Assembly: GCF_003334255.1 (NCBI RefSeq) | Contig: NZ_QOWU01000153.1 | Direction: 5' to 3' (one strand) | DNA from: Escherichia coli | GTDB lineage: Bacteria > Pseudomonadota > Gammaproteobacteria > Enterobacterales > Enterobacteriaceae | Length of the DNA stretch: 1,616 nt | Shown: piece by piece, positions 1 through 1,616 of the stretch | Layout: each line of letters opens with the position of its first letter | Position numbering within the stretch: the stretch's first letter is position 1 | The notes under the pieces: model-generated | The model's database searches: none | Seen by the model: the letters and a program-made list of their open reading frames with translations, nothing else | Told to the model about the DNA's origin: nothing | Program-made: the position numbers and the translations under genes

Positions 1-351
1 AACCAGATGGACCCGGTGTACACGCCGGCGCGAAAAATCCACCTGTACCACTGCGACCATCGCGGCCTGCCGCTGGCGCTTGTCAGCACGGAAGGGGCAA
101 CAGAATGGTGCGCAGAATACGATGAATGGGGCAACCTGCTGAATGAAGAGAACCCGCATCAGCTGCAGCAGCTTATCCGCCAGCCGGGGCAGCAGTATGA
201 TGAGGAGTCCGGCCTGTATTACAACCGCCACCGCTATTATGACCCGCTGCAGGGGAGGTATATCACTCAGGATCCGATTGGGCTGAAGGGGGGATGGAAT
301 TTTTATCAGTATCCGCTGAATCCGGTTCAGTATATAGATTCAATGGGACTG
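1..351 (+). other. Conserved Rhs core C-terminal segment, ending in the PxxxxDPxGL-type demarcation/autoproteolysis motif ([10 protein letters not shown], nt 322-351)
   Basis: YD-repeat-like RYYDP (aa 76-80), DPIGL (aa 89-93) and PxxxxDxxGL (aa 106-115) are read directly from the translation. The segment is GC-rich (about 58% by hand count over nt 1-60), unlike everything downstream. Confidence 0.85.
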
Positions 352-810
352 GCATCAAAATATGGACACTTAAATAATGGCGGATATGGAGCGAGACCCA
401 ACAAACCGCCTACGCCCGATCCAAGTAAATTGCCGGACATAGCGAAACAATTAAGACTGCCATATCCTATTGACCAGGCCAGTAGTGCGCCTAATGTTTT
501 CAAAACATTCTTCAGAGCATTAAGCCCTTACGACTACACACTGTATTGCAGGAAGTGGGTAAAACCAAATCTGACTTGTACGCCACAGGATGATTCCCAG
601 TATCCAGGGATGGATACAAAGACAGCAAGTGATTACCTGCCACAGACAAATTGGCCAACAACTCAATTACCACCAGGATATACTTGTGCAGAACCCTATT
701 TATTCCCAGACATTAATAAACCCGATGGGCCAGCAACAGCAGGGATAGATGATTTGGGTGAAATTTTAGCTAAGATGAAACAGAGAACATCGAGAGGAAT
801 AAGAAAATGA
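1..810 (+). CDS. Rhs-family polymorphic toxin, 3' portion of the gene (5'-partial): conserved core terminus plus variable C-terminal toxin domain
   Basis: Frame 1 is open from nt 1 (aac cag precede the ATG at 7), so the listed ATG is an internal Met and the gene continues upstream. The translation ([12 protein letters not shown]...[47 protein letters not shown]) is the hallmark C-terminal end of the enterobacterial Rhs/YD-repeat core. Stop TGA at 808-810. Confidence 0.9.
352..810 (+). other. Variable Rhs C-terminal (CT) toxin domain, about 152 aa, activity not recognisable; Pro-rich linker followed by a roughly 110-aa C-terminal module
   Basis: It begins immediately after the DSMGL motif, where Rhs proteins carry their polymorphic toxin tips. 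Composition drops to about 45% GC (hand count over nt 421-480). A Pro-rich stretch ([30 protein letters not shown], aa 128-157) precedes a Cys-containing module (C181, C191, C227). I see no HNH, deaminase, ADP-ribosyltransferase or other familiar catalytic motif. Confidence 0.75.
792..799 (+). promoter_or_regulatory. Shine-Dalgarno / ribosome-binding site for the immunity ORF, embedded in the 3' end of the toxin ORF
   Basis: GAGAGGAA at 792-799, with the AGGA core ending 8 nt before the ATG at 807. Consistent with translational coupling. Confidence 0.5.
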
Positions 811-863
811 AAAGAGTTTTGTTCTTTTTGCTGATGATATTTGTTAGTTTTGGTGTTATAGCT
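807..863 (+). other. Predicted Sec signal peptide of the immunity protein (possible signal peptidase I cleavage after VIA, aa 19); a non-cleaved signal anchor is the alternative
   Basis: MKR positive n-region, a 14-residue hydrophobic h-region ([14 protein letters not shown]) and small residues at -3/-1 (V-I-A) before DC. It is not a lipobox, because the residue before Cys21 is Asp. Confidence 0.5.
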
Positions 864-1376
864 GATTGCGAAATACAAGCTAAAGATCATGATTGTTTTA
901 CTATTTTCGCTAAGGGTACTATTTTTTCCGCGTTTCCTGTCTTAAATAATAAAGCCATGTGGAGATGGTATCAGAATGAGGACATCGGTGAGTATTATTG
1001 GCAAACAGAACTGGGTACATGTAAAAATAATAAATTCACACCAAGCGGGGCGAGACTCTTAATTCGCGTCGGGTCACTACGCCTTAATGAAAATCATGCC
1101 ATCAAAGGAACGTTGCAGGAGTTGATAAATACAGCAGAAAAAACGGCGTTTCTCGGCGATCGGTTTAGAAGTTATATAAGAGCGGGTATCTATCAAAAAA
1201 AGAGCAGTGATCCAGTTCAGTTGTTGGCAGTCCTTGATAATTCAATCATGGTAAAATATTTTAAAGATGAGAAACCAACTTATGCTCGAATGACAGCACA
1301 TCTCCCGAACAAAAATGAGTCTTACGAATGTTTAATAAAGATACAGCATGAACTAATTCGTAGTGAAGAGAAATAA
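807..1376 (+). CDS. Putative cognate Rhs immunity protein (RhsI-like), 189 aa, with N-terminal signal peptide or membrane anchor
   Basis: The ORF lies immediately downstream of the Rhs CT with a 4-bp ATGA overlap (start 807-809, toxin stop 808-810), the canonical toxin-immunity arrangement. A Shine-Dalgarno-like GAGAGGAA sits 8-15 nt upstream. The N-terminus [19 protein letters not shown] has a basic n-region, a hydrophobic core and a VIA motif. The region is very AT-rich (about 30% GC by hand count over nt 841-900). Confidence 0.75.
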
Positions 1377-1590
1377 AATCTCTTCCTGAGAAAACAAATT
1401 AATCATTGTGAAAAATTATATAACTCATGGAATAGGTGTTTATTTTGCGTTCCATTTGCAGGGAAAGATCACGTAACGCTACTTTTTTGTACTAAATAAT
1501 TCGAATTTTAAGTTCAACAATTGAGATACTACTTATTGTCTAAAGCTGTTTTTCATAGCTTATACATGATCAAATACTCCTTACATAAAT

Positions 1591-1597
1591 AAGGTGA
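1591..1597 (+). promoter_or_regulatory. Possible ribosome-binding site for a downstream ORF
   Basis: AAGGTGA lies 5 nt upstream of the ATG at 1602. Confidence 0.35.
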
Positions 1598-1601
1598 ACA
1601 A

Positions 1602-1616
1602 ATGGAACTTAAAAAA
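1602..1616 (+). CDS. Possible start of a downstream gene (3'-partial, only 5 codons visible: MELKK)
   Basis: ATG at 1602 preceded by an AAGGTGA RBS-like motif, after about 225 bp of AT-rich non-coding sequence. Too short to assess coding potential or identity. Confidence 0.3.

Follow-up and report, generated by a model that had tools for sequence, protein, structure and literature searches.

The 1,616-nt stretch of Escherichia coli DNA analyzed here (the window) very probably contains the join of two evolutionary units of a clade-I Rhs polymorphic toxin gene, that of the RhsC element. In this arrangement, nt 1-351 form the GC-rich end of a multi-copy core, near-identical among paralogues and encoding a C-terminal plug with two DPxGL-type motifs, and nt 352 to approximately 1400 form a single-copy, AT-rich cassette in which a 152-residue tip and ybfC are joined by an ATGA overlap. 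Both the GC break between core and tip and the displacement of tips in E. coli rhs genes are already known and are textbook features of what is a K-12 reference locus. The displacement model and the pairing of a GC-rich core with an AT-rich tip have been published (Jackson et al., 2009; PMC2935791); the same paper repeats the account of Hill, who had earlier described the core as G+C-rich and the divergent C-terminus (the core extension) as A+T-rich.

Gene content and the end of the conserved core

A megablast search of 5,426 complete E. coli genomes places the window in the RhsC element, flanked by kdp/ybfA on one side and ybgA/phrB on the other. A long ORF, open at the left edge, runs to a stop codon at nt 808-810; nt 807-1376 hold a second ORF, behind which comes an AT-rich tail. 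In the K-12 strain J53, the gene order is full-length rhsC (6740-10933), ybfB, an Rhs fragment (11290-12810), ybfC and ISAs1/H-rpt fragments (ybfQ, ybfD); the Rhs fragment is the old ybfO and is annotated as a pseudogene ‘missing N-terminus’. In K-12 terms, the window thus comprises the final 810 nt of the ybfO fragment, ybfC, a spacer and the first bases of ybfQ, and it is identical to J53 (L001:12001-13616) at 1,615 of 1,616 positions, with the same genes in the same order. The sole difference, A in place of T at nt 182, gives Gln61, a residue that is Leu in all paralogues. The features of the window are as follows.

1..351, + strand: final 117 codons of the Rhs core, encoding its C-terminal plug / RHS repeat-associated core domain; GC 56-59%, GC3 0.68; matches to NF041261 and TIGR03696
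271..285 (KGG to 294), + strand: first DPxGL motif, DPIGL followed by KGG; from the sequence, conserved in all 8 K-12 paralogue copies
293..297, no strand: maximum-likelihood GC changepoint, 59% to 43%; changepoint analysis
298..351, + strand: inter-motif segment, AT-rich (37% GC) and conserved among paralogues; paralogue alignment
322..351, + strand: demarcation motif PxxxxDPxGL, with Ser for Pro; predicted autoproteolysis after Leu117; alignment, core models and analogy with P. laumondii Rhs1
352..810, + strand: Rhs C-terminal tip (CT; historically the end of ybfO), 152 residues and stop codon, putative toxin; GC 43%, GC3 0.34
807..810, + strand: 4-nt overlap, ATGA, between the stop codon of the CT and the start codon of ybfC; from the sequence
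807..1376, + strand: ybfC, 189 residues, presumed cognate immunity gene with N-terminal signal peptide; RefSeq annotation; GC 37%, GC3 0.34
1377..1419, no strand: downstream edge of the mobile cassette; end of collinearity or homology with other copies
1459..1616, + strand: left end of an ISAs1-family H-rpt element (ybfQ/ybfD), outside the cassette, transposase ATG at nt 1602; similarity and annotation

The end of the core is marked by protein models as well as by the paralogues. Both the NCBIfam RHS_core model NF041261 (model positions 1146-1261 of 1261, E=2.9e-69) and TIGR03696 (residues 40-117, 82.1 bits versus a cut-off of 32.5) match the long ORF and stop at residue 117, which corresponds to nt 351. 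When the window is aligned with seven other K-12 core ends (rhsA, rhsB, rhsC, rhsD, rhsE and the orphans yibJ and ylbH), nt 1-351 are 94-96% identical to rhsA, rhsB, rhsC and yibJ and 79-84% identical to rhsD, rhsE and ylbH. Paralogue identity is near-complete to approximately nt 315, falls to the level of motifs in nt 316-351 and is random past nt 351; per 15 nt, there are 13-15 matches to rhsA, rhsB, rhsC and yibJ before nt 315, 8-12 in nt 316-351 and 0-10 beyond. The collapse of identity at nt 351 bears out the original prediction, made from the letters alone, which had suggested aligning rhs loci to see whether identity is lost near nt 350.

The core end carries two DPxGL-type motifs at a spacing of 17 residues, DPIGL at residues 91-95 and the demarcation motif at residues 108-117. 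In the second motif, DSMGL, Ser replaces Pro and the Asp, Gly and Leu residues are retained; the tip starts at Ala118, directly past it. In P. laumondii Rhs1, which has two DPLGL motifs at a spacing of 17 residues, the C-terminal cut falls past both motifs, the second of which supplies the catalytic Asp, and the next Ala is the first residue of the toxin (PMC8636562). By analogy, autoproteolysis of the window's product is predicted after Leu117. The paired motifs with their 17-residue spacing and the start of the tip at an Ala past the second motif are shared with T6SS Rhs effectors that undergo C-terminal aspartyl autoproteolysis (P. laumondii Rhs1, PMC8636562; P. protegens RhsA, PMC8765631), as is the proximity of vgrG/T6SS genes, which adjoin relatives of the tip. 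In contrast to these effectors, the second motif of the window is DSMGL (DALGL in one relative) rather than DPxGL, the tip has no recognized toxin domain and the E. coli rhsC locus is not beside vgrG.

If the product behaves as characterized Rhs proteins do, the tip would be enclosed in the Rhs shell, the intramolecular aspartyl protease would cut it off after Leu117 and a type VI secretion system would deliver it, a route to which the vgrG- and T6SS-linked relatives also point; YbfC would protect the producer and its kin. K-12 is not known to have a T6SS.

Copy number and the attached and displaced states of the tip

The two parts of the window differ in copy number. Among complete E. coli genomes, the core piece (nt 1-295) has 18,110 matches spread over 3,885 genomes (median 5 per genome), whereas the tip together with ybfC (nt 296-1376) is found at 3,648 places in 3,617 genomes, with a median of 1. 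The cassette is carried by about 65% of complete E. coli genomes at an identity of 95-100% and, being so widespread at this identity, is not a recent arrival.

The tip is also polymorphic in its attachment to an intact rhs gene. In strain E2865, an intact Rhs protein of 1,399 residues is encoded at the identical chromosomal site and ends in the window's tip, followed by ybfC; the last 2,312 nt of this arrangement are 99.87% identical to the K-12 orphan and ybfC. Relative to E2865, K-12 has an extra 1,871 nt, made up of approximately 1 kb of core, the rhsC tip and ybfB. The K-12 orphan has ca. 1,060 nt of core at 60.5% GC ahead of the tip, and this core fragment is 94% identical to the main core of rhsC. 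A probe for the K-12-type junction of ybfB with the orphan is fully covered in 2,648 genomes, versus approximately 3,510 genomes with the cassette, which places the displaced state in roughly three quarters of cassette carriers. The rhsC primer rhsCR of EDL933 (PMC7216683) matches nt 393-412, within the tip, which indicates that EDL933 (EHEC) also has the attached form. In LH85-a, a cassette of 96% identity ends a full-length rhs gene (1,399-residue ORF) at the RhsB site, between nik and yhhJ. The window itself is equally identical to genomes of the attached and of the displaced state and is compatible with both.

The downstream edge of the cassette can be placed from the same comparisons, as collinearity with the RhsB-site copy of LH85-a stops at nt ~1400-1419 and homology across genera stops at nt 1377-1379. 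Beyond it, nt 1459-1616 are 85-95% identical to other K-12 H-rpt copies. Within the core, clade-I sequences are 93-100% identical throughout, and because of this near-identity along the full length a recombination junction cannot be located there.

These observations fit a mechanism in which cassettes are exchanged through homologous recombination inside the core, so that an incoming core fragment, with its CT and immunity gene, pushes the resident tip downstream, where it persists as an orphan. Both states occur at this locus: the 1,871-nt insertion displaces the tip in K-12-type genomes, and the tip is attached in E2865 and, judging by the primer match, in EDL933. No observation speaks against this architecture. 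Copy number, paralogue identity and strain polymorphism show, independently of GC3, that core and cassette have separate histories. The part of the original prediction that described a conserved core joined to an exchangeable CT/immunity cassette therefore holds, with a median of 5 copies for the core and 1 for the cassette, and with displacement visible between strains.

Compared with the loci described by Jackson et al. (PMC2935791), the window shows the same GC-rich, conserved core, AT-rich, non-homologous tip and downstream orphan with a core fragment, as well as the same attachment of orthologous tips in other strains and sharing of tips between loci. It differs in that the window's locus, although of clade I, has an orphan tip (as do rhsA/yibJ and rhsD/ylbH), and in that the core fragment of the K-12 orphan has diverged to the 94% identity given above, whereas the fragments exemplified in that paper are identical to the upstream main core. 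The rhs locus of Salmonella Typhimurium (PMC7043789) has a like order, in which a full-length rhs gene precedes an orphan that is truncated at its N-terminus and has a tip and an immunity gene of its own; the tip families, however, differ. Outside E. coli, Phytobacter and Comamonas have the cassette as an orphan downstream of an rhs gene whose main tip is a different one, the Comamonas locus being linked to vgrG/T6SS genes as well, and the copy in Dentiradicibacter is one truncated fragment within a multi-tip rhs array. Within E. coli, the comparison of strains at a single locus reveals the attached and the displaced state alike.

The tip and YbfC as one cassette

Alignment with the K-12 copies detects no homology of the tip to any K-12 rhs paralogue, and the tip has no family match in Pfam, NCBIfam or PADLOC; outside its own family, no relative is detectable by sequence or by fold. 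This family is small, with 28 hits among 1.84 billion representative proteins in word-indexed and exhaustive HMMER searches, and Rhs core sequence is present in every aligned member that reaches upstream of the CT. Its members share the invariant signature SPYDY...C...W...C...P-G...C, which includes three invariant cysteines. For YbfC, a beta-sandwich and a signal peptide are predicted, and four cysteines are invariant.

Homologues of ybfC come right behind a CT homologue in Phytobacter, in one metagenome contig and in Comamonas, and the pairing of CT and YbfC is kept down to 34% identity. In fact, the 4-nt overlap of the two genes is also present in Comamonas (locus L011), where the CT gene ends at 8738 and the next gene starts at 8735. 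The pair spans a range from Enterobacteriaceae to Comamonas.

The composition of the two genes also speaks for a common history. The original prediction had held that toxin and immunity gene differ from each other in GC as well, and overall they do so marginally (43.2% for the CT versus 36.9% for ybfC, p=0.04). This difference is confined to codon position 2 and arises because the tip is rich in Pro, Thr and Ala (14% proline); GC3 is 0.342 for the CT and 0.339 for ybfC (p=1), and by BIC there is no separate changepoint at nt 807, the junction of CT and ybfC. The equality of silent-site GC in toxin and immunity gene argues for one cassette with one history, and the proposed distinction between the two is lost. 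Nor is the value of 30% GC, which had been taken from a single 60-nt line, representative of the immunity gene, as that line falls mostly in the stretch coding for the signal peptide (nt 807-866, 28% GC), in contrast to 38% for the mature part of ybfC.

Most Rhs tips described in the literature act in the cytoplasm, whereas the presumed immunity protein encoded in the window is secreted, according to its predicted signal peptide. The ybfO tip and YbfC may, as a tentative reading that we hold to be possible rather than probable, represent an uncharacterized toxin/immunity family that acts in the periplasm. If so, this would be an Rhs tip with a target outside the cytoplasm, and its variant cleavage motif (Ser or Ala in place of Pro) would move together with it. 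Of the complete E. coli genomes, about two thirds carry the putative toxin/immunity pair.

The compositional step and the origin of the AT-richness

The original prediction rested on hand counts of approximately 58, 45 and 30% GC in three sampled lines, and these counts are exact (58.3% for nt 1-60, 45.0% for nt 421-480 and 30.0% for nt 841-900). By segment, GC is 59.2% in the core to nt 294, about 43% in the CT, 36.7% in ybfC and 28% in the spacer past ybfC. Taken over the whole window, the best single changepoint by maximum likelihood is at nt 297; for the Rhs ORF alone (nt 1-810) it is at nt 293, with an LLR of 10.6 and an approximate 95% support interval of nt 234-302. In 500 shuffles, the LLR had a mean of 2.4 and a maximum of 7.5, so that none of them reached the observed value. 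Fisher tests of GC give p=6e-6 for nt 1-297 versus nt 298-807 and p=4e-4 for nt 1-351 versus nt 352-807. Furthermore, with the split at nt 351, GC3 drops from 0.684 in the core to 0.342 in the CT (p=2.7e-8), while GC at the second codon position goes up from 0.35 to 0.49. The break is thus real, and the discontinuity expected of a sliding GC and codon-usage analysis is present in both the changepoint and GC3. Housekeeping genes in the flanks have a GC of 0.544 and a GC3 of 0.581; the latter value lies between those of core and tip, so that each half departs from it in a different direction, the tip by the larger margin.

The position of the step is another matter. The break had been predicted to coincide with the demarcation motif near nt 350, and this is correct for the loss of identity at nt 351 but not for the GC changepoint at nt 293-297, which lies approximately 55 nt upstream of the cleavage motif and immediately past the first DPxGL motif. 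Nt 351 is therefore where paralogue homology stops and where cleavage is predicted, and the GC break is separate from it. The same offset is found elsewhere, with the changepoint 54 nt upstream of the end of the demarcation motif in rhsA, rhsC and rhsD and 58 nt upstream in the E2865 gene, whose sequence in this region is that of the window. In rhsB, the changepoint lies 62 nt downstream of this end, with a wide support interval (-95 to +80). A core-to-tip drop in GC of like kind is present in rhsA, rhsB, rhsC and rhsD. The AT-rich codons of nt 298-351 (for W, N, F, Y, Q, Y, L and N) are common to most of the paralogues examined. Since such codons are AT-rich by their nature and are conserved, the drop over its first 54 nt reflects coding constraint rather than a recombination scar. 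The locus is useful as a clean positive control, in which a changepoint combined with a contrast in copy number finds the boundary of a polymorphic-toxin module to within approximately 55 nt.

Relatives of the cassette were sought among 5.8 billion and 1.84 billion proteins. The named hosts of the tip are E. coli, Salmonella, Phytobacter, Comamonas and Dentiradicibacter, to which relatives of YbfC add E. albertii, Kluyvera, Citrobacter and Pseudocitrobacter. Among these relatives there is no low-GC host: all are proteobacteria, with flanking DNA of 52-65% GC, and the immunity gene has a GC of 26-39% in all loci measured. In Phytobacter, GC is 0.556 in the core, 0.498 in the tip and 0.387 in the immunity gene, between flanks of 0.56-0.58; the corresponding values are 0.514, 0.453 and 0.369 for the vgrG-linked metagenome locus (flanks 0.553), and 0.509, 0.456 and 0.360 for Comamonas, where the adjoining T6SS genes have a GC of 0.59. 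The immunity homologue of Comamonas is only 34% identical at the protein level, so that silent sites are saturated, yet its GC3 is still 0.33. The unrelated tips of rhsA, rhsB, rhsC and rhsD have a GC of 37-41%. AT-richness is a persistent property of the cassette in every host seen, and it points to no identifiable donor.

Three explanations of the composition compete with, or qualify, a join of two units with separate histories. That the step should be merely an amino-acid by-product, arising where a YD-repeat core meets a different kind of protein in the tip and requiring no separate histories, is very hard to credit. It is valid for nt 298-351, where the core codons are AT-rich by necessity, and for the difference between toxin and immunity gene, which is purely one of codon position 2. 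For the main step, however, it is refuted by GC3: the drop is strongest at silent sites and runs against the rise at the second codon position, and is therefore no amino-acid artefact, while the separate histories of core and cassette are established independently by copy number, paralogue identity and strain polymorphism.

Given two units with separate histories, the composition of the cassette could still be that of a specific lower-GC organism from which it was recently acquired, as the original prediction had proposed. The GC3 of the cassette, 0.34, is far under the 0.58 of the flanking E. coli genes, and anomalous composition is the classic sign of foreign DNA. We nonetheless consider such a donor unlikely, as every identifiable host of CT or YbfC has a GC of 52-65% with a cassette that is AT-rich in all of them, the Comamonas immunity homologue keeps its low GC3 at saturated silent sites beside T6SS genes of 59% GC, the cassette is too widespread in E. 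coli at 95-100% identity for a recent arrival, and AT-richness is just as marked in the unrelated tips of rhsA, rhsB, rhsC and rhsD. The proposal of a lower-GC donor is accordingly not sustained, and the AT-richness of the cassette, which persists in hosts that differ widely in GC, speaks against the customary ‘low-GC donor’ shorthand. An explanation that has nearly as much for it as against it is that AT-richness is an equilibrium trait of Rhs tip/immunity cassettes as a class rather than the imprint of a single donor, and that it is maintained by a horizontally circulating pool or by selection, e.g. through H-NS silencing or low expression of a toxic module. A like shift toward AT is seen in five unrelated K-12 tips and, despite deep divergence, in the cassettes of Phytobacter, the metagenome contig and Comamonas and in the immunity gene of Dentiradicibacter. 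GC-poor downstream regions are general to rhs loci, for which a shared pool of tips has been proposed (PMC2935791), and H-NS marks are listed for the promoters of rhsD and rhsE (PMC3946193). Against this stand the absence of an H-NS mark from the ybfC-ybfQ row of the promoter table in the latter source and the fact that composition alone cannot separate selection from frequent transfer. The same table lists an RpoD promoter, TTTTCA-17-AATACT, that corresponds to nt 1550-1578 of the window (PMC3946193), within the left end of the H-rpt element.

Junction of the Rhs core and the tip

The usual proline is missing from the second predicted cleavage motif of the window, which reads DSMGL and is shared in proline-less form by relatives of the tip: DSMGL likewise in Phytobacter, DSIGL in Comamonas and DALGL in one metagenome relative. 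The positions of these variants are as follows.

Proline-less second cleavage motifs
Window 337-351: DSMGL
L008 (Phytobacter or metagenome relative) ~8217-8231: proline-less second motif
L009 (Phytobacter or metagenome relative) ~8202-8216: proline-less second motif
L011 (Comamonas) within 8001-8738: proline-less second motif

The DPxGL form is kept in all K-12 paralogues, as well as in the more distant tip relatives, and the proline-less variant goes along with the tip family. This joint movement, seen in sequence comparisons, suggests that the exchanged unit may take in the last codons of the core.

Within K-12, the core fragment of the orphan (J53 RhsC element, L001 11290-12351) shares only ~94% identity with its counterpart in the rhsC gene immediately upstream (L001 ~9420-10480), whereas main and dissociated copies have been described as carrying identical cores (Jackson et al., PMC2935791). 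The same authors found dissociated tips to be generally absent from clade-I E. coli loci; in contrast, such tips are present at K-12 rhsA (yibJ), rhsC (ybfO) and rhsD (ylbH). The window itself differs from K-12 at a single position across its 1,616 nt, nt 182. It has a private A there, where a T stands in K-12, in E2865 and in each of the seven paralogue copies aligned, and the substitution puts a Gln in place of the conserved Leu of 'IRLPGQQYD'.

The tip and YbfC as a pair

The stop codon of the tip overlaps the start codon of ybfC in an ATGA at window 807-810, and the 4-nt stop/start overlap is retained in the Comamonas homologue pair (L011 8735-8738), which suggests that the two genes may be translationally coupled. 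YbfC (807-1376) begins with a typical signal peptide at its N-terminus, carries four cysteines that are invariant, and is predicted to fold as a beta-sandwich; in the tip (352-807) three cysteines are invariant, and none of its relatives has a known function. Taken together, these features hint at a periplasm-acting Rhs toxin paired with a secreted immunity protein.

Mobile elements around the cassette

The 3' part of the window contains the end of an H-rpt element, with the following features.

H-rpt features in the window
1459-1616: left end of an H-rpt element of the ISAs1 family (85-95% identity to other K-12 copies)
1550-1578: RpoD promoter TTTTCA-17-AATACT (published)
1602: ATG of the H-rpt transposase
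1443-1458 and 1599-1614: 16-nt inverted repeat, bracketing the end of the element as well as the start codon

Several E. coli strains (e.g. NZ_CP028748.1, NZ_CP019005.1) match the window in two separate parts, split by an insertion of IS1 or IS903B within the Rhs fragment/ybfC region. At the RhsB site of strain LH85-a (L007 9512-16973), the cassette is followed on its 3' side by a long array, which comprises immunity genes of the NTF2 fold, a DUF6258 gene, fragments with pentapeptide and HEAT repeats, an inserted IS2, one more orphan Rhs fragment accompanied by a Sel1-repeat gene, and remnants of IS630 and ISAs1. In Dentiradicibacter hellwigii (L012 8001-10443), an opposite-strand DDE transposase gene breaks the tip relative near its 3' end, and the called ORF runs on into sequence that is unrelated. 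The YbfC-like gene, with a GC content of 25.6%, lies past the insertion.

What the first reader, a model, noticed from the sequence alone, without database searches (positions are those of the whole stretch)
322..351. Demarcation motif reads PxxxxDSxGL, with Ser in place of the canonical Pro
The motif that ends the Rhs core is normally PxxxxDPxGL; its Asp and the Asp of the upstream DPIGL are thought to form the aspartyl-protease site that releases the toxin tip. Here the second motif is DSMGL (codon tca at 340-342, one base away from the Pro codon cca), while DPIGL (aa 89-93) is intact. This could be harmless natural variation or could alter autoproteolysis efficiency. I am relying on memory for the canonical state in close homologues.
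Basis: partly seen in the sequence, partly recalled or inferred. Interest (0 to 1): 0.4.

Follow-up and report, generated by a model that had tools for sequence, protein, structure and literature searches.

The report
Natural Ser variant of Rhs cleavage motif
The serine is real, but it is an ordinary natural variant of the motif where Rhs toxins cut off their toxic tip; it is inherited with this tip, also sits on intact full-length E. coli Rhs genes, and shows no sign of being a defect.

Summary
Observation confirmed. Bases 322-351 encode [10 protein letters not shown] in frame 1, with Ser (tca) at 340-342. DPIGL lies 22 residues upstream, and the NCBIfam RHS core models end exactly at the Leu.

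The window is identical to E. coli G1/2. There it is the 5'-truncated orphan rhs fragment (K-12 ybfO) downstream of rhsC-ybfB, followed by ybfC.

The Ser is not a lesion.
- Core homology with rhsC ends near base 324 and GC drops from 57% to 43%, so the Ser codon belongs to the tip module.
- About 3500 of 5426 complete E. coli genomes carry this tip. None has the Pro codon.
- About a quarter of carriers have it on an intact 1399-aa PAAR-Rhs.
- Tip relatives in Salmonella and Phytobacter keep Ser (TCG/TCA). One has Pro (CCA) and one Ala.
- Among 204 distinct Rhs junctions, the residue after the second Asp is Pro 88%, Ser 5%, Ala 3%.
- The RhsH-type gene (1421 aa; its tip is in about 1000 genomes) has DSLGL.

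Published mutagenesis covers only the two aspartates, which are intact here. Whether Ser changes the cleavage rate is untested.

Verdict: a known locus and a tolerated minority form of the motif. Low interest.

The parts
1..351 (+). 3' end of the Rhs core: the C-terminal plug / aspartyl autoprotease region. It is in frame 1 and the ORF runs off the left edge of the window.
   Evidence: NF041261 RHS_core positions 1146-1261 of 1261 match aa 2-117, and TIGR03696 matches aa 40-117. Pfam RHS PF03527 matches aa 13-49. About 95% DNA identity to K-12 rhsC up to about base 324. PDB Rhs structures align over aa 10-124.
271..285 (+). First dyad motif DPIGL; the first catalytic Asp is at 271-273.
   Evidence: It aligns with the DPIGL of P. 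protegens RhsA in the 7Q97 alignment. The two aspartates whose Asn substitutions block cleavage in that protein, D1324 and D1346, are 22 residues apart, the same spacing as here.
322..351 (+). Demarcation motif [10 protein letters not shown]. The second catalytic Asp is at 337-339 and the Ser in place of the usual Pro is at 340-342. The predicted scissile bond follows Leu 349-351.
   Evidence: The cleavage position is inferred from RhsA (density ends at W1350, 4 residues after D1346) and Rhs1 (toxin starts 5 residues after D1338).
352..810 (+). Variable toxin tip, 152 aa ([16 protein letters not shown]...RGIRK) plus stop codon. Function unknown.
   Evidence: GC drops to 43% and homology to rhsC is lost from about base 325. 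No Pfam, NCBIfam or PDB sequence match. The family is limited to Escherichia, Salmonella, Phytobacter and metagenome sequences at 66-76% identity.
807..1376 (+). ybfC, 189 aa, the presumed cognate immunity gene. Its ATG overlaps the tip's stop codon (ATGA). The N-terminus looks like an export signal.
   Evidence: Annotated as protein YbfC in all genomes examined. YbfC-like ORFs of 57-67% identity follow the tip homologues in other genera. The N-terminal 15-aa hydrophobic stretch scores 2.99 on the Kyte-Doolittle scale. No Pfam, NCBIfam or PDB match.
1602..1616 (+). Start of the truncated ISAs1-family transposase fragment ybfQ.
   Evidence: Annotation of K-12 J53 and G1/2 at the corresponding coordinates.
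182..182 (+). Rare natural SNP, A instead of T. It gives Gln instead of Leu in the conserved RLPGQQYD segment of the core. It is not part of the finding.
   Evidence: It is the only difference from K-12. The exact 66-mer occurs in 3 of 5426 genomes.

Best explanation
The window is the end of an orphan Rhs toxin/immunity module at the E. coli rhsC locus: the K-12 ybfO fragment plus ybf[11 protein letters not shown] is the Rhs demarcation and autoproteolysis motif of that module. The Ser after the second catalytic Asp is a natural, long-lived, tip-linked variant of the usual Pro. It is encoded inside the low-GC tip cassette, not in the shared core, so it moves with the tip when tips are exchanged by recombination. 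In the orphan state (this copy, and about three quarters of carriers) no full-length protein exists and the motif is idle. When the fragment recombines with a main rhs gene (about a quarter of carriers), it becomes the end of a 1399-aa PAAR-Rhs. I infer that D1221 and D1243 then cut after L1247 and release the 152-aa tip, and that the exported YbfC protein neutralises that tip. Shown here: the sequence, the genomic context, the module boundary, the population and cross-genus distribution, and the frequency of Ser. Inferred: that cleavage still occurs with Ser, that the tip is toxic, and that YbfC is its immunity protein.
For: Identity and context: 100% match to G1/2, where the fragment is annotated as a 5'-truncated pseudogene after rhsC-ybfB; K-12 has the same layout. 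Motif position: the core HMMs end at the Leu. Tip linkage: homology to rhsC ends at about base 324 and GC falls from 57% to 43%. Population: at least 80% of the window is present in 3516 of 5426 genomes, and no full-length exact match to the T340C (Pro) version was found among 3244 genomes. Full-length carriers: intact 1399-aa ORFs with a PAAR-type N-terminus and DSMGL in E2865, 300709, O157:H7 H2495 and KOr021, the last at the rhsB locus. 14 of 54 evenly sampled carriers are named 'RHS element core protein', consistent with 2647 genomes having the ybfB-orphan junction. Cross-genus retention with a synonymous change: TCA in E. coli and Phytobacter, TCG in Salmonella enterica; CCA (Pro) in S. 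salamae and GCT (Ala) in a metagenome. Each is followed by a YbfC homologue. Frequency: 204 distinct junctions give P 88.2%, S 5.4%, A 2.9%, others 3.4%. Ser occurs in 6 of 93 enterobacterial tip clusters, several with Pro-bearing sister tips, and in 2 of 84 Pseudomonas-type junctions. An independent case: the RhsH-type gene, 1421 aa and intact, has DSLGL with codon TCT, and its tip is in about 1000 genomes. Mechanism: in the papers read here only the two aspartates were mutated, and they proved essential. Both are present here with the canonical 22-residue spacing.
Against: No experiment on any DSxGL Rhs was found, so normal cleavage is an inference. All Rhs/Tc structures found by sequence, in the alignments shown, have Asp-Pro. 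Pro is strongly preferred (88%), so it probably contributes something. The protein samples are biased towards fragments and orphans, because 50% clustering collapses full-length Rhs proteins. My motif regex required Asp and Gly, so it cannot report on those positions. Little diversity exists in this tip within E. coli (96-100% identity), so the absence of Pro revertants is weak evidence of selection. In O157:H7 H2495 the linked ybfC has a frameshift near its start, which could mean the module is not active there.
Confidence: 0.8

Rival explanations
1. The Ser weakens or abolishes C-terminal autoproteolysis. The tip is a decaying, cryptic cassette that drifts under relaxed selection because it mostly sits in unexpressed orphan fragments.
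For: About 75% of E. coli carriers hold it as an orphan. The Phytobacter homologue is an orphan downstream of a main rhs gene, the metagenome one follows fragmented rhs ORFs, and the two Salmonella ones lie on short contigs with unknown context. Pro is present in 88% of junctions and in every solved structure seen. ybfC is frameshifted in one O157:H7 full-length carrier.
Against: Ser is retained with a synonymous codon change across genera, while the tip and its YbfC partner stay intact and co-conserved. Intact 1399-aa fusions occur at two different loci. An unrelated main gene, RhsH (1421 aa, no stops), carries DSLGL, and its tip is in about 1000 genomes. Several tip families contain both Pro and Ser members.
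Confidence: 0.12
2. The Ser is adaptive. It tunes the rate or the trigger of tip release for particular tips, for example delaying cleavage until delivery, so that Pro/Ser/Ala switching is a functional dial.
For: Pro/Ser differences occur in at least four tip families, and Ser is the preferred replacement (11 of the 24 non-Pro cases). The literature notes that the timing of cleavage may differ between systems, with none detected inside E. cloacae cells.
Against: Ser shows no association with a particular first residue of the tip or a particular tip type. Ala, Leu, Val, Phe, Gln and Arg also occur, which looks like tolerance rather than design. There are no experimental data.
Confidence: 0.07
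3. The Ser is a sequencing or assembly error, or a private mutation of this isolate.
For: None beyond the fact that it is a single base away from Pro.
Against: Identical bases occur in more than 3200 complete genomes and in related tips from other genera.
Confidence: 0.01

Closest known systems
E. coli K-12 ybfO (rhsC-locus orphan rhs fragment) with ybfC
   Same: The same locus and gene order (rhsC, ybfB, orphan, ybfC, ybfQ). 1615 of 1616 bases are identical, and DSMGL is the same.
   Different: Only base 182 differs (Gln here, Leu in K-12). I found no paper on the function of either gene.
E. coli K-12 RhsC main protein
   Same: The core end is about 95% identical up to LNP, with the same DPIGL and the same 22-residue Asp-Asp spacing. 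In other strains the core fuses to this tip.
   Different: RhsC ends in PISNIDPLGL (GAT CCA) and carries an unrelated tip (ETLKCIKPLH...) with the YbfB immunity gene.
Salmonella Typhimurium LT2 rhs orphan (STM0292) system
   Same: A 5'-truncated core fragment plus tip plus immunity gene lies downstream of a main rhs gene. It is deployed after recombination with the main gene, and the same orphan tip is found on full-length genes in other strains (PMC3967940). Internal expression is also possible (PMC7043789).
   Different: A different tip and immunity protein. Recombination or expression of the E. coli orphan was not tested here. The window shows no promoter-like signal above chance.
Structurally characterised T6SS Rhs effectors: P. 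protegens RhsA (7Q97), P. laumondii Rhs1 (7PQ5), P. aeruginosa Tse5 (8CP6), Tse15 (8UY4)
   Same: A homologous C-terminal plug (E-values 1e-17 to 1e-24) and two aspartates in DPxGL-like motifs. Mutating either Asp blocks release of the tip.
   Different: In the alignments shown they have Asp-Pro in the second motif. Some end in Trp rather than Leu. Their tips are unrelated.
E. coli RhsH-type element (RHS core protein followed by dsORF-h1)
   Same: It also has Ser after the second Asp (PVRFIDSLGL), on an intact 1421-aa main gene. Its tip is present in about 1000 genomes.
   Different: A different core subfamily, a different tip (KFHVNGDPSDF...), a different Ser codon (TCT) and a different locus.

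Membership tests
Rhs / YD-repeat polymorphic toxin, C-terminal core region | Match to the curated RHS core models, ending at the demarcation motif | tested here: met
   NF041261 positions 1146-1261 of 1261 match aa 2-117 (E 2.9e-69). The whole-protein cut-off of 2000 bits cannot be reached by a fragment. TIGR03696 scores 82 bits against a cut-off of 32.5, over aa 40-117.
Rhs / YD-repeat polymorphic toxin, C-terminal core region | Two aspartates of the autoproteolytic dyad in D-x-x-G-L motifs about 22 residues apart | tested here: met
   D91 (DPIGL) and D113 (DSMGL) are 22 residues apart. The same spacing occurs in 198 of 204 junctions and in RhsA D1324/D1346.
Rhs / YD-repeat polymorphic toxin, C-terminal core region | Literal consensus PxxxxDPxGL | tested here: not met
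   Ser replaces the Pro after Asp, while P, D, G and L are all present. The consensus is not absolute: 11.8% of 204 distinct junctions lack this Pro. This therefore does not exclude membership.
Rhs / YD-repeat polymorphic toxin, C-terminal core region | A sharp switch to a low-GC, non-homologous tip right after the motif, followed by a small linked gene | tested here: met
   GC is 57% before the switch, 43% in the tip and 37% in ybfC. Homology to rhsC is lost from about base 325. ybfC overlaps the tip's stop codon and is co-conserved with the tip in other genera.
Rhs / YD-repeat polymorphic toxin, C-terminal core region | Autoproteolytic release of the tip after the motif's last residue | not testable with these tools
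   This needs protein chemistry. No published test of a DSxGL protein was found.
Full-length PAAR-Rhs T6SS effector | An N-terminal PAAR-type region plus a complete YD shell in one intact ORF | tested here: not met
   In the genome identical to the window, the fragment has 507 codons and is annotated as missing its N-terminus. The feature is met in other strains that carry the same tip (1399 aa, MSGKPAARQGD..., no stops).
Orphan rhs toxin/immunity module | A 5'-truncated core fragment with tip and immunity gene, downstream of a main rhs/immunity pair | tested here: met
   The order rhsC, ybfB, fragment, ybfC is seen in G1/2 and K-12. The ybfB-fragment junction is present in 2647 genomes.
Orphan rhs toxin/immunity module | The tip is toxic and is specifically neutralised by the downstream protein | not testable with these tools
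   The tip and YbfC have no family or structure match. The AlphaFold model of the tip was unusable, with mean pLDDT 45.

The most novel reading that the evidence does not exclude
Non-Pro residues after the second catalytic Asp (Ser above all) are not neutral. They could set a slower or conditional autoproteolysis, so that some Rhs tips stay tethered inside the shell until a later step of delivery. Pro/Ser switching within tip families would then be a simple evolutionary dial on the timing of toxin release.
Probability: 0.08. Interest if true: 0.4.

Novelty: already known. Interest (0 to 1): 0.12.

Why it matters
It matters little for biology. The locus is a long-sequenced E. coli K-12 orphan Rhs module, and the Ser is a tolerated minority state of a known motif.

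There are two practical points.

First, roughly one Rhs junction in eight lacks the 'canonical' Pro. Pipelines that find or cut Rhs tips with a literal DPxGL or DPxG[LWF] pattern, as in the preprint read, will miss these tips. That includes tips present in thousands of E. coli genomes.

Second, the role of the Pro in the autoprotease has apparently never been tested. Natural Pro/Ser/Ala sister tips provide ready-made material for that experiment.

Tried and rejected
1. Structure of the tip. AlphaFold2 with a 13-sequence alignment gave mean pLDDT 45 and pTM 0.28. That is unusable, so no fold search was run.

2. Sequence identification of the tip and YbfC. Pfam, NCBIfam and PDB searches gave nothing significant.

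3. Literature on ybfO, ybfC or rhsO. Only incidental mentions turned up. Searching 'DSxGL' gave no paper.

4. The word-indexed homologue search returned only short fragments. The exhaustive representative search shows only its best 150 hits, and its 50% clustering merges full-length Rhs proteins. The frequencies therefore come from fragment- and orphan-rich samples. I compensated by inspecting full-length genes in complete E. coli genomes.

5. An internal promoter like the Salmonella P2, whose start site lies 89 nt upstream of the motif. The consensus scan found no site there, and the total count was not above chance. This is not evidence of absence.

6. Rejected: sequencing error.

7. Rejected: that the rare base-182 change is linked to the Ser. 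All other carriers have T at 182 and still have Ser.

8. Looked for co-variation between the Ser and the first dyad motif, the first residue of the tip, or the x position of the motif. No pattern was found. Non-Pro residues never occur in both motifs together, but only 0.6 such cases are expected among 204 junctions.

Full report
WHAT IS IN THE SEQUENCE

Frame 1 of the window is open from base 1 to the stop codon at 808-810. Bases 322-351 read ccg gtt cag tat ata gat tca atg gga ctg, which is [10 protein letters not shown]. Ser (tca) is at 340-342. DPIGL is at 271-285.

The two aspartates are 22 residues apart. The NCBIfam models RHS_core (NF041261) and Rhs_assc_core (TIGR03696) both end exactly on the Leu of DSMGL. 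The stretch is therefore the genuine Rhs demarcation motif, with Ser where Pro is usual.

WHERE IT COMES FROM

The window matches the E. coli rhsC locus. It is 100% identical over all 1616 bases to strain G1/2. It differs from K-12 at one base, position 182.

In G1/2 and K-12 the gene order is kdp, ybfA, rhsC, ybfB, a 507-codon rhs fragment annotated 'missing N-terminus', ybfC, then ISAs1 remnants (ybfQ, ybfD). The window is therefore the 3' end of the K-12-type orphan fragment (ybfO), followed by ybfC at 807-1376 and the first bases of ybfQ. In this genome no full-length protein carries the motif.

THE SER BELONGS TO THE TIP CASSETTE

I aligned the window with the main rhsC gene of K-12. Identity is about 95% up to base 324. 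After that, only the codons of the conserved motif residues still match.

GC content is 57% for bases 1-321, 43% for 322-810 and 37% for ybfC. The Ser codon therefore lies about 16 bases inside the low-GC, tip-specific module. It is inherited with the tip, not with the core.

DISTRIBUTION IN E. COLI

At least 80% of the window is present in 3516 of 5426 complete genomes. I searched with a 70-base query spanning the motif in which T340 was changed to C, which gives Pro. It found no full-length exact match. The best full-length matches were 98.6% identical, that is one mismatch, across 3244 genomes. Ser is therefore effectively fixed for this tip in E. coli.

The orphan arrangement, detected by the ybfB-fragment junction, is present in 2647 genomes. 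In an evenly spread sample, 14 of 54 carriers have the tip under a gene that NCBI names 'RHS element core protein'.

I checked four such genes: E2865, 300709 and O157:H7 H2495 at the rhsC locus, and KOr021 at the rhsB/nikR locus. Each is a 1399-aa ORF with no internal stop. Each has a PAAR-type N-terminus (MSGKPAARQGD...). Each carries DPIGL at 1221 and [10 protein letters not shown] at 1238-1247, followed by the same 152-aa tip. Roughly a quarter of carriers thus have DSMGL on an intact full-length Rhs. This is the arrangement that main-orphan recombination produces in Salmonella (PMC3967940).

THE TIP FAMILY IN OTHER GENERA

Homologues of the tip at 66-76% identity occur in Salmonella, Phytobacter and metagenomes. 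Their junctions and codons are:
- PVSWTDSMGL with TCG, Salmonella enterica
- PVSWIDSMGL with TCA, Phytobacter
- PISWIDSLGL, an unnamed database sequence (P0010); codon not examined
- PIGWIDPMGL with CCA, S. salamae
- PIDWIDPKGL, JGI metagenome; codon not examined
- PVDMIDALGL with GCT, metagenome

Each of the four homologues whose DNA I fetched is followed by a YbfC-like ORF of 57-67% identity, with the same hydrophobic N-terminus. Ser has therefore persisted through about 30% divergence of the tip, with a synonymous change. Pro and Ala are also tolerated in the same family.

HOW COMMON SER IS IN GENERAL

I pooled three homology searches. Two were seeded with this core end. One was seeded with the distant P. 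protegens RhsA core end. I then reduced the hits to distinct junctions.

| Sample | Distinct units | Residue after the second Asp |
|---|---|---|
| Enterobacterial-type | 110 ten-residue motifs | P 96, S 8, A 3, F/V/L 1 each |
| Pseudomonas/Burkholderia/Snodgrassella-type | 84 junctions | P 75, A 3, S 2, L/Q/R/F 1 each |
| Pooled | 204 junctions | P 88.2%, S 5.4%, A 2.9%, others 3.4% |

Ser occurs in 6 of 93 enterobacterial tip clusters. At least four tip families contain both Pro and Ser members: the KF.V.GD type, the .LEDLCIIEG type, the ASTKLDG type and the V[DN][IS]NL[YF]P type. After the first Asp the residue is Pro in 97.5% and Ser in 2% of junctions.

The KFHVNGD tip with PVRFIDSLGL is an independent case. 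It belongs to the RhsH-type element. In strain 602354 the gene is an intact 1421-aa ORF named 'RHS element core protein', it uses Ser codon TCT, and it is followed by dsORF-h1. The tip is present in about 1000 genomes.

Caveats on these numbers:
- The samples are rich in fragments and orphans.
- The representative library merges full-length Rhs proteins.
- My regex fixed the Asp and Gly positions, so it cannot report on those positions.

MECHANISM

Published work assigns C-terminal cleavage to the two aspartates.
- P. protegens RhsA: D1324N or D1346N blocks cleavage, and the chain ends at W1350.
- P. laumondii Rhs1: D1338N blocks cleavage.
- Tse5: D1141A or D1164A blocks cleavage.

Consensus statements allow G followed by L, W or F, but always write Pro. 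All solved Rhs/Tc structures found by sequence have Asp-Pro in the alignments shown. I found no mutagenesis of the Pro and no study of a DSxGL protein.

Both aspartates, the Gly, the Leu and the spacing are intact here. Ser, Ala and other residues recur at this position in conserved and intact genes. The most likely reading is that the Pro is preferred but dispensable. On that reading, a full-length DSMGL Rhs cleaves after L1247 (after base 351 in the window) and releases the 152-aa tip. This last step is an inference.

THE REST OF THE MODULE

The tip has 21 Pro in 152 residues, three conserved Cys and a pI of about 9. It has no Pfam, NCBIfam or PDB match. Its AlphaFold model was unusable.

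YbfC starts with MKR followed by a 15-residue strongly hydrophobic stretch, and it has four Cys. These features are conserved in its homologues. They suggest an exported immunity protein, and hence a tip that acts in the cell envelope. This is an inference only.

VERDICT

The hinted defect is not supported. The Ser is a natural, tip-linked, recurrent minority form of the Rhs demarcation motif, in a long-known orphan toxin/immunity module of E. coli.

What remains open is purely quantitative: whether Ser changes the rate of cleavage. The practical lesson is that literal DPxGL patterns miss about 12% of Rhs junctions.

Noticed in passing
window 181-183 (base 182): The codon is cag (Gln) where K-12 and nearly all relatives have ctg (Leu), in the highly conserved core segment [24 protein letters not shown]. 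The exact 66-mer occurs in only 3 of 5426 complete E. coli genomes (G1/2, G6/7, G8). It is a rare natural SNP, in an orphan fragment.
   Followed up: yes
window 807-1376 (ybfC): The presumed immunity protein starts with MKR plus a 15-aa strongly hydrophobic stretch (signal-peptide-like) and has 4 Cys. These features are conserved in the Salmonella, Phytobacter and metagenome homologues (57-67% identity). This suggests an exported immunity protein and an envelope-acting toxin. YbfC has no Pfam, NCBIfam or PDB match.
   Followed up: partly
window 352-807 (toxin tip): The 152-aa tip belongs to no known family. It is Pro-rich (21 of 152), with three conserved Cys and a conserved GPATAGIDD segment. 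The family is confined to a few Enterobacteriaceae and metagenome sequences. The AlphaFold model had mean pLDDT 45.
   Followed up: partly
L006 5805-6375 (E. coli O157:H7 H2495): The full-length Rhs carrying this tip is intact, but ybfC has a 1-nt insertion in the T-run at codons 5-6 and is annotated as frameshifted. An in-frame ATG (MIFVSFG...) lies just downstream and might rescue translation. I did not check whether this is general to O157:H7.
   Followed up: partly
L007 1611-6376 (E. coli KOr021): The same tip and a YbfC homologue sit on a full-length Rhs at the rhsB/nikR locus instead of the rhsC locus. The cassette has therefore moved between rhs loci.
   Followed up: partly
proteins P0067, P0130, P0256, P0349: Ser also replaces Pro after the first dyad Asp (DSIGL) in 4 of 204 distinct junctions. 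It is always paired with a canonical second motif.
   Followed up: partly
L009 950-7119 (Phytobacter ursingii): The Phytobacter homologue of this tip is also an orphan, downstream of a split main Rhs (947 + 293 aa) that carries a DUF4329 tip and an Imm-NTF2-2 immunity gene. Its YbfC-like gene is broken into 32-aa and 142-aa ORFs.
   Followed up: no
protein P0142 (Delftia acidovorans): A short Rhs-end protein whose C-terminal roughly 50 residues weakly resemble the end of this tip (LP.G..C...L..D...PG....A..DD..E....K...RT.RG.R). Overall identity is 36%. It may be a distant relative of the tip outside Enterobacteriaceae.
   Followed up: no

Follow-up and report, generated by a model that had tools for sequence, protein, structure and literature searches.

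A candidate envelope-acting Rhs toxin tip (ybfO) and its presumed periplasmic immunity protein YbfC at the rhsC locus of Escherichia coli

Introduction

Characterised Rhs toxin tips mostly act in the cytoplasm, and those of Dickeya dadantii RhsA and RhsB, Serratia Rhs1 and Rhs2, Pseudomonas protegens RhsA and Photorhabdus Tre23 do so together with immunity proteins that are themselves cytoplasmic. [quoted passage not shown] Two further groups are useful for comparison, namely Serratia Ssp2 and Ssp4, which are T6SS effectors that depend on DsbA, and the rhs-main/rhs-orphan modules of Salmonella Typhimurium; in Salmonella, recombination is known to bring orphan Rhs tips back into use.

The ybfO tip and ybfC of the E. 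coli rhsC locus share with the T6SS-delivered Rhs/RhsI systems named above a YD-repeat core, a DPxGL-type junction, a short tip of lower GC, a small translationally coupled immunity gene directly downstream, VgrG or PAAR-like genes beside relatives, and the presence of orphan tip-immunity modules downstream of the main gene (PMC3150448). Unlike those systems, the ybfO tip has no detectable sequence or fold likeness to any characterised Rhs tip, one junction copy reads DSMGL, and YbfC is Sec-exported. In being a soluble periplasmic protein with a signal peptide, YbfC resembles the immunity proteins of the Tae, Tge, Tle and Tlde1 effectors; the toxin would not need to cross the inner membrane, and an effect on the envelope would thus be expected. 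The tip itself differs from these effectors, as it lacks a Cys-His pair, a lysozyme-like Glu, GxSxG, HxKxxxxD and the YkuD motif, is smaller than most of them (~119 aa), and is an Rhs tip rather than free cargo. [quoted passage not shown] With Ssp2 and Ssp4 the likeness is one of concept, in that oxidative folding in the target periplasm would fit two invariant cysteines of the tip (Cys66 and Cys112), although no homology was found and the disulfide need of the ybfO tip is suggested by conservation only.

The ybfO/ybfC pair of E. coli K-12 was catalogued long ago yet has stayed unstudied. Our literature search found no functional paper on the pair, including experiments on toxicity, secretion or binding, and sequence-motif searches of published papers and of the polymorphic-toxin discovery paper's supplement gave no match.

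Locus organisation and the core-tip junction

The whole stretch of DNA analysed here (the window; 1,616 nt) corresponds to the E. coli rhsC locus and holds the ybfO tip, ybfC and the beginning of ybfQ (Table 1). At least 80% of the window was found in 3516 of 5426 complete E. coli genomes (65%). Frame 1 of the window stays open from its first nucleotide to a TGA at 808–810, and GC content, ~0.58 in the core, is lower in the tip (~0.45) and in ybfC (0.31–0.43). Residues 1–115 of this ORF matched NCBIfam NF041261 (2.2e-68; profile positions 1147–1261 of 1261), residues 38–115 matched TIGR03696 (3.1e-23), and Pfam PF03527 also matched the core part (7.7e-15), and these profile matches place an RHS repeat-associated core directly N-terminal to the tip.

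The junction between core and tip contains DPIGL followed by a second copy, DSMGL, in which Ser replaces the Pro of the canonical DPxGL. Because DSMGL ends at nt 351, the tip begins at Ala116 (nt 352); this is the start given in an initial annotation made from the sequence alone, with which the positions of both motifs in the translation agree. The cleavage role of the junction motif is taken from Rhs and Tc proteins, and by analogy the E. coli junction is presumed to be an aspartyl autoproteolysis site, with the cut expected after the Leu at nt 351. The assignment of the ORF end as an Rhs C-terminal tip, which was also made in the initial annotation, is borne out by the RHS core matches and the junction upstream, and by E. 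coli E2865 and 300709, in which a full-length 'RHS element core protein' of 1399 aa, encoded at the same ybfA-ybgA locus, has this tip at its C-terminus. Downstream of ybfC, the spacer had no match in Rfam, and promoter- or terminator-like sites in the window were not more frequent than in shuffled sequence.

Table 1. Positions of the features discussed, in nucleotides of the window.
Feature	Position	Strand	Basis or remark
Rhs core, 3' end	1..351	+	CDS in frame 1, incomplete at its 5' end; includes RHS repeat-associated core domain
Core/tip demarcation motif DPIGL-x17-DSMGL	271..351	+	Translation; DPIGL at 271-285, DSMGL at 337-351
Pro-rich variable linker, tip residues 1-33	352..450	+	Without conservation in distant relatives; pLDDT <50
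Conserved toxin domain (candidate), tip residues 34-152, and stop codon	451..810	+	Family-wide conservation; AF2 core; Ka/Ks 0.33
SPYDY motif	523-537	+	In conserved toxin domain
Tip Cys66; Cys76; Cys112	547-549; 577-579; 685-687	+	In conserved toxin domain
Tip Asp94	631-633	+	In conserved toxin domain
[DE]Dxx[DE], start of tip C-terminal helix	about 748-762	+	
Terminal RK of tip	802-807	+	
ybfC, presumed cognate immunity protein, 189 aa	807..1376	+	
AT-rich spacer (GC ~0.30), ybfC to H-repeat/ISAs1 remnant	1377..1601	none	Composition
ybfQ first codons, ISAs1-family (H-repeat) transposase pseudogene	1602..1616	+	J53 annotation: locus 10602 = window 1602

Conservation of the tip and searches for a known family

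The tip was initially described as Pro-rich, basic-tailed and about 152 aa long with three Cys, and its composition agrees: it has 152 aa, a pI of 9.1, a basic 12-residue C-terminus, 21 Pro (13.8% versus 7.8% in the core part) and Cys at positions 66, 76 and 112. The sole His, at position 6, lies inside the linker. With a GRAVY of -0.8 and a maximum Kyte-Doolittle 19-residue window (KD19) of 0.14, the tip has no hydrophobic segment.

When 1.84 billion representatives were searched exhaustively with a profile, only 28 relatives emerged, and those that were read are all Rhs tips, save for one weak match to a repeat protein (P0098; 2084 aa; E 3e-4) that was judged spurious. Two of the homologs, P0015 and P0016, are decayed copies with frameshifted C-termini. 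One record names P0015 'putative deoxyribonuclease RhsC', a label carried over from the Rhs core that provides no evidence on the tip. Profile matches of the distant relatives begin only at tip residue ~34, so that the conserved domain comprises residues 34–152 (~119 aa), in keeping with the C-terminal module of ~110 aa proposed earlier; only the short Pro-rich linker precedes this domain, and a separate entry domain is absent. Across the family Cys66 and Cys112 are invariant, and conservation extends to a terminal G-x-R-K and to the basic tail; Pro, Gly, Cys and aromatic residues make up most of the conserved positions. The family alignment contains no conserved His in the toxin domain and no recognisable catalytic constellation among the conserved residues. 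Since the tip sequence is kept across genera and comparison with a homolog of 70% identity gives a Ka/Ks of ~0.33 (0.164/0.495), we conclude that the tip is a genuine coding domain rather than an ORF that arose by chance.

Searches against profile collections placed neither the tip nor YbfC in a described family. Pfam at E <= 10 gave no match for the tip or any relative (window protein and all 35 sequences of A3, an alignment of toxins fused to their immunity proteins), NCBIfam at E <= 10 left tip and YbfC unmatched (window proteins, five distant toxins and five distant immunity proteins), and PADLOC and PHROGs had no match for either protein. Against PDB sequences, searches with single sequences and with profiles gave chance matches only (E >= 0.18; for example MAP kinase, mS33 and nanobodies). 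An AF2 model of the toxin only, built from a 10-sequence alignment, reached a mean pLDDT of 53.7, and a Foldseek search of AFDB50 with this model returned family members only, with the next match at E 1.7. We also modelled a fusion of tip residues 30–152, a 30-aa Gly/Ser linker and mature YbfC from the partly paired A3, and the mean pLDDT rose to 71.7, being good for YbfC and moderate for the toxin core, in which values of 70–91 were confined to 60 residues. The modelled core has strands at tip residues 62–72, 87–91 and 111–119, followed by a C-terminal helix predicted at residues 130–148, which is moderately amphipathic (muH 0.38). No PDB fold match was found for the tip, which is weak evidence because the toxin models are themselves weak. 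The initial annotation had noted the absence of any known toxin signature and had proposed profile HMM and structural-neighbour searches, and its statement stands, as Pfam, NCBIfam and Foldseek returned no characterised family and no profile or fold search gave a known toxin family.

Comparison with individual classes of effectors gave the same picture. Peptidoglycan amidases and peptidases (Tae, NlpC/P60, CHAP, YkuD-type Tlde1) found no counterpart in the tip as a Cys-His pair, as His...SxGC or as a Pfam match. For pore-forming and ionophoric toxins (colicin-type, Tse4, Ssp6, Tme, Tse5-CT), the hydrophobic hairpin or glycine zipper is absent and YbfC is not an integral membrane protein, while for nuclease, deaminase and ADP-ribosyltransferase tips (HNH/His-Me, Tox-REase, Ntox, deaminase HxE...CxxC, ART) there was no profile match, conserved His or CxxC. 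Colicin M-like lipid II phosphatases were not matched by motif (DxYDx5HR and a conserved His are absent) or in PDB sequence and fold searches. The only loosely diphosphate-binding-like feature would be, speculatively, [DE]Dxx[DE] at tip residues 133–137. The tip is probably a new toxin family inside a known system, the Rhs polymorphic toxins.

YbfC and the probable compartment of action

The stop codon of the tip overlaps the start of ybfC (ATGA, 807–810). YbfC begins with a 19-residue signal peptide (aa 1–19; nt 807–863) that ends directly before Asp-Cys, and an N-terminal signal peptide is present on all intact YbfC homologs inspected, near or distant. Mature YbfC was modelled as a beta-sandwich that contains Cys21, Cys30, Cys72 and Cys175; Cys30 and Cys175 are invariant and Cys21 and Cys72 co-occur in 12/12 sequences, a pattern by which these cysteines appear to behave as disulfide pairs. 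The signal peptides and the cysteine pairing pattern support the earlier view that the downstream protein is exported. The maximum KD19 of mature YbfC is 1.03 and no transmembrane segment is predicted in it. A YbfC homolog of 188–207 aa lies directly downstream of the toxin in 5/5 distant loci inspected, the YbfC copy of a sixth locus (L012) is frameshifted, and one locus carries two tandem YbfC paralogs. No alternative small cytoplasmic ORF was found between toxin and ybfC in the window, and ybfC is presumed to be the cognate immunity gene of the tip.

Given the export of its presumed immunity protein, the tip probably attacks the cell envelope. If the tip instead acted in the cytoplasm, for example as an unrecognised nuclease or metabolism toxin, YbfC would be an unrelated secreted neighbour. 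This would conform to the habit of most characterised Rhs tips and to the deoxyribonuclease name on the P0015 record, but we consider it very improbable in view of the strict toxin-YbfC synteny, with genes overlapping or adjacent in all five distant loci, the invariant toxin cysteines, the lack of any nuclease motif, profile match or conserved His, and the lack of another small ORF that could encode a cytoplasmic immunity protein.

An envelope toxin could also work on the membrane itself. The C-terminal amphipathic helix, a 22-residue stretch with an acidic start and a strongly basic end, would then bind the inner membrane at its outer leaflet, with depolarisation or permeabilisation as the result, and YbfC would sequester the helix in the periplasm. 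The predicted helix with its muH of 0.38, the conserved G-x-R-K terminus and basic tail, and the periplasmic location of the immunity protein are all consistent with such an activity. Nevertheless, the tip has no hydrophobic hairpin or glycine zipper (maximum KD19 0.14), mature YbfC is modelled as a beta-sandwich without a predicted transmembrane segment, and the acidic-to-basic charge gradient on the helix may be structural only, which together make membrane disruption decidedly unlikely. As the tip has no hydrophobic segment, YbfC no transmembrane segment and the family no conserved His or profile match, pore formation and nucleic-acid cutting are both unlikely activities.

Orphan and full-length copies

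The gene order in K-12/J53 and O26 is rhsC-ybfB-orphan tip-ybfC, and the K-12-type junction was counted in 2643 genomes, as compared with ~3516 carriers. The orphan tip of J53 and O26 is N-terminally truncated and annotated as a pseudogene ('missing N-terminus'). Orphan fragments account for most of the copies found, both within and outside E. coli, and many of them are therefore probably never put to use. In carriers of the full-length Rhs protein, the tip directly follows the YD-repeat core and the DPIGL...DSMGL junction. Genes for VgrG (Gp5_C), DUF2169, PAAR-like and DUF6531 proteins adjoin the relatives; the full-length E. coli protein has an N-terminal DUF6531, where a PAAR match is weak (E 0.24), and no vgrG was adjacent to the E. 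coli rhsC locus in the stretches read. To our knowledge, E. coli K-12 has no T6SS.

These arrangements raise the question of whether the tip is a non-functional relic in the source genome, that is, a displaced orphan without start codon, promoter or delivery domain, next to which ybfC matters as stand-alone immunity or neither gene matters. The pseudogene annotations, the 2643 of ~3516 carriers with the K-12-type junction, and the decay seen elsewhere (the frameshifted C-termini of P0015 and P0016 and the frameshifted immunity gene of L012) all point in this direction. On the other hand, thousands of E. coli genomes carry the tip in an intact frame with 99% identity or more, its Ka/Ks is 0.33, the locus also occurs with the tip fused in frame to a full-length Rhs, and orphan tips in Salmonella can be re-activated. 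We therefore regard a relic as unlikely; it would moreover be compatible with an envelope toxin, because it concerns the expression state and not the identity of the domain.

Proposed mode of action and significance

The above analyses suggest that the ybfO tip is probably a T6SS-linked, periplasm-acting, disulfide-dependent envelope toxin that is neutralised by periplasmic YbfC. The tip would be packed in the Rhs shell and freed by autoproteolysis at the DPIGL...DSMGL junction, and the Rhs protein would be fired into neighbouring cells by a T6SS, as suggested by the VgrG, DUF2169 and PAAR-like genes next to relatives. In the target periplasm, the ~119-aa domain would fold with at least one disulfide (Cys66-Cys112) and harm the envelope, with the cell wall or the lipid-linked precursors of the wall as the most likely target; the tip may instead bind and block an essential envelope protein. 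An enzymatic activity on the cell wall is a guess. YbfC, a Sec-exported and disulfide-bonded periplasmic beta-sandwich by its sequence and model, may bind the toxin one-to-one and would shield producers and bystanders. In K-12-type genomes, a newer rhsC tip with ybfB would have displaced the ybfO tip from the full-length gene, leaving the orphan as silent cargo that recombination could re-fuse to a core, while ybfC could still give immunity.

More tentatively, the ybfO tip may found a new fold and mode of action among T6SS/Rhs toxins, a disulfide-locked ~119-aa periplasmic domain without a catalytic His. Such a domain could be a new kind of enzyme on peptidoglycan or undecaprenyl-diphosphate-linked precursors, possibly by means of the conserved Asp61, Asp94, Asp134 and [DE]Dxx[DE], or it could inhibit an essential envelope machine stoichiometrically.

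If true, an Rhs tip that acts in the periplasm and has a new fold would represent a new antibacterial activity and might reveal a new target in the envelope. The pair is common, being present in E. coli K-12 and in about two-thirds of complete E. coli genomes. Assigning its function would leave two fewer unknown K-12 genes and would explain the polymorphism of the rhsC locus (orphan versus full-length), which may shape competition between E. coli strains. Toxicity of the tip, if real, would have been overlooked because ybfC lies on the chromosome in most E. coli genomes, those of K-12 derivatives such as J53 among them, and screens for toxicity in such hosts would be blind to the toxin. According to one transcriptome study, ybfC and rhsC rank among the most over-expressed genes of HUS-associated STEC (PMC6033998).

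A new toxin family at the end of an Rhs protein

The tip encoded by ybfO is a new toxin family within a well-known kind of system, the kind of system itself not being new. Residues 1-115 of the listed reading frame are the end of an RHS core (NF041261, 2.2e-68; TIGR03696, 3.1e-23; PF03527, 7.7e-15), and a doubled junction motif sets the start of the tip at Ala116 (nt 352), where the initial annotation had placed it. The second motif copy has Ser in place of the canonical Pro of DPxGL; it reads DPMGL (P0006), DPKGL (P0008), DSMGL (P0011 and P0015), DSLGL (P0010) or DALGL (P0012) in close homologs, and DPxGL or DSIGL in the more distant relatives examined (P0085, P0088, P0089; P0090). GC content, ~0.58 in the core, drops to ~0.45 in the tip and to 0.31-0.43 in ybfC, the composition break classically seen in Rhs elements.

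Features of the toxin-immunity region (nucleotides of the window; YbfC residues in precursor numbering)
Feature	Nucleotides	Residues or motif	Basis or remark
First junction motif	271-285	DPIGL	Translation
Second junction motif	337-351	DSMGL	Translation; 17 residues after DPIGL
[DE]Dxx[DE] motif	748-762	Tip 133-137	Opens the C-terminal helix
Family-wide conserved tip residues		Asp41; Ser58-Pro-Tyr-Asp-Tyr62; Tyr65, Cys66, Trp69; Cys76; Pro85-Gly86; Asp94, Pro97; Pro107, Gly109, Cys112, Phe118; Ala130, Asp134; terminal Arg151-Lys152	Alignment
Stop of first ORF	808-810		Frame 1, open from nt 1
Start of second ORF (ybfC)	807	189 aa	Within the ATGA closing the first ORF
YbfC cysteine	867-869	Cys21
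YbfC cysteine	894-896	Cys30
YbfC cysteine	1020-1022	Cys72
YbfC cysteine	1329-1331	Cys175
First codons of ybfQ	1602-1616		End of window

The composition first described for the tip was confirmed, with 21 Pro and 3 Cys (positions 66, 76 and 112) in 152 aa, a basic C-terminal tail, a pI of 9.1 and a GRAVY of -0.82; its single His, at position 6, lies within the linker preceding the domain. Comparison of the window with a 70%-identical homolog (locus L012) gave a Ka/Ks of 0.164/0.495 over the conserved domain; the tip is thus protein-coding and under constraint. Decayed copies also occur, as in P0015 and P0016 (Phytobacter and a metagenome), whose toxin C-termini are frameshifted (...PCLFPDLDAPRRTSNGRDR).

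The absence of a known toxin family, as claimed from the sequence at the outset, held across Pfam, NCBIfam, PADLOC, PHROGs and PDB sequences. Pfam matched neither the tip nor any of the 35 sequences of a fused toxin-plus-immunity alignment scanned singly; NCBIfam matched neither the window tip nor YbfC, nor any of ten distant family members (five toxins, five immunity proteins) even at E <= 10; PADLOC and PHROGs gave no match, and PDB sequences gave chance matches only, with single sequences and with family profiles. With a 10-sequence profile, an HMM search through all of 1.84 billion cluster representatives recovered just 28 proteins at E <= 0.001. All matches whose sequence was examined were ends of Rhs proteins or fragments with a DPxGL junction, save one repeat protein that was rejected as obviously spurious. 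When 5.8 billion clusters were searched with a word-indexed profile method, the sole additions were a Delftia protein and fragments, and no non-Rhs carrier (such as CdiA, MafB or LXG) was found. Judged from these searches, the family is rare and narrow and appears exclusive to Rhs proteins, with named hosts in Escherichia, Shigella, Salmonella, Phytobacter, Citrobacter, Delftia and Paracidovorax, together with metagenomes. A nuclease, deaminase or ADP-ribosyltransferase tip is unsupported; the homolog P0015 (a Phytobacter ursingii record) is named 'putative deoxyribonuclease RhsC', which looks like a transfer from another Rhs protein via the shared core since the tip has no DNase support. A systematic polymorphic-toxin screen describes the new periplasm-active toxins PT4 and PT6, and the family motifs are absent from the supplement searched (bioRxiv 10.1101/2021.10.19.465003).

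A predicted exported partner

YbfC homologs have a distribution as narrow as that of the toxin and carry no Pfam domain. A YbfC homolog of 188-207 aa directly follows the toxin, overlapping or adjacent, in all five distant-toxin loci inspected (L003, L006, L007, L009 and L010). Locus L006 has two homologs in tandem (4735-5301 and 5404-5976) after one orphan toxin, which is a small immunity array; upstream of it, a full-length Rhs with a different tip is followed by a 188-aa ORF (3132-3698) with hydrophobic stretches. In a sixth locus, L012, with the closer toxin homolog, the YbfC copy is frameshifted mid-gene (6617-7132), and in L012 and L013 the rhs gene is split into many fragments.

The initial annotation had regarded the downstream immunity protein as apparently exported, and this is supported by the typical signal peptide predicted in every intact YbfC homolog (basic N-terminus, hydrophobic core, small residues at -3 and -1). 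In the window YbfC it spans 19 residues ahead of DC (N-terminal KD19 of 2.24), and no transmembrane segment is predicted in the mature protein. Across 12 aligned sequences, Cys30 and Cys175 never vary, and Cys21 and Cys72 are jointly present or jointly absent in all 12. This pattern implies one universal (Cys30/Cys175) and one optional (Cys21/Cys72) disulfide, and since it is that expected of two disulfides, YbfC would fold in the periplasm. Lipobox-like sequences (AIAAC, ALASC) precede Cys21 in several homologs; lipidation of Cys21 is argued against by its covariation with Cys72.

Toxin domain and putative site of action

The alignment with distant relatives (27-44% identity) covers only tip residue ~34 to the end, and thus residues 1-33 form a variable Pro-rich linker and residues 34-152 the domain. 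The family alignment contains no conserved His. Cys66 and Cys112 never vary, and one Salmonella lineage (P0011) has Tyr instead of Cys76, which makes Cys66-Cys112 the likelier structural disulfide. An AF2 model of the toxin with a shallow alignment was poor (mean pLDDT 53.7); a fusion model of tip residues 30-152 linked to mature YbfC gave a moderate toxin core (pLDDT 70-91 over tip 62-119) comprising three strands (62-72, 87-91, 111-119), and a C-terminal helix of low confidence. The [DE]Dxx[DE] motif opening this helix reads GIDDLGE here and DDKLD, DDMLE or DDWLE in relatives, Asp134 being invariant; its likeness to the diphosphate/Mg-binding DDxxD of prenyl enzymes is only superficial and serves as a hypothesis for testing rather than as evidence.

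Together, the comparisons show that the Rhs tip and its predicted exported partner are inherited together and translationally coupled. Genes neighbouring the relatives encode VgrG, DUF2169, PAAR-like and DUF6531 proteins, and the full-length E. coli protein has an N-terminal DUF6531 and a weak PAAR match (E 0.24). By analogy with established Rhs and Tc proteins, the tip would be encapsulated inside the YD shell, released by autoproteolysis at the DPxGL-type junction and delivered by a T6SS. It may then act in the periplasm of the target cell. The predicted residence of the immunity protein there, the invariant toxin cysteines and the short linker before the domain argue for this site, as the initial envelope/periplasm reading had it, and we consider periplasmic action highly probable; the whole scheme of an Rhs tip, T6SS delivery, a periplasmic toxin and YbfC immunity is somewhat favoured. 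Characterised Rhs tips are mostly cytoplasmic in action, so a periplasm-acting one stands out.

A pore-forming toxin is unlikely, as the tip has no hydrophobic stretch (best 19-residue Kyte-Doolittle window 0.14) and YbfC no predicted membrane segment. Two candidate activities are left: an envelope enzyme of a new type, with the cell wall or lipid-linked precursors as substrate, or the stoichiometric inhibition of some envelope protein. A binder is mildly favoured because structural residues dominate the conserved set; an enzymatic or diphosphate-binding role of Asp61, Asp94, Asp134 and the [DE]Dxx[DE] motif is possible. Both ideas are speculative, and any single biochemical activity would be a doubtful assignment.

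Arrangements of the rhsC locus in E. coli

By megablast against 5426 complete E. coli genomes, the window lies at the rhsC locus; 3516 of the genomes contain at least 80% of it, mostly at >=99% identity. The features annotated beneath the match are an Rhs protein, 'ybfC: protein YbfC' and the ISAs1-family transposase remnant ybfQ. The K-12 derivative J53 has, in this order, ybfA, a full-length rhsC whose tip is different, ybfB, a pseudogene-annotated Rhs fragment that lacks its N-terminus and ends in the ybfO tip, ybfC, and ybfQ/ybfL/ybfD remnants; O26 RM10386 has the same gene order. Strains E2865 and 300709 have at this chromosomal site one full-length 1399-aa 'RHS element core protein' ending with the tip, directly followed by ybfC. 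The ybfB-orphan junction typical of K-12 occurs in 2643 genomes, so the tip is an orphan in most carriers; in the remaining minority it has another arrangement, the full-length fusion among these. By frequency, the window more likely derives from an orphan than from a full-length gene. The orphan toxin is probably silent because it lacks a delivery domain; ybfC in such strains can still protect against neighbours deploying the tip.

The ybfA-ybgA site thus has two arrangements, namely main rhsC with another tip, ybfB and the orphan tip (J53 locus L001, 3740-9810), or a single full-length Rhs carrying the tip (L002, 4611-8810; L015, 2611-6810). This looks like a live case of C-terminal displacement, or of re-fusion via core-repeat recombination. 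The two arrangements agree with a model in which rhs genes evolve by C-terminal displacement (Jackson et al. 2009, as cited in PMC3150448). Orphans in Salmonella have reportedly been re-activated by recombination, which the two arrangements fit as well.

The finding of the initial annotation is real and its interpretation supported. Its interest is moderate, given the probable periplasmic action, which would be unusual for an Rhs tip, and the carriage of the tip by most E. coli genomes, K-12 included, whose chromosomal ybfC would mask toxicity in screens using such hosts. In the literature searched, no paper on the function of ybfO or ybfC was found. In an STEC transcriptome study, ybfC ('putative secreted protein') and rhsC are among the most over-expressed genes in HUS-associated strains, with log2 fold changes in HUS-associated non-O157 STEC of 4.23 for ybfC and 8.49 for the rhsC family, the authors cautioning that reads cannot be assigned with certainty among Rhs repeats (PMC6033998).

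In K-12-type strains the Rhs element is followed by three decayed transposase genes of the ISAs1/H-repeat type (L001, 10602-13007): ybfQ, a pseudogene without a name whose counterpart would be ybfL, and ybfD. E2865 has just one such remnant.

Follow-up and report, generated by a model that had tools for sequence, protein, structure and literature searches.

A probably exported candidate immunity protein encoded behind an Rhs toxin tip in the rhsC region of Escherichia coli

Introduction

The gene that follows an Rhs toxin tip in the rhsC region of Escherichia coli appears to encode a protein with a signal peptide, which raises the question of the compartment in which this protein, and the toxin encoded in front of it, would work. 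In the field of type VI secretion (T6SS), immunity proteins that carry a signal peptide are routinely taken to indicate a periplasmic cognate effector. The first-pass annotation of the DNA analysed here, a stretch of 1616 bases referred to below as the window, reasoned in this way, and set the leader against the cytoplasmic location of Rhs immunity proteins that neutralise nucleases. The premise of cytoplasmic action stands for most Rhs toxins: in one survey the cytoplasm is the predicted site of action of nearly all Rhs and PAAR-Rhs effectors, with about 20% of VgrG-linked Rhs predicted to be periplasmic (bioRxiv 10.1101/2024.02.26.582050). A catalogue of Salmonella effectors likewise places Rhs-linked toxins with the cytoplasm-targeting ones (PMC11996579). 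There are exceptions, such as the characterised Rhs toxin Tse5, which works from the periplasmic side by forming pores in the membrane (PMC10684867).

Both genes of the pair have appeared in earlier work. The K-12 genes ybfO and ybfC have been handled as an operon (PMC3946193). A transcriptome study of STEC labels ybfC a "putative secreted protein" and reports stronger expression of rhsC (log2FC 8.49) and ybfC (log2FC 4.23) in HUS-associated than in non-HUS isolates (PMC6033998). For EHEC EDL933, passages of another study put forward RhsC/RhsCI (z0847-z0851 / z0853) in silico as an effector/immunity pair (PMC7216683). The rhsC-specific primer rhsCR of the same study (PMC7216683) maps to positions 393-412 of the window, inside the toxin tip, and RhsC/RhsCI is almost certainly the pair described here. 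The passages on RhsCI give weak TPR-type motifs and leave a signal peptide unmentioned, whereas YbfC has a leader; those on the RhsC tip propose a VipE-like role directed at eukaryotes, for which we see no support in the present data. The signal peptide of ybfC is thus already in annotations and the RhsC/RhsCI pair has already been proposed; our literature search returned no work on the function of either ybfC or ybfO.

Results

Organisation of the locus

The window corresponds to the E. coli rhsC region at 99.9% identity. Of 5426 complete genomes of the species, 3516 contain at least 80% of it. Its gene order is that of the K-12 rhsC locus: the ybfO pseudogene, ybfC and ybfQ. In the RefSeq annotation of J53, a K-12 derivative, the upstream ORF of the window is ybfO, an N-terminally truncated Rhs pseudogene positioned after the main rhsC-ybfB pair, and the ORF at positions 807-1376 bears the name ybfC. 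The C-terminal toxin domain (CT) encoded upstream of ybfC is found in E. coli E2865 as the tip of a full-length RhsC of 1399 aa, which is also followed by ybfC; the K-12 arrangement is therefore best described as a displaced orphan toxin/immunity module.

The left part of the window (1-351, forward strand) encodes the C-terminal end of an Rhs YD-repeat core, and this coding sequence is open at the left edge of the window. Residues 1-115 of the ORF match the NCBIfam models RHS_core (2.2e-68) and TIGR03696 (3.1e-23; score 82 bits, cut-off 32.5), and the ORF also matches the Pfam family RHS (PF03527). The core gives way to the tip at DSMGL (337-351), a variant of the DPxGL-type motif. Homologues carry DPKGL, DPMGL, DSLGL or DALGL at this boundary; the window has Ser in place of the usual Pro. 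The CT, of 152 aa, occupies 352-810 of the forward strand including its stop codon. The Rhs core has a GC content of about 58%, the tip one of about 45% and ybfC one of 31-43%; a step-down toward the variable end is typical of Rhs genes.

The forward-strand ORF of ybfC (807-1376) encodes 189 aa from the first possible start codon past an upstream stop, and its translation equals K-12 YbfC (UniProt YBFC_ECOLI) residue for residue. Its ATG shares the bases ATGA (807-810) with the stop codon of the toxin ORF. A Shine-Dalgarno sequence, GAGAGGAA (792-799, forward strand), can be read within the end of the toxin ORF, and homologous junctions carry GGAG or GGAA at the equivalent position.

Between ybfC and ybfQ lies an AT-rich spacer of 225 bp (1377-1601, about 30% GC). 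The start of ybfQ (1602-1616, forward strand), a fragment of an ISAs1-family transposase according to the RefSeq annotation of J53, is flank of the Rhs element and stands outside the toxin/immunity pair. A published list gives a constitutive sigma-70 promoter in this spacer, reading toward ybfQ (PMC3946193). Our scan of the spacer found neither a promoter-like site on the forward strand nor a terminator-like site, and detected a single promoter-like site on the reverse strand (1442-1415); nothing in the promoter and terminator scan exceeded the shuffled background.

Pairing of ybfC with the toxin tip

Close homologues of the CT and of YbfC occur in Enterobacteriaceae only, in the genera Escherichia, Salmonella, Citrobacter, Kluyvera, Pseudocitrobacter and Phytobacter. 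A YbfC-family gene lies directly 3' of a CT-family toxin in all seven loci examined, and the junction between the two is a 4-nt overlap in six of them. Citrobacter portucalensis and Kluyvera have a full-length Rhs protein (1381-1384 aa) with a homologous tip and, immediately after it, the YbfC homologue; other Citrobacter contigs carry the pair as an orphan module, located behind VgrG and a different Rhs. In two loci (L002/L003), VgrG is immediately upstream of the Rhs array. Three remote loci that we examined, L009, L012 and L013, encode a protein of 188-194 aa immediately 3' of the tip, with 28-34% identity to YbfC in the mature part, and L009 has VgrG-like, DUF2169 and PAAR-like genes as neighbours. 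Identities of toxin and immunity protein drop in parallel, from 71-73% and 64-69% to 32-41% and 28-34%, respectively. In L012, one orphan tip is followed by two YbfC-family genes in tandem (4735-5301 and 5404-5976), which looks like an accumulated immunity array. Strict adjacency, translational coupling, co-divergence and tandem duplication are hallmarks of cognate immunity genes of polymorphic toxins. The proposal of the first-pass annotation that the downstream ORF is an immunity candidate gains support from this pattern of adjacency (7/7), overlap (6/7) and co-divergence, and the comparison it had suggested, a search for homologues beside other toxins, places YbfC-family genes next to CT-family toxins in each of the seven loci.

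Sequence and profile searches of Pfam, NCBIfam, PADLOC and the PDB, including searches with the alignment, returned nothing significant for YbfC, and no known immunity family was matched. AlphaFold2 gives the mature protein the fold of a generic beta-sandwich. A Foldseek search of AFDB50 with this model retrieved uncharacterised proteins only (178-209 aa, E 1e-11 to 6e-5, 9-28% identity), from Paracidovorax, Delftia, the planctomycetes Roseiconus and Stieleria, and Lentisphaera. The modelled immunity fold may be much more widespread than the YbfC sequence family. One YbfC homologue is annotated as 'Periplasmic protein'.

A generic beta-sandwich that matches no known immunity family could also belong to an exported protein that confers no immunity, be it an accessory factor, a decoy, or an unrelated protein that is secreted and simply travels with the Rhs element. 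A protein of that kind would not be expected to adjoin one toxin family in seven loci, to be coupled to it and diverge with it, or to be duplicated in tandem behind it, and no candidate ORF other than ybfC is present between the CT and the next element. We consider such a role decidedly unlikely and regard YbfC as the candidate immunity protein in what follows.

The leader of YbfC

The n-, h- and c-regions of a signal peptidase I (SPase I) signal peptide are all recognisable in YbfC. The protein starts with Met-Lys-Arg, with basic residues at K2 and R3, and continues with 16 uncharged residues (4-19), with a mean Kyte-Doolittle hydropathy of 2.99 over 15 residues. The c-region reads V17-I18-A19 before D20, with small residues at -3 and -1. 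The predicted signal peptide (residues 1-19) corresponds to positions 807-863 and the mature protein of 170 aa, with its stop codon, to 864-1376, both on the forward strand. In the AlphaFold2 model, residues 1-18 are unstructured and lie outside the beta-sandwich, with pLDDT below 50.

The same architecture recurs throughout the family, which we compared over 31 full-length members whose mature parts share as little as 28% identity. In each of the 31, the N-terminal signal sequence opens with basic or polar residues and continues into a hydrophobic stretch of 9-19 residues. At least one Lys or Arg is present within the first eight residues in 30 members, and a clear small-x-small site is found in every member except P0103. 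The leader sequence drifts among the 31 members and the mature part is well conserved; the sites equivalent to VIA read ASA, AIA, AFA, ALA or SIA in remote homologues. The signal-peptide call is based on sequence rules, conservation and the AlphaFold2 model. Judged from these sequences, the signal-peptide features of YbfC are more than chance, and the Sec-type leader described in the first-pass annotation (MKR, hydrophobic core, VIA) is confirmed by the sequence rules and by its conservation in the family.

Most Rhs immunity proteins neutralise toxins that act in the cytoplasm, and YbfC could be imagined to do the same, its hydrophobic N-terminus being unused for export. A leader architecture kept in 31 of 31 members despite the drift of its sequence is difficult to explain in this way, as are the paired, conserved cysteines of immunity protein and toxin described below. 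Nor is there a conserved alternative start downstream, and the ATGA overlap fixes the start of the ORF. We regard a cytoplasmic YbfC as very improbable.

Cysteines and possible membrane anchoring

Four cysteines lie in the predicted mature part of YbfC: C21, C30, C72 and C175 (codons 867-869, 894-896, 1020-1022 and 1329-1331, forward strand), exactly as listed in the first-pass annotation. All 31 family members have C30 and C175. C21 and C72 occur together in 24 members, are jointly missing from seven, and are never found singly. The joint gain or loss of C21 and C72 suggests the disulfides C30-C175 and C21-C72, of which the former may be ancestral and the latter added in one clade. The two periplasmic disulfides that had been envisaged from the even number of cysteines are consistent with this co-occurrence, and can now be given putative partners.

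The position of C21 directly after the leader, and its invariance in the enterobacterial clade, admit another reading: YbfC would face the periplasm as an immunity protein tethered by a lipid or by an uncleaved signal-anchor, and the toxin would act at the membrane surface. Immunity lipoproteins are common among T6SS systems, and lipobox-like sequences (L-A-S-C, I-A-A-C, M-A-S-C) occur in 8-9 of 21 homologues. The protein of the window does not fit a lipobox, having D at -1 of C21, and its close relatives have D or N there. Seven family members that lack C21 still keep the leader, and C21 always accompanies C72, as a disulfide partner would rather than a lipidation site. At 9-19 residues, and with a small-x-small site behind it, the hydrophobic stretch would be short for holding the protein stably in the membrane. 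Taken together, this makes a tethered YbfC unlikely, and a soluble protein released by signal peptidase I remains our preferred reading.

The lipobox comparison also bears on the family at large. The pattern [LVI][ASTVI][GAS]-C is absent from YbfC of the window, which reads I-A-D-C, and a lipobox is excluded here because of the D at -1 of C21; the lipoprotein reading of this protein was rejected for that reason. In E. coli, E. albertii and Salmonella enterica this residue is D or N. Homologues from Kluyvera, Citrobacter and S. salamae, in turn, have a canonical or near-canonical lipobox before C21, namely LAS-C, IAA-C or MAS-C (P0020, P0025 and P0027-P0032; alignment A1, positions 17-21). Anchoring may have switched within the YbfC family and differ between its members.

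The toxin tip

The 152-aa CT gave nothing significant against Pfam, NCBIfam, PADLOC and the PDB in sequence and profile searches, including those with alignments. It is rich in Pro (21 of 152 residues) and Tyr, has a pI of about 9, and its maximal 19-residue hydropathy (max KD19) is 0.14. Its homologues sit on Rhs C-termini only. Searching 1.84 billion representative proteins with a profile added remoter tips at 32-41% identity, and those with enough upstream sequence are all at the ends of Rhs cores; a match to a 2084-aa protein (P0098, E = 3e-4) was judged fortuitous, P0098 being a repeat protein. Residues S58, P59, C66, W69, C76, P107, C112, A130 and D134 do not vary among homologues of as little as 27% identity; the three Cys codons lie at 547-549, 577-579 and 685-687 (forward strand), and no His is conserved. 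The conserved core spans about 100 aa and can be written as SPYDY..YCxKW..C..PG.D.KT..DY.P..P.GY.C..PYYFPEL..DD..RK. The AlphaFold2 model of the CT, built on an alignment of eight sequences, has a pLDDT of 37, too low for the fold to be used.

Two known kinds of toxin were considered and set aside. A Tse5-like pore former is ruled out because the CT has no hydrophobic segment, as its max KD19 shows. The absence of a conserved His makes a Cys-His hydrolase unlikely, and the idea of a catalytic NlpC/P60-type toxin was dropped for this reason.

The three invariant Cys and the lack of a hydrophobic segment make a soluble, disulfide-stabilised protein active in the periplasm the most likely reading of the CT. 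Three cysteines within a core of about 100 residues would fit folding or activation in an oxidising compartment, although this is suggestive only. Three is an odd number, allowing at most one intramolecular disulfide next to one free Cys, and the disulfide-stabilised part of the reading is weak for that reason. The Rhs proteins that carry the CT have no predicted transmembrane helix; delivery that stops at the periplasm would be consistent with this, though not proven by it. Nothing in these carriers points specifically to periplasmic delivery, and the same Rhs core bears cytoplasm-acting toxins in other strains.

The tips of neighbouring main Rhs proteins have features of their own. The main K-12 RhsC tip (L001:7480-8259 region) contains nine Cys, and ybfB, downstream of K-12 rhsC, encodes a very hydrophobic multi-pass protein of 108 aa (max KD19 2.7), so that the main rhsC/ybfB pair of K-12 also looks envelope-directed. 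The main Rhs tip of Citrobacter (L002:5790-6389) is Gly/Ala-rich and hydrophobic, with a max KD19 of 1.69, and is reminiscent of glycine-zipper pore-forming toxins.

Proposed mechanism

The gene arrangement, the signal-peptide features, the conservation and co-occurrence of cysteines and the co-divergence of the two proteins are observed. From these we infer, with moderate confidence, that YbfC is the cognate immunity protein of the upstream Rhs CT and works in the periplasm, and the CT toxin probably acts there as well. The original claim of a periplasmic immunity protein and a toxin active outside the cytoplasm thus finds support in silico, from the pairing, the conserved leader, the cysteines and the lack of a transmembrane segment in the CT.

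Translation of YbfC would be coupled to the end of the rhs ORF through the ATGA overlap. Sec would export the protein and signal peptidase I would cut it after A19, and the mature form of about 170 aa would fold into a beta-sandwich with two disulfides made by DsbA, most likely C30-C175 and C21-C72. In the periplasm, YbfC would bind and block the toxin tip of about 150 aa, whose conserved core comprises about 100 aa. The tip itself would arrive inside the Rhs cage, delivered by type VI-secreting neighbours, and be released into the periplasm; it would most likely be soluble, disulfide-stabilised and active only in this oxidising compartment, on a target in the envelope. In K-12, where ybfO is a truncated orphan, ybfC could act as stand-alone protection from strains that carry the tip on a full-length RhsC.

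We put forward a further-reaching idea only tentatively. The tip could represent a new class of soluble, Cys-dependent and possibly non-enzymatic periplasmic toxins, delivered by the Rhs cage, activated by the disulfide machinery of the victim and neutralised in the periplasm by an immunity protein with an Ig-like fold, with an envelope target that is novel relative to those of characterised T6SS effectors.

Discussion

A soluble Rhs tip acting in the periplasm and paired with an exported immunity protein would, if the proposal is true, provide a clean and genetically tractable exception in E. coli, a model organism. The pair would allow the release of Rhs-cage cargo in the periplasm to be tested, and could reveal whether DsbA of the target cell activates the toxin. 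Both CT and YbfC match no known family, and the target could expose a new route of envelope killing. Two uncharacterised K-12 genes, ybfC and ybfO, would gain a working function. The pair is also widely spread, its region being present in most complete E. coli genomes (3516/5426) and an orphan in K-12.

Close analogies exist with Tse1-Tsi1, Tae-Tai, Serratia Ssp1/2-Rap and Ssp4, in which the immunity protein is Sec-signalled and periplasmic, as predicted for YbfC. In the Tse1, Tae and Ssp-type pairs the effector is harmless in the cytoplasm of the producer, and the CT may resemble them in this respect. Periplasm-acting T6SS effectors can require DsbA of the target cell, as do Ssp2 and Ssp4 of Serratia (PMC5792426). 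Effectors that contain Cys may need DsbA in this way, and the CT might share that need. The Tse1, Tae and Ssp effectors are, however, free-standing cargo with known enzymatic folds (amidases and others), whereas the CT sits at the end of an Rhs cage protein and shows neither a fold nor a catalytic motif that could be recognised, and our comparison of YbfC with the immunity proteins of the Tse1-Tsi1, Tae-Tai and Ssp pairs found no similarity in sequence or fold.

Another close analogue is Tse5 (RhsP1)/Tsi5 of P. aeruginosa, in which the toxin is Rhs-encapsulated, as the CT would be, and reaches its site of action from the periplasm (PMC10684867). Tse5-CT is a hydrophobic pore former that inserts into the inner membrane, whereas the CT of the window has no hydrophobic segment (PMC10684867 for Tse5), and its partner YbfC is predicted to be a soluble beta-sandwich with a cleavable leader.

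Canonical Rhs pairs, such as Dickeya RhsA/B, Serratia Rhs2 and P. protegens RhsA, share with the present one the Rhs core, the boundary motif, the low-GC tip and the coupled downstream immunity gene, and they too include orphan tip/immunity modules that arise by C-terminal displacement, like ybfO-ybfC of K-12. Their tips are cytoplasmic nucleases, deaminases or ADP-ribosyltransferases and their immunity proteins have no signal peptide, whereas the relatives of YbfC all have one. A periplasm-acting Rhs toxin with an exported immunity protein is uncommon for Rhs, and its principle is already known; the sequence evidence supports ybfC and the CT as a putative, uncharacterised T6SS effector/immunity pair that would act in the periplasm in the less usual, Rhs-encapsulated form.

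Follow-up and report, generated by a model that had tools for sequence, protein, structure and literature searches.

The proline-rich segment behind the predicted cleavage site of the Escherichia coli ybfO Rhs toxin is probably a flexible leader of the toxin tip

The 3' end of an Rhs gene of Escherichia coli raises the question of what kind of segment lies between a putative autoproteolytic cleavage site and the toxin that follows it. It could be a flexible spacer, a structured part of the toxin, a translocation module, or a stretch of no significance of its own. A megablast comparison with complete E. coli genomes identified the window, i.e., the whole stretch of 1,616 nucleotides that was analyzed, as the ybfO–ybfC–ybfQ terminus of the rhsC element, with 99.9% identity. 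It comprises the C-terminal 115 residues of an Rhs core, a toxin tip of 152 residues (CT), ybfC, and the first codons of an ISAs1-family transposase fragment. The toxin ORF (7..810, frame +1) contains the CT as residues 116-267, after DSMGL115. A minus-strand ORF at 327..503 was rejected as a mechanical ORF, as the plus-strand frame is conserved across genera and has a dN/dS below 1. The features of the window are listed in Table 1.

Table 1. Features of the ybfO–ybfC–ybfQ window, with the evidence on which each assignment is based (A4 and A5 are alignments of homologues).
Feature	Coordinates (nt)	Strand	Basis
C-terminal end of the Rhs core, ORF residues 1-115	1..351	+	PF03527 and NCBIfam matches, motif spacing, GC
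Variable leader of the toxin tip, residues 116-150, with most of the Pro-rich segment, probably disordered	352..456	+	AF2, FoldIndex, entropy, dN/dS
Subfamily-conserved N-terminal toxin element, residues 151-172, [YH]P[ILV]D and predicted helix 164-172	457..522	+	A4, A5
Conserved toxin core, residues 173-235	523..711	+	A4/A5 columns, AF2, dN/dS
C-terminal part of the toxin, residues 236-267, and stop codon	712..810	+	A4, A5, AF2
ybfC, presumed cognate immunity gene, 189 aa	807..1376	+	Annotation; YbfC-like neighbours in relatives
Start of ybfQ, ISAs1-family transposase fragment, closes the rhs element	1602..1616	+	Annotation of NZ_CP030240.1, locus 10602 = window 1602

The junction between the Rhs core and the toxin tip is marked by several signals. 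ORF residues 1-115 matched the Pfam family RHS (PF03527, E=7.7e-15), and the NCBIfam models TIGR03696 (E=3.1e-23) and RHS_core NF041261 (positions 1146-1261 of 1261) both stop at ORF residue ~115-117. Two motifs precede this point, i.e., D89-PIGL (nt 271-285) and, after 17 residues, P106-VQYI-D111-SMGL115 (nt 337-351). Rhs effectors contain two DPxGL-type motifs with 17 residues between them (PMC8636562), and the consensus at the cleavage site of the solved Rhs effectors is PxxxxDPxG[W/L/F] (PMC8765631). Both Asp residues of the aspartyl-autoprotease motifs are kept, and the second motif has a Ser for the Pro (DSMGL, not DPxGL). The variants DPMGL, DSLGL, DALGL and DAVGL occur in the family, i.e., DP, DS or DA, and, therefore, the Pro of the second motif seems to be dispensable in this lineage. 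Based on these motifs, cleavage is predicted to occur after L115. An in-frame ATG at 343-345 (M113, within DSMGL) would yield a CT-only product of 155 aa; no obvious Shine-Dalgarno sequence is located ahead of it, and an AFDB entry annotated as 'Rhs-like [E. coli]' has exactly this length of 155 aa.

The base composition changes at the same place. The GC content of 0.57-0.59 in the Rhs core drops to 0.44-0.47 from nt ~300-375, i.e., at the core/CT junction and upstream of the leader, and thus the leader is part of the exchangeable toxin/immunity cassette. The GC content is ~0.30 in ybfC and also in the intergenic stretch before ybfQ (1377-1601). Such GC steps are typical of a horizontally exchanged CT/immunity cassette. 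The preliminary description had placed the segment between the "Rhs cage exit" and the toxin. This wording is a misconception, because in the published Rhs structures the cleaved toxin remains within the cocoon, largely unfolded (PMC8765631, PMC8636562, PMC11461821).

The Pro-rich peptide was correctly assigned to ORF residues 128-157 in the preliminary description; its nucleotide position, given as 403-477, started 15 nt (five codons) too late and is in fact 388-477. The segment is indeed rich in Pro and in charged residues, with 8 Pro among its 30 residues (27%) and also 8 of 30 D/K/R. The typical frequency of Pro in proteomes is ~4.4%, and compared with this value 8 of 30 is a strong enrichment (P~3e-5). 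The CT as a whole has, however, 13.8% Pro, and 44% of the shuffles of the CT give 8 Pro in some window of 30 residues, so that the CT's own composition rules out the segment as a local statistical anomaly. A second Pro-rich stretch (7 of 30, residues 211-245) overlaps the conserved, confidently modelled core, and, thus, Pro-richness alone is not a marker for a linker. It is a property of the whole toxin and is not specific to the linker. At the DNA level, no tandem, direct or inverted repeat and no Rfam match was found beneath the segment that could have caused it.

The family to which the toxin tip belongs is small. An exhaustive phmmer search of 1.84 billion representative proteins revealed 28 clusters for the CT, and later word-indexed and profile searches led to few additions and to nothing past about 30 clusters. 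The members stem from Escherichia, Salmonella, Phytobacter and Citrobacter, from the Comamonadaceae (Acidovorax, Paracidovorax, Comamonas, Delftia) and from metagenomes, and many of the database entries are fragments. The CT is found at the end of full-length Rhs proteins in E. coli E2865 (1399 aa), Phytobacter (1383 aa) and Acidovorax (at least 1077 aa), and as an orphan cassette accompanied by an immunity gene in E. coli ER1709, in Comamonas and in metagenome loci. In the K-12-like strain ER1709 the upstream ORF, located 3' of rhsC-ybfB, is annotated as an N-terminally truncated Rhs fragment or partial pseudogene; in E2865 the identical CT terminates the full-length Rhs, and ybfC is the next gene. 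The ybfO-CT module was present as a single copy, with at least 95% identity, in 3571 of 5426 complete E. coli genomes, i.e., the YbfO-CT/YbfC pair occurs in about two thirds of them, K-12-type strains included.

Several further copies were seen in these searches. Phytobacter ursingii contains a second, decayed copy (L007, 3656-4291 and 4346-4774), in which the toxin is frameshifted near the C-terminus (…DLDAPRRTSNGRDR) and the YbfC-like gene is truncated to 142 aa. The toxin of this copy carries the label 'putative deoxyribonuclease RhsC', which no detectable domain supports; the label 'deoxyribonuclease RhsC' of a Phytobacter homologue (P0015) was likewise rejected because no nuclease domain is detectable. 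Two MAG contigs assigned to Flavobacterium psychrophilum and Candidatus Nanosynbacter (L003, L004) contain the region with 98-100% identity to E. coli, and a contig of an Erysipelotrichia MAG (L006) carries an enteric-type copy that is ~70% identical to the window. These three contigs probably stem from enterobacteria and were mis-binned, and they do not indicate a wider host range.

The comparison of the family members revealed that the region between the cleavage site and the toxin core is highly variable. The distance from the cleavage site to the SPYDY motif ranges from 44 to 59 aa, and the Pro content from 5% to 19%. Column entropies were 2.1-2.2 bits for the leader, 1.36 for the core and 1.92 for the C-terminal tail. 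In distant homologues the leader had an occupancy of 40-57%, compared with 82% for residues 151-172, and between subfamilies the sequence from the cleavage site to [YH]P[ILV]D or to the core could not be aligned. The leader is Pro-rich in the enteric proteins and in two further clusters (P0036, P0038), and it is charged and Pro-poor in three others (P0042, L008, L010); in a further four (P0040, P0053, P0057, L011) a different conserved pre-segment is located in its place. Acidovorax, for example, carries SGNAHQRAVKRGEAHRQASIDSQTAGMLEAPS in place of the Pro-rich stretch of E. coli. Across the ~30 homologue clusters from Enterobacteriaceae, Comamonadaceae and metagenomes the leader is thus often not Pro-rich. 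Other Rhs tips in the fetched loci lack a leader of this kind and are hydrophobic or globular-looking from their first residues on, and, therefore, the leader is specific for the ybfO-CT toxin family.

The variability does not mean that the leader drifts freely. A Nei-Gojobori comparison of E. coli and Phytobacter gave dN/dS values of 0.37 for residues 116-150 and 0.59 for the segment 128-157, and 0.18 for both the toxin core and the Rhs core; as this is one species pair with 30-35 codons for the leader regions, the values indicate only a trend, i.e., that the constraint on the leader is relaxed but not absent. Within the Enterobacteriaceae the identity was 68% for the leader, 79% for the core and 58% for the C-terminal tail. 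The higher identity of the leader compared with the tail and the dN/dS below 1 thus indicate some sequence-specific constraint, which could arise, for example, if the leader touches the wall of the cocoon, the immunity protein or the core of the toxin.

Structure prediction was performed twice with AF2. In the first run, with an alignment of 22 sequences, the pLDDT was 41-51 for CT 1-60, 77-86 for CT 61-120 and 52-60 for the C-terminal helix. In the second run, with 29 sequences, the corresponding values were 43-51 for CT 1-50, 72-85 for CT 61-120 and 60-65 for the C-terminal helix. Thus, only ORF residues 176-235 (CT 61-120) were modelled confidently, with three beta-strands (CT 64-72, 87-91 and 111-117). 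In both models a short helix of low confidence was seen at residues 144-149 (IAKQLR), a further one of low confidence (pLDDT 45-56) at CT 49/50-57 (residues 164-172), and an amphipathic C-terminal helix at CT 132-149 (residues 247-264, pLDDT 52-65). A confident fold over residues 128-157 was obtained in neither run. The alignments were shallow, and a low pLDDT from such alignments is weak evidence for disorder; moreover, the conserved block 151-172 and the C-terminal helix also had low values, and, therefore, the pLDDT alone cannot set the boundary of the leader, which is set by the alignment of homologues. The disorder-type indices (charge-hydropathy, TOP-IDP) were extreme in windows centered at residues ~126-141, with a FoldIndex minimum of -0.38, and the highest TOP-IDP values of the whole protein fall in the leader. 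Together with the family variability and the dN/dS values of 0.37-0.59, compared with 0.18 for the core, this agrees with the earlier proposal of a probably disordered spacer.

The core that is common to all subfamilies starts at S173 and has the pattern SPYDYTxYCxKW ... PGxDxKT..DY.P ... LPxGYxCxxPYxFP ... AxA[GD]xDD ... RK (A4, A5). P222, C227, A245 and D249 are invariant in 29 sequences, and P174, C181, W184, C191, P212, G224 and F233 are nearly invariant. Three conserved Cys residues, i.e., C181, C191 and C227, are located in the core. Upstream of it, [YH]-P-[ILV]-D (153-156), a PN.K.W element and the helix at ~164-172 are conserved in two of the three subfamilies; the third has a GKKPWQ element instead and its own pre-segment QKVS..ALFD..P..DLD.[QE]T. 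Distant matches start to align at CT 23-37 or at CT 51. The C-terminus of the toxin (733-807) is unusually conserved for a tail, with AxA[GD]xDD, the amphipathic helix 247-264 and a basic end. In nearly all members this end reads R-K or a closely related basic variant, and in A4 both R266 and K267 are invariant. The tail could serve in binding or be active on membranes.

The preliminary description had proposed that the folded catalytic module is the last 110 residues or so, starting at residue 158. A size of about 110-115 aa was found to be appropriate, and yet a boundary at 158 cuts a conserved block (LPYPIDQ, 151-157). Based on the alignments, the domain boundary should move to about residue 151, with the core of all subfamilies starting at S173. 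Constructs are thus best started at about 151 (LPYPID) or at 116, as a start at 158 would cut the [YH]P[ILV]D block, and searches for homologues are better performed with residues 151-267 or 173-267. The module as such stands, but the word "catalytic" is not retained, because the toxin core did not match any known enzyme family or fold. The CT gave no Pfam, NCBIfam or PADLOC match, and Pfam and NCBIfam were also negative for 22 aligned toxin tips; a Defensin_RK-1 hit on one member (E=0.056) was rejected as noise. The best E value in a sequence search of the PDB with the CT was 1.4, and the fold of the core matched nothing beyond its own family. Thus, neither by sequence nor by structure does the core fall into a characterized toxin family or fold. 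No functional study of ybfO/ybfC was found in the literature, and a survey of polymorphic toxins does not mention them.

The neighbouring gene gives information about the site of action. A YbfC-like gene lies directly 3' of the toxin gene in seven of seven loci, i.e., in E. coli, Phytobacter, Acidovorax, Comamonas (two copies) and two metagenome loci. YbfC had no Pfam, NCBIfam or PADLOC match. The N-terminus of all YbfC-like proteins is first basic and then hydrophobic, and two Cys (C30, C175) are invariant among them. In YbfC the signal-peptide-like N-terminus is encoded by about nt 807-866, and an Asp follows right after the putative site. The five YbfC-like sequences that were scored have a small-x-small site (VIA, AIA, SSA, ASA and AIA) and no hydrophobic segment beyond it. 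The (-3,-1) rule is a standard criterion for Sec signal peptides. As the YbfC-like leaders fit this rule, they are probably Sec signal peptides, and the immunity protein should be periplasmic. With a periplasmic immunity protein, the toxin, which has three conserved Cys, would also act in the periplasm, and this is its probable site of action. A likely periplasmic target changes the toxicity assay, for which a Sec or PelB signal would be used rather than cytoplasmic expression.

The stop codon of the toxin gene and the start codon of ybfC overlap in the ATGA at 807-810. Overlaps of 4-14 nt between toxin and immunity gene were also seen in Phytobacter, Acidovorax, Comamonas and the metagenome loci, and the overlap suggests that the translation of toxin and immunity gene may be coupled. 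In Comamonas (L009, 4324-5565) two YbfC-like genes (188 and 190 aa) stand in tandem behind an orphan toxin gene. Signal-type leaders are present in both products, and the arrangement may be an immunity duplication or the remnant of a second cassette.

Concerning delivery, the N-terminus of the full-length Phytobacter Rhs matched DUF6531 (2.2e-18) and, weakly, PAAR_motif (E=0.036), and a vgrG-like gene (Gp5_C) adjoins an orphan array in two loci (L014, L015). The vgrG linkage is consistent with delivery of the ybfO-type Rhs toxins by a T6SS; as the PAAR match is marginal and gives no confident assignment, this route is putative. For a periplasmic toxin delivered by a T6SS, a module for translocation across the inner membrane would probably not be needed.

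Against this background, the proposed roles of the segment can be weighed. The preliminary description had considered that it could be a pre-toxin or translocation segment. In its strongest form this would be a dedicated module like those of CdiA-CT proteins or colicins, which engages a protein of the target cell for membrane crossing. The leader is placed right after the release site and is under modest purifying selection, as such a module might be, and there is precedent for unstructured segments rich in Pro and charges, which take part in the translocation of colicins and, in TonB, span the periplasm. However, the leader comprises only ~35 aa, contains no Pfam or NCBIfam domain and is not kept across the subfamilies. 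It also never occurs with another toxin core: every database match that covers the leader also has the ybfO-type toxin core or is a truncated fragment, and among these matches it did not recur upstream of a different toxin domain. In addition, the exported-type immunity proteins, with signal-peptide-like leaders and a Cys pair in all seven loci, point to a periplasmic target, and the vgrG next to Rhs loci of the family is consistent with T6SS delivery. An autonomous pre-toxin or translocation domain is thus not supported, and the dedicated module is the least probable of the explanations, with hardly any weight. A further explanation is that the Pro-richness has no significance of its own, i.e., that it reflects the composition of the whole toxin and that the segment is, in K-12-type genomes, the least conserved part of an unexpressed orphan relic. 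The shuffling result agrees with this, the ER1709 gene is annotated as a partial pseudogene that lacks the N-terminus, and fragments are frequent among the database entries. In E2865, though, a full-length Rhs terminates in the identical CT, the module is kept at high identity in the 3571 genomes mentioned above, and the reading frame is kept across genera with a dN/dS well below 1, which makes a mere relic very unlikely.

It was also considered that the segment is structured and belongs to the toxin fold itself, for example as a polyproline-II arm and a short helix that pack on the beta core or form part of a surface for YbfC binding, so that the functional unit would be the whole CT of 152 aa. 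This would explain the 68% identity in enteric bacteria and the dN/dS below 1; the helix at 144-149 was predicted in both AF2 models, and LPYPIDQ at the end of the segment lies in a conserved block. Furthermore, the third subfamily has a conserved pre-segment of its own, so that pre-core regions are not free to drift, and the confidently modelled core of only ~60 aa is small for an independent domain. Yet the segment had a pLDDT of 43-51 in both AF2 runs, and its sequence, Pro content and length show no conservation among subfamilies whose core and immunity family are the same. A structured part of the toxin is, therefore, unlikely.

Taken together, the segment is a variable linker of an ordinary kind in the tip of a polymorphic toxin, and it is probably best described as the flexible, weakly constrained N-terminal leader of this Rhs tip, which travels with the toxin/immunity cassette and not with the Rhs core. 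Aspartyl autoproteolysis behind DSMGL115 would turn the leader into the free N-terminus of the toxin polypeptide. This polypeptide would be held largely unfolded in the Rhs cocoon, with the leader as the new N-terminus inside the cage. Most likely the leader would provide ~35 residues of slack between the cleavage and plug site on one side and YPID, the helix 164-172 and the core from S173 on the other, and it may be the first part to thread out on delivery.

The linker itself matters only practically, in that it sets the boundaries of constructs. The wider point is that the toxin and YbfC, with its signal-peptide-like leader, form a conserved, uncharacterized pair, which is probably directed at the periplasm. 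It is a tentative possibility, still on the doubtful side, that YbfO-CT/YbfC represent an uncharacterized family of small (~115 aa), Cys-containing periplasmic Rhs toxins without detectable relatives in sequence or fold, and that the lineage-specific disordered leader may thread the toxin out of the cocoon. If this were true, E. coli would harbor an unexplored envelope-directed toxin activity and, at the same time, a simple system for studying how Rhs tips leave the cage.

Several known systems can be compared with the ybfO toxin. The PT domains of polymorphic toxins (PT-VENN, PT-HINT, DUF637; Zhang et al. 2012, PMC3482391) also lie upstream of the toxin domain, as the leader does. However, they are conserved modules that are detectable with profiles, whereas the Pro-rich stretch of ybfO matches no profile, and a PT-like role is played here by the Rhs-associated core (TIGR03696), which ends at residue 115. 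The cytoplasm-entry domains of CdiA-CT proteins are likewise located between a release or demarcation motif and the toxic domain. They are folded, common to different toxins and required for crossing of the inner membrane; in contrast, the leader is short, of low complexity, modelled with low confidence, associated with one toxin core, and belongs to a toxin with a probable periplasmic target.

The next group comprises the periplasmic T6SS pairs, e.g., the Tae/Tai amidases and their immunity proteins (Tai3 is mentioned in PMC7216683, Tae5 in bioRxiv 10.1101/2020.02.18.954545). The likeness consists in an immunity protein with a signal-type leader, and the Cys residues of the ybfO toxin fit an oxidizing compartment. 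Unlike the Tae/Tai-type effectors, the ybfO toxin has no likeness in sequence or fold to amidases, muramidases, lipases or pore formers, and it lacks the conserved His that a Cys-His active site of the papain or NlpC/P60 type needs.

A further comparison is with the C-terminal toxin regions (HVR/CT) of T6SS Rhs effectors and of the TcC subunits of Tc toxins, e.g., RhsA of P. protegens, Rhs1 of P. laumondii and Tse15 of A. baumannii. The differences are the second motif DSMGL, a core that has no detectable relative among the characterized toxins, and an immunity protein that is apparently exported. The Rhs-associated core with two motifs 17 residues apart is shared with these proteins, and so are the predicted cleavage that would free a tip of ~150 aa and the immunity gene immediately downstream. 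A largely unfolded tip inside the cocoon has been seen in the solved structures of the RhsA/Rhs1/Tse15 type, and by analogy the ybfO Rhs is predicted to be cleaved and to encapsulate its tip, leader included, in the same way.

Follow-up and report, generated by a model that had tools for sequence, protein, structure and literature searches.

Is the small Escherichia coli gene ybfC translated only when ribosomes arrive from the toxin-like Rhs ORF that it overlaps by four nucleotides, or can it also be translated by itself? The first-pass annotation of this locus had proposed a toxin gene and its immunity gene, translationally coupled through an ATGA overlap. We examined this proposal in a stretch of 1,616 nucleotides (contig NZ_QOWU01000153.1, assembly GCF_003334255.1), which in its entirety is called the window below and which is the ybfO/ybfC/ybfQ region of the E. 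coli rhsC locus. A single base, at position 182, separates the window from the E. coli strains K-12 MG1655, K-12 J53 and E2865. This position is an A in the window and a T in the three strains, and as a result the conserved Rhs core motif reads IRQPGQQY in the window instead of IRLPGQQY. At least 80% of the window was found in 3516 complete E. coli genomes. Among 5426 complete E. coli genomes, 3610 carried the junction region (640-1000), usually as a single copy, and in 3072 of these it was at least 99% identical. The features that matter for the question are listed here in window coordinates.

1..351, plus strand: GC-rich 3' end of the Rhs core, with matches to NCBIfam RHS_core, TIGR03696 and Pfam RHS PF03527
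352..810, plus strand: variable C-terminal Rhs tip of the ybfO / RhsC-CT type, about 152 aa plus TGA, presumptive toxin domain
791..830, plus strand: predicted weak mRNA hairpin with the SD in its 5' arm (791-804), a 3' arm at 817-830 and the AUG in its loop
794..798, plus strand: SD core GAGGA, within GAGAGGAA (792-799) and inside the last toxin codons, R-G-I-R-K
807..810, plus strand: ATGA, formed by the ybfC start (807-809) and the stop of the toxin ORF (808-810); RefSeq has the same 4-nt overlap
807..1376, plus strand: ybfC, 189 aa, secreted; presumptive periplasmic immunity protein (RhsCI)

The variable Rhs tip and its exported partner

The upstream ORF has the layout of an Rhs polymorphic toxin, a core that ends in a demarcation motif and is followed by a variable tip. 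RHS_core and TIGR03696 matched ORF residues 1-115, and the RHS_core match covered model positions 1147-1261 of 1261. The core is closed at 322-351 by a demarcation motif of the PxxxxDPxGL type in which S replaces P, corresponding to the form PxxxxD(P/S)xGL. The GC content is 56-64% in the core, 41-47% after about position 300 and roughly 30% at the junction. An EHEC rhsC-specific primer matches window positions 393-412 exactly. One STEC transcriptome group showed higher expression of both ybfC and rhsC. An in-silico study of EHEC EDL933 calls the pair RhsC/RhsCI, where RhsCI is z0853, a putative YbfC ortholog (PMC7216683), and a promoter survey lists the pair as operon ybfOC (PMC3946193). At the other end of the window, ATG 1603 is the start of ybfQ, an ISAs1-family (H-repeat) transposase pseudogene. 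The sequence TTTTCA-17-AATACT at 1550-1578 is exactly the constitutive sigma-70 promoter that was reported between ybfC and ybfQ (PMC3946193).

Searches of Pfam, NCBIfam and PDB sequences gave no match for the tip or for YbfC, with the matches of the upstream ORF confined to the Rhs core, and an Rfam search of the window gave no match either. Neither protein could thus be assigned to a known family or fold of toxins or immunity proteins. A profile search with the tip among 1.84 billion cluster representatives returned 27 with an E-value of at most 0.001. We inspected nine distant tip relatives. Each of them has [KR][KR] at its C-terminus, and the Rhs core motif is present wherever the sequence reaches far enough towards the N-terminus. 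The tips form a small domain family located at Rhs C-termini, which shares the motif SPYDYTxYCxKW...C...PGxDxKT..DYxP...xPxGYxCxEPYxFPxL and has three conserved Cys and no conserved His. The AF2 model of the tip was poor (pLDDT 50).

YbfC starts with a Sec-type signal peptide encoded at 807-863, comprising 19 residues followed by cleavage before DC. All YbfC homologs, from 100% down to 58% identity, begin with MK(R/K) and a hydrophobic signal peptide with an AxA-like end site, and four Cys are invariant among them. The AF2 model of YbfC is a beta-sandwich, and its structural relatives are only uncharacterised proteins of around 190 aa from Delftia, Paracidovorax, planctomycetes and others. Model and signal peptide together point to YbfC as a beta-sandwich protein that is exported by Sec and presumably serves the tip as its immunity partner in the periplasm. 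Because YbfC has a signal peptide, we place it presumptively in the periplasm and suggest that the Rhs tip probably acts there as well. An exported YbfC would then guard the periplasm against an incoming toxin and would not neutralise a toxin in the cytoplasm of the producing cell. To our knowledge, K-12 lacks a T6SS for toxin delivery.

We then asked how well the pairing of tip and YbfC holds up across relatives. Twelve close loci that retain the toxin 3' end came from E. coli, Phytobacter, Citrobacter youngae, Pseudocitrobacter, Salmonella salamae, and metagenome or genome contigs of Citrobacter and Kluyvera. Four distant loci were fetched in addition, in which the partner has about 190 aa, a signal peptide and 21-34% identity to YbfC. 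A YbfC-like protein followed the tip relative in every locus examined, close (12/12) or distant (4/4). The window thus has the adjacent downstream small ORF, co-varying with the tip, that marks an Rhs toxin/RhsI pair, and the co-occurrence supports the view that tip and YbfC are a toxin-immunity pair. The literature on ybfC, ybfO, b0704 and z0853 that we searched contained no work on the function or expression of the junction.

Considering that the upstream ORF is a variable Rhs tip and that a YbfC-like protein follows its relatives in every locus examined, the toxin and immunity labels given in the first-pass annotation are reasonable. The grounds offered for them fared less well: the labels had been backed by the overlap itself, and the signal peptide of the partner had gone unmentioned. 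No other spacing between co-directional genes of prokaryotes is nearly as common as NTGA with its -4 register (PMC12548453, PMC6728339), and the argument from the overlap is weak because any operon gene pair would show this junction by default. That tip and partner strictly occur together even in deeply diverged relatives is better backing for the pairing than the overlap.

The stop/start junction and its conservation

The overlap itself lies where it had been placed, with the ATG of ybfC at 807-809 and the TGA of the upstream ORF at 808-810. The register is -4, and no stop interrupts the upstream ORF between the left edge of the window and this TGA. Around the junction, the upstream frame reads ...AGA GGA AUA AGA AAA UGA and the downstream frame AUG AAA AGA.... 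The ybfC start codon is credible because MKR and a hydrophobic signal peptide start there in 21 of 21 aligned homologs. We also recovered the proposed SD within the final toxin codons. In the purine-rich run at 792-799, GAGGA (794-798) gave the best pairing with the 16S 3' end, at -6.0 kcal/mol and with a spacer of 8 nt to the ATG. This pairing strength lies within the top 3.7% among all 10-mers of the window, and the SD is moderate, not strong. The pair therefore has both the NTGA stop/start and a suitably spaced SD within the upstream ORF, two features of translationally coupled -4 pairs. Since codon 2 of ybfC is AAA, and K2 is nearly invariant, the TGA in the +1 frame is automatic, so a single instance of ATGA is unremarkable.

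Across relatives, the junction was strictly maintained. The ATGA overlap and an AGGA core, usually as AGGAG, were kept in all twelve loci retaining the toxin 3' end, which represent six to seven genera, and all twelve have the toxin tail R-G-x-R-K. The -4 register was retained across about 40% protein divergence. Two of the twelve loci (L009 and L010) hold only a toxin remnant of 63-78 aa, and the junction is still kept there. In L009, from Citrobacter youngae, a 63-aa C-terminal tip remnant (5813-6004) precedes the ybfC homolog with the ATGA intact, and a separate fragment 3' of the homolog (6683-6880) is the N-terminal half of the same tip. Judged from its sequence, this arrangement looks like a rearrangement scar in an orphan Rhs module array. 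The four distant pairs were more variable: two keep ATGA together with the AGGA core, in a third the start codon is GTG and the overlap measures 14 nt, and in the fourth a gap of 1 nt separates the genes. Spacings of -14 and +1 indicate that tight juxtaposition is general, while the exact register is not obligatory.

The codons at the toxin 3' end were conserved beyond the amino acids that they encode. In the last 10 toxin codons, all five amino-acid-invariant columns had an identical codon (AGA, AGA, GGA, AGA, AAA) in six lineages. Upstream of these codons, the codon was identical in 22 of 64 invariant columns (Fisher p = 0.007, with lineages that are not independent). Elsewhere in the tips, AGA accounts for some 40% of the Arg codons and GGA for some 36% of the Gly codons. 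This argues that roughly the final eight codons of the toxin ORF (AGA..AGA GGA nnn AGA AAA) also serve ybfC as a ribosome-binding site and are under nucleotide-level constraint. Because synonymous sites are constrained, these codons probably form a real ribosome-binding site.

Translation of ybfC in full-length and orphan contexts

The same tip and ybfC occur in two genomic contexts. In the full-length context, found in E2865 and YL03, the identical tip ends an Rhs protein of about 1400 aa. The orphan context is that of K-12 (J53 and MG1655), O26 RM10386 and MB07081. Here the ORF before ybfC consists of an Rhs fragment behind rhsC-ybfB and is annotated as a pseudogene without an N-terminus and with no evident start. 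The longest orphan ORF in K-12 has an ATG that is preceded by CAGCACCCTCAGC, with no SD there. Among 29 full-coverage E. coli records sampled at even spacing, 8 bore a full-length label and about 20 (roughly 70%) an orphan label; the labels were checked in two full-length and four orphan records. In the approximately 70% of sampled genomes with an orphan upstream ORF, there would be little upstream translation to which ybfC could be coupled.

Tip and ybfC also occur at more than one chromosomal position. The cassette is about 97% identical between YL03, where it lies beside nikR (L011 1984-6737), and E2865, where it lies beside kdp/ybfA (L002 5611-10376). These are full-length Rhs ends at two different chromosomal rhs loci and provide an example of C-terminal displacement. 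Since an identical tip is found at different rhs loci, tip and ybfC travel jointly as a cassette.

A scan of the window for consensus sigma-70 promoters gave 5 sites where 3.9 were expected, and nothing above chance upstream of ybfC. The only sites on the plus strand were at 349-378 and 1234-1262, both with 9/12 matches, and the scan thus lends no support to an internal sigma-70 promoter ahead of ybfC. In Salmonella, rhs tips and immunity genes have promoters inside the rhs ORF that are independent of the full-length gene (PMC7043789). Their expression does not require that the full-length toxin gene be translated, a point against a strong coupling claim for ybfC.

We next considered whether mRNA structure could make ybfC dependent on the upstream ORF. 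The E. coli sequence was predicted to fold into a hairpin of -11 kcal/mol (z = -2.64) that pairs the SD with a probability of 0.99, and its 3' arm at 817-830 consists of the U-rich signal-peptide codons 4-8. Under strict coupling by RNA unfolding, this hairpin, with its arms at 791-804 and 817-830, would silence ybfC unless a ribosome translated the toxin ORF, and orphans would make no YbfC until they were recombined onto a full-length rhs gene. The pairing of the SD in the window speaks for this, since none of 100 codon-shuffled controls reached it, as does the z-score; L011 and L015 showed a similar tendency. The stem itself is weak, however, as it has just -11 kcal/mol and is almost wholly A-U and G-U, with a single G-C among the 13 pairs mapped from a 120-nt fold. 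Its conservation in homologs is also lacking, and compensatory changes are absent. The probability of SD pairing was 0.34-0.87 in the homologs, mostly no higher than in controls with shuffled downstream codons (about 0.6), and the only natural change that we saw in the 3' arm, T817C in L011, has no compensating partner. A structure that hides the ribosome-binding site is thus present in the window and is not kept in relatives. SD occlusion mostly reflects composition, in that a purine-rich tail faces U-rich signal-peptide codons. Strict coupling through unfolding is accordingly very unlikely in our judgment.

We also evaluated the hairpin as a selected element and rejected it after comparing nine homologous junctions, exclusive of the window and L011, with codon-shuffled controls. 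A broader proposal would join strict unfolding to the biology of the pair. It holds that the ybfO-type tip and YbfC represent an uncharacterised Rhs toxin family that acts in the periplasm and is matched by a beta-sandwich immunity protein exported through Sec, and that in addition the E. coli hairpin makes YbfC synthesis strictly dependent on translation of the toxin ORF, leaving the orphan majority silent for immunity until recombined onto a full-length rhs gene. We give this combination little credence.

At the opposite extreme, the two genes may not be functionally coupled at all. Independent 30S subunits would then bind at the SD of ybfC, and the ATGA would be a compact, inherited cassette junction that follows automatically from ATG-AAA and the frame. 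Several observations agree with this. The spacing of the SD is near-canonical and conserved, orphan contexts predominate in E. coli, and distant relatives have drifted to spacings of -14 and +1. Furthermore, ybfC homologs without a toxin ORF were found in three species (L005 1660-2223, L006 6001-6567 and L007 222-785). These copies have 71-72% identity and an intact ORF, lie directly after an ISAs1 transposase fragment, and resemble the E. coli junction over only about 18 nt upstream, where an AGAAGG motif is kept. Such intact copies suggest that coupling may be dispensable. With dN/dS values of 0.16-2.3 on just 5-20 differences, we dropped the toxin-less copies as proof of uncoupled function.

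Published reporter assays bear on an absence of coupling in both directions. One E. coli ATGA pair, bioBF, was uncoupled, whereas four of the five native E. coli ATGA pairs that were assayed were coupled, and the strongly coupled ones have predicted structure in the initiation region (PMC6728339). Against independent initiation also stand the predicted fold of the naked E. coli mRNA, in which the SD is hidden, and the strict retention of the -4 register over about 40% protein divergence. Taken together, this makes two fully uncoupled genes a rather unlikely, though serious, alternative. We found no published coupling experiment for the ybfO/ybfC pair in the literature.

The explanation that we favor, and consider fairly probable, is a mixed regime with partial coupling in the full-length context and de novo initiation in the orphan context. 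In the full-length rhs context, a ribosome that reaches the TGA at 808-810 would melt the weak hairpin hiding the SD. Given the size of the ribosome footprint, a ribosome with this TGA in its A site must have opened the stem. Either the arriving ribosome or a fresh 30S subunit would then start at the AUG (807-809), by termination-reinitiation and/or RNA unfolding, and coupling would be partial. In the orphan context, where little or no upstream translation is expected, ybfC would be translated by de novo initiation at the same SD, from a transcript that probably starts inside the rhs sequence. By analogy with the Salmonella P2 promoter, such a start would be expected near window position 233, about 89 nt 5' of the codons for the demarcation motif. 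The occurrence of both contexts, the ybfOC operon listing and the joint rise of ybfC and rhsC in the STEC group fit the mixed regime. Models of such coupling are reviewed elsewhere (PMC12548453).

Relation to known overlapping genes and Rhs modules

Much of this arrangement is already known. The overlap is part of the RefSeq annotation of thousands of E. coli genomes, both the operon and the toxin/immunity proposal have been published, and the mechanism is generic. A coupling claim matters little here, since an SD embedded in a -4 overlap is a textbook feature of operons. There is modest value in the locus as an Rhs module that two thirds of the complete E. coli genomes share and that combines a tip without a recognisable fold with an exported partner, which implies a periplasmic target. 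With an identical junction in full-length and orphan contexts, it is also a convenient natural system for studying how an orphan immunity gene is expressed.

The ybfO/ybfC junction resembles the E. coli ATGA reporter pairs (PMC6728339) in its overlap, in the position of its SD within the upstream ORF and in the local structure predicted for the initiation region. It differs in that coupling was measured for those pairs, whereas ybfO/ybfC is known from sequence and often follows an orphan fragment that is probably not translated. Moreover, the product of ybfC is exported, while the downstream products of the reporter pairs are cytoplasmic complex partners.

The locus shares more features with Rhs-CT/RhsI modules (PMC3150448, PMC7043789, PMC7216683). 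As in these, the core ends in PxxxxD(P/S)xGL and an AT-rich variable tip follows, the adjacent small ORF co-varies with the tip, and orphan copies lie behind a main rhs gene. The ybfO/ybfC module is likewise found at another rhs locus (beside nikR in YL03). Unlike those modules, its tip has no match to a described toxin family, and its toxin role is presumptive. The signal peptide of the ybfC partner also contrasts with Rhs-borne toxins as they have been described, which typically target the cytoplasm (PMC11996579).

Other Rhs tips have comparable junctions. At rhsC/ybfB in K-12 (L012 783-796), the junction is likewise tight and the SD lies in the last toxin codons, with a TAATG in the -1 register and GGAG 7 nt upstream. 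Further -1 junctions were seen at other Rhs tips in L009, L021 and L024. All of these differ from ybfO/ybfC in their -1 register and in their unrelated toxin and partner sequences. From these sequences, tight junctions with an SD in the toxin tail look like the rule for Rhs modules.

Follow-up and report, generated by a model that had tools for sequence, protein, structure and literature searches.

Tandem partial H-repeats of the RhsC region of Escherichia coli were reportedly described by the Hill laboratory in the early 1990s. In the insertion sequences (IS) IS10 and IS50, an upstream segment pairs with the ribosome-binding site (RBS) of the transposase gene in read-through transcripts, and transcripts that start at the element's own promoter lack this segment. 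For the H-repeats, transposition had not been observed (PMC3032704). The DNA that was analyzed here, referred to as the window, is a stretch of 1616 nucleotides which comes from the RhsC region of E. coli (99.9% identity over 1616 bases). Its last part, positions 1377–1616, is very probably a composite junction that is made up of the ybfC trailer, a filler sequence, and the decayed left end of an ISAs1-family element with the start of ybfQ. This feature, at which the ybfC cassette meets the first RhsC H-repeat (ybfQ), is already known and annotated, and it is ordinary. The window and the first tandem H-repeat of RhsC (ybfQ, ISEc1) share sequence, position, terminal repeat, and leader, and nothing essential differs between them. 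When set against H-repeat/ISEc1, the window copy is truncated at 380 bp, lacks a target duplication, and carries the Shine–Dalgarno (SD) variant AAGGTG.

Gene order at the rhsC/ybfC/ybfQ locus

The window includes the end of an rhs core with its tip, ybfC, the 1377–1601 stretch, and the first five codons of ybfQ. Its Rhs part comprises the following features:

7–810: end of the partial rhs core and toxin tip, with profile matches to RHS_core and Rhs_assc_core
807–1376: ybfC (immunity gene)

The rhsC/ybfC/ybfQ region that matches the window is found in thousands of E. coli genomes, and at least 80% of the window is present in 3516 of 5426 complete genomes. In J53 (K-12-type, L001), the genes are arranged in the order ybfA, rhsC, ybfB, a partial rhs core with its own C-terminal tip, ybfC, and ybfQ, the last of which is followed by two more ISAs1 transposase pseudogenes and then by ybgA. 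The stop codon of the toxin tip (TGA, 808–810) and the start codon of ybfC (ATG, 807–809) form an ATGA overlap, which suggests that the translation of the two reading frames may be coupled. The N-terminus of YbfC has the look of a signal or lipoprotein peptide, and a search of NCBIfam profiles returned no match for ybfC.

In K-12-type genomes, the pair formed by the toxin tip and ybfC is a displaced orphan cassette located behind rhsC and ybfB, and in E2865 and EDL933 the same pair constitutes the tip of a full-length Rhs protein. As judged by comparison of the corresponding segments (window 7–1376, L001:5290–7376, L004:611–5376, and L005:1–3877), the pair clearly exemplifies the displacement of a C-terminal tip at a single locus. 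The window, which ends at 1616, does not distinguish K-12-type from E2865-type genomes. In an earlier reading of the window, made from its letters alone and referred to below as the sequence-only reading, this pair was taken for the primary CT/immunity pair of the locus; in K-12-type genomes, the orphan cassette is this very pair. The same reading pointed out that, in rhs loci, orphan CT/immunity cassettes or IS remnants are often located behind such a pair. A remnant is indeed there, and an orphan cassette is not: no rhs core end with the PxxxxDPxGL motif, no toxin tip, and no immunity ORF were found in 1377–1616, and the Rhs cassette is located upstream, at 7–1376.

Three-part composition of the spacer

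The ybfC-type ORF ends at position 1376, and the stretch between it and the ATG at 1602 (1377–1601) is 225 bp long. In agreement with the sequence-only reading, these 225 bp after the immunity stop are AT-rich and contain no ORF. Stop codons are present in all six frames, and the longest ORFs comprise 22 and 23 codons, with no support for either as a gene. The GC content is 28.9%; that of the window as a whole is 41.5%, and that of ybfC is 36.7%. Segments within 751–900, around the start of ybfC, also have a GC content of 28–33%, so the AT-richness of the spacer is unexceptional for a low-GC module. A terminator scan of 1250–1616 found zero sites for an intrinsic terminator after ybfC, and a search of all 1616 nt against Rfam at E ≤ 1 matched no family. 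The predicted fold contains a loose hairpin at 1378–1437, which is not conserved beyond 1415 in other ybfC copies.

The spacer had been regarded as a single rhs intergenic region. This view has to be replaced, as the spacer is divided into three pieces, with IS DNA from 1459 onward. Its segments up to position 1549 are as follows:

1377–1415, plus strand: 3′ trailer of the ybfC cassette, ∼90% identity in the EDL933 and ST2747 copies
1416–1458, no strand assigned: junction filler of 43 nt, matched at its own locus only
1459–1476, plus strand: left terminal inverted repeat (IRL), CAGGGAAAGATCACGTAA, with a GATC at 1467–1470 inside
1477–1549, plus strand: AT-rich leader of the IS, from the IRL to the promoter-like region

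The ybfC copies of O157:H7 EDL933 (L005) and ST2747 (L006) are ∼90% identical to the window up to position 1415/1419 and then diverge wholly; at the ybfC locus of ST2747, yibA lies downstream. By this comparison, 1377–1415 is a segment that moves together with ybfC into other Rhs loci. To the left of ∼1457, among the matches listed, only copies from the same locus align, and the filler at 1416–1458 has no counterpart in EDL933 or ST2747 save short chance matches. In EDL933, ∼1.4 kb (L005:3917–5319) separates the ybfC trailer from the H-repeat, at the place where the window has 43 nt, and this stretch carries an NTF2-fold immunity gene and a DUF6258 gene, both small. The idea that the filler is a leftover of this orphan-immunity region was rejected because no homology was found. 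Its interpretation as a relic of an inverted H-repeat was likewise rejected, since the likeness of its reverse complement to the transposase start ends at ∼16–18 nt (by eye). Finally, the arrangement in H36, in which 1424–1616 lies behind different upstream DNA, was set aside as nothing more than an IS1-mediated rearrangement.

The IS boundary at position 1459

From position 1459 on, the window is ISAs1-family IS DNA (143 of the 225 bp and the ATG), namely the Rhs H-repeat, and is close to ISEc1. The DNA beyond this position recurs elsewhere with unrelated flanks, and the downstream ORF is related to ISAs1 transposases. When 1377–1616 was used as a query, a median of 3 places per genome was found, and the copies located outside the locus began to match at query positions 81–84, which correspond to positions 1457–1460 of the window. 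In the alignment, nine independent copies start at the same CAGGGAAAGATCA and have unrelated left flanks (the aligned copies include the second K-12 copy, ydcC, EDL933, ES8, strain 104, PEC148, 504239, and BH100). At its right end, the H-repeat carries the counterpart of the IRL (1459–1476), with 89% complementarity over 18–19 nt, and the same terminal repeats delimit the 1291-bp copies in L002, L005, and L007. The leader at 1477–1549 shows 85–94% identity to other H-repeat/ISEc1 copies; altogether, the AT-rich leader that follows the 18-nt IRL amounts to ∼100 nt. The inverted repeat at 1459–1476 would serve as the recognition site of the transposase. The exact position of the IS boundary and the three-part anatomy of the spacer aid the correct delimitation of Rhs cassettes.

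The copy whose left end lies in the window, the first of the tandem array, is H-repeat C1. It is a remnant of an ISAs1 member and not a complete element. The window copy lies in a tandem array and has no target duplication (8–10 bp would be expected for ISAs1), and an empty site that joins the ybfC flank to the DNA past the H-repeats was found in 0 of 5426 E. coli genomes. Transposition of the window copy to this exact spot is thus supported by neither a duplication nor an empty site. The first tandem copy in L001 breaks off at codon 79, precisely at the start of the complete left repeat of the next copy. The third copy abuts the right repeat of the second and is devoid of approximately its first 24 nt, and thus of the left repeat. 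The positions of these joints are:

L001:7839–7856 and L001:9128–9135: tandem H-repeat joints

An intact copy is present in ES8, in which a 1291-bp ISEc1 with an intact transposase is located next to ybfA (L007:1599–2909). This copy is bordered by a perfect 10-bp target duplication, TGTCCATTTT, and other E. coli genomes contain, at 100% identity, the empty site that was reconstructed by leaving one decamer. The exact end of the IS is fixed by the duplication around the ES8 copy. As read from these alignments, the ES8 insertion is natural evidence of recent ISEc1 transposition in the wild.

The decayed transposase gene ybfQ

The right end of the window contains the start of the transposase gene, with the following elements:

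1591–1597, plus strand: SD sequence AAGGTGA, 4 nt ahead of the ATG
1602–1616, plus strand: first five codons of the transposase (MELKK), with the RefSeq CDS start at 1602

Both AAGGTGA and the ATG that opens MELKK had been recognized in the sequence-only reading, and both are present; in other copies, the SD sequence is AAGGAGA. In RefSeq, the CDS that starts at 1602 is annotated as an ISAs1 family transposase pseudogene, ybfQ (ybfD in some genomes). Residues 1–79 of its product share 97% identity with the intact ISEc1 transposase of 378 aa; this intact protein reaches 413 bits with the NCBIfam profile NF033564 and contains both PF13808 and PF01609. The 79-aa fragment matches NF033564 with E = 9e-18 and 64.5 bits, and it is only because of its truncation that this score falls below the cut-off of 70. 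In K-12-type genomes, the ORF is 84 codons long: beyond codon 79 it continues into the inverted repeat of the following tandem copy, which provides the last residues of ybfQ, QGKIT, and the stop codon. In E2865-type genomes, the left end and the ATG are the same, and a stop is encountered at codon 18. The transposase gene that begins at the ATG at 1602 is thus decayed in every genomic context examined. A new gene had been proposed to start at this ATG, with the reservation that the call would not hold if the ATG opened no substantial ORF. The start is correct, as it is the annotated start of ybfQ. The gene call itself is weak by that reservation, given the 84 codons of K-12-type genomes and the early stop of E2865-type genomes. 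Annotation of the downstream ORF, which had been suggested as a check, yielded the start of an ISAs1 transposase, in decayed form.

Other explanations of this gene start may be considered. The stretch could be a true rhs intergenic regulatory region, and the ATG at 1602 the beginning of a further rhs-associated gene, such as an orphan toxin or immunity cassette. In other strains, such as EDL933, ybfC is indeed followed by orphan cassettes. However, the ORF is the N-terminus of an ISAs1 transposase, a mobile repeat extends from 1459, and nothing in 1377–1601 is coding, and we give this explanation a vanishingly small probability. The AT-rich stretch with its gene start is neither a new rhs-associated gene nor a new regulatory element. 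Less far-fetched, but still improbable, is the explanation that ybfQ is alive, and that its 84-codon N-terminal product is expressed and acts in trans, e.g. by inhibiting or regulating the transposition of ISAs1 elements. This product would correspond to the DDE_Tnp_1-associated domain, which is presumably DNA-binding, and it would resemble the truncated transposases of other IS families. In line with this, the promoter-like region, SD sequence, and ATG are intact, the 84 codons are open, the left end is 100% conserved in many genomes, and the spacer is bound by RNA polymerase in vitro. In addition, the Keio ybfQ deletion strain has a phenotype in a worm-feeding screen, in which Caenorhabditis elegans fed with this strain showed altered UV-B tolerance (PMC12655312, 2025). 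On the other hand, RefSeq labels the gene as a pseudogene, a stop codon is located at codon 18 in E2865-type genomes, and strong conservation is expected anyway inside one species. The worm phenotype is indirect and no sign of a protein was found; polar or neighboring effects of the deletion are a more likely cause of the altered UV-B tolerance than the loss of YbfQ. We therefore prefer the reading of ybfQ as the decayed start of an ISAs1-family transposase gene.

Candidate promoter of the element

In the sequence-only reading, it was considered that the spacer may carry a promoter for the next gene, although no convincing −35/−10 pair was recognized. The latter observation was reproduced: a consensus scan detected no plus-strand promoter with at least 9 of 12 matching positions, and the best plus-strand score (8/12) was obtained for the following element:

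1550–1578, plus strand: candidate sigma-70 promoter, TTTTCA (1550–1555), 17-nt spacer, AATACT (1573–1578)

The presence of a promoter is nevertheless plausible, as an in vitro RpoD site has been published for the spacer between ybfC and ybfQ. Shimada et al. 2014 (PMC3946193) reported that the RpoD holoenzyme binds this spacer in SELEX experiments and assigned the promoter as TTTTCA-17-AATACT; the binding is experimental, and the hexamers were chosen in silico within the bound spacer. Other K-12 H-repeat genes are absent from their list. A GATC sequence is located at 1568–1571, inside the 17-nt promoter spacer. In relatives with 45–51% protein identity, a TGATC..AT block is found at the same position and is invariant or nearly so, and the hexamer is usually TATACT, TATGCT, or GATACT; the block is common to the proteobacterial members of the family. 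The −35 hexamer is poor and is not conserved among the copies. Conservation of the TGATC..AT block supports the assignment of the −10 hexamer but does not prove it, and TTTTCA-17-AATACT (1550–1578) is predicted to be the element's own weak promoter. The best match to the promoter consensus in the region points leftward (TAAACA-16-TATAAT, 10/12, window 1442–1415 on the minus strand). It is directed antisense into ybfC, and the number of such matches is not above shuffle expectation.

A predicted hairpin at the ribosome-binding site in ISAs1-family leaders

The candidate −10 hexamer overlaps the first arm of a hairpin that involves the SD sequence:

1577–1596, plus strand: anti-SD/SD hairpin, CTCCTTA (1577–1583), loop CATAAA, TAAGGTG (1590–1596)

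A perfect 7-bp stem is formed by CTCCTTA-CATAAT-TAAGGAG in intact ISEc1; its energy is −8.0 kcal/mol, and its 3′ arm contains the SD sequence. The hairpin of the window, in which the 3′ arm is TAAGGTG, reaches only −3.5 kcal/mol, and the hairpin of the window copy appears to have been weakened by mutation. Hairpins with other stems are located at the same place in ISAs1 (CGCCTCC/GGAGGCG), ISKpn31 (GCTCCT/AGGAGT), ISPa60 (a 10-bp stem), and several metagenomic copies (ACCTCCA/TGGAGGT, ACTCTC/GAGAGT, and others). When the leaders were folded individually, the hairpin was observed in 7 of 8 divergent elements; of 16 elements that were tabulated, 15 had it, with a loop of 3–13 nt. RNAalifold, applied to an unfitted MAFFT alignment, recovered only a 3-bp core, with the arms out of register, and per-sequence folds and shuffle statistics were relied on in place of this alignment.

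Occlusion was calculated as the energy required to open positions −15 to +3, and each leader was compared with 200 shuffles of its upstream 45 nt. The analysis included 54 distinct leaders from plasmid, genome, and viral-contig collections (L007, L012–L018, and L021–L085). For these ISAs1 leaders, the sequences of which are mutually related and, for distant relatives, have start codons assigned by rule, the mean z was +1.72, and 19 of 54 were significant at the 5% level. This compares with a mean z of −0.13 and 0 of 29 significant cases for ordinary control genes from the same loci (Mann–Whitney p = 1.4e-6). The leader of the window had a z of −0.46, with 74% of the shuffles at or above its value, and by this model the RBS of the window copy is not occluded by its own leader. 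From these folds and statistics, we infer that ISAs1-family leaders generally fold the RBS into a hairpin. The literature that was searched contained no description of such RBS occlusion or of the TGATC..AT block in ISAs1 elements. Together with the GATC/−10 block and the natural transposition of ISEc1, the hairpin is mildly new, and all of these lie outside the finding proper. Occlusion of the RBS would be a small addition to how a poorly studied IS family may stay quiet.

In a modeled RNA that starts from the element's own promoter, 1.3–1.6 kcal/mol is required to open the SD/AUG region, and in longer modeled RNAs, which begin at the left inverted repeat or 225 nt upstream, 4–11 kcal/mol is required. 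Since the predicted −10 hexamer overlaps the 5′ arm of the hairpin, an RNA that is started ∼7 nt downstream of this hexamer would lack that arm. In intact relatives, the anti-SD/SD hairpin would block translation of the transposase from RNA that reads through from outside, and RNA from the element's own promoter, devoid of the 5′ arm, would be translatable. Similar to IS10 and IS50, the predicted anti-SD arm of intact ISAs1 elements overlaps the −10 hexamer, the SD sequence is located in the 3′ arm, and GATC sites are present in the terminal repeat and beside the −10 hexamer. However, the IS families are unrelated, and the ISAs1 hairpin is local and not formed with the element terminus. A tentative proposal, which we regard as rather unlikely to be correct, is that proteobacterial ISAs1 elements share an undescribed leader module. 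It would consist of the TGATC..AT block (Dam site and −10), an abutting anti-SD/SD hairpin with differing complementary stems, and a second GATC in the IRL. If this were true, only transcripts begun inside the element would be translated and expression might track post-replication methylation, as in IS10, and the window would be a decayed example. The Dam dependence of ISAs1 leaders is pure conjecture.

It is also conceivable, though less likely than not, that the hairpin is a constitutive attenuator which, like that of IS200, forms part of every transposase transcript. In such a case, there would be no discrimination against read-through RNA, and the TGATC..AT block would not be a −10 element. 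The hairpin is well supported family-wide, and the −35 hexamer is, as described above, poor and not conserved. Furthermore, IS200 uses exactly such a stem-loop in its 5′UTR (PMC4513863), which sequesters the transposase SD sequence as the ISAs1 leader hairpin is predicted to do. The IS200 stem-loop differs in that it is found inside the own-promoter mRNA, beside an antisense RNA and a left-end terminator; neither an IS200-like terminator nor an Rfam RNA was found in the scans of the window. Two features of the conserved block speak against the constitutive attenuator: it has the A2/T3 (usually T6) signature of a −10 hexamer, and in every case it adjoins or overlaps the 5′ arm, as would be expected if read-through RNA were discriminated against.

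Complementarity between the junction and the transposase start

The end of the filler that directly precedes the IS is complementary to the start of the transposase gene:

1443–1458, plus strand: 16-nt stretch abutting the IS end, 14 of 16 positions complementary to 1599–1614

The 1599–1614 segment reads CAA-ATG-GAACTTAAAA and contains the transposase start, and the innermost 10 nt pair perfectly. A match as good as this was obtained in 3% of dinucleotide shuffles. In a model of read-through RNA from ybfC, the pairing is predicted to occlude the AUG strongly: opening of the SD/AUG region requires 9.9 kcal/mol, vs 5.3 kcal/mol when the flank is shuffled, and none of the 150 shuffled flanks attained 9.9 kcal/mol. 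No other aligned copy shows a complementarity of this type. The flank is not part of the element and the gene is dead; the complementarity is probably fortuitous. The sequence TCCATTT is common to the window flank and the ES8 duplication; a target preference of ISEc1 for this sequence was considered and rejected, as the other seven flanks are unrelated.
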